A stretch of DNA of 11,709 nucleotides from IMG/VR virus record IMGVR_UViG_2548876944_000019, positions 1-11,709 of that record; one strand, written 5' to 3'. Source of the DNA: a virus. Taxonomy: Duplodnaviria > Heunggongvirae > Uroviricota > Caudoviricetes. Positions 1 to 11,709 of the stretch are shown here, piece by piece (positions within the stretch are counted from its first letter, which is position 1; every line of letters begins with the position of its first letter). A model generated the notes under the pieces. That model was not told where the DNA came from. It saw nothing but the letters and a program-made list of their open reading frames with translations, and searched no databases. The translations under genes were made by a program, and so were the position numbers.

Positions 1-267
1 ATGCGCAGAAAAGAATCAAACGTTAGCAGTTTGCCGGAACTCACCAATTTTGAGGTAAGCTATTCCCTAGTTACCAATGAAGTTTACTTGTCTGCATCCT
101 TCACTGATAACATGGCCTGTATACCAAACTGGCCCTTACAAGAATTTCCGGATCAACTAATATGCATTTCTCGAGCAAAAGCTATTGCCCTAATCGAAGA
201 GCTCCAGAAGACCATCGACTATATGGACGCAGGAATCGATCGACAATCAGGTAGCCTGCTCCAGTAG
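1..267 (+). CDS. Hypothetical protein (88 aa) in AT-rich cargo island
   Basis: ORF opens with ATG at window position 1 and stops at 265-267. Composition is AT-rich, unlike the tail genes. No motif recognised. The true start is uncertain because the ORF touches the window edge. Confidence 0.35.
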   Translation: MRRKESNVSSLPELTNFEVSYSLVTNEVYLSASFTDNMACIPNWPLQEFPDQLICISRAKAIALIEELQKTIDYMDAGIDRQSGSLLQ

Positions 268-400
268 CTGGCGAGTTTTATACTCGTTCCCTGCAACAAT
301 GGGCTTTTGGTAAGGCACTCACAAATAAGGAATTCGTTAAGGTTTTTGTTCTGGAGACTCTGAAAGATACAAGGAATCTGTTGATGGCTGGTTTGATCAT

Positions 401-441
401 ACTAATTAATATATTGTCAGACTCACAATATATTAATTAGT
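401..441. promoter_or_regulatory. Perfect 16-bp inverted repeat with 9-bp spacer, candidate operator
   Basis: ACTAATTAATATATTG (401-416), spacer TCAGACTCA (417-425), CAATATATTAATTAGT (426-441); the arms are exact reverse complements. It lies in the AT-rich intergenic region about 130 bp upstream of the 281-aa ORF. It is too AT-rich to be a stable terminator stem. Confidence 0.5.
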
Positions 442-568
442 GGTAGAACATAAAACCGAGTTCTTGACTTTCAATAGCTATTATATGCGATCAACAACCT
501 TAACCACCTCCTTATATTTTATGAGACACTCAAACAATTTAAATTTATGAGCAAAGGAAAATAATAAA

Positions 569-1414
569 GTGAATAAAAATCCCTGGGATATTCCAGCATG
601 GCACGCTCTGGGCCGAGAAGCATCTTTAGTTACACAGCTCATTGGTTCTGGGGCAACAGCCATAGGTAAAGCCAATTATGCAGACAAAATAGGTGAATAT
701 TACACAGCATTTTTTGGGCTTTCTGTAGGTTTTGAGAGACTTGCTAAACTAATACTTGTTGCGCACTATGCCATTGAACACAAAGGGAAAATGCCTGACG
801 AGAATATTGTAAGAAAATTTGGACATAAGCTCATTGAATTAACCAACGAGGTTGATAGCATTTCTAAAAAAATGCAACTATCTCTGAGATATTCACGTCC
901 TACACATAAAATTACCTACAAAATACTTGAATGTTTAGATTCCTTTGCTGATGCCCGACGGGGACGTTACGCAAATTTCTCCTCATTAAGCAGCCCCAAT
1001 TTAACCAATAATGAACCTATTAATAAATGGTGGGGAGAAGTAGCCGAGAGTATCCTTGAAAAACATTATTATTATACAGTTGAACAAAGACGTGTTGAAG
1101 AAAATGCTAGGTTTATCAATGCCACTCTTTCACCGTATACAACGGTCATGTATATGAATGAAAGTACCAACATTATGCAAGACCTTATATCAGCCTCCAT
1201 CCGTACTGGACAAAATACCATTGTTCAAAAGTGGGGAAGATTCTATTCTCTTAGCATCGCTCGTTGGCTTGCCACAGTATTAACAGAACTGTCTGATATA
1301 GCTTCTCATAAATATGGAATAATTAGTTTTTATGGCCTTAGTGAACATTGTTGCAGTTATATAGTTGAAGATAGTTTTTTAAAAAACAGAAAAATATGGC
1401 CACTTCGCCAATAG
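569..1414 (+). CDS. Hypothetical protein (281 aa), candidate accessory or defence cargo gene
   Basis: GTG start at 569 preceded by AAGGA at 554-558; stop TAG at 1412-1414. AT-rich relative to the tail genes. No hydrophobic membrane segments noticed. No family recognised by eye; the only weak hint is one R-x5-H pattern (RYSRPTH). Confidence 0.6.
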   Translation: MNKNPWDIPAWHALGREASLVTQLIGSGATAIGKANYADKIGEYYTAFFGLSVGFERLAKLILVAHYAIEHKGKMPDENIVRKFGHKLIELTNEVDSISKKMQLSLRYSRPTHKITYKILECLDSFADARRGRYANFSSLSSPNLTNNEPINKWWGEVAESILEKHYYYTVEQRRVEENARFINATLSPYTTVMYMNESTNIMQDLISASIRTGQNTIVQKWGRFYSLSIARWLATVLTELSDIASHKYGIISFYGLSEHCCSYIVEDSFLKNRKIWPLRQ

Positions 1415-1418
1415 TTAA

Positions 1419-1733
1419 CTAGAAAATCTGCATAAGGGGGAGAAATCCCCCACCTGTAATAACATCACTACTAAAATTAACACCTCGTTCGCGCAACTCC
1501 TCTACCAGCACGACAAGATGCCGCATACTGCGCCCCAGTCGGTCCAGTTTCCAGACCACCAGCGTGTCACCTGCCGATAATGTCCTGAGCAGCTTTTTCA
1601 GTCCTGGTCTGTCGGACTTTGTACCGCTTATCTTGTCTTCAAAAATCAGCTCACATCCTGCACAGTTCAGCGCATTACGTTGTAGATCTGTGTTCTGGTC
1701 ATTTGTTGACACACGTACATAGCCAATAAGCAT
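1419..1733 (-). pseudogene. pin: Truncated serine DNA invertase (Din family, Pin/Gin/Hin/Cin-like); catalytic N-terminal domain only
   Basis: N-terminus MLIGYVRVSTNDQNTDLQRNAL...VVWKLDRLGRS...LRERGVNF matches the resolvase/invertase catalytic domain as I recall it, with the catalytic Ser in the RVST motif. After residue 87 (nt about 1473) the sequence becomes unrelated (SSDVITGGGFLPLMQIF) and stops at 104 aa. Full-length Din invertases are about 180-190 aa and end in an HTH DNA-binding domain. Confidence 0.85.
1436..1451. terminator. GC stem-loop (GGGGGA-GAAA-TCCCCC), possible terminator at the junction of convergent genes
   Basis: 6-bp perfect stem with a GAAA loop, 22 nt after the stop of the 281-aa ORF and inside the non-native 3' tail of the truncated invertase ORF. 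The plus strand lacks a U-tract after it; the minus strand has a partial T-rich run (TTATGCAGATTTTCT). Confidence 0.3.
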
Positions 1734-1787
1734 GAGAAATAACCCTGTAAAAATCCGGGATCATGCCATCTGAGCCGAATAACTGCA

Positions 1788-1813
1788 TTTTCTAAAAGGT
1801 TGGTTTGGGAGAA
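1788..1813. other. Left inversion crossover site (gix/pix/hix-like, 26 bp), core TT at 1800-1801
   Basis: TTTTCTAAAAGG TT GGTTTGGGAGAA. The reverse complement (TTCTCCCAAACC AA CCTTTTAGAAAA) resembles the Din-family site pattern TTCxxxxAAACC-AA-GGTTTxxGAxAA recalled from hix/gix. It lies 55 bp upstream of the invertase start, as in Mu and e14. Confidence 0.6.
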
Positions 1814-2293
1814 GGCTCTGCATTACCTGTTGGTGTCCCTGTTCCGTGGCCTTCAGCCACCCCGCCGACAGGCTGGCTGAAATGCAACGGTGCGGCTTTT
1901 TCTGCTGAAGAATACCCGGAACTGGCAAAGGCTTACCCGACAAATAAATTGCCTGATTTACGCGGTGAGTTTATTCGTGGCTGGGATGACGGACGTGGAG
2001 TGGATAACGGAAGGGGATTATTAACGCTTCAGGACGGTGCGATTGTCAGTCATAACCACTATTGGGGAATCTGGACTTCACGAACTAACGACCAGACTCT
2101 GGGAAGTTTTTCAGGCACCACGATTTTAAAACAAATCACGCCCCTGTCTCCGGCCATTGACTTCGATAATTACCAAATTCCCAACCCGGCTATTACAGAG
2201 GGTGGTGTTGTTGCGGCAACGACTAAACCTGCAGGTGCGAATGAAACACGCCCACGAAATGTCGCTTTTAACTATATTGTGAGGGCTGCATAA
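1796..2293 (+). CDS. Alternative tail-fibre C-terminal (receptor-binding) segment, Sv'-like, without its own start codon
   Basis: The frame opens immediately after the TAA at 1793-1795. It has no ATG; the ORF track start at 1805 is TTG with a weak SD. It carries a tail-collar-like motif (GWLKCNGAAFSAEEYPELAKAYP). The stop TAA at 2291-2293 overlaps the ATG of the downstream Tfa gene. Confidence 0.7.
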   Translation, partial: KVGLGEGSALPVGVPVPWPSATPPTGWLKCNGAAFSAEEYPELAKAYPTNKLPDLRGEFIRGWDDGRGVDNGRGLLTLQDGAIVSHNHYWGIWTSRTNDQTLGSFSGTTILKQITPLSPAIDFDNYQIPNPAITEGGVVAATTKPAGANETRPRNVAFNYIVRAA

Positions 2294-2895
2294 TGAATAA
2301 CGCAGAATTAAACAGTGAATTAATTGCCACTATGGCAGGAGAAATTACTGTTTATAACTTTGACGTCATGAGTCGGGAGTATATTTCAGCTTCAACTGAA
2401 TATCTTGCTGTTGGTGTCGGCATTCCGGCATATTCCTGTTTAGATGCTCCAGGCACCTACAAAGCTGGTTATGCAATCTGCCGCTCTGCAGATTTTAACT
2501 CATGGGAATATGTACCAGACCATCGCGGTGAAATCGTCTATAACACCGAAACGGGAGACGCCAAAGAAATCACAACTCCGGGTGATTACCCCGAAAAAAC
2601 AACCACTATCGCCCCGTTAACGCCATACGATAAATGGGATGGTGAGAAATGGGTGACGGATACTGAGACACAGCATAGCGCCGCAGTAGACGCGGCAGAA
2701 GCACAACGTCAGTCACTGATTGATACTGCAATGGCTTCCATTAGTCTGATTCAACTGAAATTGCAGGCCGGGCGGAAGCTGATGCAGGCAGAGACCACCC
2801 GACTTAACACTGTGCTGGATTACATTGACGCGGTGACGGCAACAGATACCAGTACCGCGCCGGATGTCATCTGGCCTGAACTGCCGGAGGAGTAG
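2293..2895 (+). CDS. Tail-fibre assembly protein (Tfa/U'-type chaperone) paired with the alternative fibre tip
   Basis: 200 aa, coupled to the upstream Sv' frame by a TAATG overlap. The C-terminus (LDYIDAVTATDTSTAPDVIWPELPEE) is the conserved Tfa C-terminal motif. It sits convergent to the other Tfa gene. Confidence 0.8.
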   Translation: MNNAELNSELIATMAGEITVYNFDVMSREYISASTEYLAVGVGIPAYSCLDAPGTYKAGYAICRSADFNSWEYVPDHRGEIVYNTETGDAKEITTPGDYPEKTTTIAPLTPYDKWDGEKWVTDTETQHSAAVDAAEAQRQSLIDTAMASISLIQLKLQAGRKLMQAETTRLNTVLDYIDAVTATDTSTAPDVIWPELPEE

Positions 2896-3313
2896 GCCAT
2901 TCAATATCTGGCGCACTGGAAGTATCGACCAGTTCCAGTGCGTCCAGATAATCCAGCCACAAATTATATTGCGCCAGTTCGTCACCTTTCAGACGACCAA
3001 TAGCGGCTTTACCGGGCCACTGCTTACTATTGATATAATAGTTAGCCTGCTCAATACGGGACCTTTTTTCGGCGTCAGCAGTTCTAACAAGTTCTTCGTG
3101 AGTCGGTTTAGGTTCATCTACCCATTCAGGGAAGCCATCATTCCCTGCTGCACGTATCTTGCCATCCGGTGCATTTTCTGCTTTCCAGGAGATAAATCCG
3201 TCCTCATCAAAATCGACTCCCTCATCAGGCCATTGCCCGCTTGCCAGGTAGCTATCCTTAAGGGAGTAAGGGAAAAATTCGTTTGTAACTGCTGAGTATC
3301 TGTATTTGGTCAT
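2867..3313 (-). CDS. Tail-fibre assembly protein (Tfa/U-type chaperone) for the currently expressed fibre
   Basis: 148 aa, immediately downstream of the fibre gene (fibre stop codon 3316-3318, ATG at 3313). The C-terminus (LWLDYLDALELVDTSSAPDIEWPTPP) is the conserved Tfa motif. Confidence 0.85.
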   Translation of the reverse strand: MTKYRYSAVTNEFFPYSLKDSYLASGQWPDEGVDFDEDGFISWKAENAPDGKIRAAGNDGFPEWVDEPKPTHEELVRTADAEKRSRIEQANYYINSKQWPGKAAIGRLKGDELAQYNLWLDYLDALELVDTSSAPDIEWPTPPAVQAR

Positions 3314-3315
3314 AT

Positions 3316-3987
3316 TTATTTCCCTATGGCTATCCAGGCAATTTCTGCTCCTGGAGTGCTCCAGTTGGCAATTCGGATTGTTGAAAGATCAGCTGACGAC
3401 ACGCCAACTGGTTTTGAAGGTGAGGGATCTGAACCCCAGAACGAAGCAAGAACAATATAGCCTGAGGTAGTAAAAGGGATTGGCAGCGTCCTTACCGCAA
3501 TCTGTCCTGCCGCCATGGTTGTCCTCCCGCTCTGAATAATTGTCCCGTCTGGAAACTTTACCCACCCACTACCACTGGTCCATGCAGACATGTCTGGTAG
3601 TTGGTTAGCACCTGTTCCGACATCTCGTTTCGCCGCTTCGCCCAAACCAAGATTTGAGAGGGCCGTTTTCACCGTGCCATCCGATTTGATATCACCAAAC
3701 GGATTCTTGCGGCTCAGGTATTCAACAGCAAACCCCGATCCCAGCAATTCAACAAAACCGGGCAGATCACCATTATCAAGCACATCCCGTTGCGTTTTGT
3801 CACTTACAAACTGGGCCAGAGCTGCAGCAATAAAGCTGGCCTGCCGAATAACCTTATTGACTTGCGCACTGGATGCTTTCCCTGCTGTAAATCCGGATAA
3901 AAGCGCAGGCAACGCTTCCCATTCCTCCTGCGACATAACATTGGCATTTTTACCCGTTGCGAATGCTTTAAAGTCATTTTTTGCCAT
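3316..3987 (-). CDS. Tail-fibre protein (constant N-terminal part fused to the currently oriented variable C-terminal part)
   Basis: The ATG at 3987-3985 overlaps the TGA of the upstream gene (ATGA), so it is preferred over the in-frame ATG at 4005 given in the ORF track. The right crossover site lies in frame inside it (ALSNLGLGE). It is followed by a Tfa gene. Confidence 0.8.
3637..3662. other. Right inversion crossover site (inverted relative to the left site), core AA at 3649-3650
   Basis: TTCGCCCAAACC AA GATTTGAGAGGG. Its reverse complement matches the left site at 13 of 14 positions across core plus inner half (TTGGTTTGGG[C/A]GAA). It lies inside the tail-fibre gene at the constant/variable junction. 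Confidence 0.6.
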
Positions 3988-4667
3988 CAGAGTAATACTC
4001 CCCATGCCCCTACATCAAAACCACTGATGAATTCGTTATCCATATCAAAACCAAAAAATTTTGAACCTTCCGATGGGGTTTCCACCGAAGGTGTTTCAAT
4101 GCCACCCGCCCACACCCCGGCGGCTTTTACTGTGAGATATCCCTGTTTAATTGCAGCAATTAACTCACGCGATACATCTGAAATATCAGTATCAGGAAAG
4201 ACCCAGACCGATATCGTCATGTCCTGGTTATCGACAATCTGCATTCGCAGCCCGGATCCTGCTGTTGCCGCGTCAAGAATTGCCGGAAGCGAATCATTCC
4301 GTCCGTCCCAGTTATTAATCGCAATCTTCGCTTTAAGAATGACACGATAAGTTTCATCGCTGAGATACATGTATCCAGAATCAGGATCATATGGCCCCTG
4401 CCATACCCCCTGATCATATCCAAGCCCGTCGGTATCCCAGCTGAAATAGACACCTGAGATAGGCTGGCTGACAACACGGCTACGTCCGATCCACAATCCC
4501 AGAATGTCAAGTTGCACACCAACCGCAGAGTCAATATCAAATGCAGTAATCAGCCCTCTGGTGGCAGCCGCAACATCAATAAGTGGCCGGGTCATCAGAT
4601 CAACATGCGCAAGAAATTTAGGTTTGGTGGCGTGGTAGTTCGTGATTAGTTCGGTGTATTTGCTCAT
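3987..4667 (-). CDS. Baseplate/tail protein, gpI-like (Mu gp48 / P2 gpI position)
   Basis: 226 aa; sits between the gpJ-like gene and the tail fibre; ATGA overlaps at both ends. Assigned by position and size, not by a recognised motif. Confidence 0.6.
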
Positions 4668-5863
4668 GACTCCACCGTTATAACGATATTTTCCGGGGTA
4701 CAGGACGCAGATTCGTTGTATCTGATATCAATGTTTGATGACGACAAAGCCCCCGGGGATTTCCCAATCGTCAGTTCCTGAATATCGTAATAGCGTGCAT
4801 TACCGCCACTCACCACGCCAAGATTCGCCGGTGAGTAAATGCGACTTAAAAGGACCGAATTACCAATCATCAGACTATTGATATAGTCGGAAATAGCCTG
4901 CTGGATCTGTTGCCCTATCTGTGAGGTATAACCCGTAAAAACTTTTAATTTAATCCGGGCATAAACAGGTACATCACTGGAACGCGAGAATTTGATTACA
5001 TGGGGATTGCCGTATTTATCCGGAACCGTAACGGATGTTGTACCGTGAGTGGCTGTCCCCTGGCCTTTATTCCCTCTGATAGCCTGAGCAATATCCGTCA
5101 CATCACCGCCATCCACAATTACAGCAACAGAGTGTGGCGGTAACCCGTTACCGTCCTCCGAACCAGTATCGTTTTCATAGAGTTTGTGGCGGGTTACACC
5201 GGTAACATTAGAAACGGCACCATCCAGTGCTTCAAATGGGGTTATTGATGGCAACGCAACACTTTGCGACTGGCGGATACGTAACTCCGCATCAGTTTCT
5301 GCTGGAGTGCCTACAGTAGCTGCAGCAGGATTGGTTACCGAAACCCAGCCACGGGTTGGCGTATTAATTTCAGTGATAGTTCCAGCCAGCGCCGCCACTG
5401 CACCACTGACGGAACATTTTGCGGTCGCCATCACTGTACCATCCACGCCGACCACCACTGAAGCAGGCAAACGCCATATCACATTATTACTGTCTTTCAC
5501 GCTGCCATTAATGATGGTTGTTCCGGCAGTTCCTGTAAGAAGCAAATCAACCGTAGAGTTCGTCGCGCCTTTACGTGAAATACCATTTATTTTCACGTTG
5601 CTGGTCAGTGCAGCCCCATAGCCGGTTGCCGGTGAAAAACAGTTGTAGACAGTTATCGCCATATTATTGGCATCATGAATCGCCAGCGCCATCAGAGCCA
5701 CCATCTGGCCGTCTTTGCTGTCCGGTTCGAGGTAGGCATCACTGCCATAAACCTGCTGAAAATAGCTAATCAGGGTGCTGAGTATCGTCTGATAATCAGG
5801 CGCACTGATCCCCTCCGCGGTTACCTTTGCAGATAAACCGAGAGAATCAAGGTTCAGAGCCAT
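4664..5863 (-). CDS. Baseplate protein, gpJ-like (Mu gp47 position)
   Basis: 399 aa; follows the gpW-like gene with a TAATG overlap and precedes the gpI-like gene with an ATGA overlap. Assigned by synteny. Confidence 0.6.
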   Translation of the reverse strand: MALNLDSLGLSAKVTAEGISAPDYQTILSTLISYFQQVYGSDAYLEPDSKDGQMVALMALAIHDANNMAITVYNCFSPATGYGAALTSNVKINGISRKGATNSTVDLLLTGTAGTTIINGSVKDSNNVIWRLPASVVVGVDGTVMATAKCSVSGAVAALAGTITEINTPTRGWVSVTNPAAATVGTPAETDAELRIRQSQSVALPSITPFEALDGAVSNVTGVTRHKLYENDTGSEDGNGLPPHSVAVIVDGGDVTDIAQAIRGNKGQGTATHGTTSVTVPDKYGNPHVIKFSRSSDVPVYARIKLKVFTGYTSQIGQQIQQAISDYINSLMIGNSVLLSRIYSPANLGVVSGGNARYYDIQELTIGKSPGALSSSNIDIRYNESASCTPENIVITVES

Positions 5864-6216
5864 TACGCCTCCGATGTAACAGTCGTTATTCCATAGAGAG
5901 TGTCGATTTCAGCGGAAAACATGACACGTCGGGTCGTGGTATCCACCGTCGTATTGAAAGAGAGGATTGATTTAACGCCCCGCGTTTCCAGAATGCGTTT
6001 TCTGATCGCCAGGTTGTAAGTTTCCGGTTTTTGCCTGCCCAGCACGGACTGGATCCACGGAGTCCCCTCGGTGGTGTCGAGAAACCATTGCCCATACCAT
6101 AATTCGAATCGCGTTTTTACCGCCTGCGCCACGGCCTCCGGTGAGTTAATCAGCCAGGTGTCATCACCGCTGCCAAAGGTATAATCGCCATCGGCGTCTT
6201 CACGTCTGTATCGCAT
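5863..6216 (-). CDS. Baseplate wedge protein, gpW/gp25-like
   Basis: 117 aa, a size typical of gpW/gp25. Its C-terminal region resembles P2 gpW as I recall it. It sits between the spike and the gpJ-like gene with overlapping start/stop codons. Confidence 0.55.
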   Translation of the reverse strand: MRYRREDADGDYTFGSGDDTWLINSPEAVAQAVKTRFELWYGQWFLDTTEGTPWIQSVLGRQKPETYNLAIRKRILETRGVKSILSFNTTVDTTTRRVMFSAEIDTLYGITTVTSEA

Positions 6217-6971
6217 CAGTTAGGCGCTCCTGTGTTACCGCCGCCGGTCTGTACTCCGCCGTGCGTGTGCGTCATCAGGCTCTTACCACCAGCTTTTACA
6301 TCGTTAGTCACCGTGACAGGGCCAAGCATCGTCGCGGTGCCGCCGCTTTCGCCCATCCCCTGAGAGAGATTCCCGTTTATTGTCACGTTGCCGTTTAGCG
6401 TGATGGTGGGTGATGTGATCGTGGTTCCTCCTTCTGCTGTCGCCGTCAACGCGCCGGGAGTTTTAACCGTGATATTATGGCCTGCGGCCACTTCCACAAA
6501 CGCAGCGCCATCATCAGTACGCAGCTGCGCGCCACTGGTGCTTATTCCGCTTATTTTCTGCGCCTGAGACTGCGGCCCGACGATACAGAAAGCATCCGAT
6601 AAATCATGCACCCGGTCGTCGACAGGCTCCTGCACCCCGCCGTTCTGCCACCAGAAATCGATGCAGCGGTCGGCGAAAATCACCAGGCATTCATCCCCGG
6701 CTTTAACCGGAAAAGTCAACGTACAGCCTCCACCGCGCGGAAATACCACTGGCACATCCACCAGCAACGGGTAATTTTTGGTAATGCGGTTACCGTCGTT
6801 ATCCTTTTCAACCGAACGGATAGCTGGCTGCACAACCGCCGTCACCGCGTCGGGATCGAATGACTGAACAATGCCAGGCAAGGCGACACGGATCTGGTTC
6901 TTTGTTGTTTCCCGTTCAGATTTGAATGTTTCGGCAAGGTCGCCGCTGCGGGTCTGGTCAGATACTGCCAT
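6216..6971 (-). CDS. Baseplate central spike protein, gpV-like
   Basis: 251 aa with a C-terminal beta-helix-like repeat run (ITVKTPGALTATAEGGTTITSPTITLNGNVTINGNL) and a THTHGG (HxH) apex motif near the C-terminus, as in gpV-type spikes. Confidence 0.75.
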   Translation of the reverse strand: MAVSDQTRSGDLAETFKSERETTKNQIRVALPGIVQSFDPDAVTAVVQPAIRSVEKDNDGNRITKNYPLLVDVPVVFPRGGGCTLTFPVKAGDECLVIFADRCIDFWWQNGGVQEPVDDRVHDLSDAFCIVGPQSQAQKISGISTSGAQLRTDDGAAFVEVAAGHNITVKTPGALTATAEGGTTITSPTITLNGNVTINGNLSQGMGESGGTATMLGPVTVTNDVKAGGKSLMTHTHGGVQTGGGNTGAPN

Positions 6972-6990
6972 TTAGTAGGCTCCAGAAAGC

Positions 6991-7016
6991 AAAAAACCCG
7001 CCGGGTGGCGGGTTTT
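6991..7016 (-). terminator. Rho-independent terminator downstream of the lipoprotein gene, inside the tail operon
   Basis: Perfect 10-bp stem AAAACCCGCC / GGCGGGTTTT (6993-7002 and 7007-7016) with a 4-nt loop. On the minus strand the hairpin is followed by a T-rich run (TTTTTTGCTTTCT). It lies between the lipoprotein stop (7037) and the spike start (6971). Confidence 0.7.
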
Positions 7017-7036
7017 ATGTGACTAATTTGATCTTT

Positions 7037-7762
7037 TCAGTTTATAAGCCCCATCTTACCGGCGCTTCGATAGTTAATTACATCGCCTGAAGAGCCGCAA
7101 GGCACAGCTACAGTCGACATTTTGACAAATCCTTTACCGCCCTGCTTTTGGCATAAAGTGGCATGCATTTTTGCTAAACGCGCAGCATGGCCAAAATCAA
7201 TTTTGGTTCCGTAAGTTGAATCTCGTAGAGCTGCTTTTTTTGCAATTCCGGTAATATTTTTGTCTTTAATTACAGATGCAAACAAACTCAAATCATTTCC
7301 AATTTGATTGAAGCAAGTACGATTAATATCAACATCGGCATACGCTGAAATGCGTTTGCAATCTGAGATCTGAGAAAGCACAGATGTGTTAACTAGTTGC
7401 AAATTTAATTTGTAGTCACCGACATAGGTATAAACTTTGTTAGGGTCCGTGGTTCCCGGATAACGAGTTACGAATGGAATGCTGTTGTACGCATCTCGCA
7501 AAGATTCTGCCCCCTTACTTGTAAGCTCGTTCCCAACACCAGCAACGATAACCTCTGGATGTGAAACTTCAAATTGAGACTTTTCTTCGCGCTGTATTTG
7601 AAGCCTGCTTTTCTGGCTCTCCTCAACTTGCTTATCGTACGCTTGTTTTTCTTCATTTTTTTGGGATAGCCATTTTTCCTGCGCTTTAGCACCATTAGGA
7701 TCCCAACTACATGAAGTTAAAAAAAGAGAAAATACGATTGTGGTTATCGCAAGCCTGCTCAC
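7037..7762 (-). CDS. Predicted outer-membrane lipoprotein (241 aa), moron inserted in the baseplate operon
   Basis: GTG start at 7762 with GAGG 9 nt upstream. Signal peptide ends in lipobox LTSC with Ser at +2. A charged linker (KAQEKWLSQKNEEKQAYDKQVEESQK...) is followed by a four-Cys globular region. The gene is visibly AT-richer than the flanking tail genes and is followed by its own terminator. Confidence 0.75.
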   Translation of the reverse strand: MSRLAITTIVFSLFLTSCSWDPNGAKAQEKWLSQKNEEKQAYDKQVEESQKSRLQIQREEKSQFEVSHPEVIVAGVGNELTSKGAESLRDAYNSIPFVTRYPGTTDPNKVYTYVGDYKLNLQLVNTSVLSQISDCKRISAYADVDINRTCFNQIGNDLSLFASVIKDKNITGIAKKAALRDSTYGTKIDFGHAARLAKMHATLCQKQGGKGFVKMSTVAVPCGSSGDVINYRSAGKMGLIN

Positions 7763-7764
7763 TA

Positions 7765-8829
7765 TTATGCACCTCGATTCATCGCTGACTGGCTAGGAAT
7801 ATCACTAGCACCTCGAGCAAAGCACATCATGTCCATGTACCACGCCTGGCCCCTTGTGTCACCAGTGTACATAATCCCGCGCACAATATAAACGCCATCC
7901 GTTGCGATGCTGGCAGGTTGTGCTGTGGTGCCGCTGAGCGTGATATTACCGTCCGTGTTCTGGTCGGTGATCTGCCCACCAGCCATCGCGATATCATTGT
8001 TCGACAGCGCGGTGCGGTACACGGAAGCCTGATCCAGCTGAATAAGCCCGTTAACCCGGATGTTCGGATTAATCAGCGCACGGACGTTTACACCGTTGCC
8101 GATAGTCTGCTGCGGCATGCCAATAAGCCCGGTGGCGCTGTTGAGCACAATCGCGTCGTGAACATACTCGTTATTCGCCACCATCTGGCGCTGACCGTCC
8201 ACAAATTGCCATGTTGCGCCACATTGTCCGGCCACGTTATCCATAAGATGCCGTGTCATGCCGAACAGCACCCGCCCTCGAGGGAATACGGTAGCAGGCA
8301 TTTCAGGCGTCAGTCCTTCGGTCGCGCCTTTGGCCTCAAAGTCTTTCATCAGCGCACGGTTCACATCTGCGACCGTGTAACCGGCCGCCAGCGTCTGCGA
8401 GGTTATACTGGTGGCAAATGCCAGATCCGTATCTGCTGCCTGAATCAGGACATAGGAATCAATAGGGCTGTCTTTTCCTGTGACCGAGTAGCGAATTTCT
8501 CCGCTGAAAATCAGCCCGTAGTTGCGGCCATCACTCTGGCCCACATCTGCCGCGTCGACTTCACGCACGGTCCCGACGTCGCTTGCCGCCACCTCCGGCG
8601 CGATACCGTCGTAACCGGCAATCAGCCGCACTTTCGAAAACTCCTGCCCGGTAATTCGGTTCACAGTATCTGCCGAGAGGTTATAAATTTTGATAGTCCC
8701 TACCCGGGACGCGCTGCTGATGTTGAACCAGTCGATCGTAAAGGTGACTTTGAAATCACTTAGCTCAATTCCCTGACCGTTCCCGTCCACAAGCTGCAGC
8801 TCGAAATGTCTCATCCAGTTCTGTGACAT
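7765..8829 (-). CDS. Baseplate hub / tail protein (Mu gp44 / P2 gpD-like by position and size)
   Basis: 354 aa; ATG at 8829. Located between the small tail assembly ORFs and the spike, where hub proteins sit in Mu-type tails. No motif verified. Confidence 0.55.
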   Translation of the reverse strand: MSQNWMRHFELQLVDGNGQGIELSDFKVTFTIDWFNISSASRVGTIKIYNLSADTVNRITGQEFSKVRLIAGYDGIAPEVAASDVGTVREVDAADVGQSDGRNYGLIFSGEIRYSVTGKDSPIDSYVLIQAADTDLAFATSITSQTLAAGYTVADVNRALMKDFEAKGATEGLTPEMPATVFPRGRVLFGMTRHLMDNVAGQCGATWQFVDGQRQMVANNEYVHDAIVLNSATGLIGMPQQTIGNGVNVRALINPNIRVNGLIQLDQASVYRTALSNNDIAMAGGQITDQNTDGNITLSGTTAQPASIATDGVYIVRGIMYTGDTRGQAWYMDMMCFARGASDIPSQSAMNRGA

Positions 8830-8831
8830 GC

Positions 8832-9134
8832 TTACTCCGTTGATACCAGTAAATGACTGCGACCGCCCAGATCAGTTTTCGTGGGATAATCCTGTGTGTT
8901 GTCATCGCAGACCACCACCAGCTTAAAACCAAGCCCCATACAGGCGTACTGCGCCAGCAGATCAGCGCCAGTGACGAGAGGAATACCGGAGATTACCGGC
9001 TCTCCTCTGTCGTTCTGCAGGTCCATAATCCAGTAAGGATCGCGCCATATGATGCTAATCCGCCAGGTGACACCACCCAGGACGATGCTGAACTGCTGGT
9101 TGTCCGCTGTCAGCGGAATTTCCTGAATTGTCAT
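8832..9134 (-). CDS. Small tail/baseplate assembly protein (100 aa), function unassigned
   Basis: ATG at 9134 overlaps the TAA of the upstream ORF; it ends 2 nt before the hub ATG. Typical coupled small tail gene. Confidence 0.5.
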   Translation of the reverse strand: MTIQEIPLTADNQQFSIVLGGVTWRISIIWRDPYWIMDLQNDRGEPVISGIPLVTGADLLAQYACMGLGFKLVVVCDDNTQDYPTKTDLGGRSHLLVSTE

Positions 9135-9721
9135 TAGCCGCCTCCCAGTAATGACGCCACGTTACCCGTGATGCTTTTCAGCAGTGAAGTATCTGGAGGC
9201 TTTGTGGTTTTGTTACCGCTATTCTGTACCGCCGACGTGCTGGCCCCTTCCTTCATGTTGGTTTTATCCGCGACGGTAATCTTCTGTGTCCGGGAGATAA
9301 TGACCTCCCTCAGGGTGAGGACGGCGGACAGGACGTTTTCGGTTGTCTTGTCCGTCGTTACTTCCAGCGCCCGGATCAACATGTTGCTGTACAGCCGTTT
9401 ACCGGTTACCACATCGAAGGGGATACAGCTTTCCTGCAGATCCAGTAGCTCCTGATACGTCTGCTGAGGACTCAGGCCGAGCAGGCTGGTAGCCGTCAGA
9501 TTACTGGCAAAATCCAGCAATGCGCCGCCACCGGCGAAACCAACCTCCATCACCACTTCTGACGGTTTTTTATAGGCATGATCAGCGACAGCGGCCCCGA
9601 CCTCTACCGGATGCTCTGTTATTTCAAGCATATCTGTATGCTTCTCTGAAATAACAACACTGGGAACAATCATTCCTATTTTTCTGCTCTGCTGATGAAA
9701 AAGTGTAGAGAGAATATCCAC
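9134..9721 (-). CDS. Tail assembly protein (195 aa), function unassigned
   Basis: GTG start at 9721 overlapping the tape-measure stop (TAGTG), with an SD-like GGTGAGGG just upstream. An internal ATG 16 codons downstream is an alternative start. Confidence 0.5.
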   Translation of the reverse strand: MDILSTLFHQQSRKIGMIVPSVVISEKHTDMLEITEHPVEVGAAVADHAYKKPSEVVMEVGFAGGGALLDFASNLTATSLLGLSPQQTYQELLDLQESCIPFDVVTGKRLYSNMLIRALEVTTDKTTENVLSAVLTLREVIISRTQKITVADKTNMKEGASTSAVQNSGNKTTKPPDTSLLKSITGNVASLLGGG

Positions 9722-11709
9722 TAACCCACCCTCACCTGATTACTTCGCATGACCTGAGCATTTGCAGACTGTTGCCGACGTGCAACCTCATTACCGACAG
9801 CGTGCGGATCTCCGCCACCGTAAATGTGGTAAGTATTTTGCTGGTTAACCTCTGTCATTTTGCCACTAATTCCCGCCACGGCAGCCTTATTAATCAGCTC
9901 TCGAGAATAGATATTTCTTCCATTCTCATGCTGGATAATGCTGCTCATCAATGCTGACATGGTTTGCGGATCGCTCATATTCAGGGCAGCCCGGGGATCC
10001 ACTCCCAGTCGTTGCGATACAGCCCTGATATACGCAGTTGTGTTGTTATTATCAGACGCAGGTGCCCAGGTAGAGATAATTTTCTCCACACTGTTTATTC
10101 CCCGTCCGGCGTACAGCATTAACTGACGAGCAAGAGCCCGTAATCCATCAAAAGCAGTTTCAAATCTGGCAAATCGCCCGCCCGGGCGTTCAAGAGAAGC
10201 CCCTGCCTGACCAGCAAAATTAAGGTTTCCCGGATTGTTATTCCGTTCTCCTCGTTTCGTAGCCTGTGCATATTGTTCCGGCTCATCATCACCAAACCAG
10301 CCGCGTACCGTCCGGCCCACACTGCGGGGATCGAATCCCCAGTGCTCTTTAATCCAGTCGGCAGTACTGTTAGCGCTGTCTGTAACCATCGGCATCGCTG
10401 ACGGATTTTCGCTGCCCTGATTAAGTATCTGTTTGCCGATGCTGACGGCATCAGCCCAGCGGCCATCTTTGATAGCGTTGAGCAGGTCGGCGATCATGTT
10501 CAGCATTTTGCTGAATTCGCCCATCTGGTCGATGAAGTTGCTGAAATCCCACTTCAGGGACCATGATTTGGGGTCAATATTGAGCAGTTTCGCCAGCGCT
10601 TTCACCAGGTCGTTAACGGTCGTTTTAAGGTCACGAACCATCTTCAGCGCGGCATCGACCTCCGGTTTCCACTTGCCCCAGTCAATCAGGCTGTCGCCGC
10701 CTTCCTTCCAGGTCTGATAGTCCTCCCACAGGAGGGCAATACCCGCCGCCAGCGCGGTAATGAGGCCAATCGGCGACATCCAGAACGTACTGTTCAGAAT
10801 GCGCAGCGCAATCGTCAGTGCGCCAAACAGCGAGATCAACTCCCGCGTTTGCTTATCCAGCGATTGCCACCAGGTGATAAGGCCTGATGTCCCCTCAATC
10901 AGTCTGAAGAACAGCCGCCCGATAATATCCCCGAGCGCCAGAATGCCTTTTATGGCTTTCGTCAGGGTCTGCTCGATACGAGGGAAGTTGTCCAGGATAT
11001 GGCGGCGCAGGGTGTCCAGCGAACCCGCAAGCCCCCCCGCAAGATTAGAGCCGATTTTGTCACGGGCCATGCCTGCCATCGAGCCAAACTCACGCAGGGA
11101 GGTCATAAATTTGTTGGAGCTTCTGGCCGCCTCGTCAGCATTGAAGCCGATAGCTTTCGCCATTGCGCTGTACTGCCCGGAGAAGCCACCCACACCCCGG
11201 CGCATCGCCATAAGGGTATTTTCGTCAATGCCCAGCATCTGCGCATACTGGTTAGCCCGGTAATACGGCATGCTGCTGAGTTTCTGTCCAACGCCCGTAA
11301 AAATAGCGGCCATGTCACGCATGTTACCGCTGGCATCACGGGTCTGTACGCCCAGGCGATTCAGAAAGCCTTCTGCACCGGGATTGTTACGAATAAACCG
11401 GGATAGGCTTTCCAGAGAAGATCGCGCAGCGTCCACGCTGCCGCCAACCTGCGAAACCGCATAGCCAATAGACTGAATTCCCTGGACTGTCGCGCCGGTG
11501 CGCTGTGACGCCCAGTAAAGATTATCCAGGCCGGAGGCGATCTTAGCCGTGAAGGCCACCACGGACAACGCAGCTCCTTCAACAGCCAGCCCCATTTTGA
11601 TGACATTTGCAGTTGTACCGGCGAGGACAGAACCGAACTTTTTCGCTCCTGCATCATCCACACTGAAGCCAAGCGAGACGAGGAAATCTTTAATAGTTTC
11701 AGCGTTCAT
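9721..11709 (-). CDS. Tail tape measure protein (662 aa as given)
   Basis: Long, alpha-helical, Ala/Gly-rich protein with a central hydrophobic stretch (ISLFGALTIALRILNSTFWMSPIGLITALAAGIALLW), immediately upstream of the baseplate genes. The ATG sits at the window edge (11709-11707), so completeness cannot be proven. Confidence 0.8.
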   Translation of the reverse strand: MNAETIKDFLVSLGFSVDDAGAKKFGSVLAGTTANVIKMGLAVEGAALSVVAFTAKIASGLDNLYWASQRTGATVQGIQSIGYAVSQVGGSVDAARSSLESLSRFIRNNPGAEGFLNRLGVQTRDASGNMRDMAAIFTGVGQKLSSMPYYRANQYAQMLGIDENTLMAMRRGVGGFSGQYSAMAKAIGFNADEAARSSNKFMTSLREFGSMAGMARDKIGSNLAGGLAGSLDTLRRHILDNFPRIEQTLTKAIKGILALGDIIGRLFFRLIEGTSGLITWWQSLDKQTRELISLFGALTIALRILNSTFWMSPIGLITALAAGIALLWEDYQTWKEGGDSLIDWGKWKPEVDAALKMVRDLKTTVNDLVKALAKLLNIDPKSWSLKWDFSNFIDQMGEFSKMLNMIADLLNAIKDGRWADAVSIGKQILNQGSENPSAMPMVTDSANSTADWIKEHWGFDPRSVGRTVRGWFGDDEPEQYAQATKRGERNNNPGNLNFAGQAGASLERPGGRFARFETAFDGLRALARQLMLYAGRGINSVEKIISTWAPASDNNNTTAYIRAVSQRLGVDPRAALNMSDPQTMSALMSSIIQHENGRNIYSRELINKAAVAGISGKMTEVNQQNTYHIYGGGDPHAVGNEVARRQQSANAQVMRSNQVRVG

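Follow-up and report, generated by a model that had tools for sequence, protein, structure and literature searches.

The right end of this Escherichia coli prophage raises the question of what became of its DNA invertase gene, whose 3' half has given way to AT-rich DNA, and of what that DNA carries. The window, by which we mean the whole 11,709-nt stretch analyzed, is the right end of a ~41-kb prophage integrated in the 5' end of yfhL, with yfhL/int bordering one end and yfhH the other. A 38-bp direct repeat corresponding to yfhL codons ~4-16 is found at both prophage ends; the copy nearest the window lies ~207 bp left of position 1, with the core gene yfhH beyond it. The preliminary description of this DNA had allowed for an island continuing past the window, for which the repeat leaves no room, and for an e14/icd-like flank, which is ruled out by the yfhH/yfhL borders and by the kind of phage. 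The prophage is a SEN34-like (Brunovirus-like) myovirus, related to Salmonella phage SEN34 (Brunovirus), with which it has an ORF88 homologue and a slot position in common, and the window is its att-proximal end. A literature search by protein accession and phage name found no matching papers. Feature coordinates are collected in Table 1.

Table 1. Features at the att-proximal end of the prophage, in window coordinates
Feature	Position	Strand	Remarks
ORF88 (88 aa), resident prophage gene	1..267	+	phrog_17793; first gene inside the att-proximal end
Acquired AT-rich cassette	283..1466		1184 bp, 36.6% GC; breakpoints from blastn and MAFFT against L004
dinI-like 3' remnant, frameshifted pseudogene	290..409	+	~38 codons; alignment to lambdoid dinI
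Near-perfect palindrome, 18-bp stem	400..442		repeat I3, 401-420 / 422-441; overlaps stop codon of dinI remnant
ORF281 (281 aa, GTG start), cargo gene	569..1414	+	large unannotated family
GC-rich stem-loop, GGGGGA-GAAA-TCCCCC	1429..1458		directly after ORF281 stop; right edge of cassette
Pin/Din-family serine invertase remnant	1467..1733	-	codons 1-89 of ~182; profile matches, PinE alignment, PGAP pseudogene calls
Left inverted repeat (crossover site)	1791..1814		repeat I2, 24 nt, 83% complementary to 3636-3659
Invertible segment	1815..3635		alternative tail-fibre C-termini and two tail-fibre assembly genes
Right inverted repeat (crossover site)	3636..3659		partner of 1791-1814

Extent and content of the cassette

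The limits of the acquired DNA follow from a sister prophage (L004; NZ_CP015241.1) that occupies the identical chromosomal site with the order ORF88 - ORF215 - intact pinE. By blastn and MAFFT, window positions 1-282 correspond to L004 6001-6282 and positions 1467-1814 to L004 7328-7675, and between these two blocks the sister prophage holds 1045 bp, made up of ORF215 (215 aa) and the 3' 282 bp of pinE. Full-length pinE in this intact relative thus runs into different DNA, namely ORF215, and not into the cassette. The preliminary description had proposed that foreign DNA, reaching all the way to the window start, took the place of the invertase 3' half and with it the DNA-binding domain; the replacement is borne out, and its extent shrinks to the cassette. 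That earlier cargo and the 3' part of pin were replaced by the cassette is a well-supported and very probable event; what is established directly is where the junctions fall, how the composition changes there, where the prophage sits in the chromosome, and that pin is truncated.

The shift in base composition described earlier is present when computed, with 37.9% GC over nt 1-1466 against 50.7% over nt 1467-11709, and none of 906 windows of 1184 nt elsewhere in the window falls below 45.1% GC. Third-position GC is 28% in ORF281 compared with 42-62% in most tail genes, the exception being an AT-rich ORF at 7037-7762 (35%). Left of the break, every coding feature (ORF88, the dinI-like remnant and ORF281) is on the plus strand, as previously reported. 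The leftmost stretch, nt 1-282, is itself fairly AT-rich (43.6% GC), is common to ~81 E. coli genomes without the cassette, and is resident DNA, since the intact-pin prophage has it too (95.7% identity) and it is conserved in SEN34. ORF88 within it matches its PHROG family with E 6e-46, is 83% identical to SEN34_31, which adjoins int/attP in SEN34, and is 51% identical to a gene of phage Fostie that adjoins int and dinI.

Of 5426 complete E. coli genomes, 44 have the cassette joined directly to the pin remnant, so the junction is not an assembly artefact, and three phage/prophage records show the same arrangement. One of these records, vB_EcoM-606R2, may be an extracted prophage region, because it contains the host genes tadA, pgpC and yfhH. 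Searches of E. coli complete genomes, phages and plasmids found neither cassette DNA at any other locus nor a donor; the closest match at DNA level, a plasmid gene of Enterobacter mori, has 77% identity, over the coding region only. The cassette has the features of an accessory cassette: it lies between conserved phage modules, is missing from close relatives and deviates in base composition. Promoter-like hexamers with a consensus-level match are found at 491-518 and 538-565.

At the left edge of the cassette is the 3' end of a dinI gene whose 5' ~130 nt are missing, so that the ~80-aa ORF of a full-length DinI is not present. The remnant has 74-76% nucleotide identity to lambdoid phage dinI, which points to a lambdoid-type origin of the cassette. 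Compared with dinI of phage mEp460 it reads ...FVLETLKDT, a 1-nt deletion, then ESVDGWFDHTN*, where mEp460 has ...FVQETLKDTWESADEWFVH*. In mEp460 and Fostie, dinI is located between int/attP and the tail fibre. The palindrome over the remnant's stop codon has an RNA fold of -17 kcal/mol (z = -5.2; 0 of 200 shuffles as stable) and is probably the old dinI terminator, or an operator. The stem-loop at the right edge folds on the plus strand at -14.6 kcal/mol (z = -2.2; 6 of 200 shuffles as stable) and is a possible terminator; having no T-run, it was passed over by the consensus terminator scan.

The stretch from tail fibre to attP in the SEN34-like group is an accessory-gene (“moron”) slot that relatives fill differently. 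SEN34 carries an O-acetyltransferase there and no invertase, while in IAI1 the slot holds ORF215 plus an acyltransferase and pin is gone. The same tail fibre - cargo - attP - int position is found among SEN34-like and lambdoid phages (the O-acetyltransferase of SEN34, dinI of mEp460 and Fostie), likewise with a flanking ORF88 homologue, on the strand opposite the tail operon, and with cargo that changes from relative to relative. Our locus differs from these in that the cargo is an unannotated 281-aa gene, and in that its arrival was no clean insertion and cost half of an invertase gene. In the e14 prophage of E. coli K-12 the end is arranged as invertible tail-fibre segment - pinE - mcrA - att. 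The window resembles it in having a Pin-type invertase for alternative tail-fibre ends followed by cargo of a candidate defence type at the prophage end; it differs in the phage, in the integration site (yfhL, not icd), in the truncation of pin, and in a cargo unrelated to McrA.

The invertase remnant and the tail-fibre segment

Similarity to Din-type invertases does stop abruptly, as had been noticed; the break, previously set at codon 87 (~nt 1473), is placed after codon 89, at nt 1466/1467, because DNA homology to the intact pinE gene begins at 1467, from where it extends to 1814. The remnant is identical to residues 1-89 of the intact 182-aa PinE of the sister prophage at 86 of 89 positions, the MLIGYVRVST stretch included. 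Its ORF (1419-1733, minus strand; 104 aa) runs on in frame through cassette DNA to 1419, and its last 15 residues (90-104) are unrelated to PinE and are cassette sequence, supplied by the stem-loop at the cassette's right edge. The remnant matches the PHROG DNA invertase family (E 4e-49) and the Pfam Resolvase N-terminal domain (E 2e-30), the latter over only positions 2-97 of 145. Part of the resolvase-type N-terminal catalytic domain of the Din/Pin family, with the active-site serine, is therefore present, and the C-terminal half with the helix-turn-helix DNA-binding domain (full length ~180-190 aa) is absent. PGAP labels the remnant in complete genomes “recombinase family protein, missing C-terminus”, and judged by its sequence it is a pseudogene, not a functional family member. 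Having lost its C-terminal half, DNA-binding domain included, it should be unable to invert DNA.

The substrate of such an enzyme is still in place. A pair of inverted crossover sites surrounds the tail-fibre segment adjoining pin, as is usual for this family, and the segment between them encodes Collar, Caudo_TAP (twice) and Gp53-like_C Pfam domains. Homology to the sister prophage changes strand exactly at the left crossover site, and in comparisons with relatives such changes fall at both sites. With the phage's own invertase gone, flipping at the intact inverted repeats would need a Din-family invertase acting in trans. Loss of the enzyme with retention of both sites would leave the host-range switch frozen or reliant on the invertases of other resident prophages. 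Segment content is mosaic among genomes with an identical cassette: between L002 and L018 the flanks are 99.9-100% identical, but within the segment one half aligns in inverted orientation with no more than 94.7% identity and the other lacks homology. The L002 segment is found in no other listed record carrying the cassette. No segment was found in opposite orientations among identical-cassette carriers, a comparison made uninformative by this mosaicism.

ORF281 and its homologues

ORF281 is a genuine gene and is conserved. Annotations were inspected for three carrier genomes and one phage record, and each gives it as an intact 846-bp CDS. Its family comprises 954 representatives at 50% identity in many phyla. 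Relatives 56-74% identical are found across Gamma- and Alphaproteobacteria, and further matches occur in Mycobacterium, Nitrospinota, Chloroflexota and others, with a patchy distribution over phyla. The structural model consists of helices throughout and lacks any Rossmann-like or P-loop domain; the protein is predicted to consist of an N-terminal four-helix domain that is HEPN-like and an extra C-terminal helical domain of ~130 residues. An invariant histidine, H86, stands at the start of helix 88-101 and is preceded at -4 by an arginine (R-x3-H), for which some members have K, M or V instead; the canonical HEPN Rx4-6H motif is thus not found in ORF281.

Reference collections hold no counterpart. 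Neither ORF281 nor 31 distant relatives have a Pfam match at E<=0.1, and there is no family model in PHROG or NCBIfam. PADLOC-DB 2.0.0, whose library includes candidate systems, gives no match to ORF281 at E<=1 or to two homologues and the IncX paralogue described below at E<=0.1. A profile search of the PDB, a Foldseek search of the model against PDB and BFVD (no significant match) and a search for ATPase families were likewise negative. A sub-threshold NCBIfam hit to HdrC (13 bits against a cut-off of 350) was taken as chance.

The arrangement hsdS-homologue-hsdR is found in 11 of 54 species representatives, or 12 of 54 if a locus with only an hsdR fragment is counted, and in these 11 and in L016 the genes hsdM-hsdS-ORF-hsdR lie on one strand and abut or overlap. 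There are no hsd genes in the window, and the hsdS/hsdR placement is an association at the level of the family only. The homologue does not adjoin restriction genes in ~42 of the 54. One homologue follows hsdR within an island bounded by an integrase, along with Vsr, HNH and DUF4917 genes, another lies at the end of a Klebsiella prophage, and another ~3.5 kb from a Thoeris system. Serratia homologues (72% identical) occupy the gap that separates gpA from the portal gene in P2-like prophages, in one case with a PvuII restriction-modification system next to them. Other neighbors include Fic, Abi_C, AbiEii-type ATPase, RelE and reverse transcriptase genes, and some homologues stand alone among housekeeping or metabolic genes. 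Outside restriction operons, no conserved partner gene was found among 81 immediate neighbors. IncX1/X3-type conjugative plasmids have a distant paralogue in their backbone (33% identity over residues 17-175), near resolvase and partition genes, and 136 plasmid records match; this could point to a role in maintenance or to another mobile-element function.

Explanations for the exchange and its cargo

The best overall explanation, which we hold with reasonable confidence, is a cassette swap in the variable slot that truncated pin and brought in ORF281 as defence cargo. One or two illegitimate recombination events in this lineage would have exchanged the old content (the 215-aa ORF and the last ~93 codons of pin) for the 1184-bp AT-rich fragment. 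The source would probably be the equivalent slot of another, probably lambdoid, prophage, and the fragment would have brought with it the decayed dinI 3' end, the hairpin and the intact 281-aa gene, the last as the selected cargo. As a rearrangement this is routine: turnover of cargo at a prophage end with collateral damage to the neighboring gene, in keeping with ordinary prophage mosaicism.

Were the AT-rich tract ordinary prophage DNA, and the apparent break an allelic divergence of a fast-evolving invertase C-terminus, nothing would have been acquired. The AT-rich, resident ORF88 stretch agrees with this, but the remnant ORF has 104 codons against 182, no helix-turn-helix domain and no similarity past codon 89; moreover, the space of the pin 3' half is taken by a convergent, unrelated gene with homologues in many phyla, and a dinI pseudogene fragment lies at the other junction. 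The breakpoints against L004 and the PinE alignment refute this reading, to which we give next to no credence. It is also unlikely, to a far smaller degree, that truncation and acquisition were separate, with an IS5-family element or other deletion first costing the prophage its old cargo along with the pin 3' end and foreign AT-rich DNA arriving later, or in the reverse order. IS activity does remodel the slot, as seen in L005, where ISKpn26 occupies exactly window positions 71-1470. The tetranucleotides flanking that copy differ, CTAG (67-70) against CTAA (1471-1474), the latter 4 bp from the cassette/pin junction. Against separate events, the junctions at 282/283 and 1466/1467 of the window show neither an IS remnant nor a terminal repeat or target duplication, and L005 looks from its sequence like a descendant of the window type and not an intermediate, since its pin allele is the same as the window's and positions 1-70 show no differences (three in the intact-pin type).

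The function of the cargo is less secure than the swap. That ORF281 is single-gene defence cargo we rate at even chances, and its candidacy is based on protein features and gene neighborhoods; in that role it would most likely be an anti-phage or abortive-infection effector, HEPN-like and possibly with an RNase domain. Alternatively, with the swap real, ORF281 could be something else, a mobile-element or type I restriction accessory or regulator (plasmid or prophage maintenance, addiction toxin, restriction control) that hitch-hikes in accessory slots, which we regard as possible, if somewhat doubtful. The IncX1/X3 backbone paralogue near resolvase and partition genes, the many homologues alone among metabolic genes, and the lack of both a PADLOC match and a canonical HEPN catalytic motif speak for such a role. 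On the other side, homologues recur in defence-cargo slots (hsdS/hsdR, P2 gpA-portal and the integrase-bounded restriction-modification island) and are spread patchily across phyla, while the missing conserved partner argues against one half of a toxin-antitoxin pair.

Extended from this locus to the whole family, defence becomes a more tentative proposal, which we put a little short of even: a new, widespread single-gene immunity family of non-canonical R-x3-H, HEPN-like effectors with invariant E56/K60/R133/Y134/R232, occupying the prrC position of type I operons in Alphaproteobacteria, carried elsewhere as lone prophage, P2-slot or plasmid cargo, and gained here at the cost of the phage's tail-fibre switch. 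The case points to a conserved, unstudied family of ~280-aa proteins for which Pfam, PADLOC, PHROG and NCBIfam have no model, and its recurrence in defence-gene slots, the PrrC position included, makes it a cheap, testable candidate for a new anti-phage gene.

Three known arrangements offer comparison. PrrC is an anticodon nuclease with a HEPN-like nuclease domain. ORF281 homologues resemble it in the predicted HEPN-like fold and, in 11 of 54 species, in the hsdM-hsdS-X-hsdR position, PrrC itself being encoded inside the EcoprrI type I restriction operon, with hsdS on one side and hsdR on the other (bioRxiv 10.1101/2024.01.29.577857). ORF281 differs in having no ATPase domain (N-terminal and ABC-type in PrrC-like proteins), no sequence similarity and no Rx4-6H motif, and in being, here, a lone prophage gene with no restriction genes around it. 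Homologues placed between hsdS and hsdR elsewhere might, like PrrC, back up type I restriction. The single-gene HEPN abortive-infection protein AbiV (PDB 9bj5) and the HEPN toxin SO_3166 (PDB 5yep) have no detectable sequence or profile similarity to ORF281, which is distinguished from both by its C-terminal helical domain and by R-x3-H with a variable arginine. The cargo slot of P2-like phages between replication gene A and portal gene Q, which we take to be the old/tin position, is where the Serratia homologues lie; the window differs from it in both phage family and slot.

Cassette exchange at the yfhH-side end of the prophage

In complete genomes, the window DNA forms the right end of a prophage of ~41 kb inserted between yfhL and yfhH, genes that adjoin each other in K-12. 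From yfhL, the prophage proceeds through integrase, replication, lysis, terminase, head, tail and baseplate genes to an invertible tail-fibre segment, followed by the truncated tail-fibre invertase ORF (the pin remnant), ORF281, ORF88 and yfhH. Comparison with K-12 identified the att core as 38 bp from the yfhL 5′ end that recur at each end of the prophage; on the yfhH side, the repeat ends ~207 bp left of window position 1. Because this repeat and the core gene yfhH follow so closely, the AT-rich tract cannot run far past the window, as the preliminary description had allowed. Among named phages, Salmonella phage SEN34 (Brunovirus) comes closest, and its int, attP, ORF88 homologue (83% identical), O-acetyltransferase and tail-fibre genes keep the same relative order as in the window prophage. 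The "complete phage genome" of Escherichia phage vB_EcoM-606R2 (ON470579.1) opens with bacterial tadA, pgpC and yfhH (1-2254), and this record thus seems to represent a prophage with adjoining host sequence and not packaged phage DNA.

In strain 2013C-4465 (NZ_CP015241.1), this prophage occupies the identical site and its pinE gene is full length; the order is yfhH - ORF88 - a 215-aa ORF (ORF215) - pinE - invertible segment. Homology of the window to this sister prophage covers 1-282 (95.7%) and resumes at 1467, and between these two blocks we found 1184 bp in the window versus 1045 bp in the sister, comprising ORF215 and the 3′ 282 bp of pinE. DNA homology to the intact pinE gene spans window 1467-1814. 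Residues 1-89 of the pin remnant are identical to the 182-aa PinE at 86/89 positions, and the final 15 show no relation to it. The remnant has a match in the PHROG "DNA invertase" family and covers only positions 2-97 of the 145 in the Pfam Resolvase N-terminal domain. Alignment therefore places the break at 1466/1467, after codon 89, a few bases from the abrupt end of similarity first noticed at codon 87 (about nt 1473). The left junction lies 15 bp beyond the ORF88 stop codon, and ~81 further genomes have only 1-282 in common with the window. On these alignments, the proposed foreign island at 1-1475 divides into DNA resident in the prophage (1-282) and a cassette that was acquired (283-1466). 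That foreign DNA removed the invertase DNA-binding domain was right in essence; its extent was overstated, as 1-282 was not acquired and the prophage ends just outside the window. The sister prophage has ORF215 after its full-length invertase instead of the window's sequence.

The predicted shift in composition is real by sliding-window computation: GC is 37.9% over 1-1466 (36.6% over 283-1466) versus 50.7% in the remainder of the window, where 0 of 906 same-length windows fall below 45.1%. GC3 is 28% in ORF281 and 42-62% in most tail genes, the exception being the AT-rich ORF at 7037-7762 (35%). Every coding feature left of the break is on the plus strand, as originally described. In 44 of 5426 complete E. 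coli genomes, 1-1814 forms one unbroken stretch, which rules out an assembly artefact as the source of the junction, and in those carrying it PGAP labels a recombinase pseudogene missing its C-terminus.

Through illegitimate exchange at the att-proximal accessory slot, in one event or two, a foreign cassette was gained and ORF215 and pin codons 90-182 were lost. Judging from related sequences, this slot turns over, since each of three relatives carries other content. E. coli IAI1 (6326-8615) has ORF215 and an acyltransferase gene with no pin, and SEN34 (5230-6321) has the O-acetyltransferase gene. In strain OkiPb01696 (NZ_AP042574.1, 6071-7265), a single ISKpn26 (IS5 family) takes the place of exactly window 71-1470. 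It supplants the 3′ end of ORF88 together with the entire cassette, ORF281 included, and just 4 bp separate its right end from the cassette/pin junction. The IS flanks are non-identical (CTAG, window 67-70; CTAA, window 1471-1474), as expected after recombination between two IS copies, and since the window's alleles are shared on both sides, this locus is probably a later deletion derivative. Part of a tail-fibre assembly gene is also gone in IAI1, a different remodelling of the same slot. Prophage e14 has a pinE-mcrA end. The event resembles both this arrangement and the acetyltransferase slot of SEN34, and is ordinary cargo turnover at a prophage end.

Cassette anatomy and origin

Features of the window, in window positions
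Feature	Position	Strand	Details
ORF88	1-267	+	88 aa
dinI-like 3′ end	290-409		74-76% identity to lambdoid phage dinI; frame disrupted by a 1-nt deletion; first ~130 nt absent
Near-perfect palindrome	400-442		18-bp stem; -17 kcal/mol, z = -5.2; overlaps dinI-remnant stop codon
AT-rich spacer	between palindrome and ORF281		28% GC; promoter-like hexamers
ORF281	569-1414	+	281 aa; GTG start, borne out by homologue N-termini
GC-rich stem-loop	1429-1458		closes cassette
pin remnant	1419-1733	-	104 aa
Crossover sites	1791-1814, 3636-3659		both retained
Invertible segment	1815-3635
Spike gene	6216-6971
Second AT-rich gene	7037-7762	-	241 aa
Baseplate-hub-like gene	7765-8829

The cassette appears to be a fragment of the corresponding accessory slot in a different prophage, probably a lambdoid one, because dinI occupies that slot, between int/attP and tail fibre, in phages mEp460 and Fostie. 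A search of E. coli complete genomes, phages and plasmids did not find the donor. In Fostie (4522-5008), an ORF88 homologue is followed directly by an intact dinI beside int/attP, and in mEp460 (1368-1616) dinI stands alone at that att-adjacent position. The two genes may form a pair that recurs beside att, and this could account for the dinI fragment at the left junction.

ORF281 family and its genomic company

ORF281 is a real, conserved gene with 485 homologues in a 90%-clustered collection, all ~280 aa and 56-74% identical among the matches listed; the family has 954 representatives at 50% identity. Its 54 species representatives span Gamma-, Alpha- and Betaproteobacteria, Mycobacterium, Nitrospinota, Fibrobacteraceae, Chloroflexota and Gemmatimonadota, and residues E17, F49, E56, K60, H86, F126, R133, Y134, W154 and R232 are invariant across distant members. 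No protein-family or defence library searched here contains ORF281: with its distant relatives it matched no Pfam, PADLOC or PHROG model, PADLOC-DB 2.0.0 (known and candidate systems) gave no match, and the sole NCBIfam match was far below threshold. The predicted N-terminal four-helix domain is HEPN-like as a weak lead and not a classification. The motif is R-x3-H with an Arg that varies among members, Foldseek with the ORF281 model returned no significant match in PDB or BFVD, and no profile search ties the family to HEPN; ORF281 thus agrees with HEPN neither in sequence nor in motif.

Homologues were placed by six look-ups and by neighbours at the 54 species representatives. In Enterobacter, a homologue closes an integrase-bounded island, following hsdM-hsdS-hsdR and accompanied by Vsr, HNH and DUF4917 genes. 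Serratia homologues separate gpA from the portal gene in P2-like prophages and have, in one case, a PvuII restriction-modification system alongside. Others lie between hsdS and hsdR (locus L016), at a prophage end (Klebsiella), ~3.5 kb from a Thoeris system (Chromohalobacter), or alone amid housekeeping genes (Acidibrevibacterium). The arrangement hsdM-hsdS-X-hsdR on one strand, where the homologue X abuts or overlaps its neighbours, occurs in 11 of the 54, mostly Alphaproteobacteria; a twelfth locus (L041) has only an hsdR fragment beside X. Elsewhere the neighbours are mixed (Fic, Abi_C, AbiEii-type ATPase, RelE, reverse transcriptase, cytosine methylase and metabolic genes), with no recurrent partner among the immediate neighbours of non-hsd loci. 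Embedding in defence operons has been used to predict defence function in a study with 145 candidates, which cites PrrC as almost exclusive to type I restriction operons (bioRxiv 10.1101/2024.01.29.577857).

From context and predicted fold, the chances seem evenly balanced that ORF281 is selected cargo and, acting alone, an anti-phage or abortive-infection effector, perhaps with RNase activity, which would shield the lysogen, and hence the prophage, against other phages. At most, its mode of action would be that of a PrrC- or AbiV-type effector. Alternatively, ORF281 may serve in mobile-element maintenance instead of defence, given a distant paralogue that belongs to the backbone of IncX conjugative plasmids. 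The rearrangement itself is routine; it flags a large unannotated family whose defence-like genomic placement is directly testable. On plasmid NC_019067.1, typed IncX1/X3, the paralogue (3968-4789) is a 273-aa hypothetical protein near resolvase and partition genes, 33% identical to ORF281 residues 17-175 and without a match in Pfam or PADLOC. It is also on 135 other plasmid records; the conjugative plasmids are ~33-38 kb.

Fibre switch and variable segments

By analogy with known serine invertases, the pin remnant should be unable to recombine the two crossover sites, because its C-terminal half, including the DNA-binding domain, is gone; it does not belong among functional Din invertases. 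With both sites present, the fibre switch would therefore be frozen or dependent on a related invertase of another prophage. The remnant's frame stays open for 15 extra codons (1419-1466, minus strand; DVITGGGFLPLMQIF), read from the terminal stem-loop of the cassette, and gene callers may list the 104-aa ORF as a "DNA invertase" of reduced length, as happened in the record of vB_EcoM-606R2.

Invertible segments beside the identical cassette are mosaic and not simply flipped. The window and three other carriers (L001, L002 and L018), whose cassette and pin remnant are 99.4-99.5% identical, have quite different segments; exchange of fibre modules is therefore uncoupled from the cassette. Between L002 and L018, the flanks are 99.9-100% identical; within the segment, one half aligns in inverted orientation at 94.7% identity and the other lacks homology.

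The second AT-rich gene (41% GC) lies amid a baseplate operon of 50-57% GC, flanked by the spike and baseplate-hub-like genes, and matched nothing in Pfam or PADLOC. Its slot holds a DUF4282 gene and a hypothetical gene in L001 and two hypothetical genes in L002, and may be a second variable cargo slot.

Follow-up and report, generated by a model that had tools for sequence, protein, structure and literature searches.

The locus analysed here raises a simple question: does the long perfect palindrome that lies upstream of a probable toxin-like defence gene control that gene, or is it a by-product of the way this DNA was assembled? The window (the whole stretch of DNA analysed, 11,709 nucleotides) covers one end of a myovirus-type prophage of E. 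coli that is inserted in the 5' part of yfhL, beside yfhH. In order, it carries an 88-aa gene, a dinI remnant, the palindrome, an orphan stretch of about 120 nt, the 281-aa cargo gene, a truncated invertase gene, and tail-fibre and baseplate genes. The features on which the argument depends are the following.

1-267, + strand: 88-aa phage gene (phrog_17793, by a PHROGs match) at the prophage end
290-409, + strand: dinI-like pseudogene remnant, 3' half, frameshifted and unannotated; its nucleotide identity to annotated DinI-like genes, of which more than 1000 align, is ~74-77%
325-351, no strand assigned: left arm of an outer degenerate inverted repeat, within the dinI remnant, pairing with 489-515 at 22/27 positions
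401-441, no strand assigned: AT-rich palindrome with perfect 17-bp arms (401-417 and 425-441) and a 7-nt spacer (418-424, CAGACTC)
410-528, no strand assigned: lineage-specific DNA from the dinI end to the conserved cargo leader, with no match outside the same locus
489-515, no strand assigned: right arm of the outer degenerate inverted repeat, pairing with 325-351 and overlapping the candidate cargo promoter
491-518, + strand: best candidate sigma-70 cargo promoter, TCAACA-16 nt-TATATT, 9/12 in a consensus scan
529-568, + strand: conserved cargo-family leader, recognized as upstream DNA common to homologues and including the ribosome-binding site AAAGGAAAA (553-561)
569-1414, + strand: cargo gene, 281 aa, of an orphan all-alpha HEPN-like family found in defence/cargo hotspots of many Proteobacteria
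1473-1733, - strand: truncated Pin/Gin-type DNA invertase with its N-terminal catalytic domain left (Pfam Resolvase, 2.3e-30)

The original prediction described the palindrome as ACTAATTAATATATTG-N9-CAATATATTAATTAGT at 401-441. These sequences are present, and the perfect arms prove to be 17 bp rather than 16, with a spacer of 7 nt: the left arm (401-417) is ACTAATTAATATATTGT and the right arm (425-441) is ACAATATATTAATTAGT. When one mismatch is allowed, the same 401-441 stretch can be read as 20-nt arms separated by a 1-nt gap. The dyad is the longest perfect inverted repeat of the 11.7-kb window and also of the whole 42.7-kb phage record ON470579, which contains the same locus. For comparison, 200 sequences of 11.7 kb were simulated with a first-order Markov model of whole-window or AT-rich composition; with a spacer of at most 20 nt, their longest perfect inverted repeats had arms of 7-12 bp, compared with the 17 bp observed. 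The 17-bp dyad is thus far beyond chance. As single-stranded DNA it is predicted to form a hairpin with a free energy of -12.1 kcal/mol (z = -6.7 relative to shuffles). Only two of the 17 stem pairs are G-C; GC content from about 400 to 1450 is 30-39%, compared with ~50% elsewhere in the window. An intrinsic (Rho-independent) terminator was considered and rejected, given the two G-C pairs in 17, the lack of a T run on either strand and a negative terminator scan.

The left edge of the palindrome can be traced to an older gene. The dinI copy in the window has lost its 5' half and is frameshifted; aligned to the intact dinI of locus L003 it matches from mid-gene to the stop codon with a score of 95, where shuffles average 17.6. 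Its reading frame ends in ESVDGWFDHTN followed by the stop, where the intact protein ends in ESADEWFVH, and at the DNA level the dinI allele of this locus ends in GGCTGGTTTGATCATACTAATTAA. The stop codon TAA (407-409) falls inside the left arm, the outer 9 nt of which (401-409, ACTAATTAA) are this stop codon and the two codons before it, collinear with dinI-like 3' ends. Matches to dinI span E. coli chromosomes, phages and plasmids, and essentially all of the alignments end at 409-411. Because dinI homology ends within the left arm, the dyad straddles a recombination junction; the closest intact dinI is only ~77% identical, and the true junction could fall anywhere from 410 to ~528. A search of genome_contigs (one genome per species) for a closer allele, using an 18-mer from dinI, returned one irrelevant E. 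coli locus and chance matches.

Intact loci indicate what the arrangement looks like when it is unbroken. L003 carries an integrase gene, dinI, 143 nt with a GC-rich terminator, a full-length invertase gene and tail-fibre genes. After the dinI stop, both L003 and L055 have a canonical GC-rich, T-tailed terminator ~70 nt downstream, and the AT-rich dyad is absent. In the window, the DNA from 410 to 528 matches only the same locus when E. coli genomes, phages, plasmids, and viral and metagenome contigs are searched, and it is not common to the homologous cargo loci. Judged by sequence comparison, the whole segment from 410 to ~1472 appears to be foreign to the dinI-invertase module. The match to intact pinE starts at 1473, which is the right junction of the cargo segment, and RefSeq annotates the invertase as partial, with its C-terminus missing.

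The segment occupies a position that is variable among related prophages. In sister prophages with different cargo, homology to the window stops at 282/283, and the slot between the 88-aa gene and the invertase is filled by an acyltransferase gene in SEN34, while H10407 and Rb-50 both have a 215-aa gene there; the other slot occupants have no comparable dyad. A slot with exchangeable cargo is likewise seen in prophage "moron"/defence hotspots (the P2 gpA-portal region and lambdoid tail-fibre-proximal morons), a comparison that covers the surroundings of the dyad and not the palindrome itself. Homologues of the 88-aa protein occur only in Salmonella, Citrobacter and Escherichia prophages. In strain 357900 this gene carries an IS3 insertion, which was considered as possibly aimed at the dyad; it lies at ~207/208, inside the 88-aa gene, and was not so aimed.

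The reading that we favour, with slightly less than even confidence, is that the dyad is a structural palindrome made at this recombination junction, and not an imported or conserved regulatory site. Two properties of a palindrome produced by templated copying are found here: one arm is pre-existing local sequence, in that 401-409 is collinear with the dinI 3' end, and the palindrome coincides with a homology breakpoint, with the dinI match ending at 409-411 and apparently foreign DNA following to 1472.

A repeated mobile element would place the same dyad at many sites. The dyad with its flanks is present in 44 of 5426 complete E. coli genomes, once in each and always at the same locus. The exact 41-mer has no match in genome_contigs, and a relaxed dyad pattern finds five viral and four metagenome contigs, all representing the same locus at 95-99% identity. 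A 50-nt query over the left arm, run against the E. coli genomes with E values of up to 10, recovers only the same 44 genomes. A single 17-nt arm does occur in 19 other viral contigs, and these matches are attributed to chance since their contexts are unrelated and their genomes have 24-42% GC. It had been proposed that the genome and related prophages be searched for the same dyad, which might turn out to be a widespread repeat-element terminus; the outcome is a single-copy sequence at one locus. The dyad is single-copy and lineage-specific, and so does not represent the end of a mobile element that occurs repeatedly. The suggestion that it marks the end of an inserted element therefore holds in part: dinI homology does stop at 409-411 and 410 to ~1472 is apparently foreign, but the end is not that of a repeated element.

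A more specific version of this idea has the cargo delivered by a mobile element, with the dyad as the terminus or recognition hairpin: the end of an IS200/IS605-type element or of a miniature inverted-repeat element, an integron attC site or an invertase crossover site. The dyad does lie at the left boundary of the foreign segment, and a serine invertase gene and a gix/pix-like pair (1791-1814 and 3636-3659) are nearby. However, it is single-copy in every collection searched, no matching structure is found at the right boundary (1415-1472), the window has no transposase or integron integrase, and the cargo family moves without conserved flanks. The hix/gix consensus is 26 bp long, with two 12-bp half-sites and a 2-bp core, and the attC consensus is GTTRRRY; the dyad fits neither. 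A serine-invertase crossover site (hix, gix or pix) was rejected in particular, since the dyad is unlike the gix/pix-like pair and the 352-488 segment is inverted in none of the 44 genomes. We regard delivery by a mobile element as extremely improbable, and this reading is already largely refuted.

If the dyad belonged to the cargo gene, it would be expected to accompany that gene elsewhere. Several hundred homologues of the cargo, with 56-74% identity, are scattered among Enterobacter, Citrobacter, Serratia, Klebsiella, Pectobacterium, Vibrio, Marinobacter, Motiliproteus and other hosts. Their contexts include an integrase island, downstream of the type I restriction-modification genes hsdS and hsdR; P2-like prophages, between gpA and the portal gene and beside a PvuII restriction-modification system; a position after an Ogr/Delta gene; and a position between a gene for an SRAP-domain (PF02586) protein and umuDC-like genes. 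The protein belongs to no family in Pfam, PADLOC, PHROGs or NCBIfam, a Foldseek search of the PDB gave no match, and a literature search on its accessions found nothing. Its fold is all-alpha and HEPN-like, with no DNA-binding domain detected, and it has been likened here to HEPN toxins and abortive-infection proteins; the cargo is a probable defence gene of a toxin-like kind.

Comparison with these homologues also delimits the gene. They confirm the GTG start at 569 and its ribosome-binding site AAAGGAAAA, which puts the dyad 127 nt (442-568) before the start codon, in agreement with the ~130 bp first estimated. Nucleotide homology among cargo loci begins ~40-57 nt before the GTG (177 nt in one Citrobacter/Klebsiella pair) and ends at the stop codon, and the leader at 529-568 is the only upstream DNA in common with the Enterobacter, Serratia, Klebsiella, Citrobacter and Motiliproteus homologues. 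Ten homologous cargo loci, drawn from six other contexts, all lack the dyad in their upstream DNA. Within 300 nt upstream of these ten loci, the sole perfect inverted repeat of at least 9 bp is an unrelated one of 13 bp, ~230 nt upstream of the Motiliproteus gene. The dyad is thus not a property of the gene family.

A control site is expected to bear some relation to a promoter. The best candidate sigma-70 promoter for the cargo gene (491-518) lies just upstream of the conserved leader and has a predicted transcription start near 525, which places the dyad centre (421) ~100 nt upstream of the start, a distance that depends on predictions only. The TTGACT hexamer at 464-469 had been reported as unpaired, and this is borne out: the hexamer is present and no -10 hexamer lies at a usable spacing. 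The dyad itself contains the hexamers TTAATA-17 nt-TATATT on both strands, at 406-434 (+) and 436-408 (-), each scoring 9/12; they mirror each other because the dyad is an AT-rich palindrome.

These hexamers suggest that the dyad could be a weak bidirectional promoter or an H-NS-type silencing nucleation site, roles that are typical of AT-rich horizontally acquired DNA, and the region has a GC content of 30-35%, relative to ~50% in the phage genes around it. Rightward transcription from such a promoter would give the cargo mRNA a leader of ~127 nt. However, promoter-like sites in 1.8 kb number 9 compared with 5.4 +/- 2.4 in shuffles, an excess that is not significant; the equal-scoring site at 491-518 is nearer to the gene; and perfect 34-bp symmetry is needed for neither activity. 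We therefore consider a promoter or nucleation role unlikely.

Selection on a binding site is expected to leave its arms less variable than the surrounding DNA. Nineteen copies were aligned over 1.7 kb, the compared copies being 1-5% diverged. Variable sites make up 1 of 34 arm positions and 14 of 260 positions in flanking non-coding DNA (Fisher p = 0.38), compared with 3 of 7 in the spacer (p = 0.006 relative to the flanks). The one variable arm site, G416A in strain 357900, breaks a base pair and is uncompensated. Among the 44 genomes, spacer alleles as read from identity classes are CAGACTC (20), CAAACTC (21) and AAGATTC (3). The hypermutable centre is the sole significant signal of variation, as is expected of an exposed loop in an extruding hairpin. 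The arms show no detectable extra constraint relative to the flanks in what is a low-power test; with copies only 1-5% diverged, the failure to detect purifying selection on 34 positions is weak evidence against function.

The original prediction noted that such dyads are typical operators for dimeric repressors, and several observations make such a site attractive. The symmetry is far beyond chance; the dyad occupies the sole non-coding gap of notable size before the cargo gene; with 127 nt between it and a probable toxin-like defence gene, a perfect 17-bp dyad is reasonably placed for regulation; HEPN-toxin or abortive-infection-like proteins are a class usually needing tight control; and a free spacer between nearly constant arms is what would be seen if only the arms were contacted. 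The dyad could thus be an operator, or a more distal site, for a dimeric or tetrameric regulator encoded by the host or another prophage, which would silence the HEPN-like cargo until a signal arrives.

The remaining evidence points the other way. No regulator gene is adjacent, and neither the cargo protein nor the 88-aa protein has a detected DNA-binding domain; the latter also has no Pfam family, and its structural model (pLDDT 58) is too poor for fold comparison. When the 42.7-kb phage record is searched for the 14-nt half-site with up to two mismatches, no further copy appears; nor does the cro/cI intergenic region resemble the dyad. Together these two results count against an operator of the phage immunity repressor, which was rejected. 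The dyad is missing from all ten of the other cargo-family loci compared, its left arm is partly dinI coding sequence, its arms are no more conserved than the flanks and include one uncompensated variant, and its centre, ~100 nt upstream of the best promoter candidate, does not overlap that promoter (a weak test, since it involves predictions only).

The geometry is also unusual. Dimeric helix-turn-helix proteins read far less than 17 perfectly symmetric bp per arm, and the arms here, 17 bp long with their centres 24 bp apart, do not match the layout that an ordinary helix-turn-helix dimer recognizes. Like the lac, trp, LexA and lambdoid CI/Cro operators, the dyad is symmetric and lies upstream of a gene plausibly needing repression. 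Its arms are, however, about twice as long as the half-sites of those operators and perfectly symmetric, and it differs from them in being unrepeated, in having neither a nearby cognate regulator nor promoter overlap, and in not being conserved with its family. The operator interpretation thus gains no positive support from the ten homologous loci, the half-site search or arm conservation, and we consider it rather unlikely.

The symmetry does not end at the perfect arms. The outer degenerate repeat (325-351 and 489-515) is nearly concentric with the dyad, offset by 2 nt, and none of 2000 shuffles scores as high; between the inner and outer arms, the two sides are weakly similar (p ~0.03). The left outer arm is genuine coding sequence of dinI. 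When compared by hand, the reverse complement of the right outer arm matches the dinI allele of its own locus at 22/27 positions and the L003 allele at 16/27, and this closer match to its own allele suggests copying within the locus. The symmetry is therefore a mosaic, with a perfect centre, a weakly similar middle and outer arms that match at 81%, which a single fold-back followed by neutral decay would not yield. A second, inverted dinI remnant to the right of the dyad was also sought and rejected; only the 10-mer CACTAATTAA aligns, with a score within the shuffle range.

Extended symmetry of this kind could also reflect a structured transcript. Polymorphisms in the outer arms are not compensatory, which makes a conserved RNA helix unlikely. 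A scan against Rfam 15 gave only spurious matches to microRNA hairpins (19-22 bits, relative to thresholds of 80-135). A functional RNA structure over 325-515 is rejected for now on these two grounds, the uncompensated polymorphisms and the absence of an Rfam match.

A smaller RNA hairpin, formed by the dyad in a transcript reading through from the 88-aa gene, could act in RNase III-type processing, as a 3'-end stabilizer or as an insulator that keeps upstream transcription apart from the cargo gene. The 88-aa gene, dinI remnant and cargo gene are on the same strand, the predicted fold holds an 18-bp stem, the 300-570 region folds better than shuffles (z = -2.9), and the canonical dinI terminator of intact loci is absent here. 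On the other hand, there is no U-tract on either strand, so the hairpin is not an intrinsic terminator; no Rfam family matches; the outer helix is not kept by compensatory changes; and typical RNase III substrates have a longer stem. We consider an RNA hairpin with such a role quite improbable.

Returning to a palindrome made at the junction, the favoured reading, the following history would account for the locus. A dinI-terminator-pin invertase module in the prophage would have been broken right after the dinI stop codon and within the invertase gene, so that ~1.06 kb of AT-rich, apparently foreign DNA (410-1472) with the HEPN-like cargo now lies between the two breaks. The left arm would be ancestral, made up of the end of the dinI coding sequence, its stop codon and a few bases beyond, and the right arm would be an inverted copy of the left, produced by templated synthesis. 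The copying may have been primed by snap-back of a broken end, or a polymerase may have switched templates between AT-rich inverted repeats of short length; in E. coli, both processes are known to make inverted repeats perfect and to lengthen them. Since then the palindrome would have been carried passively with the cargo, its exposed centre probably mutating faster than its arms. Any present effects, such as a hairpin or cruciform, a weak mirror-image promoter or the binding of nucleoid proteins to AT-rich DNA, would be incidental.

A single-arm ancestor, in which the dinI allele of this locus is followed by TATATTGT and the right arm is missing, was found in none of the E. coli genomes, viral contigs or genome_contigs searched, where the closest dinI is ~77% identical. 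The direction of copying is thus something that we infer rather than observe, and the palindrome could instead stem from an unsampled donor. The position of the junction, the single-copy state of the dyad, its independence of the cargo family and the absence of extra arm conservation are observed; how the copying took place, and that the dyad has no dedicated function, is likewise what we infer.

Junctions with similar properties are known from other rearrangements. Tandem inversion duplications in Salmonella reportedly have palindromic junctions formed by snap-back or fold-back synthesis. Like those junctions, the dyad appears as an inverted copy beside a breakpoint with a short non-symmetric centre, and its degenerate symmetry extends ~95 nt further on each side. 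It differs in lacking a large duplicated segment, in having its centre kept and not deleted, and in its mosaic symmetry.

Template switching offers a second comparison. Perfect inverted repeats are over-represented in E. coli, and a model in which template switching corrects them has been put forward (PMC5941160); the same species provides documented cases of quasi-palindrome template-switch mutagenesis (PMC7202029), and inverted-repeat arms are homogenized by template switching (PMC8604942). Snap-back priming and template switching, both documented in E. coli, have been proposed as the cause of both the excess and the persistence of perfect inverted repeats in Proteobacteria (PMC5941160, PMC7202029, PMC8604942). 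Like the repeats considered in those studies (PMC5941160, PMC7202029, PMC8604942), the dyad is a non-coding perfect repeat of a length far beyond chance, has one arm traceable to older sequence, combines homogeneous arms with differing spacers, and has no evident dedicated protein partner. Its 17-bp arms exceed the great majority of the repeats surveyed there, which average 5.75 bp and are all under 20 bp. It differs in lying exactly on a gene-truncating recombination junction, and no intermediate imperfect state was observed here. The palindrome belongs to a known kind of object, the long perfect inverted repeats of rearrangement junctions, here within a prophage cargo slot, although this particular instance is undescribed and is restricted to one prophage lineage.

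The dyad would matter more if it controlled the cargo gene. In the strongest form of that idea, which we judge very improbable, it is a true control element of a new single-gene anti-phage system with a HEPN fold. Upon infection, a change in supercoiling, the presence of single-stranded DNA or a factor from phage or host would then switch a cruciform, hairpin or operator and release expression of the toxin-like cargo, and the perfect symmetry would be held by function and not by history.

If read as the scar of a junction, the dyad helps to retrace how this slot was rebuilt, with the dinI-invertase module broken, an AT-rich HEPN-like cargo inserted and the tail-fibre invertase inactivated. It also shows clearly, in a natural setting, a perfect inverted repeat of great length with one arm traceable to older coding sequence, and as such it bears on models of how template switching creates symmetric sites. 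More interesting than the dyad itself, however, are the widespread and unannotated 281-aa HEPN-like family that occupies defence hotspots and the exchange of cargo in this prophage slot.

The slot that separates the 88-aa phage gene from the invertase is a hotspot of cargo exchange. The 88-aa gene is common to sister prophages integrated at this yfhL site, and homology breaks at window position 282/283. A different 215-aa gene, accompanied by an intact pinE, is found in E. coli H10407 and Rb-50, while an acyltransferase occupies the corresponding position in Salmonella phage SEN34. The 88-aa protein is in some cases annotated at 113–145 aa, extended at its N-terminus; the window opens exactly at the ATG of this gene, so any such extension would lie outside it.

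Features of the window in and around the cargo slot
290–409, + strand: dinI-like pseudogene remnant (3' half, frameshifted), unannotated
325–351 and 489–515: outer inverted repeat, degenerate, its arms matching at 22 of 27 positions
1435–1450: GC hairpin GGGGGAGAAATCCCCC, 20 nt past the cargo stop codon, without a T tract
1473–1733, − strand: truncated Pin/Gin-type invertase, N-terminal catalytic domain alone kept
1791–1814 and 3636–3659: gix/pix-like inverted pair of 24 nt, 83% complementary

The dinI-like remnant shares about 75–77% identity with DinI-like genes that are intact in other E. coli prophages, and its stop codon lies within the left arm of the palindrome (401–417). The outer inverted repeat is nearly concentric with this central dyad (401–441) and is significant when compared with shuffled sequences, and compensatory changes do not maintain it. 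The symmetry around the dyad has a mosaic pattern. Within the dyad, the spacer (418–424) is hypervariable, with three alleles and variation at 3 of its 7 sites among copies that are otherwise 95–99% identical, a pattern that fits an exposed hairpin loop.

Insertion sequences have struck this prophage end, in strains 357900 and CAU16175. In E. coli 357900, an IS3 element interrupts the 88-aa gene at about window position 207/208, and G416A, the sole variant in the arms, occurs in this same strain. CAU16175 has an IS421 behind the cargo gene and a rearranged upstream region. The GC hairpin downstream of the cargo gene sits in lineage-specific DNA (1415–1472).

Despite truncation of the invertase, the tail-fibre segment is still flanked by the gix/pix-like pair. 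The host-range switch is probably frozen in this prophage, barring in-trans action of the invertase of another prophage.

Follow-up and report, generated by a model that had tools for sequence, protein, structure and literature searches.

A prophage tail-fibre switch with a truncated invertase occurs in both orientations and probably depends on invertases supplied in trans

The 11,709-nt stretch of DNA analysed here (positions 1 to 11,709 of the Caudoviricetes record IMGVR_UViG_2548876944_000019; hereafter the window) carries an invertible tail-fibre segment beside the remnant of a Din-family invertase, and the same truncated prophage is found with this segment in both orientations. The explanation that best accounts for the data as a whole, to which we assign a probability of about 0.77, is that the PinE-type gene is dead, that the parts of the switch needed in cis are intact and that inversion occasionally takes place in trans. 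According to this model, one ancient event at the prophage end nearest to yfhH would have put a low-GC cargo cassette in the place of everything after codon 87-89 of the invertase, leaving in cis the two 26-bp crossover sites, the enhancer region and both cassettes of fibre tip and chaperone. The 1.85-kb segment would remain a substrate that a small serine invertase made elsewhere inverts now and then. The likely source of this enzyme would be a co-resident or incoming prophage, or a plasmid, with a PinE/Gin/Cin- or PinQ/PinR-type enzyme, and in hosts without such an enzyme the fibre would be effectively frozen.

The remnant is a 104-aa ORF on the minus strand (1419-1733), identified as a truncated PinE-like invertase pseudogene by Pfam, by blastn against K-12 pinE and by its match to the structure of Gin. 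Residues 3-88 correspond to the Pfam Resolvase N-terminal domain (PF00239, E 2.3e-30), covering only positions 2-97 of the 145 in the profile, and the catalytic motif YVRVSTNDQ, including the nucleophilic serine, is present. Residues 1-87 share ~98% protein identity with K-12 PinE, and the closest solved structure, Mu Gin (PDB 4m6f/3uj3), aligns over residues 1-89 of both proteins (E 2e-44) and over no more of its 193 aa. DNA identity to K-12 pinE (310/353) extends from position 1819 down to 1467 and ends there. The pinE-homologous part of the ORF, codons 1-89, thus occupies 1467-1733 (minus strand), as delimited by blastn and by an alignment of the junction in six truncated copies and two intact pinE genes, in which its final 18 nt (1467-1484) hold variants common to all truncated copies. 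What follows is the unrelated 3′ tail of the ORF with its stop codon (1419-1466, minus strand), contributed by foreign cargo DNA. The last 15-17 residues (SSDVITGGGFLPLMQIF) are unrelated to PinE, and the GC content after the junction is 33-40% compared with ~50% in the tail genes. The tail reads through a GC hairpin (1436-1451) that lies 3′ of a 281-aa cargo gene; this hairpin lacks a T run, and no intrinsic-terminator pattern was found at the junction.

Everything beyond the junction has been lost. Helix E, the oligomerisation and rotation interface, is absent, the homology stopping at residue 87-89, and the C-terminal HTH DNA-binding domain is absent from all six frames of the window. A tblastn search with full-length PinE detected no remnant of residues 90-184 in any of these frames (other matches had E ~1 or worse), and since no C-terminal coding sequence exists in any frame, neither a frameshift nor a local misassembly could be corrected to restore the gene. 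The original prediction of an invertase without its E-helix and HTH is therefore upheld, both by this search and by the alignment to Gin. Its description of the gene as truncated to the catalytic domain holds for the catalytic serine and the N-terminus but not for the domain as a whole, which is itself clipped: helix E is missing entirely, as is the strand that comes after residue 87. Helix E is the known dimer interface of serine recombinases. Lacking it (dimer and tetramer formation) together with the HTH (site binding and Fis contact), the stump would be unable to recombine DNA; in Hin, Fis touches the domain that binds DNA, the very part that is missing here (PMC3798978). With these two defining domains absent, the ORF is predicted to be non-functional as a Din-family enzyme, and an active invertase encoded in cis is absent from this switch.

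Comparison across genomes indicates that the truncation is real, old and a single event. Two exact copies of the window (L004 and L005, 100% over 11,709 nt) have the identical junction, the window is 100% identical to contigs of Logan SRR35311711 and ENA ERZ21877986, and its exact sequence is likewise carried by the runs SRR29334175, ERR302860 and ERR1790759. The cargo region occurs in 44 of 5,426 complete E. coli genomes, and in at least 42 of these a single uninterrupted alignment spans both it and the invertase stump; the junction is also identical in dozens of independent contigs (NCBI, ENA, Logan). The locus lies in every case at the yfhH-adjacent end of the prophage, in the order purL-mltF-tadA-yfhB-yfhH, and PGAP annotates the equivalent feature as a recombinase pseudogene (‘recombinase family protein, incomplete, missing C-terminus’). 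Because the junction and its specific proximal variants (GGTGTTAATTTTAGTAGT|GATGTT) are common to all truncated copies aligned, the truncation happened once, and the stump alleles of the truncated lineages now differ by ~10%. The stump in the window is a mosaic: up to ~20-40 nt short of the junction its sequence equals that of the intact pinE which JE86-ST05 carries in a Mu-like prophage at the pao locus, and from there on it has the variants of the truncated copies. This pattern shows that gene conversion has occurred between prophage invertase genes. ON470579 and its relatives were considered as packaged virions and rejected, being predicted prophage regions that include host genes.

The place of the 3′ half of the invertase is taken by a foreign 281-aa cargo gene (569-1414, plus strand), a candidate defence gene with a HEPN-like fold. 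Membership of the HEPN group was considered on the basis of a four-helix fold and a conserved R-x(4-6)-H motif, and the gene has no match in Pfam, PADLOC, PHROGs or NCBIfam. A second cargo ORF of 88 aa (1-267, plus strand; PHROG 17793) is located at the prophage end next to yfhH. Between the two lies an AT-rich near-perfect palindrome (401-441; 20-nt arms, 95% complementary, 1-nt spacer) that overlaps promoter-like hexamers on both strands and may be an operator for the cargo genes. The cargo region is disrupted in some strains, by IS421 in CAU16175 and by IS3 in 357900, and in L008, a contig from a metagenome, the 281-aa gene has been broken into two parts of 207 and 52 aa. The slot 3′ of the fibre invertase is filled by defence-like genes that vary among the relatives, e14 having mcrA and JE86-ST05 a GIY-YIG gene where the HEPN-like gene stands here; it looks like a cargo hotspot, turnover of which probably clipped the invertase. 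A contig from GCA_974490255.1 (L006) corresponds to window positions 1-1840, with the same 88-aa and 281-aa genes and the exact 104-aa stump at yfhH. Beyond the crossover site it continues into an entirely different tail module, which is Mu-like and encodes a sheath, a tube, a DNA circulation protein and gp44-48. This arrangement suggests that the whole prophage or its tail module was replaced by way of the stump or of the crossover site, or else that a chromosomal segment was inverted between crossover sites belonging to two prophages. The tail module of the window has a second variable cargo slot (7037-7762, minus strand), situated between baseplate/hub genes. The ORF in this slot is 241 aa long, has a signal peptide of lipoprotein type (…LFLTSC) and shows no family match save a weak PHROG hit; in the same place relatives carry DUF4282 and a hypothetical gene (O111 and O26 strains) or DUF2335 (L012).

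The cis-acting parts of the switch have survived the loss of the enzyme. An invertible segment of 1,851 bp (1800-3650) is bounded by a pair of inversely oriented 26-bp crossover sites, which have a conserved core and the central AA. Site L (TTCTCCCAAACCAACCTTTTAGAAAA on the minus strand; 1788-1813, central dinucleotide at 1800-1801) matches the pix site of e14 at 22/26 positions, and site R (TTCGCCCAAACCAAGATTTGAGAGGG; 3637-3662, plus strand, central AA at 3649-3650) is situated within the fibre gene, where it encodes the ...GLGE junction. The expressed tail fibre gene (3316-4005, minus strand; start placed at 3987 by gene callers) consists of a constant part down to 3651 and a variable, gp53-like C-terminal tip (3316-3650), followed by the tail fibre assembly chaperone of this tip (2867-3313, minus strand; Pfam Caudo_TAP, E 5e-29). 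Opposed to these are a silent alternative tip with a Tail Collar domain (1805-2293, plus strand; Pfam Collar, E 8e-16), in frame with the crossover site, and its own tail fibre assembly chaperone (2293-2895, plus strand; Pfam Caudo_TAP, E 5e-30). Both possible fibre fusions are open (229 aa and 282 aa), and inversion swaps the C-terminal tip together with its cognate chaperone. In-silico inversion of 1800-3650 produces an in-frame 282-aa fibre that is 100% identical to an annotated E. coli tail fibre (P0001), so the flipped fusion is a real protein, and the claim that both crossover sites and the alternative tip look intact is confirmed.

The stump also retains the region that corresponds to the Fis-dependent recombinational enhancer of related systems, although the enhancer itself (1649-1712, minus strand) is predicted only by homology to its position in Hin and pinE. 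The region lies in the 5′-most ~85 bp of what remains of the coding sequence and contains two Fis-like 15-mers (G-N13-C), GTGTCAACAAATGAC at 1712-1698 and GTGCAGGATGTGAGC at 1663-1649, spaced 49 bp centre to centre as in K-12 pinE, with the proximal one centred 95.5 bp from the crossover centre. Relative to K-12 pinE, there are two differences in the proximal 15-mer (GTGTC compared with GTATC) and one in the distal. This position and size agree with the enhancer of Hin: this 65-bp element, which has Fis sites at both ends and lies ~100 bp from hixL, is required by the wild-type enzyme (PMC3798978).

That the switch has nevertheless been turning over is apparent from three allelic lineages, the evidence being comparison between genomes rather than within a single culture. 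For the allele of the window, resolved via its predicted fusion protein, the in-silico flipped window aligns collinearly, without a mismatch and with a single short gap over 11,709 nt, to a contig of GCA_036927655.1 (L011) that contains the same prophage at yfhH and encodes P0001. Probes for the complete genomes were built from an ST38-type locus (L002) and comprised 947 nt, with the stump between 300 nt of the cargo gene and 300 nt of the segment. Among the 5,426 complete E. coli genomes, the native probe identified 18 (16 at 100% and two at 99.9%) and the probe flipped in silico a further three, at 100% identity and full coverage; the loci of 22AR0747 and 1296KP are identical to flipped L002 throughout (13,148/13,148 nt). 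For the O111/O26 (EHEC-type) allele, the flipped locus of O111:H11 strain 8D (L001) equals that of strain 97-3250 over 13,339 nt with 4 mismatches. A flipped junction probe from the window's own allele matched no complete E. coli genome at ≥80% coverage, since the stump of the window is ~10% diverged from the truncated copies in complete genomes. Mixed orientation was sought in two short-read assemblies (L009, L010), a weak test, and no sign of it was seen; the contigs stop at window positions 1927 and 1918, which fall within the Collar domain rather than at the crossover site.

The inversions are also precise. Sites L and R of the window differ at position 4 and from position 15 onward, which together with the 0-mismatch product confines the exchange to the 10-bp core CCCAAACCAA holding the central AA, and exchange within this core bears the signature of Din-type site-specific recombination. 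On these comparisons, inversion has taken place after truncation at least three times, once per allelic lineage. The conclusion of the original prediction, that the switch is probably locked, does not stand for the prophage at large, given exact inversion at the crossover sites in all three lineages; in a host that offers no helper invertase, it probably is locked.

Candidate sources of the enzyme were sought with chimeric probes that join the cargo region to the C-terminal half of pinE or pinQ, the number of places matched per chromosome serving as a readout of extra invertase C-terminal halves in genomes with the truncated locus. Counted in this way are chromosomal candidates with at least about 70% nucleotide identity to the probes. 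All three flipped ST38-type chromosomes have a candidate, PinE-like in 22AR0747 and MSB1_6C and PinQ-like in 1296KP. The 18 unflipped ST38-type genomes divide into ten with neither, seven with a PinQ-like candidate only and one with both, so that eight do carry a candidate enzyme, and all ten without a detectable candidate are in the one, unflipped orientation. PinE-like copies are present in 2/3 flipped and 1/18 unflipped genomes (Fisher p = 0.04), and any candidate compared in the same way gives p = 0.12, both values being drawn from 21 related and hence non-independent genomes.

Cross-complementation among Din invertases has been known since the 1980s. Published work includes inversion of the e14 P segment by PinQ and PinR of Qin and Rac, that is, from another prophage, and a function on e14 that complements Mu gin (PMC12529663). 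The same study describes that a pinE deletion in K-12 locks the P segment despite chromosomal pinQ and pinR (PMC12529663), which could mean that trans activity at native levels is weak or, as we would add ourselves, that the enhancer was deleted along with the gene. We infer that supply of the invertase in trans is the best explanation for the flipped loci; the predicted dependence on a trans-acting enzyme fits both the distribution of orientations and invertases and the published cross-complementation.

Probes from the stump alone gave a second match in nearly all genomes, most likely the near-universal pinH-type internal fragment, which lacks a C-terminal half. A homologue of the N-terminal half of the invertase is present in 4,629/5,426 complete E. 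coli genomes (~85%), at a median of two places per genome, and N-terminal invertase fragments such as pinH (L031, 15066-15305, in K-12) seem to be common genomic fossils. The 3,420 genomes that match the probe of cargo and PinE C-terminal half represent an upper bound for the PinE-like C-terminal half. Intact-pinE loci were also seen at the same position, ~330 kb, in JE86-ST05 (NZ_AP022815.1) and JE86-ST02 (NZ_AP022811.1), with a Collar-type tip beside pinE in one and a gp53-like tip in the other, apparently in opposite orientations; if true, this pair would be a natural positive control for flipping with the enzyme in cis.

Instead of being inverted in place, the segment might have been imported already flipped, by homologous recombination with a related prophage that has an intact invertase. 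Prophage recombination at this locus is real, as the mosaic with the intact pinE of JE86-ST05 and the junction of the same stump to a Mu-like tail module in L006 both attest. The donor, however, would have to be identical over the segment and both flanks (0 mismatches over 11.7 and 13.1 kb), no prophage combining an intact invertase with this tail module was found in the 5,426 complete genomes or in 50,697 phage records, and three separate imports would be required. We consider import unlikely on this evidence, and prefer inversion in place by an enzyme acting in trans.

The persistence of the stump raises the question of whether the 104-aa protein is itself active, for example by interfering with full-length invertases or as a regulator. 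The ORF indeed stays open in five of six truncated copies. The older truncated alleles, however, have acquired non-conservative changes (Y5H, R81C, R83Q and G26E) and in one copy the ORF reads through its stop, as expected of a pseudogene, while a recent gene conversion, with an intact pinE as donor, accounts for the clean sequence in the window. Moreover, a fragment without helix E lacks the known dimer interface (PMC3798978 and established knowledge). An active stump protein is thus very unlikely, and we continue to regard the ORF as a remnant.

There is even less to be said for a permanently frozen switch, in which the inversions would predate the truncation and the two orientations would be independent old lineages. 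The stump has none of the domains required for site binding and synapsis, the four window-allele copies inspected besides L011 all share the orientation of the window, and the ST38-type genomes without a candidate invertase are uniform in orientation, all of which a frozen switch would accommodate. It does not accommodate the ages of the events. Flipped and unflipped loci are identical over 11.7-13.3 kb (0, 0 and 4 mismatches), including the junction and cargo genes, whereas the single truncation is common to lineages whose stumps are ~10% apart and must be much older than the flips. Inversion after truncation accounts for both observations.

RecA-dependent homologous recombination between the short inverted repeats, rather than a site-specific invertase, has a slighter chance still. 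The products cannot tell where within the shared core the exchange fell, but this core is 10 bp long in the window, the ST38-type allele having one of ~15 bp, and the exchange lies exactly on canonical Din crossover sites; homology of ~10-15 bp is far below the length needed for efficient RecA recombination. An error of sequencing or assembly in a gene that is really full length, against which the original prediction had guarded, can be dismissed, because no frame of the window holds C-terminal coding sequence and the identical junction recurs in at least 42 complete genomes and dozens of independent contigs. Site-specific inversion of a truncated locus by an invertase from elsewhere remains the reading that we favour.

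What is new here is comparative evidence that an orphaned switch still turns over. Din cross-complementation, its extension to PinQ/PinR and the pseudogene flag in RefSeq were already known, so the findings provide confirmation in a natural setting rather than a new principle. A pseudogenised invertase beside an invertible fibre segment does not mean that the host range of the phage is fixed. Orientation can change wherever a compatible invertase is in the cell, and the regulatory unit is then the whole prophage complement, which is of relevance to the prediction of phage host range and to tools that catalogue invertible DNA. In-silico inversion at the crossover sites followed by an exact-match search offers a cheap comparative test for other orphan switches. 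More speculatively, and in our view rather doubtfully, the stump might be kept for the sake of the enhancer and the adjacent crossover site, as part of an orphan host-range switch set only by the invertases of other phages, resident or incoming, and might also serve as a homology anchor for the exchange of whole fibre or tail modules, the recombinant allele of the window and the Mu-like module of L006 being examples; if true, induction of or infection by one phage would rewrite the tail fibre of another. By analogy with StfE2 of e14, the fibre chimeras might also make up, with the neighbouring HEPN-like gene, a small defence islet at the end of the prophage.

Among the closest known systems, the P segment of e14 with PinE in K-12 has the same layout of invertase, silent tip with chaperone, and opposed chaperone with expressed fibre. 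It likewise carries a cargo or defence gene 3′ of the invertase at the prophage end, mcrA in place of the 281-aa gene. In contrast to e14, residues 88-184 of the invertase are missing here, the tail module belongs to another type (DUF2612/Wedge1, baseplate J and a gp138-like spike, without Mu gp45-48), and the prophage is located at yfhH and looks complete. The G segment of Mu with Gin and the C segment of P1 with Cin are host-range switches that swap the fibre C-terminus and chaperone between 26-bp sites in the same manner, under a Fis-dependent enhancer in the 5′ end of the invertase gene; the homologous region is kept here, with an enhancer that is only predicted, whereas a functional cis-encoded enzyme is not. 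The K-12 pseudogene pinH (b2648) is also a decayed fragment of a Din invertase, 83% identical to the stump over 141 nt. It differs in being an internal fragment (PinE residues 38-94) that lacks the enhancer-bearing 5′ end and has no invertible segment annotated adjacent to it. A prophage invertase that serves a segment elsewhere is reportedly known from Salmonella, where Fin of the Fels-2 prophage is said, from the work of Kutsukake and colleagues in 2006, to substitute for Hin in flagellar phase variation; this is a promoter switch and not a fibre switch. The action of PinQ and PinR on the e14 P segment (Kirigo et al. 2025, PMC12529663) is a cross-prophage fibre flip and is the mechanism proposed here, with the difference that the K-12 segment also has its own PinE, whereas for the switch in the window supply in trans would be the sole route.

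Follow-up and report, generated by a model that had tools for sequence, protein, structure and literature searches.

The window analyzed here, an 11,709-nucleotide stretch of a Caudoviricetes virus record, carries two convergent tip-plus-chaperone cassettes between a pair of inverted repeats, with the constant part of a tail fiber gene on one side and the remains of a serine invertase gene on the other (Table 1).

Table 1. Features of the predicted fiber switch and its surroundings in the window
Feature	Position	Strand	Details
Low-GC 281-aa ORF	569-1414	+	in place of the lost invertase 3' half
Truncated serine invertase, 104-aa ORF	1419-1733	-	Pfam Resolvase residues 3-88, E = 2.3e-30
Recombinational enhancer homologue	1644-1715	-	invertase nucleotides 19-90
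Left crossover site, pixR-like	1788-1813		outer half TTTTCTAAAAGG, core TT 1800-1801, inner half GGTTTGGGAGAA
Predicted invertible segment	1802-3648		1847 bp between cores; two convergent tip-plus-chaperone cassettes
Silent alternative fiber tip, tail collar domain	1805-2293	+	Pfam Collar E = 8.1e-16; PHROG tail collar fiber E = 1.6e-77
TfaE-like assembly chaperone, silent tip	2293-2895	+	Pfam Caudo_TAP E = 4.8e-30; PHROG 105 E = 1.3e-94
Assembly chaperone, currently expressed tip	2867-3313	-	Pfam Caudo_TAP E = 4.8e-29; PHROG 188 E = 9.9e-53
Currently expressed variable fiber tip, gp53-like C-terminal domain	3316-3648	-	Pfam Gp53-like_C E = 3.5e-9, residues 150-228
Right crossover site, pixL-like, degenerate	3637-3662		+ strand TTCGCCCAAACC AA GATTTGAGAGGG; core 3649-3650; inside fiber gene
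Constant fiber N-terminus, outside segment	3651-4005	-	PHROG 11303 and 1396, residues 1-126 only

The arrangement is that of a host-range switch: the constant N-terminus lies outside the segment, the alternative C-terminal tips lie inside it, each with its own chaperone, and either tip can be fused to the N-terminus in frame. Both cassettes are intact open frames, and their chaperone genes overlap by 29 bp. The silent tip frame is open from 1796, with an in-frame TAA at 1793-1795. The ATG at 3987 is the more likely true start of the fiber, and the constant N-terminus is 99% identical to the fiber N-termini of L003 and L004, two related prophages whose tips differ.

Din-family sites are 26 bp long, with two imperfect 12-bp half-sites flanking a 2-bp core, and the two sites of a system are inverted relative to each other. 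The initial annotation had placed such a pair at the ends of the segment, and this is confirmed by a shared 14-mer, the longest inverted repeat and the top Din-matrix scores. The 14-mer, TTGGTTTGGGMGAA, has exactly two copies in the window, one on each strand, at 1800-1813(+) and 3637-3650(-); the expectation for matches with up to two mismatches is 0.21, and two or more were obtained in 6 of 200 shuffles. The longest inverted repeat within 1400-4100 (I1) is the site pair itself (24 nt, 83% complementary). A position matrix was made from the published Din sites with pix excluded (PMC3241671, Table 3). Across the whole window, the left site ranked first at 24.8 bits and the right site second at 16.9 bits, and the best unrelated position after them scored 5.3 bits. 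The matrix maximum per shuffle averaged 9.7 bits (sd 2.7, largest 18.2; 200 shuffles); the proposed Din-family match is better than chance. Aligned with the published gix, hix, pix and cix sites (PMC3241671), the left site is identical to pixR at 23/26 positions and the right site to pixL at 21/26.

Both sites have the same core dinucleotide, a requirement for religating the exchanged ends: TT at 1800-1801 and AA (TT on the other strand) at 3649-3650. They also share the conserved TTC-CCCAAACC inner half. In reverse complement, 3637-3662 reads CCCTCTCAAATC TT GGTTTGGGCGAA, and the 16-mer TTGGTTTGGGAGAAGG, which starts the left core at 1800 and runs to 1815, has been described as the inversion repeat of e14 (PMC12529663). 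The left outer half-site is non-coding, 3' of the in-frame stop, and scores 8.7 bits, whereas that of the right site reaches 1.4 bits, below every published half-site scored (4.2 to 16.2 bits) except the left half of hixR (0.8 bits), which is a working site notwithstanding. The canonical pixL outer half-site is CTCTCGAAAACC.

No third crossover site of the kind expected for Min-like multiple inversion rose above noise anywhere in the window, the next-best position being the 5.3-bit one. Multiple-inversion systems have more than two crossover sites, and shufflons also use a tyrosine recombinase and 19-bp sfx repeats. A system of this type (Min of p15B; Rci shufflons) was rejected, with only two sites in the window and a recombinase remnant of the serine type.

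According to the initial annotation, both sites encode Leu-Gly-Leu-Gly-Glu in the fiber frame. The frames are as it gave them (constant part, AAT CTT GGT TTG GGC GAA; silent tip, GTT GGT TTG GGA GAA), and the constant part does read N-L-G-L-G-E; the silent tip, however, reads V-G-L-G-E, as GTT encodes Val. Inversion would rebuild the Leu codon CTT from the C of the outer arm and the TT core. The proposed in-frame fusion at the core holds: flipping is predicted to yield an uninterrupted frame of 282 aa, and its junction, ...NLGLGEGSALPVGVPVPW, is present in annotated natural fibers of E. coli. The predicted protein matches a natural 282-aa fiber end to end and is 98.9% identical across the junction to a natural fiber of 260 aa. 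The predicted junction DNA is at least 80% covered in 507 E. coli genomes. The delimitation of the segment between the two cores likewise stands.

Homologous segments are known in E. coli in both orientations. L003 and L004 share flanks of 3314 and 2865 bp with 100% identity, and the 1623 bp between these flanks are inverted; the local invertase of this pair is the same truncated stub as in the window. One of the L003/L004-type junctions was matched at 100% by five genomes and the other at at least 99.8% by four records. In a second pair, L008 and L011 (JE86-ST05/ST02), the inverted inner segment lies between flanks of 5085 and 3234 bp with 100% identity; pinE is intact in this pair, and its left site matches that of the window at 26/26 positions. 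In both pairs the exchange falls inside the shared TTGGTTTGGGAGAAG, which puts the breakpoints in related genomes at the sites proposed for the window, with a resolution of 15 shared bases rather than the 2-bp core. No isomer of the window's exact mosaic was found in the genome, metagenome and complete E. coli genome collections searched; therefore, the A/C difference between the inner arms gives no means of assigning the exchange to the core. An exact-pattern scan for the right-site 21-mer had no hit in the genome and metagenome contig collections, and the window combination (query 3320-4400) had no record among complete E. coli genomes. The E. coli relatives of the window prophage, which lie between yfhH and yfhL, have exact pixL and pixR sites.

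The invertase gene is broken. Its homology, in alignments with PinE, Cin and Gin, is limited to codons 1-88 (window 1467-1733), and homology to the pinE of L008 also ends at window 1467. The stub is without the E-helix and the helix-turn-helix DNA-binding domain, the remainder of the ORF being unrelated sequence, and the window has no intact adjacent serine invertase combining a catalytic domain, an E-helix and a C-terminal helix-turn-helix. Because only residues 1-88 are homologous, the system in the window is not autonomous. The stub is identical to e14 pinE at 235/250 positions, and the same stub is found in the E. coli relatives, where it is marked incomplete by PGAP. The neighboring 281-aa ORF is also conserved among these relatives; its GC content is 0.36-0.40, against about 0.49 for the phage genes, and no family match was obtained in Pfam, PADLOC, PHROGs or NCBIfam.

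The 5' part of the stub carries a stretch homologous to the Fis-dependent recombinational enhancer. Its coordinates were taken from the P1 record, in which the Cin enhancer is annotated at cin nucleotides 19-90. The corresponding stretch of the window matches the intact JE86 pinE, which adjoins a naturally flipping segment, at 72/72 positions, e14 pinE at 69/72 and cin at 56/72; it may serve as an enhancer. Two candidate Fis 15-mers (G-N13-C), at invertase nucleotides 22-36 and 71-85, are kept in pinE and gin; they are matches to the consensus only.

The closest known system is the P segment (PinE, pixL/pixR) of e14, a cryptic prophage of E. coli K-12. PinE, and also PinQ and PinR of other cryptic prophages, were shown experimentally to invert this segment at TTGGTTTGGGAGAAGG; pinE and pinE pinQ mutants are locked (PMC12529663). 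Both loci consist of a constant fiber, a tip with its chaperone, an inverted chaperone and tip, and an invertase, and the e14 order read in reverse (ycfK/stfP, tfaP, tfaE, stfE, pinE) is that of the window. They also share the 29-bp chaperone-gene overlap, the inner half-site TTCTCCCAAACC with its AA core, the site identities given above and the Leu-Gly-Leu-Gly-Glu junction. The segments differ in length (1847 bp in the window, 1797 bp in e14) and their outer half-sites have diverged. The local PinE is intact in e14, whereas the invertase of the window is truncated, and the TAA on the invertase side of the window means that no StfE/StfE2-type product can be made from an upstream ATG. The host prophages differ as well: the window has a DUF2612 and baseplate-J baseplate and is associated with yfhH/yfhL, whereas e14 has a ymfQ-type module and lies at icd. 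The G segment of Mu (Gin, gix) and the C segment of P1 (Cin, cix) have the same crossover-split fiber gene and alternative tip-plus-chaperone cassettes, and their invertase adjoins the segment with the enhancer in its 5' coding part. The invertase remnant of the window has 71-74% protein identity to the Mu and P1 enzymes. The segments of Mu and P1 are, however, larger (3-4.2 kb), with different tips and intact invertases, and their sites differ, with 15-19/26 identity to those of the window and a GA core in gix.

Taken together, we consider it highly likely that the window contains a Pin/e14-type (Din-family) invertible tail-fiber segment, at the end of a myovirus-like prophage of ~41 kb, and that the local invertase is dead. 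The inverted 26-bp pix-like sites, with cores at 1800-1801 and 3649-3650, would bracket a switch of 1847 bp. Through cleavage of the 2-bp cores, a serine invertase would put the collar-domain tip and the TfaE-like chaperone in the place of the expressed gp53-like tip and its own chaperone, and the reading frame would be held across the switch by Leu-Gly-Leu-Gly-Glu. Exchange at the core is predicted to give the junctions TTTTCTAAAAGG-TT-GGTTTGGGCGAAGCGG and CCCTCTCAAATC-TT-GGTTTGGGAGAAGGCT, in which the A/C base would move with the inner arm; a junction of GGGAGAAGCGG would not be an expected product of such an exchange. As the resident invertase is dead, any inversion needs a Din invertase that acts in trans and is encoded by a different prophage of the cell. 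Trans inversion is the same behavior as seen in e14, where the invertase of one prophage flips the segment of another at TTGGTTTGGGAGAAGG (PMC12529663); such action comes in addition to the local enzyme in e14 and would be obligatory in the window, and an anti-phage role is not claimed here. The segment of the window is probably a substrate for catalysis in trans and its degenerate right site may still be competent, but inversion in this mosaic may be slow or lost.

The last of these points leads to the strongest alternative, that the locus is a former Pin-type switch that no longer inverts, with the gp53-like tip fixed and the collar tip a silent fossil, after the invertase was truncated and a non-invertible fiber gene supplied a drifted copy in place of the right site. 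This reading is possible, if rather unlikely. It would account for an invertase reduced to residues 1-88, for a right outer half-site of only 1.4 bits and for the in-frame TAA that closes the invertase-side frame. It is also consistent with the 99.4% identity of 2895-3714, on the right of the segment, to prophage L009, a prophage with a single fixed fiber and no invertase in which the same right site is present, and with L013, a decayed segment of the same lineage; drift unopposed by selection for recombination may have altered the right site. However, relatives with the same stub occur in both orientations within flanks that are 100% identical, both cassettes remain intact open frames, and TT/AA is retained at both cores. 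In addition, inversion in trans is documented experimentally for e14 (PMC12529663), and hixR is functional although its left half scores lower still.

Further along the opposite line, the locus might be an orphan client switch that works despite its degenerate site, with the 5' stub kept for its enhancer and the fiber tip of this otherwise complete prophage set entirely by the invertases of its neighbors in the cell, other prophages, as a selected dependency. We regard this extension of the invertible-segment reading as doubtful.

It is very improbable that the repeat is simply the conserved Gly-Leu-Gly-Glu with which both tips start and no recombination site at all. The inner half and core do fall in the codons of a motif that many fibers share through conservation, and L009 has the same sequence without an inversion system. 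Against this, the left outer half fits the Din matrix in a non-coding position after a stop, the inverted sites flank two convergent cassettes with an invertase gene adjoining, the isomers of the relatives break exactly at the sites, and homology to P2-like phages starts at window 1800-1801 (query positions 395-401). RecA-dependent exchange needs far more than 15 bp. General homologous recombination between short inverted repeats, in place of a site-specific invertase, is consequently the least probable reading, scarcely credible even though the isomer breakpoints are narrowed only to a 15-bp identical stretch, given that the repeat matches published Din sites (PMC3241671) and that e14 inversion at the same repeat needs Pin recombinases (PMC12529663).

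For annotation, the silent tip and the split fiber gene are best read as one switchable gene. Textbooks have covered Din-type fiber switches and pix sites since the 1980s. The invertible segment adds little that is new in mechanism, as the system is of a known kind and its inversion repeat is the one published for e14; the only unusual feature of the switch is its broken invertase gene. A modest interest lies in natural history: in an E. coli prophage family that is widespread and, apart from this, complete, the invertase of the switch is dead, yet the segment occurs in both orientations, which fits recent experimental evidence for prophage invertases acting on each other's segments.

The two crossover sites proposed in the initial annotation, at 1788–1813 (left) and 3637–3662 (right), were confirmed in sequence as TTTTCTAAAAGG TT GGTTTGGGAGAA and, in reverse complement, CCCTCTCAAATC TT GGTTTGGGCGAA. 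The pair forms the longest inverted repeat within 1400–4100 (I1, 24 nt, 83%), and the 14-mer TTGGTTTGGGMGAA is present in exactly two copies, one per strand; a search tolerating two mismatches or fewer would be expected to give 0.21 matches by chance. Alignment with the published hix, gix, cix, pix, mix, and bix sites (Table 3 of PMC3241671), in the orientation of that table, matched the left site (TTCTCCCAAACC AA CCTTTTAGAAAA) to pixR at 23/26 positions and the right site (TTCGCCCAAACC AA GATTTGAGAGGG) to pixL at 21/26. A matrix built from the published Din sites excluding pix was scanned over the whole window, with 200 shuffles as a control. The left and right sites ranked first and second (24.8 and 16.9 bits), the best unrelated position scored 5.3 bits, and shuffle maxima averaged 9.7 bits (SD 2.7, top 18.2). 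The scan found no third crossover site in the window; this is therefore a simple two-site system. Of the four half-sites, the two inner ones score well, at 14.7 and 9.9 bits; the outer one of the left site scores moderately (8.7 bits). The right outer half-site is poor (1.4 bits); among the published half-sites scored, only the hixR left half (0.8) is below it.

The system is very probably a Pin/e14-type (Din-family) invertible fibre segment. The window segment is a homologue of the P segment of the E. coli K-12 cryptic prophage e14 and works likewise; the e14 P region has the window's gene order read in reverse, including a 29-bp overlap of the chaperone genes. In the window, a plus-strand collar tip and TfaE-like chaperone converge on the minus-strand fibre gene and its Caudo_TAP chaperone. 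An intact invertase, as found in autonomous Din systems, is the one membership feature that the window lacks.

Features of the fibre switch and its neighbouring block (window positions)
Feature	Position	Strand	Description
Expressed fibre gene	4005–3316	-	PHROG fibre families match residues 1–126 only; gp53-like domain at C-terminus
Chaperone after expressed fibre	3313–2867	-	Caudo_TAP
Silent tip	1805–2293	+	Collar domain; frame open from 1796, in-frame TAA before it
Chaperone of silent tip	2293–2895	+	TfaE-like
Invertase stub	1733–1419	-	Resolvase-domain ORF adjoining left site
ORF, 281 aa	569–1414	+	Sits exactly where invertase 3' half belongs

A join at the core between the constant fibre N-terminus and the silent tip is predicted to give an open frame of 282 aa, in line with the in-frame fusion originally proposed. 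The predicted protein aligns over its full length with the natural 282-aa fibre of an E. coli yfhH prophage (L004) and, across the junction, shares 98.9% identity with the 260-aa fibre of an e14-like prophage (L011); all three read ...NLGLGEGSALPVGVPVPW there. The predicted junction DNA is at least 80% covered in 507 E. coli genomes. Leu-Gly-Leu-Gly-Glu had been read from both copies, but the silent copy encodes Val-Gly-Leu-Gly-Glu because its first codon is GTT; the leucine reading holds for the fused protein, where the CTT codon takes its C from the right outer arm and its TT from the core. The fibre ORF has a possible start at ATG 4005, but ATG 3987 is more likely the true start, since relatives are annotated from it (MAKND...) and it shares one base with the stop codon of the DUF2612 baseplate gene. 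On the invertase side, TAA 1793–1795, inside the left outer half-site, shuts the frame. E. coli relatives with a canonical pixR have this frame open from an upstream ATG as the StfE/StfE2 frame; StfE/StfE2 reportedly blocks phage T2 adsorption.

Two natural isomer pairs were observed among relatives. L003 (strain 00_3230) and L004 (97-3250) carry the same yfhH prophage with the truncated stub; the inner 1623 bp are inverted between flanks that are 100% identical across 3314 and 2865 bp. One of their junctions is matched at 100% by five genomes and the other at ≥99.8% by four records. L008 (JE86-ST05) and L011 (JE86-ST02) come from isolates of a single series; both carry an e14-like prophage whose pinE is intact and whose left site is identical to that of the window (26/26). 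Their inner segment is inverted between flanks 100% identical across 5085 and 3234 bp (8.3 kb), and its orientation is the only difference at this prophage. Both pairs break within the shared TTGGTTTGGGAGAAG, which locates the exchange only to that stretch and is compatible with crossover at the core.

The segment 1467–3714 is, on its pattern of identities, a mosaic. Positions 1467–3034 are ~97% identical to the e14-like prophage L008, 2895–3714 share 99.4% identity with L009, a prophage integrated at dusA that has a single fixed fibre and lacks an invertase (L009 4294–5360), and the flanks are 96–97% identical to the yfhH prophage. The joint lies within the conserved, overlapping 3' ends of both chaperone genes (2867–2895). 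This combination was absent from the complete E. coli genomes searched, and the right-site 21-mer had no occurrence in the genome and metagenome collections. Because 2895–3714 matches L009, the right site comes from a lineage that may not have been keeping it under selection as a recombination site. A further prophage, L013, carries a decayed segment of the L009 fibre lineage in which the second cassette has left a chaperone relic truncated at its 5' end (L013 3628–4860). The switch is lost in both of these prophages, which share the window's fibre lineage. The chance that this particular mosaic is currently competent for inversion is perhaps slightly better than even.

Alignment with PinE, Cin, and Gin limits invertase homology to stub residues 1–88; the E-helix and helix-turn-helix domain are missing, with 16 unrelated codons in their place, and DNA homology to intact pinE ends at 1467. 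Judged from this truncation, the resident invertase is dead. The same stub occurs in every E. coli relative examined, where it is annotated as incomplete. It retains invertase nucleotides 19–90 (window 1644–1715), a putative enhancer identical to intact pinE (72/72) and matching cin at 56/72; the homologous P1 stretch is annotated as the Cin enhancer in the P1 record.

Upstream of the stub, a low-GC block (about 0.36, range 0.33–0.40, versus ~0.49) holds the 281-aa ORF, which had no family match in Pfam, PADLOC, PHROGs, or NCBIfam. E. coli yfhH-yfhL prophages keep it as a hypothetical protein (WP_001039127.1/WP_001039129.1), and it may represent cargo carried at the end of the prophage. A perfect 16-bp palindrome (CTAATTAATATATTGT ... 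ACAATATATTAATTAG, 7-nt loop) occupies 402–440 within the AT-rich spacer that precedes this ORF and is 90–93% conserved in E. coli relatives. The larger element, as seen in E. coli M-17, is a ~41 kb prophage lying between yfhH and yfhL; it carries genes for an integrase, replication, lysis, the head, and a contractile tail.

In Din systems, one invertase dimer binds each site, the enhancer with Fis bound to it brings the synapse together, and the segment is inverted by subunit rotation after a staggered cut of 2 bp. Because the local invertase is dead, catalysis would have to be supplied in trans by the invertase of another prophage. Such catalysis is plausible by analogy with e14 and because L003 and L004 differ in orientation despite their common stub. 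The e14 segment is inverted at TTGGTTTGGGAGAAGG by each of PinQ, PinR, and PinE, and is locked in pinE pinQ mutants (PMC12529663). Inversion in trans probably occurs in the yfhH prophage family. The initial interpretation is supported, with corrections, and this kind of system is already known; its sole mildly notable point would be an obligatory reliance on the invertase of another prophage.

Follow-up and report, generated by a model that had tools for sequence, protein, structure and literature searches.

The window, by which is meant the whole stretch of 11,709 nucleotides that was analysed, carries a tail-fibre locus in which two convergent pairs of tip and chaperone genes are enclosed by inverted repeats, with the remains of an invertase gene on one side and the constant part of the fibre gene on the other (Table 1). 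The locus sits on the fibre of a myovirus-type prophage of about 42 kb that adjoins yfhH in E. coli. The annotation of the prophage of a relative lists integrase, replication, lysis, terminase, portal, capsid, sheath, tube and baseplate genes and, judged from that relative, the prophage looks complete. Three records described as phages that also hold the 281-aa ORF of the window (vB_EcoM-606R2, 611R5 and 683R1) were considered as evidence for virions and set aside, since they contain the host genes tadA, yfhb and yfhH and hence represent prophage predictions that give no proof of virions.

Table 1. Features of the tail-fibre locus and their coordinates in the window
Feature	Position	Strand	Length	Remarks
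Orphan ORF	569..1414	+	281 aa	Replaces the 3' half of pin by insertion or replacement; context, outside the switch
pin', truncated serine DNA invertase ORF	1419..1733	-	104 aa	Residues 1-89 97% identical to PinE (BLASTP)
Candidate Fis-binding enhancer	1649..1712	.		In the retained 5' part of pin'; predicted by motif scan
Left crossover site	1788..1813	.	26 bp	TTTTCTAAAAGG-TT-GGTTTGGGAGAA; core 1800-1801
Silent alternative tip	1796..2293	+	163 aa (in-segment part, 1802-2290)	StfE-type; stop codon TAA 2291-2293
Invertible segment	1800..3650	.	1851 bp, with both 2-bp cores	Two convergent tip + chaperone cassettes
TfaE-type tail-fibre assembly chaperone of the silent tip	2293..2895	+	200 aa	Caudo_TAP PF02413, E 4.8e-30
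Tfa chaperone of the expressed tip	2867..3313	-	148 aa	Caudo_TAP, E 4.8e-29
Expressed fibre	4005-3316	-	229 aa	119-aa constant shaft + gp53-like / R-pyocin-foot tip
Expressed variable tip	3316..3648	-	110 aa (3648-3319)	Fibre residues 120-229, plus stop codon
Right crossover site	3637..3662	.	26 bp	TTCGCCCAAACC-AA-GATTTGAGAGGG; core 3649-3650
Constant shaft	3649..4005	-	119 aa	Fibre residues 1-119; outside the segment; would fuse to whichever tip faces it

The segment is bounded by two inverted sites of about 26 bp that have conserved half-sites and the same 2-bp core, TT/AA. The sequence TTCNCCCAAACCAA is present in exactly two copies in the window, which are inverted relative to each other (1800-1813 on the minus strand and 3637-3650 on the plus strand), and since 0.03 matches are expected from shuffled sequence, with none of 200 shuffles reaching two, the repeats are not a product of chance. 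The left site holds the 16-nt repeat of e14, TTGGTTTGGGAGAAGG, in the form given in PMC12529663. The right site lies within the fibre gene at the joint between the constant and the variable part, at the codons ...S-N-L / G-L-G-E..., and deviates from the consensus of its relatives at four positions, which might reduce its efficiency. In this allele the longest identical run common to both sites is 10 bases, TTGGTTTGGG. With one site placed inside the fibre ORF, inversion of the segment in silico keeps the reading frame and fuses the shaft to the collar tip, giving a fibre of 282 aa.

The frame of the silent tip opens at 1796, right after a TAA (1793-1795) in the outer half of the left site, and contains no ATG; the same TAA closes an upstream frame that is led by an ATG. 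Both features of the frame, the missing ATG and the opening behind a stop inside the crossover site, had been pointed out in a preliminary description of the sequence and are confirmed by the coordinates. The tip combines a tail-collar domain and a single HxH motif with a hypervariable middle, and its C-terminus, ETRPRNVAFNYIVRAA, is conserved. The stretch that had been singled out as a tail-collar-type motif, GWLKCNGAAFSAEEYPELAKAYP, indeed falls within the Pfam Collar domain PF07484 (E 8.5e-16; 58.1 bits against a gathering cut-off of 24). Within the family H84 and H86 are near-invariant and the R150-A162 core of the conserved C-terminus is largely invariant, and the HxH and C-terminal stretches both align to 2XGF. 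Overall the tip is 59% identical to StfE of K-12, with the first 75 aa being identical. Its stop codon shares one base with the start codon of the 200-aa chaperone (TAATG), an arrangement of translational coupling that bears out the proposal of a tip coupled to its own Tfa protein; this chaperone is 86% identical to TfaE of K-12 and matches phrog_105 (E 1.3e-94).

The collar tip and its TfaE are considered silent because they lack a start codon and no promoter is detectable for them, and the earlier view that only one of the two tips is expressed is to this extent supported. A promoter and terminator scan of the sequence, in which the site counts were equal to chance, found no promoter-like site upstream of the silent tip. 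The idea that the tip is a pseudogene is ruled out by its identity to expressed copies, as it corresponds at 100% identity to the C-terminal 163 aa of fibres that are annotated as expressed in other isolates (P0121 and P0122). Disabling mutations were looked for in the plus-strand frame and none were seen, so that the cassette, as judged from its sequence, is intact.

The expressed fibre ends in a tip that belongs to Gp53-like_C (PF21882, E 3.5e-9; 37.5 bits against a gathering cut-off of 24.9). This tip is a rare allele, its next relatives being about 73% identical, and across 27 homologues the N-terminus is invariant and the C-terminus hypervariable. From residue 98 onwards the fibre is 35% identical to StfP. 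Both tfa genes are found directly downstream of their own tip, one with the TAATG overlap and the other after a gap of 2 nt, and their 3' ends overlap by 29 nt. The segment hence holds two pairs of tip and Caudo_TAP protein in opposite orientation. The two Tfa proteins score 104.8 and 101.6 bits with Caudo_TAP, for which the gathering cut-off is 22.1, and the similarity of the 148-aa to the 200-aa protein is confined to the C-terminal 80 aa or so, at 36% identity.

The two tips are unrelated, in that their sequences, their Pfam families and their structural matches all differ. A comparison by BLASTP gives no similarity between them (best E 0.14), in keeping with the preliminary description, which had noted that the C-terminal 110 or so residues of the expressed fibre differ in sequence from the silent tip. 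The domain search that it had recommended for both tips places them in separate families, Collar for the silent and Gp53-like_C for the expressed tip. In sequence searches 2XGF, the tip of T4 gp37, is matched by the silent tip (E 8e-17), and the R2 pyocin fibre only weakly by the expressed fibre. Structure prediction, also recommended, led to separate sets of Foldseek matches, with 2XGF (E 1.1e-5), 1OCY and 5IV5 for the silent-tip model and 6CT8 (E 3.8e-6), 6CL6, 6CXB and 4MTM, at probability 1.00, for the expressed-tip model. The AlphaFold monomers, one model each, have low overall pLDDT values of 59.9 and 56.6 and are usable in the tip domain and the collar, respectively; the expressed fibre reaches a pLDDT of about 75-85 over residues 140-229 and, as is expected for intertwined trimers, the models are not reliable in the shaft or in the middle of the collar tip. 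Close homology with a shared fold was thus looked for and did not appear. On account of the unrelated folds, and by analogy with Mu, P1 and carotovoricin, the two tips would be expected to bind different receptors and so to provide two host-range specificities.

The gene next to the left site is a fragment. Of the 184 codons of the invertase gene, 89 are left in pin'; the homology stops at window position 1467, where nucleotide homology to intact pinE loci begins, and is followed by 15 unrelated residues. A junction query in the present orientation returned mostly loci with an intact pinE and is useful just for this truncation point. With residues 90-184 gone, pin' lacks the rest of the catalytic domain as well as the DNA-binding domain, and its Resolvase match covers only profile positions 2-97 of 145. 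In relatives this gene carries the PGAP label 'incomplete, missing C-terminus'. An adjacent full-length invertase in cis, as is found in Din-family systems, is hence absent here. Since other members of the prophage family, the sister prophages, keep an intact 184-aa pinE, the truncation is a derived state. The preliminary description had overlooked it. The junction between the 281-aa ORF and pin' was found in 43 of 5426 complete E. coli genomes.

The DNA at the position where an enhancer would be expected is still present (1467-1733). Within it lie two G-N13-C 15-mers, centred at 1656 and 1705 and 49 bp apart, the closer of which is separated from the left-site centre by 95.5 bp. The G-N13-C motif is degenerate, and the specificity of these candidate Fis sites is low, since three such pairs turned up in 334 bp. 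In the Hin system the enhancer is about 100 bp from hixL (PMC3798978), and the candidate is similar to it in both spacing and distance.

The segment is encountered in both orientations. Contig L008 of E. coli GCA_036927655.1 corresponds to the window as inverted in silico, with 0 mismatches and 1 gap over 9993 bp, and shares pin' and the 281-aa ORF with it. The only polymorphisms in the sites put the exchange within 1800-1810, an interval in which the predicted core lies. The E. coli fibre P0122 (276 aa, NCBI), which is encoded on this contig, is the predicted 282-aa fibre from its second Met onward. The opposite state was located through a protein search and not by the junction query: for the opposite-orientation junction with the gp53-like tip no complete genome covers at least 80% of the query, because this tip allele is rare. 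A second example is given by strains 00_3230 and 97-3250, whose flanks are 100% identical over 3314 and 2565 bp, truncated invertase included, and whose internal 1623 bp are 99.9% identical yet inverted; separate assemblies of 97-3250 are mutually consistent. Of the best-matching complete genomes that were checked, two have each orientation (L001 and L002 versus L003 and L004). Since an allele with 0 mismatches over 10 kb is found in either orientation, the flip must be very recent and have taken place after the truncation.

The locus as a whole is very probably explained by positions 1800-3650 forming an invertible tail-fibre segment of the Din family (Pin/Gin/Cin/Hin type) that is homologous to the e14 P segment. 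The promoter of the fibre, its start codon and the 119-aa shaft lie outside the segment, and the cassette facing the shaft would be the one expressed. In the window this is the gp53-like / R-pyocin-foot tip with the 148-aa Tfa, and the oppositely directed collar tip and its TfaE remain silent. The segment would be flipped by strand exchange at the central TT/AA of both 26-bp sites, whereupon the shaft would be fused in frame to the collar tip (282 aa) and the gp53-like tip silenced. At present the flipping would be performed in trans by a related invertase elsewhere in the host, acting on the remaining sites and probably on the enhancer DNA.

As both orientations occur with the same truncated invertase gene, flipping in trans is most likely, through an invertase whose gene lies at another place in the host genome. 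There is a precedent in PinQ of prophage Qin, which inverts the e14 P segment despite having just 38% identity to PinE (PMC12529663), and the window fits this recent evidence that the invertase of one cryptic prophage can flip the segment of another. No trans-acting invertase was found in the window itself, a 12-kb metagenome scaffold, nor is a second invertase visible in its 11.7 kb. In strain 00_3230 a 4.7-kb query matches one place only, so that no close copy of pinE (at least about 85% nucleotide identity) is present there, and any helper must therefore be a distant invertase. It is suggested tentatively, with chances somewhat short of even, that the lineage represented by the 43 of 5426 genomes has lost the 3' half of pin to the 281-aa orphan gene, has retained both crossover sites, the 5' stub with the putative enhancer and the two intact tip cassettes, and has a switch that now depends on the invertase of another resident prophage or plasmid; the orphan, which occupies the classical cargo slot, might be a new accessory or defence gene. 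If this is true, the host range of one mobile element, or its phenotype of surface masking, would be determined by another.

Because the invertase in cis is truncated, the statement that only one tip is expressed could also describe a locked segment, should the host be without another invertase. Carried to its conclusion, the locus would be a frozen relic, locked since the truncation, in which the collar tip and TfaE would stay silent for good and decay and the opposite states reflect rare history. The loss of residues 90-184 with the DNA-binding domain, the lack of a visible second invertase in the 11.7-kb window and the four deviations of the right site from the family consensus all fit such a relic, which is nevertheless unlikely given that the silent cassette is unmutated relative to the expressed copies, that both orientations are seen for one allele that has 0 mismatches over 10 kb, that the strain pair 00_3230 / 97-3250 repeats the pattern and that the best-matching complete genomes include two for each orientation. 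A benefit to the host has been reported for the homologous e14 segment (PMC12529663), and would here mean that inversion makes a small StfE2-like chimera, proximal to the invertase, that masks outer-membrane receptors and blocks the adsorption of other phages. In most relatives an ATG-led leader of 13 codons (MPF..IFINV) does continue across the left site and into the proximal tip. In the window, however, the TAA at 1793-1795 is outside the segment and thus interrupts the ATG-led frame in both orientations, an upstream promoter-like site was not found by the scan, and the classical role in host range is the simpler reading for a prophage family that, like this one, looks complete and not cryptic, which makes a masking function very improbable.

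It is scarcely credible that the two orientations come from RecA-dependent recombination between short inverted repeats, or from mis-assembly, instead of from site-specific inversion. An active invertase is not demonstrated here, which would favour such an origin, but the sites share just 10 consecutive identical bases, far under what homologous recombination usually needs. Moreover, the middle of a canonical 26-bp invertase site falls in the exchange interval, and repeats as short as these do not confuse assemblers, the assemblies of 97-3250 being in agreement.

The mechanism itself is textbook, as the Mu G, P1 C and e14 P segments have long been known. In the Mu G segment (Sv-U / U'-S'v, gin) and the P1 C segment (cin) the constant part of the fibre is outside and two cassettes of tip and assembly protein are inside the segment, and a serine invertase gene and a Fis-dependent enhancer accompany the switch, the gene being located beside one site. 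The logic in the window is the same, with a candidate in the place of the enhancer; the tip and shaft sequences differ, and the functional invertase in cis, which is retained in Mu and P1, has been lost. A Fis-dependent enhancer is a property of the Hin/Gin/Cin class (PMC3798978).

The closest known system is the P segment of e14, a cryptic prophage of E. coli K-12 (stfP-tfaP / tfaE-stfE, pinE; Plasterk & van de Putte 1985, PMC554175; Mehta et al. 2004, PMC331406; PMC4272514; PMC12529663). The switch of the window is of this known type, in which StfE/TfaE is set against a StfP-like tip with a TfaP-like chaperone, and its silent cassette is a direct homologue of StfE/TfaE. The gene order is alike, with shaft, tip and tfa followed by tfa and tip on the opposite strand and then pin, as are the 16-nt repeat at the left site and the overlap of the tfa genes by the same 29 nt. 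The likeness extends to the StfE-type tip (75 N-terminal aa identical), to TfaE (86%) and to Pin residues 1-89 (97%). Beyond pin, the cargo slot contains mcrA in e14 and the 281-aa orphan ORF in the window. The possibility that the window is e14 itself was rejected on the grounds that shaft, baseplate and integration site all differ. Unlike e14, which is lambdoid and resides at icd, the prophage of the window is a DUF2612/baseplate-J myovirus at yfhH with another shaft and a whole other backbone. The distal 90 aa or so of its collar tip diverge from StfE, its expressed tip is just 35% identical to StfP, its pin is truncated and the TAA in its left site abolishes the ATG-led 'StfE' frame of K-12.

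Invertible fibre cassettes are also known from P2-like phages, of which Escherichia phage pro483 (NC_028943) is 91% identical at the nucleotide level to window positions 1473-3141, with the matched region comprising the 5' end of the invertase gene, a tail-collar fibre protein and two tfa genes. In contrast to the window, pro483 has a full-length invertase of 197 aa and a P2-type fibre shaft of 399 aa. More distant likenesses are found for each of the tips. The silent tip resembles T4 gp12 (1OCY) and the tip of T4 gp37 (2XGF), aligning with the collar, the first HxH and the C-terminal ...AFNYIVR.A strand of gp37, but it is far shorter, with a hypervariable middle of about 70 aa in place of the long multi-HxH needle. 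T4 uses gp38/gp57, whereas the silent tip has a chaperone of the Tfa (lambda gpK) type. The expressed tip has Gp53-like_C and a predicted beta-sandwich in common with the foot of R-type pyocins (6CT8, 6CL6 and 6CXB) and gp53 of Acinetobacter phage AP22 (4MTM), although the sequence identity is just 23-29% and the model confidence is moderate.

The orphan ORFs of the window have few relatives in the databases. The 281-aa ORF has no match in Pfam, PHROGs, PADLOC, NCBIfam or PDB, and those of 88 and 241 aa have none in Pfam, PADLOC, NCBIfam or PDB; in PHROGs just the 88-aa one matches, to phrog_17793, a family of unknown function.

The locus would offer a clean natural case of switching that outlasts the loss of the invertase in cis. 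It also calls for caution in annotation, as silent tips are often described as stand-alone 'phage tail protein' genes, and the prediction of host range for prophages should consider both orientations. Beyond the switch, an identical collar tip is joined at ...NLGLGE/GSALPVG... to at least five unrelated fibre shafts, the crossover site thereby doubling as a joint for the exchange of modules.

The preliminary description had proposed a silent alternative fibre tip with its own chaperone, unrelated to the expressed tip, and both the observation and its interpretation are correct. The plus-strand frame, its tail-collar domain and its coupling to a Caudo_TAP chaperone, the ATG of which overlaps the stop codon of the tip (TAATG), were confirmed. 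A promoter scan, the counts of which were equal to chance, gave no sigma-70-like promoter on the plus strand upstream of the silent tip. The two tfa genes are convergent and overlap by 29 nt.

Coordinates of the switch and its neighbouring features in the window
Feature	Position	Strand	Remarks
88-aa ORF	1-267	plus	prophage end
Inverted repeat	~402-440		perfect, 16 bp, 7-nt spacer: CTAATTAATATATTGT ... ACAATATATTAATTAG
281-aa ORF	569-1414	plus	
Hairpin	1436-1451		GGGGGAGAAATCCCCC
Truncated invertase ORF	1733-1419		104 aa
Left crossover site	1788-1813		reverse complement: TTCTCCCAAACC-AA-CCTTTTAGAAAA
Frame of silent tip	1796-2293	plus	163 aa within the segment (1802-2290); directly 3' of TAA 1793-1795; no ATG; ends with TAA 2291-2293; tail-collar domain PF07484, E 8.5e-16
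Chaperone of silent tip	2293-2895	plus	200-aa Caudo_TAP
Protein following expressed fibre	3313-2867	minus	148-aa Caudo_TAP (Pfam)
Expressed fibre	4005-3316	minus	229 aa; C-terminal Gp53-like_C (PF21882)
Right crossover site	3637-3662		TTCGCCCAAACC-AA-GATTTGAGAGGG
241-aa ORF	7037-7762	minus	lipoprotein-type signal (MSRLAITTIVFSLFLTSC...)

The top inverted repeat of the region pairs 1791-1814 with 3636-3659, and two copies of the pattern TTCNCCCAAACCAA, inverted relative to each other, stand against an expected 0.03. The left site contains the 16-nt sequence TTGGTTTGGGAGAAGG, which is the repeat of the P segment of e14, the cryptic prophage of E. coli K-12 (PMC12529663). The right site falls within the fibre gene, with codons ...A-L-S-N-L|G-L-G-E..., and the left site reads ...V|G-L-G-E-G-S-A-L-P..., so that the frame is kept upon exchange at the central dinucleotide. 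Inversion of 1800-3650 in silico converts the 229-aa fibre into one of 282 aa, in which the same 119-aa shaft carries the 163-aa collar tip.

That the two tips are unrelated was upheld by all of the tests available, namely BLASTP, Pfam, PDB sequence matches and Foldseek; they are not close homologues with the same fold. BLASTP of tip against tip gave no similarity (E 0.14) and their Pfam families differ. Sequence comparison relates the silent tip to T4 gp12 and to the T4 gp37 needle tip (2XGF, E 8e-17; matched over the collar, the HxH motif and the C-terminal strand), whilst the expressed fibre has a weak match only, to the R2 pyocin fibre. Overall the AlphaFold models are poor, with a pLDDT of 59.9 and 56.6, but they are usable for the collar (~76-87) and for the gp53-like domain (~75-85). 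Foldseek placed the expressed tip with the R2/R1 pyocin fibre feet and AP22 gp53 (6CT8, E 3.8e-6; 6CL6, 6CXB, 4MTM) and the silent tip with 2XGF, 1OCY and 5IV5, the two match lists having no entry in common. Similarity between the two Tfa proteins is confined to the C-terminal ~80 residues (36% identity). In the alignments of both tip families the proximal part is conserved and the distal part hypervariable, the layout usual for receptor-binding ends.

The silent frame has no disabling mutations; when its 163-aa tip was used as query, the protein search gave the fibre proteins P0121 and P0122 (276 aa), the C-termini of which are 100% identical to it. From its second Met, P0122 equals the in-silico inverted fibre of the window, including a rare 10-residue variant. 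It is encoded by a contig (L008) of E. coli GCA_036927655.1, in which the same prophage lies beside yfhH; there the expressed position is taken by the collar fibre and TfaE, and the silent one by the gp53-like tip. The uninverted window aligns to this contig in three blocks, the middle one (1791-3659) on the opposite strand, whereas the inverted window aligns as one 9993-bp block with 0 mismatches and one gap. The two sites differ only at 1811 (A/C) and in their outer half-sites, which places the exchange within 1800-1810, a stretch that contains the predicted core. The same pattern is seen between strains 00_3230 and 97-3250, the second natural pair: their flanks (3314 and 2565 bp) are 100% identical, and the 1623-bp segment is inverted, with 99.9% identity. 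Among the four best-matching complete genomes inspected, the collar-type tip lies beside the invertase stub in two (L001 and L002) and is fused to the shaft in two (L003 and L004).

The feature is a further member of the classical, well-characterised fibre-switch family of the e14 P, Mu G and P1 C type. The gene order is that of e14 (stfP-tfaP-tfaE-stfE-pinE-mcrA). In comparison with K-12 e14, the 200-aa chaperone is 86% identical to TfaE, residues 1-89 of the invertase stub are 97% identical to PinE, and the expressed fibre from residue 98 is 35% identical to StfP. The silent tip is 59% identical to StfE overall, its first 75 aa being identical and its distal part divergent. Window 1467-3034 is 96.9% identical to the e14-like locus of JE86-ST05, which has an intact pinE, and the module is about 91% identical to that of the P2-like phage pro483. 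The backbone is unlike e14, with the shaft, DUF2612 wedge, baseplate J, spike and tape-measure genes of a ~42-kb myovirus-type prophage. This prophage sits between yfhL and yfhH and in a relative has integrase, DNA polymerase, Q antiterminator, lysis, terminase, portal, capsid, sheath and tube genes.

Fusions of the collar tip to other, unrelated shafts, at least four in number (260, 258, 253 and 286 aa), have the junction ...NLGLGE|GSALPVG...; in E. coli prophages at least five unrelated fibre shafts carry the identical 163-aa tip (proteins P0127, P0132, P0133 and P0145), and the tip is abundant as 'silent' protein calls of 176 and 162 aa. Since one tip occurs on several unrelated shafts, the crossover site doubles as a joint for swapping modules. 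The invertase site is thus also a recombination joint through which tip cassettes move between phage families.

Most relatives, K-12 among them, have an ATG 13 codons upstream, from which a frame (MPF...IFINVGLGEG...) runs across the left site and on into the proximal tip; this is the frame described as StfE/StfE2 (PMC12529663). A StfE2-like receptor-masking role is disfavoured for the allele of the window because TAA 1793-1795 removes that frame. The outer half of the left site is CTAAAAGG in the window and JE86-ST05, in place of CATAAACG in K-12 e14, pro483 and three of the four yfhH-prophage relatives checked (comparison of records L001-L007), and it is this replacement that generates the stop; M-17 has CTTAAACG, likewise without a stop. 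As the TAA lies outside the segment, the ATG-led frame is blocked in both orientations.

A point overlooked in the preliminary description is that the invertase is truncated. Of the 145 positions of the Pfam Resolvase profile only 2-97 are matched, the nucleotide-level homology with intact pinE begins at 1467, and residues 90-184, comprising the remaining catalytic domain and the DNA-binding domain, are missing, with the orphan 281-aa ORF in their place. PGAP calls the gene 'incomplete, missing C-terminus' in relatives. The pin'::orf281 junction occurs in 43 of 5426 complete E. coli genomes, and the shaft/DUF2612 module in 310. Truncation is the derived state because other family members retain full-length pinE; both natural pairs have the truncated gene, so their inversions postdate it. 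By comparative evidence, switching has evidently continued without a functional cis invertase, the one somewhat unusual aspect of the feature. It has long been established that Gin, Cin, Pin and Hin are interchangeable. Most simply, a different Din-type invertase of the cell would catalyse the inversion in trans. A direct precedent is the inversion of the e14 P segment by PinQ, an invertase of prophage Qin that shares only 38% identity with PinE (PMC12529663). A second close pinE copy was not found in 00_3230; the window itself is a 12-kb metagenome scaffold (ERZ28630596 scaffold_264). The remaining 267 bp of pin span the position expected for the Fis-dependent enhancer of this invertase class, which in Hin is about 100 bp from the site (PMC3798978), and a weak motif test gave a candidate Fis-like 15-mer pair at 1656 and 1705.

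In the cargo slot beyond pin, where the window has the 281-aa ORF, e14 has mcrA, JE86-ST05 a GIY-YIG LEM-3-like gene and JNEC-KY208 a different hypothetical gene. The 281-aa ORF has no matches in Pfam, PHROGs, PADLOC, NCBIfam or PDB, and is possibly an accessory or defence gene. The hairpin, about 20 nt past its stop, falls where the truncated invertase ORF ends in 15 unrelated codons; it probably belongs to the inserted DNA, for which it may serve as terminator. The inverted repeat, from a self-inverted BLAST match, sits in the AT-rich gap between the 88-aa and 281-aa ORFs and could be an operator or terminator. The 241-aa ORF, between baseplate-hub-like and spike genes, has no family match and is a moron-like insertion within the tail operon; its slot in relatives is occupied by DUF2335 (M-17), DUF4282 and a hypothetical (00_3230, Z1323CEC0009) or two hypotheticals (WP3-W18). 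Records ON470579, ON470588 and ON470593 (Escherichia phage vB_EcoM-606R2, 611R5 and 683R1) have the same truncated 'DNA invertase' (315 nt); they were rejected as packaged genomes, since they include the host genes tadA, yfhb and yfhH and are prophage-region predictions. The 88-aa ORF, the sole match of which is the unknown-function phrog_17793 (E 5.8e-46), is kept beside yfhH in relatives.

Follow-up and report, generated by a model that had tools for sequence, protein, structure and literature searches.

Overlapping convergent tail-fibre assembly genes and their palindrome in a Pin/e14-type invertible segment

Genes and features of the invertible segment

The window, by which is meant the whole stretch of 11,709 nucleotides of tailed-phage DNA that was analysed, carries a prophage tail module on the minus strand. 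The list of open reading frames (ORFs) and the Pfam matches together identify genes for tape measure, Dit-like, plug, hub, spike, Baseplate_J and DUF2612 proteins. The module terminates in a fibre gene (3316-4005) followed by a Tfa chaperone gene (2867-3313). Opposite these, the plus strand carries a fibre C-terminal module without a promoter (1805-2293) together with another Tfa gene (2293-2895). An ORF of 241 amino acids (7037-7762, minus strand) with a lipoprotein-type signal (…LFLTSCSW…) is situated between the genes for the baseplate hub and the spike. Nothing was found for it in Pfam, PADLOC or NCBIfam, and it is likely to be a moron inserted into the tail operon.

The left crossover repeat (1800-1815, plus strand) agrees in all of its 16 nt with the e14 P-segment repeat given in PMC12529663, TTGGTTTGGGAGAAGG. 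It forms an inverted repeat with the right crossover repeat (3635-3650, minus strand), which has two mismatches and is located within the fibre gene that is expressed. The window thus has two matches, where 0.01 would be expected by chance. The expressed tail-fibre gene (3316-4005, minus strand; PF21882 Gp53-like_C) crosses the right repeat in frame, with a constant N-terminus outside the segment and a variable C-terminal part inside it. The silent alternative fibre module (1805-2293, plus strand; PF07484 Collar, E 8e-16) begins inside the left crossover site and is therefore without an N-terminal part of its own. Two features of the Din family of segments are present, namely the inverted pair of flanking crossover sites and the two fibre C-terminal modules in opposite orientations, each with its own Tfa gene. 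Since the e14 crossover repeat is found once exactly and once, inverted, almost exactly, the locus, about 1.85 kb long, belongs to the invertible host-range segments of the Pin/e14 type (P segment). In a related locus, L058, it is the TfaE-type pair that is joined to the long fibre gene, and the invertase lies beside the TfaP-type side; the orientation is the reverse of that in the window.

Tfa proteins have a conserved C-terminal domain and a variable fibre-binding N-domain (PMC9608196). The Tfa gene in the silent orientation is of the TfaE type (2293-2895, plus strand) and encodes 200 amino acids ending in WPELPEE, while the one in the expressed orientation is of the TfaP type (2867-3313, minus strand) and encodes 148 amino acids ending in WPTPPAVQAR. 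Both belong to PF02413 (Caudo_TAP), with E 5e-30 and 5e-29 and with 104.8 and 101.6 bits, respectively, against a Pfam gathering cut-off of 22.1. The pair is homologous across the last 81 residues (36% identity, E 2e-13). The TfaE-type gene has 89.6% nucleotide identity to the tfaE region of K-12.

The segment is adjoined by a truncated gene for a Pin-like serine invertase (1419-1733, minus strand; 104 amino acids), which encodes an N-terminal resolvase domain only (PF00239 Resolvase, E 2e-30, residues 3-88). Nucleotide homology to pinE, compared in four relatives, ends at about 1467-1473, so the DNA-binding C-terminal part of the invertase is missing. The segment may consequently be frozen unless the invertase of another prophage acts in trans; inversion of the e14 segment by the trans-acting Pin proteins PinQ and PinR has been reported (PMC12529663). 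The DNA of the 3' half of the invertase gene is replaced by an ORF of 281 amino acids (569-1414, plus strand) with no family match in Pfam, PADLOC or NCBIfam. In relatives the slot beside pin is occupied by mcrA (K-12), a gene for a DUF262 protein (L060) or one for a GIY-YIG protein (L061), and because the slot varies in this way the position of the ORF looks like a variable cargo or defence slot.

Geometry and distribution of the gene overlap

The two Tfa genes overlap tail to tail by 29 bp (2867-2895), as given by the coordinates of their ORFs. The overlap had been described in the initial annotation, and the C-terminal peptides and nucleotide strings quoted there are all present in the sequence. 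The WPxxP codons of the two genes interlock in a Trp-to-Trp core of 28 nt, TGGCCTG...CCGG...TAGGCCA (2872-2899), in which the final Pro codons (CCG) of both genes meet as CCGG (2884-2887). The Trp-to-Trp distance was 28 nt in each of the 22 distinct overlap cores compared, which have the form TGGCCT[G/A]nnnnn(C)CGGnnnnnTAGGCCA. In this lineage the two genes are packed in a single register, TGG CCT Gnn nnn CCG Gnn nnn TAG GCC A.

The short-tailed gene stops at a TAG that is complementary to its partner's CCT (Pro) together with the first base (A) of the Thr codon that follows in W-P-T. An overlap of 20 bp results when base 7 of the core is A: a mirror-image TAG is then formed for the partner, and both tails are WPxxPxx followed by the stop. 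With G at this position, as in the window, the partner's stop is lost, three codons are added and the overlap extends to 29 bp. The 20-bp and 29-bp forms of the junction differ by this one base, A to G at core position 7. The added codons of the partner, ..Q-A-R/S/N, are the antisense of I-W-P in the first gene, and the ..QAR tail found in the window, including its stop, corresponds to the I-W-P-E codons of the first gene read in antisense.

A survey of 262 loci from genome and viral collections gave 88 distinct convergent-Tfa junction DNAs. The 29-bp overlap was found in 74 of them, the 20-bp overlap in four and a gap of 26-29 bp in five, the rest being degraded or wider. The 29-bp overlap is annotated in the e14 tfaP/tfaE pair of K-12 (1208517-1208545, RefSeq), in phage pro483 and in five further E. 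coli records with differing partner modules. When 5426 complete E. coli genomes were searched, 2615 gave a match to window positions 2500-3300, in one case at 100%. The overlap arrangement is thus already known: it is the annotated e14 junction, ordinary, and present in about half of the complete E. coli genomes. The paper on e14 inversion makes no mention of the Tfa gene overlap (PMC12529663).

Two further records were noted. One (L041, NZ_VLXZ01000124.1) is a 314-bp contig with a coverage of 1.2, assigned to the Bacillaceae (Alkalicoccobacillus), in which the TfaE-type C-terminus is 93% identical to that of the window; it is probably E. coli contamination of the Alkalicoccobacillus assembly. 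The other (H42, NZ_CP126934.1, 1485108-1489232) is the homologous region of an E. coli strain, listed with three Tfa genes and an IS200/IS605 element (tnpA and a TnpB-family gene), and an insertion sequence appears to have landed in a cassette of this kind.

The palindrome and its proposed roles as a structured RNA and in exchange

The ends of the two genes form an imperfect palindrome (2815-2956) of two 72-nt arms about 2885/2886 with 57% complementarity. When all centres in the window were scanned, the 41 complementary positions out of 72 ranked first (mean 18.1, sd 3.8; next best 33). No exact run between the arms is longer than 9 nt, and a repeat search of the window detected only an outer 18-nt piece (2814-2831 with 2940-2957, 83%). 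An alignment of the two genes by codons, beginning at L-D-Y and ending with the final Pro, has identity at 14 of 24 residues and 41 of 72 nucleotides. As a null, the non-overlapping parts of both genes were synonymously recoded 1000 times according to the window's own codon usage, with the shared 31 nt kept fixed; the recoded sequences scored 39.9 +/- 2.3 and the observed sequence, over the same span, scored 40. Since recoded genes give equal complementarity, the homologous peptides account for the palindrome, which is fully explained as a nucleotide pattern by two homologous Caudo_TAP C-termini on opposite strands.

The initial annotation had derived the inverted repeat from the conserved Tfa C-terminal motifs, and this derivation is borne out by the recoding null. 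The inverted similarity that it expected is far above the background of the window but does not go beyond what the shared peptides lead one to expect. The palindrome was also correctly placed in the invertible segment, but not at its exact centre, as it is centred about 160 bp to the right of the segment midpoint at about 2725.

That the palindrome folds in RNA and serves as a bidirectional transcription terminator between the convergent units, as was also suggested, is highly improbable. A terminator is to be expected at the junction because the corresponding site carries a terminator hairpin in relatives of the gap type (Mu, P1, Mixta L036, Pantoea L038 and Edwardsiella L052). The Tfa stops of these relatives are 26-29 bp apart, and nearly the whole of the gap is taken up by a G+C-rich hairpin that resembles a terminator and has A- and T-runs on its flanks (TAAAAGGCCCGCAAAGCGGGCTTTATTTT is an example). 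The gaps lie at 2004-2031 in the Mu locus (L005), 6320-6347 in P1 (L006), 4089-4116 in L036, 4092-4117 in L038 and 1171-1199 in L052; the terminator scan picks up the gap hairpin of L036 on both strands and that of Mu on one, and the P1 record annotates no feature there. A strong fold of the junction was likewise obtained when dinucleotide shuffles were used for comparison, with z -5.5 and -6.1 for the RNA of 2815-2960 and z -7.1 for the DNA fold. These z-scores were dropped, as shuffling is the wrong null for coding DNA, and synonymous recoding was used instead. Against such protein-preserving recodings the fold is unremarkable on the plus strand (z -1.2, p 0.12) and marginal on the minus strand (z -1.7, p 0.044), so that the folding proposed for 2815-2960 holds in the first comparison but not in the second. 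The long stem would be only 57% paired, with its 5' arm under translation. A scan of 1300-4300 for intrinsic terminators, with the Mu and Mixta gaps detected as positive control, gave none at 2800-2960, and at the junction no T-run follows any predicted stem on either strand. The Rfam 15 covariance search of 2400-3400, both strands, gave no match up to E = 1. The terminator reading was rejected on the absence of T-runs and a known RNA family on the Rfam result. Junctions with an overlap have lost the terminator hairpin that lies between the genes in segments of the Mu type.

A smaller fold in the right arm gives rise to a related but separate explanation. A local hairpin at 2905-2950, of 7 + 10 bp with one bulge and a loop of 11 nt, is contained in the coding sequence of the TfaP-type gene; it starts 10 nt past the TfaE-type stop codon and has a stem formed by the codons of Y-L-D-A-L-E with those of T-S-S-A-P-D-I. 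This 17-bp hairpin could itself be selected, for instance as a 3'-end stabiliser or as a barrier to antisense read-through that replaces the lost terminator. Its fold was matched by just 1-2% of synonymous recodings (z -2.8, window's own codon usage), the hairpin having been picked from about 26 overlapping windows in the first gene (63 over both genes). In statistics that ignore shared ancestry and the effects of G+C at third positions, 93% of the hairpin cells are paired in 35 distinct homologues, with four pairs changed on both sides and a covariation score that was reached in none of 500 shuffles. The same reservation applies to 32 diverged WLDYLDALE-type sequences, found with a degenerate pattern of that peptide in which the wobble bases were left free, which contain 374 Watson-Crick pairs where recoding gives 300.9 +/- 9.4, and to the wobble-wobble covariation of three pairs (p 0.005, 0.053 and 0.08). 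Two homologues outside a convergent overlap lack the hairpin and have downstream hairpins of their own instead, but it is kept in L064 and L065, which are without an overlapping partner. The outer stem is, moreover, uncompensated in the diverged members and a U-tract is absent after the stem. The asymmetry of G-U versus C-A pairs, tried as an indicator of the strand, was not decisive (26 against 13, with one event contributing 10). Selection on the hairpin at synonymous sites is thus suggestive only, and on the balance of these observations we consider it unlikely. Somewhat less likely again is the particular form in which, at junctions of the overlap type, the TfaP-type coding hairpin would be kept by synonymous-site selection because it forms or stabilises the 3' end of the partner transcript or blocks antisense transcription towards the invertase. 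If that form were true, part of the conserved ...LDALE..TSSAPD... peptide would be constrained by RNA as well as by protein.

Codon-level palindromes were also seen in other Tfa families. The peptide K-A-V-D-x-S-T-A, found in L062, L139 (left Tfa gene) and L047, is such a palindrome (GCn GTn GA / TCn ACn GC), and in L062 and L139 its codons form a perfect 9-bp hairpin, AGCCGTCGA-loop-TCGACGGCT. The A-V-D-x-S-T-A palindrome was represented by 8 distinct sequences, too few for a test of wobble pairing.

Homologous exchange had been proposed as well, with the inverted repeat as substrate either between the arms, giving a swap of C-terminal tails, or between phages, giving a joint in the palindrome. 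The Tfa and fibre modules are indeed mosaic, with many partner N-domains joined to one junction. About 12 of 60 sampled E. coli alignments terminate within 2852-2946, the 89 unique loci have seven boundaries on the right and five on the left that are within the palindrome arms, and in Kluyvera L008 and Escherichia L014 another Tfa body is joined at ...VDTS. However, when a boundary is taken as the end of ungapped similarity to the window, the right boundaries lie at 3040-3080 in 73 of 88 cases and the left ones mainly at about 2600 and at 2220-2380. These clusters correspond to junctions of N- and C-domains and to gene borders, and only about 8% of the boundaries of similarity blocks are inside the palindrome; 60 evenly spread E. 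coli matches gave the same pattern as the 89 unique loci. The arms are 57% identical and share no more than 9 consecutive bases, and such identity is well below the requirement for RecA-dependent exchange in E. coli. The nucleotide similarity of the palindrome is at the level imposed by the peptides, so there is no sign of conversion between the arms. Exchange from arm to arm was rejected, as no swapped-tail genes were found among about 180 junction-bearing genes classified, neither TfaE-type bodies with the long tail nor TfaP-type bodies with WPELPEx. The proposal as a whole is improbable, to about the same degree as the particular form of hairpin selection described above. The mosaic structure expected from a comparison of Tfa modules is present, but its joints are mostly at the N/C domain junctions and few are in the palindrome, a pattern consistent with the published modular build of Tfa (PMC9608196). 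Exchange at the palindrome is, as far as these boundaries record it, a minority event.

Interpretation and comparison with known systems

The structure is very probably the junction of the alternative Tfa genes in a Pin/e14-type cassette, with the palindrome as a by-product of paralogous C-termini. The Tfa chaperones are paralogues with a common conserved C-terminal domain ending in ...D-T-S-x-A-P-D-I-x-W-P-x-x-P. Because the genes are convergent, each strand carries this motif once, and the imperfect palindrome arises from that alone. The overlap is compact dual coding, inherited as a unit and carrying no separate signal, and we infer that the junction is without a regulatory role of its own. 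Since the segment terminator of the Mu type is missing, late transcripts of the expressed fibre-Tfa pair probably read on into the antisense of the silent pair. Such read-through would continue towards the invertase gene, which is on the same strand as the expressed pair.

Two observations count against the by-product explanation. The fold of the minus strand is marginally above the coding null, and the hairpin at 2905-2950 exceeds what the peptides require and has some compensatory changes. This excess pairing and these changes make some nucleotide-level selection in the right arm possible.

As a discovery the junction is small, being part of the long-known arrangement of the e14 P segment that is found in roughly half of the sequenced E. 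coli genomes. The analysis shows that strong z-scores for palindromes or folds in convergent paralogous genes should be judged by a synonymous-recoding null and not by a shuffle null. Seen against the Mu and P1 segments, those of the Pin/e14 type have the intergenic terminator replaced by a fixed 28-nt interlock of two WPxxP motifs, from which transcription is predicted to run on through the silent half in the direction of pin. The conserved block of 450 bp, consisting of the two C-terminal domains with variable N-domains flanking them, marks the exchange sites of tail-fibre host-range cassettes and bears on the engineering of fibre and chaperone swaps.

Among the closest known systems is the e14 P segment of E. 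coli K-12 (stfP-tfaP / tfaE-stfE, pinE), which has the same gene order, crossover repeat and 29-bp tfaP/tfaE overlap as the window. The junction core differs by one base, and the tails are alike, WPELPE[A/E] and WPTPPAVQAR, each followed by the stop. Unlike in e14, the cassette in the window stands behind a Pam3-like simple myovirus baseplate module (DUF2612, Baseplate_J, Dit-like, plug gp18) and the invertase gene is truncated. The TfaP-type N-terminal domain and the fibre tips also differ, and similarity to K-12 ends at about window position 3043.

The G segment of Mu (S-U / U'-S', gin) and the C segment of P1 (cin) are switches of the same Din family. They too have two convergent pairs of fibre and Caudo_TAP genes and an invertase gene that adjoins the segment. 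In contrast to the Tfa genes of the window, U and U' do not overlap but leave a gap of 28 bp between their stop codons; the G+C-rich hairpin of this gap (AAGGCCCGatagCGGGCCTT), bordered by A- and T-runs, is absent in the window.

The 28-nt core TGGCCT.....CCGG.....TAGGCCA is shared with a Citrobacter locus (L047) and three viral contigs (L144, L225 and L238). These differ from the window in having A as base 7 and a symmetric overlap of 20 bp, with both TAG stops inside the W-P-T codons of the partner.

The P2-like Peduovirus pro483 has 92% nucleotide identity to window positions 1473-3055, a similarity that spans the invertase, the fibre tip, the TfaE-type gene and the C-terminal third of the partner Tfa, and its 29-bp overlap is identical. 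It differs from the window in its P2-like backbone, in another N-terminal domain of the partner Tfa and in a full-length invertase gene of 594 nt.

What the first reader, a model, noticed from the sequence alone, without database searches (positions are those of the whole stretch)
6991..7016. Strong intrinsic terminator in the middle of the tail operon
A perfect 10-bp GC-rich stem with a U-tract on the tail-gene strand sits between the lipoprotein gene and the spike gene. The downstream genes for spike, wedge, gpJ-like, gpI-like, fibre and Tfa would need read-through (late-gene antitermination) or an internal promoter to be expressed. It could also insulate lysogenic expression of the moron from the structural genes. 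The hairpin is also roughly terminator-like on the plus strand.
Basis: seen in the sequence. Interest (0 to 1): 0.5.

Follow-up and report, generated by a model that had tools for sequence, protein, structure and literature searches.

The report
Conserved terminator before phage spike gene
A textbook transcription-stop hairpin sits just before the tail-spike gene of a lambda-like prophage; it is a conserved backbone feature marking the downstream edge of a slot where related phages carry many different accessory genes, and it is an ordinary kind of element that late antitermination is expected to override.

Summary
On the minus (tail-gene) strand, 7016->6993 forms a perfect 10-bp stem (AAAACCCGCC/GGCGGGTTTT, loop ACCC). 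It is followed by a U-rich tail, then GGAG, then the spike ATG at 6971. Shuffles give 0.075 such stems per window.

The hairpin belongs to the phage backbone, not to the lipoprotein gene. The same hairpin precedes the spike gene in relatives carrying at least 21 unrelated upstream cargo sequences. It also occurs in 10 loci where the hub-spike slot is empty. It is absent in all 17 loci where the preceding gene abuts the spike gene. Loops vary, the stem is kept, and one relative has an unrelated hairpin at the same place.

Relatives (Salmonella phage SEN34, an E. coli prophage with the same cargo) are lambdoid. They encode Q-like antiterminators, with promoter and terminator patterns just downstream, and carry further terminators in the late operon.

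Best reading: a functional intrinsic terminator that stops Q-independent transcription from entering the spike-to-fibre genes and is read through by Q-modified polymerase. Termination and read-through are inferred, not measured. No promoter for the lipoprotein gene was found, so its 'moron' status is unproven. This is a new member of a known kind; interest is low to moderate.

The parts
6993..7016 (-). Terminator stem-loop: AAAACCCGCC / ACCC / GGCGGGTTTT, 10 perfect pairs with a 6-bp all-G-C core
   Evidence: Sequence; top terminator-like hit; dG -16.0 kcal/mol; expected 0.075 such stems per shuffled window; core conserved in over 90% of 43 relatives
6984..6996 (-). U-rich tract: six consecutive U (6996->6991, four of them shared with the stem), then GCUUUCU
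   Evidence: Sequence; five T columns of the tract invariant in alignment A1
6980..6983 (-). Shine-Dalgarno GGAG of the spike gene, 8 nt before the ATG; there is no room for a promoter between the hairpin and the gene
   Evidence: Sequence; GAG columns at least 90% conserved
6216..6971 (-). Baseplate central spike gene (251 aa), the first gene downstream of the terminator
   Evidence: Pfam PF18352 N-domain 1.4e-43 plus GpV Apex motif; PGAP 'membrane-puncturing spike protein' in relatives
7037..7762 (-). 241-aa lipoprotein gene (signal peptide with lipobox LTSC). It is low in GC. The GTG start lies 2 nt after the hub stop. It is the cargo of the slot in this window.
   Evidence: Translation; no Pfam or PHROG hit; GC 35-43% against 54-58% in the flanks; only 15 homologue clusters, all unnamed or 'lipoprotein'
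7015..7821 (-). Variable slot as defined by comparison. Homology to relatives with other cargo stops at 7822 (19 codons before the hub stop) and resumes at 7014/7015, the 5' foot of the hairpin.
   Evidence: blastn of the window against L002, L003, L005, L006, L009, L027 and L036
7765..8829 (-). Baseplate hub gene (354 aa), upstream border of the slot
   Evidence: PHROG 196 baseplate hub 2.5e-87
2867..6216 (-). Remaining terminator-distal late genes: gpW-like wedge 5863-6216, gpJ-like 4664-5863, DUF2612/gpI-like 3987-4667, fibre 3316-4005, Tfa 2867-3313. They are tightly packed with no predicted promoter on this strand.

Best explanation
The hairpin is a functional Rho-independent terminator that belongs to the conserved backbone of a family of lambdoid, myovirus-tailed temperate phages (SEN34/Brunovirus-like). 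It sits 15-24 nt upstream of the spike ATG. It forms the fixed downstream border of a hypervariable accessory-gene slot between the baseplate hub and spike genes.

Inferred mechanism: RNA polymerase that has not been modified by the phage Q-like antiterminator stops here. Such polymerase would start at cargo promoters, at spurious promoters in AT-rich cargo DNA, or by leak-through in a lysogen. It therefore does not transcribe the spike, wedge, fibre and Tfa genes. In lytic growth, polymerase modified by Q at the late promoter reads through this terminator and the other terminators of the late operon, so all tail genes are expressed from one transcript.

Shown here: the anatomy, the non-chance status, the conservation, the independence from cargo, and the lambdoid/Q context in relatives. 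Inferred: actual termination, its efficiency, and Q-dependent read-through.
For: Anatomy and statistics.

Backbone element, not cargo element:
- The identical core directly precedes the spike gene in E. coli prophages carrying DUF4282, YafO toxin-antitoxin or lipoprotein cargo, in phage SEN34 and in vB_EcoM-606R2.
- 88 of 89 IMG/VR contigs with the exact 24-mer have it before the spike start: 87 with a detectable spike relative, plus L143 with the identical start sequence. Their upstream sequences fall into 21 unrelated clusters.
- Homology to relatives with other cargo resumes exactly at the foot of the hairpin.

Survey of 58 loci found by spike homology, that is, independently of the hairpin:
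- A terminator is present in 38 loci: 28 with cargo and 10 with an empty 38-68-nt gap. Empty gaps were verified.
- It is present in 38 of the 41 loci that have an intergenic gap of at least 30 nt before the spike gene.
- It is absent in all 17 loci where the hub or the small protein gene abuts the spike gene.

Structure under selection:
- Loops differ (ACCC, GGAT, TTCG, CGAG, TACG and others) while the stem is kept.
- Compensatory variants occur: CCCACC/GGTGGG in L022 and CCGCC/GGCGG in L047 and L050. L063 has an unrelated hairpin, GGCCGCT/AGTGGCC, at the same place.
- 83.8% of cells are paired against 40-56% when the partner column is slid; 4 pairs show changes on both sides; 0 of 500 shuffles reach the observed values.

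There is exactly one strong late-strand terminator per slot, at its 3' edge.

Q context:
- SEN34 has a Q-like gene (PHROG 127), then terminator-like hairpins, then lysis, head and tail genes on one strand, with a further terminator after Rz.
- The E. coli CE0021a prophage (same cargo, 96.7% identical) has a Q-like gene (PHROG 753). A 10/12 promoter-like site lies at its 3' end and a terminator-like hairpin about 60 nt downstream, with two more terminators before the holin gene.
- No promoter-like site lies on the late strand between the hairpin and the end of the tail genes.

Literature:
- Intra-operon terminators occur in the phage L late operon, and one suggested role is stopping transcription that starts without antitermination (PMC8022706).
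- Morons carry their own promoter and terminator and differ in GC content from their surroundings (PMC3594210).
Against: - There are no transcript data, so termination efficiency and read-through are untested.
- The window does not contain the regulatory region. The Q-like antiterminator is seen only in relatives, and only by profile annotation and sequence patterns.
- For this window no sigma-70-like promoter precedes the lipoprotein gene, and its GTG start lies 2 nt after the hub stop. There may be no lysogenic cargo transcript to stop here.
- The terminator persists in 10 empty slots and next to opposite-strand cargo (L019, L022, L045, L060). 'Ending the moron transcript' therefore cannot be its only role.
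- The stem sequence CCCGC/GCGGG varies little, so covariation support is thin. It rests on a handful of sequences.
Confidence: 0.7

Rival explanations
1. Partial terminator (attenuator) that acts even on antiterminated late transcription. It would lower mRNA for the terminator-distal genes (spike, wedge, fibre, Tfa) relative to the upstream head, sheath, tube and tape-measure genes, and so tune stoichiometry.
For: The terminator is retained in 10 empty slots where there is no cargo transcript to stop. Published suggestions go the same way. [quoted passage not shown] In P22, the moron upstream of the tailspike gene is thought to affect how often late transcription reaches that gene (PMC2629481).
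Against: 12 related phages have the hub stop overlapping the spike start, and 5 more have the small gene abutting it, with no hairpin at all. The baseplate therefore assembles without such attenuation. Q-type antitermination is, by established knowledge of lambda, efficient at intrinsic terminators.
Confidence: 0.12
2. An RNA-level element rather than a transcription stop. The hairpin would protect the upstream mRNA segment from 3' exonucleases after processing. Alternatively it would sit at the 5' side of the spike ribosome-binding site to uncouple or modulate spike translation.
For: The distance from stem to ATG is constrained (15-24 nt in all 38 loci), and the hairpin lies 8-9 nt upstream of the Shine-Dalgarno sequence. 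A weak second hairpin that includes the Shine-Dalgarno sequence appears in the minimum-energy fold.
Against: The invariant run of at least five T right after the stem is the signature of termination; a mere stability hairpin does not need it. The second hairpin is weak and its sequence is not conserved in relatives. There is no match to any Rfam family.
Confidence: 0.08
3. A recombination landing pad: the hairpin itself is the site at which cargo cassettes are captured or exchanged by structure- or sequence-specific recombination, and termination is secondary.
For: The homology break falls exactly at the 5' foot of the hairpin in every comparison, and the left break is equally sharp at 7822. 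At least 21 cargo types lie next to one identical hairpin. The window's flanks are 98-99% identical to a prophage with different cargo but only 96.7% identical to one with the same cargo, which indicates recent cassette exchange. The loop of L001 and L004 looks flipped relative to the window.
Against: There is only one hairpin per slot, with none at the left edge or between cargo genes. No recombinase gene lies next to the slot. Sharp borders are expected anyway from homologous recombination in conserved flanks plus selection on the terminator, ribosome-binding site and spike unit.
Confidence: 0.05
4. A chance palindrome, or a decaying relic of a former insertion, with no present function.
For: No expression data exist. 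The stem is a very common enterobacterial terminator sequence. One locus (L051) shows a degenerate hairpin without a T-tract.
Against: Only 0.075 such stems are expected per shuffled window, and none with a T-rich tail. The hairpin is conserved at a fixed position in 38 of 58 independently found loci whose spike proteins are down to 46% identical. Loops vary, stem changes are compensatory, and L063 has a non-homologous replacement.
Confidence: 0.05

Closest known systems
Intrinsic terminators inside lambdoid late operons, read through by Q-modified RNA polymerase (lambda tR' and downstream terminators; predicted intra-operon terminators of phage L, PMC8022706)
   Same: Canonical GC stem plus U-tract on the late strand, inside a single long late operon. 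The phage family encodes Q-like antiterminators, and other terminators lie in the same operon.
   Different: Here the terminator has a fixed, conserved position between two baseplate genes across many genera, and it borders a cargo slot. Read-through has not been measured. The Q-like proteins of the relatives belong to sequence types (PHROG 127 and 753) that I did not compare with lambda Q.
Moron terminators (HK97/HK022 morons: promoter-gene-terminator units in tail operons; PMC3594210)
   Same: The hairpin lies downstream of a low-GC accessory gene inserted between genes that are adjacent in related phages. Relatives carry promoter-like sites in front of their cargo, for example upstream of the YafO pair.
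   Different: The terminator is not carried by the cargo. It stays identical while the cargo changes, and it is present in empty slots. The cargo gene of this window shows no promoter of its own.
[quoted passage not shown]
   Same: A single hypervariable accessory slot inside the late operon, just upstream of the host-contacting spike gene. Its content ranges from absent to several genes, and it may affect how much late transcription reaches the spike gene.
   Different: The virion type is different (myovirus baseplate hub and spike against podovirus genes 16 and 9), and the genes are unrelated. The conserved terminator border described here was not reported for that slot in the text I read.
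Accessory and defence hotspots of P2-like phages (old/tin and Z/fun; summarised in bioRxiv 10.1101/2024.10.15.618418)
   Same: Fixed slots flanked by conserved structural genes, one of them next to a baseplate gene. Cargo includes toxin-antitoxin and defence-like genes: YafO, Fic/Doc and T5orf172 here.
   Different: Different phage family and position. The cargo here is mostly uncharacterised, and no defence function was tested.

Membership tests
Rho-independent (intrinsic) terminator | G+C-rich stem-loop (about 5-14 bp stem, 3-8 nt loop) | tested here: met
   10 perfect pairs with a 6-bp all-G-C core and a 4-nt loop; dG -16.0 kcal/mol
Rho-independent (intrinsic) terminator | Run of U immediately 3' of the stem on the transcribed strand | tested here: met
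   UUUUUU GCUUUCU on the minus strand; five T columns of the tract invariant in 43 relatives
Rho-independent (intrinsic) terminator | Located in non-coding DNA downstream of a stop codon, on the strand of the flanking genes | tested here: met
   20 nt after the stop at 7037-7039 and 21 nt before the spike ATG; all flanking genes are on the minus strand
Rho-independent (intrinsic) terminator | Transcript 3' ends map to the U-tract; downstream expression falls in a reporter assay | not testable with these tools
   No transcript data are available for this or any related prophage; literature searches returned no transcript mapping for these phages.
Moron (independently transcribed accessory unit in a phage operon) | Inserted between genes that are adjacent in related phages | tested here: met
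   The hub stop overlaps or abuts the spike start in 12 related loci
Moron (independently transcribed accessory unit in a phage operon) | Base composition differs from the neighbouring genes | tested here: met
   GC 35-43% in 7100-7800 against 54-58% in the hub and spike genes
Moron (independently transcribed accessory unit in a phage operon) | Own promoter upstream of the accessory gene | tested here: not met
   No sigma-70-like site on the minus strand near 7760-8000. The GTG start lies 2 nt after the hub stop, with a Shine-Dalgarno sequence inside the hub gene. This is a consensus scan only, so a weak or non-sigma-70 promoter is not excluded.
Moron (independently transcribed accessory unit in a phage operon) | Own terminator that travels with the accessory gene | tested here: not met
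   The terminator stays with the backbone. The same hairpin lies next to at least 21 different cargos and in 10 empty slots, and the homology break is at the foot of the hairpin.
Moron (independently transcribed accessory unit in a phage operon) | Expressed from the repressed prophage | not testable with these tools
   Needs RNA or protein data from a lysogen.
Q-dependent lambdoid late operon | Q-type antiterminator gene just upstream of the lysis and morphogenesis genes, all on one strand | tested here: inconclusive
   This region is not in the window. It is met in relatives: SEN34_60 (PHROG 127, 1.3e-91) and the CE0021a DUF1133 protein (PHROG 753, 7e-81), each followed by lysis, head and tail genes on one strand.
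Q-dependent lambdoid late operon | Late promoter followed closely by a terminator (the PR'-tR' arrangement) | tested here: inconclusive
   Pattern matches only, and only in relatives. L008 has a promoter-like site at 32036->32007 (10/12) and a hairpin plus T-run at 31945->31929. SEN34 has hairpins at 38689 and 38868 after Q.
Integron-like cassette site (attC-type hairpin) | One recombination hairpin per cassette and an adjacent site-specific recombinase | tested here: not met
   There is a single hairpin per slot whatever the number of cargo genes, and none at the left border. No recombinase is annotated next to the slot.

The most novel reading that the evidence does not exclude
The conserved hairpin is more than a terminator. 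It would be the anchor of a cassette-exchange system: a structure- or sequence-specific landing pad at whose 5' foot new accessory genes are captured. This would explain the base-exact border shared by at least 21 cargo types, the hairpins kept in empty slots, and the apparently flipped loop in near-identical backbones.
Probability: 0.05. Interest if true: 0.7.

Novelty: new member of a known kind. Interest (0 to 1): 0.28.

Why it matters
As a terminator it adds nothing new in principle. Lambdoid late operons are known to contain intrinsic terminators that Q-modified polymerase ignores, and morons are known to be insulated by terminators.

The comparative result does have practical value. The short motif ACCCGC-loop-GCGGGTTTTT followed by GGAG and the spike start is a precise, searchable marker for the downstream edge of an accessory-gene hotspot.

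- The junction occurs in 217 of 5426 complete E. coli genomes.
- It also occurs in prophages of many other Enterobacterales.
- 37 cargo protein clusters were found in 38 loci, mostly uncharacterised, and some are toxin-antitoxin or defence-like.

The terminator persists in empty slots. This makes the locus a clean natural system for asking what intra-operon terminators do in phage late operons, a role that published genome analyses describe as unknown.

Tried and rejected
- Rfam scan of the whole window at gathering thresholds: no family matched, so this is not a described structured RNA.
- Promoter search for the lipoprotein gene, and for an internal promoter downstream of the hairpin: nothing on the late strand. 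This leaves 'moron' status unproven and makes an internal promoter unlikely.
- Pfam and PHROG scans of the 241-aa lipoprotein, plus a search of the 5.8-billion-sequence protein database: no domain, and only 15 unnamed clusters. Its function stays unknown. The PGAP label 'HMG-box' on one copy has no Pfam support.
- Integron-like reading: rejected, because there is one hairpin per slot and no recombinase.
- Bidirectional terminator as a conserved property: rejected, because the A-tract is not conserved.
- RNAalifold on the alignment recovers only 4 of the pairs, with a negligible covariation term. The stem sequence is too conserved for strong covariation statistics. The support for structure comes from loop variability, a few compensatory variants and one non-homologous replacement.
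- Literature searches found no transcript mapping for SEN34-like phages and nothing on the STY1065/STY2022 small protein.
- My own terminator script missed L049, where an over-extended stem moved the tail window. The hairpin there is visible in the alignment, and I counted it by eye.

Full report
**Observation**

Reading the minus strand gives, after the stop codon of the upstream gene (7039-7037), 20 nt and then the stem-loop. The 5' arm is AAAACCCGCC (7016-7007), the loop is ACCC (7006-7003), and the 3' arm is GGCGGGTTTT (7002-6993). Then follow TT, GCTTTCT, GGAG (6983-6980) and ATG (6971-6969).

The stem has ten perfect pairs: six G-C and four A-U. Six consecutive U lie at its 3' side. The pattern scan ranks it first among all terminator-like sites of the window. 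ViennaRNA gives -16.0 kcal/mol for the stem-loop and -18.7 in a 65-nt context (z = -3.4).

In 200 dinucleotide-preserving shuffles, perfect stems of at least 10 bp occur 0.075 times per window, and never with a T-rich tail.

On the plus strand the tail is TTTTATGTG, which is weakly terminator-like. This depends on an A-tract that most relatives lack.

**Context**

All genes from 11709 down to 2867 lie on the minus strand and form a contractile-tail and baseplate module:

| Coordinates | Gene |
|---|---|
| 9721-11709 | tape measure, with a transglycosylase region |
| 9134-9721 | Dit-like protein |
| 8832-9134 | plug |
| 7765-8829 | hub |
| 7037-7762 | 241-aa protein |
| 6993-7016 | the hairpin |
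| 6216-6971 | central spike (N-domain plus apex motif) |
| 5863-6216 | gpW-like wedge |
| 4664-5863 | gpJ-like |
| 3987-4667 | DUF2612 |
| 3316-4005 | fibre |
| 2867-3313 | Tfa |

The 241-aa protein has a signal peptide with lipobox LTSC. It has no Pfam or PHROG match and only 15 unnamed homologue clusters. Its GC content is 35-43%, against 54-58% in the flanks. Its GTG start lies 2 nt after the hub stop, and no sigma-70-like site precedes it.

**The hairpin belongs to the backbone, not to the cargo**

The region matches chromosomal prophages in 351 of 5426 complete E. coli genomes, and also phages such as Salmonella phage SEN34 (Brunovirus). Relatives carry different genes between hub and spike:

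- a small lipoprotein plus a DUF4282 protein (L002);
- a small secreted protein plus an antitoxin-like gene and a YafO toxin (L003);
- two small ORFs (SEN34);
- other combinations.

All of them have the same ACCCGCCACCCGGCGGGTTTTTTGCTTTCTGGAGCC directly before the spike ATG.

Pairwise blastn shows that homology to different-cargo relatives ends at window 7822, inside the hub gene 19 codons before its stop. It resumes at 7014/7015, the 5' foot of the hairpin. The window's flanks are 98.0% and 99.2% identical to L002, which has different cargo. Identity to L001, which has the same cargo, is only 96.7%. The cargo has therefore been exchanged recently on a nearly identical backbone.

An exact search for the 24-mer in IMG/VR found 89 contigs. 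In 88 of them it precedes the spike start. Their upstream 300 nt fall into 21 unrelated clusters. The junction itself occurs in 217 of 5426 complete E. coli genomes.

**A survey that does not depend on the hairpin**

Searching one genome per species with the spike protein gave 58 usable loci, with spike identity from 46 to 98% and hosts from many Enterobacterales.

| Slot state | Loci | Terminator |
|---|---|---|
| Hub stop overlaps or abuts the spike ATG | 12 | none |
| Small secreted protein gene (PHROG 3443) abuts the spike gene | 5 | none |
| Cargo present | 28 | all 28 |
| Empty gap of 38-68 nt between hub and spike | 10 | all 10 (checked) |
| Degenerate hairpin, no T-run | 1 | none |
| Pseudomonas loci with an opposite-strand gene | 2 | none |

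A terminator is thus present in 38 of the 41 loci that have an intergenic gap before the spike gene. It is absent from all 17 loci without a gap. The stem end always lies 15-24 nt from the ATG.

Each slot has exactly one strong late-strand terminator, at its 3' edge. Slot contents are diverse: 37 protein clusters in 38 loci, some on the opposite strand. They include Fic/Doc, T5orf172 and tRNA_anti-like domains, as well as YafO and DUF4282.

**Structure conservation**

The alignment holds 43 distinct sequences. The core CCCGC...GCGGGTTTTT is more than 90% conserved, while the loop varies freely (ACCC, GGAT, TTCG, CGAG, TACG, AATA and others).

- L022 has CCCACC/GGTGGG.
- L047 and L050 have CCGCC/GGCGG.
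- L006 has a G.U pair.
- L063 has an unrelated hairpin, GGCCGCT/AGTGGCC, at the same position, followed by the same CTTTCTGGAGCC.

For the 10-pair helix, 83.8% of cells pair, against 40-56% when partners are slid. Four pairs show changes on both sides, and no shuffle reaches the observed values. RNAalifold's covariation term is negligible because the stem hardly varies. I therefore weight the loop variability and the L063 replacement more heavily than the statistics.

No Rfam family matches.

**How downstream genes would be expressed**

Only 21 nt separate the stem from the spike ATG. No promoter-like site lies on the late strand from the hairpin to the end of the tail genes. Read-through is therefore needed.

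SEN34 is lambdoid. It has CI/Cro/CII-like, O/P-like and Nin genes, and a Q-like antiterminator (PHROG 127). These are followed by terminator-like hairpins, the lysis genes, another strong terminator, and then terminase, head and tail genes on one strand.

The E. coli CE0021a prophage carries the same lipoprotein cargo. It has a Q-like protein (DUF1133, PHROG 753), a 10/12 promoter-like site at the end of that gene, and a hairpin plus T-run about 60 nt downstream. Two more terminators precede the holin gene. In its 20 kb of structural genes, the hub-spike terminator is the only strong one.

This is the arrangement of lambda-type late operons, which 'are turned on by Q antitermination' (PMC2629481). 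It is established for lambda that Q-modified polymerase reads through downstream terminators; I take this from general knowledge and did not test it.

**Interpretation**

The best-supported reading is a functional intrinsic terminator fixed in the backbone at the downstream edge of a hub-spike accessory slot. It would stop polymerase that did not start at the Q-controlled late promoter, and Q-modified polymerase would override it.

This matches one of the two roles proposed for the intra-operon terminators of phage L, whose 'roles are not known' (PMC8022706). It also parallels the variable moron slot just 5' of the P22 tailspike gene (PMC2629481).

The classical moron description is own promoter, own terminator and deviant GC content (PMC3594210). 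It fits the family only partly. The terminator does not travel with the cargo, and this window's lipoprotein gene shows no promoter.

Because the hairpin also persists in empty slots, three rival roles remain open:
- an attenuator role in setting expression of the distal genes;
- an RNA-stability role;
- much less likely, a role as a cargo landing pad.

**Verdict**

The element is an ordinary kind of feature, and I class it as a new member of a known kind.

The useful extra finding is that the hairpin is a conserved, searchable border of a hypervariable accessory-gene slot, present in about 4% of complete E. coli genomes and across Enterobacterales.

All functional statements (termination, efficiency, Q-dependent read-through, lysogenic expression of the cargo) are inferences that need transcript mapping or reporter assays.

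Noticed in passing
window 401-441: Perfect 17-bp AT-rich inverted repeat, ACTAATTAATATATTGT-CAGACTC-ACAATATATTAATTAGT. It is the only other long perfect palindrome in the window. Promoter-like hits overlap it on both strands, and it lies upstream of an unknown 281-aa ORF (569-1414, +). It may be an operator or a recombination site.
   Followed up: no
window 1805-2895 (+) against 2867-4005 (-): A second tail-fibre C-terminal fragment (1805-2293) and a second Tfa (2293-2895) lie on the opposite strand, convergent with the fibre and Tfa of the late operon. This looks like an invertible host-range segment of the Mu G / P1 C type. The relative CE0021a has a recombinase pseudogene beside its tail fibre assembly gene.
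   Followed up: partly
window 7765-7821 (the last 19 codons of the hub gene): The 3' end of the hub gene is swapped together with the cargo. Homology to every different-cargo relative stops at 7822, not at the hub stop codon.
   Followed up: partly
L001 and L004 hairpin loop against window 7003-7006: Prophages with the same lipoprotein cargo have loop GGAT where the window has ACCC. The reverse complement of ACCC is GGGT, so the loop looks inverted between near-identical backbones. The palindromic stem would hide such a flip.
   Followed up: no
L002 2825-3166 and the equivalent position in 31 of 38 non-empty slots: A conserved secreted protein or lipoprotein of about 113 aa (PHROG 3443, function unknown; PGAP 'STY1065/STY2022 family') follows the hub gene in most relatives and sometimes abuts the spike gene without a terminator. 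The window has an unrelated 241-aa lipoprotein at that position. L025 (379 aa) shares the window protein's C-terminal part. L059 (288 aa) appears, by eye, to join an L025-like N-terminal part to a PHROG 3443-like C-terminal part. This suggests domain shuffling among these lipoproteins.
   Followed up: partly
L063 3951-4003 (Apirhabdus apintestini): At the same position, before the same CTTTCTGGAGCC and a 98%-identical spike protein, the usual hairpin is replaced by an unrelated one (AAAAGGCCGCT-AATA-AGTGGCCTTTT).
   Followed up: partly
window 9721-11709 (-): The C-terminal third of the tape measure protein (aa 442-649) matches lytic transglycosylase and endolysin profiles, so the tape measure probably carries a cell-wall-degrading domain.
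   Followed up: no
L061 (320-bp contig labelled Bacillus sp.) and L020 (labelled Chryseobacterium sp.): Enterobacterial prophage sequence (spike 98% and 69% identical) sits in assemblies labelled as unrelated phyla. These are probably contamination or mislabelling.
   Followed up: no
L062 1671-3995 (Apirhabdus): The hub-spike slot contains IS21-like transposase fragments (judged by eye from the ORF translations), so insertion sequences also land in this slot.
   Followed up: no

Follow-up and report, generated by a model that had tools for sequence, protein, structure and literature searches.

Here we report that the interval between the baseplate hub and spike genes in a group of phages with an E217/Pam3-type tail is a cargo hotspot, which in the virus analysed very probably holds an accessory gene for an exported lipoprotein. 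The window, i.e., the whole stretch of DNA that was analysed, comprises 11,709 nt (positions 1 to 11,709 of IMG/VR record IMGVR_UViG_2548876944_000019). The gene is a new, uncharacterised example of a familiar class, namely prophage cargo encoding an envelope protein; of greater interest is how the slot is built and that its two exported occupants are never found together. The locus is a compact system that consists of a slot with fixed boundaries, the two exported proteins, and defence-like modules (a YafO toxin pair and a HEPN-like pair) behind them. Envelope-altering prophage cargo decides which phages infect clinical Escherichia coli, Klebsiella and Salmonella, and is relevant to phage therapy and prophage ecology.

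The minus strand of the window is a contractile-tail module (Table 1), and the carrier is a temperate myovirus with lambdoid regulation that occurs as a prophage of E. coli. The closest named phages by hub sequence are Yersinia phage YP3 and Escherichia phages vB_EcoM-689R2 and 606R2 (96%), followed at a greater distance by Salmonella phage SEN34 (83%) and Klebsiella phage Mulock (78%). In E. coli NRZ14408, a lambdoid prophage located between ybhB and ybhC carries the region with 98.9% identity, and RefSeq annotates the same 726-nt coding sequence in the 98.9% identical E. coli copy; clinical E. coli isolates are among the carriers of prophages with the lipoprotein gene. Both SEN34 and the NRZ14408 prophage encode a Q antiterminator and a separate, complete lysis cassette of holin, endolysin and Rz-type spanin. 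In the tape-measure protein (TMP), the C-terminus matches an endolysin structure (7q47_A, 1e-13), and the endolysin-like domain spans about aa 485-616. Fibre genes are invertible and swapped among the carriers, one of which (L001) has the lipoprotein gene alongside a quite different fibre region. An Rfam scan of the window found no RNA family.

Table 1. Features of the tail module and of the cargo slot, in order of transcription (positions in the window).
Feature	Position	Strand	Remarks
Tape-measure protein gene	9721-11709	-	
Dit-like protein gene	9134-9721	-	
Plug gene	8832-9134	-	
Baseplate hub gene	7765-8829	-	upstream neighbour of lipoprotein gene; PHROG 196 'baseplate hub' (2.5e-87); weak E217_GP41 match (5.8e-5)
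Weak sigma-70-like element, TTTATA-17-TACACT	7864..7892	-	8/12 matches; within hub codons; recurs in L032, L033, L040 and L042
Last ~18 codons of hub gene	7765..7821	-	left boundary of exchangeable cassette
Shine-Dalgarno sequence, GAGG	7772-7775	-	9 nt 5' of GTG start; within final hub codons
Lipoprotein gene, 241 aa, GTG start	7037..7762	-	AT-rich cargo; position 1 of hub-to-spike slot
Signal peptide (aa 1-17) and lipobox	7709..7762	-	n-region MSR, hydrophobic core LAITTIVFSLF, then L-T-S-C; Cys18 codon at 7709-7711, residue +2 Ser
Charged E/K/Q-rich spacer (aa 22-67)	7562..7699	-	single 46-residue helix in AF2 model, block pLDDT 68-94
Globular alpha/beta domain (aa 68-241)	7040..7561	-	motifs HPEV, FVTR, C(K/Q)R(I/V)SAY and IDFGHAARLAKMH; four conserved Cys
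Intrinsic terminator, AAAACCCGCCACCCGGCGGGTTTT + TTGCTTTCTG	6983..7016	-	stem 7016-6993 (10 bp, 6 G-C pairs), then T-run; RNAfold -18.2 kcal/mol; ends 11 nt ahead of spike ATG; right boundary of cargo slot
Membrane-puncturing spike gene	6216-6971	-	downstream neighbour of lipoprotein gene; N-terminal spike domain PF18352 (1.4e-43); Apex motif (4.5e-8)
Sheath-initiator-like protein gene	5863-6216	-	
Baseplate J gene	4664-5863	-	
Wedge protein (DUF2612) gene	3987-4667	-	
Tail fibre and fibre-assembly genes		-	same tail module

The lipoprotein and its gene

The ORF begins 2 nt beyond the stop codon of the hub gene. The original prediction, made from the DNA alone, had described it as a 241-aa reading frame with an LTSC lipobox and Ser at +2, followed by a charged linker and a four-Cys globular domain, and each of these features was confirmed. 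Cys18 is invariant in an alignment of 15 homologues with identities down to 40%. A lipobox was present in 29 of the 33 related loci scanned, the remaining four having the variant LNGC, and nearly all remote representatives, including the non-phage homologues, also carry one. By these sequence characters, the product is classified as an exported lipoprotein. The AF2 model (mean pLDDT 86, pTM 0.73) consists of a long helix (aa 22-67), which would measure about 7 nm if extended, and a subsequent alpha/beta domain. In some homologues, the spacer is replaced by Pro/Ser-rich linkers or an extra domain. Among the cysteines of the mature domain, C135 and C150 are invariant, and C204 and C222 occur in 90% or more of the sequences. 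Neither the sequence nor the model has a C-terminal hydrophobic segment. In E. coli, a Ser (not Asp) at position +2 predicts Lol-dependent sorting to the outer membrane. From this rule and the structure model, we infer that the protein is anchored in the outer membrane and that the spacer of about 7 nm places the globular domain near the peptidoglycan layer.

The gene was also predicted to be richer in A + T than its neighbours, and this composition shift holds on calculation. Its G + C content is 41.2% (34.7% at third codon positions), compared with 55-56% in the adjacent genes (hub, 54.9% and 62.5%; spike, 56.5% and 60.7%), and is, with z = -3.2, below that of any other 726-nt segment in the tail module, the lowest of which reaches 46.0%. 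The gene is 8-17 percentage points lower in G + C than its neighbours in all 33 related loci. Between phages of the window type, its dN/dS ratio is 0.10-0.13 (structural genes, 0.04-0.12), which indicates that the gene is kept by selection.

The domain had been considered unassignable, and searches for homology and fold indeed gave no known relative. The lipoprotein had no match in Pfam, NCBIfam, PADLOC or the PDB, either as a single sequence or as a profile; the thresholds were E <= 0.01 for Pfam families and E <= 0.1 for the defence models of PADLOC. PHROGs yielded one weak match (E = 0.005) to an unnamed family, which covers the signal and linker. A tblastn search of 50,697 phage records returned nothing, and a fold search of BFVD gave no match at E <= 0.001. 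Membership in the Llp, Cor, TraT and Ltp families was ruled out by the lack of any sequence match in Pfam, NCBIfam and PADLOC and by the weak, unnamed one in PHROGs; the Pfam TraT family, which would represent a complement-resistance or surface-exclusion lipoprotein, was not matched. The T5 Llp and Cor paradigm invoked in the original prediction thus stands as an analogy only, with nothing but the term lipoprotein in its favour and no homology in Pfam, PHROGs, NCBIfam, PADLOC, PDB or BFVD. A spanin was rejected on the basis of the missing C-terminal hydrophobic segment and of the Rz-like spanin located elsewhere, in the lysis cassettes of SEN34 and the E. coli prophage. The label 'HMG-box domain-containing protein' that PGAP assigns to some near-identical copies is not supported by the Pfam search.

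A profile search of 1.84 billion representative proteins recovered only 36 remote relatives, among them long forms (330-378 aa) that have an additional domain at the N-terminus. The gene directly follows the hub gene and precedes the spike gene in all 30 loci from the viral and genome scans (28 viral loci and two genome loci, from Serratia and Limnobaculum). In Serratia, Limnobaculum and other enterobacterial phages, homologues with identities as low as 36-45% are found in this slot, and one remote homologue (P0041) lies between plug and hub in a tail of the same type. Further relatives, long-form or weak, adjoin metabolic genes (L014) or lie inside an integrase/primase island (L015), and another is located between argS and flhE (L017; E = 5e-4). 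Given these relatives outside phage tails, the domain need not act on phage tails. Lipoprotein alleles are exchanged independently of the backbone, as in locus L033, where identity is 92% in the hub and 96% in the spike but only 48% in the lipoprotein; a search for co-variation of these alleles with those of the TMP or spike found none. The family is small, almost always consists of lipoproteins, is nearly always associated with this tail type, and is under purifying selection; the gene is horizontally acquired and exchanged as accessory cargo.

The cargo slot between hub and spike

A search with the flanking genes matched 306 of 5,426 complete E. coli genomes (about 6%). Only 12 of these 306 contain the lipoprotein gene, and the others hold different genes in the interval. 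Of 77 IMG/VR loci selected for a hub of at least 96% identity, 63 encode SP113 and seven the lipoprotein in the first gene of the slot; none has both. One locus encodes a 153-aa protein with a Sec signal that is weakly related to the lipoprotein core, and about six have neither SP113 nor the lipoprotein. A conserved virion baseplate protein was rejected on the basis of the scarcity of the gene (12 of 306 genomes, 7 of 77 close viral loci). This agrees with the original prediction that such a protein is not a normal baseplate component: most near-identical tails lack the gene, and no conserved virion baseplate lipoprotein was matched. In the cryo-EM paper on E217, the hub (gp41) and the tip (gp43) were built, and gp42 is never mentioned (PMC10329688).

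The boundaries of the slot are sharp. The hub is about 96% identical to that of relatives until about 18 codons before its end and then diverges, and homology resumes precisely at the 5' boundary of the terminator stem. Relatives with quite different cargo are identical in the terminator and in the 21 nt up to the spike ATG, which identifies the terminator as an element of the backbone rather than of the lipoprotein gene; analogous terminators are present in L003 and L004. More distant phages have no cargo here: in Acinetobacter phage AbTJ, the hub gene is directly followed by the spike gene, and in L012 and PSTCR3 the two genes overlap. AbTJ, which is a distant relative, encodes a secreted protein of the LprI lysozyme-inhibitor family beside its TMP gene.

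SP113 is a protein of about 113 aa with a cleavable Sec signal and two conserved cysteines, and its gene was the first to follow the hub gene in the nine relatives inspected in detail. The cargo behind it includes a DUF4282 two-helix membrane protein, a second secreted protein, and a YafO toxin with its partner, among others; elsewhere, the slot holds a YafO toxin pair, a TPR + HEPN-like pair, and DUF4282 and DUF2335 membrane proteins. At 90% identity, SP113 forms more than 384 clusters, compared with 15 for the lipoprotein. Directly 3' of the lipoprotein stop codon, loci L004-L006 contain an out-of-frame remnant, NSMNAPRVYGSYDCQKIK*, the counterpart of the SP113 C-terminus (NSMDAPKIIGSFPCKKI), and a similar SP113 remnant lies behind the lipoprotein gene in L047-L049. 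These remnants indicate that the lipoprotein gene displaced most of an ancestral SP113 gene. The two proteins are not homologues, since only their signal peptides align in an hhalign comparison of the lipoprotein family with SP113. The structure prediction of SP113 reached a pLDDT of 56.

The original prediction had interpreted the gene as a moron with a strong terminator of its own, dropped into a structural operon. A strong terminator is present, but it is common to all slot variants ahead of the spike gene. Likewise, the gene is cargo in a structural operon, but the homologues with identities as low as 36-45% in the same slot argue against a one-off insertion. The term moron fits extra DNA of divergent composition between genes that are adjacent in related phages; it is broadly right in spirit, although this is not a textbook case, since the label is wrong on the terminator and unproven on the promoter.

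A stricter scan for sigma-70 promoters upstream of the gene found no site with at least 9/12 matches. The weak element listed in Table 1 is possibly a promoter of the slot or a coincidence of coding, and the best candidates in a search for a conserved promoter in the 3' end of the hub gene had 8-9/12 matches that coincide with conserved codons. Of the 32 hub-to-spike loci scanned, 29 have a distance of -8 to +11 nt between the hub and lipoprotein genes; the deviating distances in the other three are artefacts of upstream starts chosen by the ORF search. Lipoprotein expression could be exclusively late, considering the absence of an acceptable promoter and the translational packing against the hub gene. 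However, because these phages have a Q antiterminator, their late transcription should ignore intrinsic terminators, so a strong and conserved terminator in a Q-antiterminated tail operon would act only on transcripts that are not modified by Q. This is the logic described for morons (PMC3594210), and it suggests that the slot is also transcribed in the lysogen.

Possible function of the lipoprotein

In the proposed mechanism, the product would be exported by Sec and lipid-modified at Cys18, and its Ser at +2 would direct it to the inner leaflet of the outer membrane. The charged helix of about 46 residues would hold the disulfide-stabilised globular domain within the periplasm at about the level of the peptidoglycan. 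The gene occupies position 1 of the hotspot, where it has replaced the commoner secreted SP113. The lipoprotein would have to be made with the Q-antiterminated late operon, and the conserved terminator would be meaningful only if transcription of the slot also takes place without antitermination, i.e., in the lysogen. From the envelope, the lipoprotein might then hinder phages of the same tail type from entering the cell (superinfection exclusion). Its action would be expected after adsorption, on the tail tip that crosses the periplasm, i.e., the spike, the hub, or the TMP with its muralytic C-terminal domain; masking of the fibre receptor would not be the expected mode.

We tentatively favour such exclusion at a periplasmic, post-adsorption step, although we rate it somewhat short of probable. 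It is suggested by the fact that the family is linked to the plug, hub and spike genes rather than the fibre genes, by the exported or defence-like nature of the other slot occupants, by the endolysin-like C-terminal domain of the TMP, which must work in the periplasm, and by the LprI-family protein encoded beside the TMP gene of AbTJ. Since no exclusion protein was matched in homology or fold, the functional assignment draws on context and analogy. Exclusion is also disfavoured by the approximately six of 77 close relatives that encode neither exported protein and by the lack of co-variation between lipoprotein alleles and those of the TMP or spike. If the exported slot proteins are exclusion factors directed against the tail tip, the locus would show phages keeping an exclusion gene beside the machinery that it targets; if they are not, the lipoprotein gene would be an ordinary uncharacterised cargo gene.

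Known systems offer several precedents. The Sp protein (Spackle) of phage T4 is a periplasmic inhibitor of the tail lysozyme gp5. It would match if the target of the lipoprotein were the muralytic C-terminal domain of the TMP, and the alternative occupant SP113 is also small and periplasmic; however, no similarity between Sp and the lipoprotein was detected, and an inhibitor role could be proposed purely by analogy. Ltp of phage TP-J34 has a lipid anchor, a linker and a mainly helical domain, an architecture that the lipoprotein resembles. The reported target of this exclusion lipoprotein of a Gram-positive system is the tape-measure protein, so that the two are also alike in a proposed post-adsorption action on the incoming tail tip or TMP (PMC3952083). 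Imm and Sp are the only proteins listed as blocking DNA injection in PMC11436027, which also covers Cor. A moron in a tail operon that blocks DNA entry is gp15 of HK97 (PMC3594210). Like the lipoprotein gene, it specifies an accessory envelope protein in the tail operon of a lambdoid, Q-antiterminated phage, differs from its neighbours in G + C content, and has relatives outside phages (PMC3594210). HK97 gp15 is small and resides in the inner membrane, its gene has a promoter and a terminator of its own, and its expression from the prophage has been demonstrated (PMC3594210), whereas the lipoprotein comprises 241 aa, has no detected promoter, is followed by a terminator of the backbone, and is not related to gp15 in sequence.

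Several alternatives to periplasmic exclusion were considered. A helper of the lytic cycle that is made only with the late genes, e.g., to keep progeny tails from being triggered by envelope fragments or vesicles once the cell has lysed, or to modify the envelope late, would agree with the tight packing against the hub, the undetected promoter, the presence of an exported protein at position 1 in 71 of 77 close relatives (63 SP113, seven lipoprotein, one other protein with a Sec signal), and a purifying selection as strong as that on structural genes. We nevertheless consider it unlikely, as some relatives have no exported protein at all, the lysis cassette is already complete with a spanin, and exclusively late transcription of the slot is difficult to reconcile with a conserved terminator in a Q-antiterminated operon. 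Receptor masking, in which the lipoprotein would inactivate the outer-membrane receptor of the phage's own fibres, block adsorption and protect progeny from debris, seems less likely still. T5 Llp and phi80/N15 Cor, the classic E. coli outer-membrane lipoproteins that inactivate FhuA, are its precedents and are about one-third the size of the 241-aa lipoprotein. They too are phage lipoproteins encoded among tail genes, and a protein predicted to be sorted to the outer membrane and encoded within a tail gene cluster could plausibly share their role in exclusion. However, the lipoprotein is not homologous to them and has no likeness in sequence or fold to any phage family, its long spacer (about 7 nm) points the domain away from the outer membrane, and the alternative occupant SP113 is a soluble periplasmic protein. 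Moreover, its gene is linked to the hub and spike genes and not to a receptor-binding protein, and the fibre genes are invertible and swapped among carriers.

Lysogenic conversion to the benefit of the host, with no action on phages (e.g., in Bor- or TraT-like serum resistance, envelope stress or adhesion), would fit an AT-rich gene that specifies an envelope protein and resides in a prophage of clinical E. coli isolates, and also the homologues in chromosomal and island contexts. Lambda Bor and plasmid TraT are likewise outer-membrane lipoproteins that serve as cargo and confer serum resistance or surface exclusion, and TraT is of similar length to the lipoprotein. We regard this explanation as improbable, since there is no match to TraT or any other Pfam family, nor in PHROGs beyond the weak, unnamed one, and the location of 30 of 30 scan loci in a single tail slot argues for a tail-related role. 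The position of the gene between two tail-tip genes, co-oriented and packed with them, would be expected of a genuine virion protein of the baseplate, or of an ejected protein with a hydrophobic N-terminus for membrane insertion during infection. This is scarcely credible for a gene of foreign base composition that is absent from more than 90% of the tails with near-identical hub and spike; in addition, the canonical lipobox is kept even in non-phage homologues, and the four conserved cysteines suit the oxidising periplasm.

An extension of periplasmic exclusion to the whole locus is that, across this widespread set of enterobacterial prophages, the first position behind the hub gene might be a dedicated slot for a 'periplasmic guard', which would be filled interchangeably by SP113, by the short or long forms of the lipoprotein family, or by their soluble relative. 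We consider this generalisation doubtful. Were it true, these proteins would form a new structural class of post-adsorption exclusion proteins, whose specificity would be genetically mappable to the adjacent hub, spike and TMP genes. The C-terminus of the hub reads ...MMCFARGA... in combination with the lipoprotein and ...MMCEARGA... in combination with SP113, a co-variation with the cargo that could reflect linkage or functional coupling.

Exchangeable genes between hub and spike

In loci related to the window, the interval between the baseplate hub and spike genes is a hotspot for cargo. The genes found there include those of a YafO toxin and its upstream partner, the membrane proteins DUF4282 and DUF2335, and a gene pair encoding a TPR-like and a weakly HEPN-like protein, which is extra cargo in one examined locus of the commonest class (26 of the 77 loci). 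Phages and prophages that resemble SEN34, Mulock or YP3 usually have, as the first gene after the hub, the one for SP113, a secreted protein of about 113 aa with two cysteines. SP113 forms more than 384 clusters that have no family assignment, and AF2 gave no usable model of its structure (pLDDT 56). In a phage whose hub is 98% identical (L063), the first gene of the slot encodes a 153-aa protein with a Sec signal. Near the two-Cys/KD-x-x-IS motif, this protein can be weakly aligned to the core of the lipoprotein (hhalign probability 26%), and it may represent a soluble branch of the lipoprotein family. The window itself contains another cargo gene, at 569-1414, which was left without a family assignment because searches of Pfam, NCBIfam and PADLOC yielded no match.

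Coordinates of slot cargo and other features
Feature	Position	Strand	Details
Position-1 slot gene of L063	L063 4068-4529		153 aa; Sec signal, not lipoprotein signal
SP113	L002 3425-3766; L007 3017-3361; L019 3566-3904; L021 3516-3863; others
Hotspot cargo	L009 3615-4605; L047 4794-5790; L071 4544-5697; L063 4703-5855; L065 3661-4233
Further cargo gene	window 569-1414	+
Inverted repeats	window 1791-1814 and 3636-3659		24 nt, 83% complementary
Serine invertase ORF	window 1419-1733		adjoins invertible segment
TMP C-terminus	window 9724-10410	-	matches 7q47_A and Gp29 of 9vvp
Secreted LprI lysozyme-inhibitor family protein	L054 (Acinetobacter phage AbTJ) 366-722		PF07007, 1.2e-9

Hub tail and spike

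The last ~18 residues of the hub co-vary with the type of cargo, reading ...CFARGA... next to the lipoprotein and ...CEARGA... next to SP113 (window 7765-7821 compared with L002, L007, L008, L010, L004, L033 and L034). The co-variation persists where the lipoprotein alleles share only 48% identity, and could reflect linkage or functional coupling. The window and related loci (L022-L029) are 98-100% identical in the hub, lipoprotein and gp25-like genes, whereas their spikes are only ~70% identical to that of the window (6216-6971). A mosaic joint lies within the N-domain of the spike or beyond it.

Tail fibre and tape measure

The tail-fibre segment flanked by the inverted repeats is invertible; its two strands both contribute to a set of alternative C-termini for the fibre and of assembly genes. 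The switch is probably frozen, because the adjacent serine invertase ORF comprises only 104 aa and the Resolvase N-domain alone.

Over its C-terminal ~230 residues, the tape-measure protein (TMP) matched an endolysin structure (7q47_A) at 1e-13 and Gp29 of 9vvp at 2e-20. These matches indicate that the tail has a peptidoglycan hydrolase of its own.

The PF07007 gene of AbTJ, a distantly related phage whose tail is also of this type, lies on the opposite strand and adjoins the tape-measure gene.
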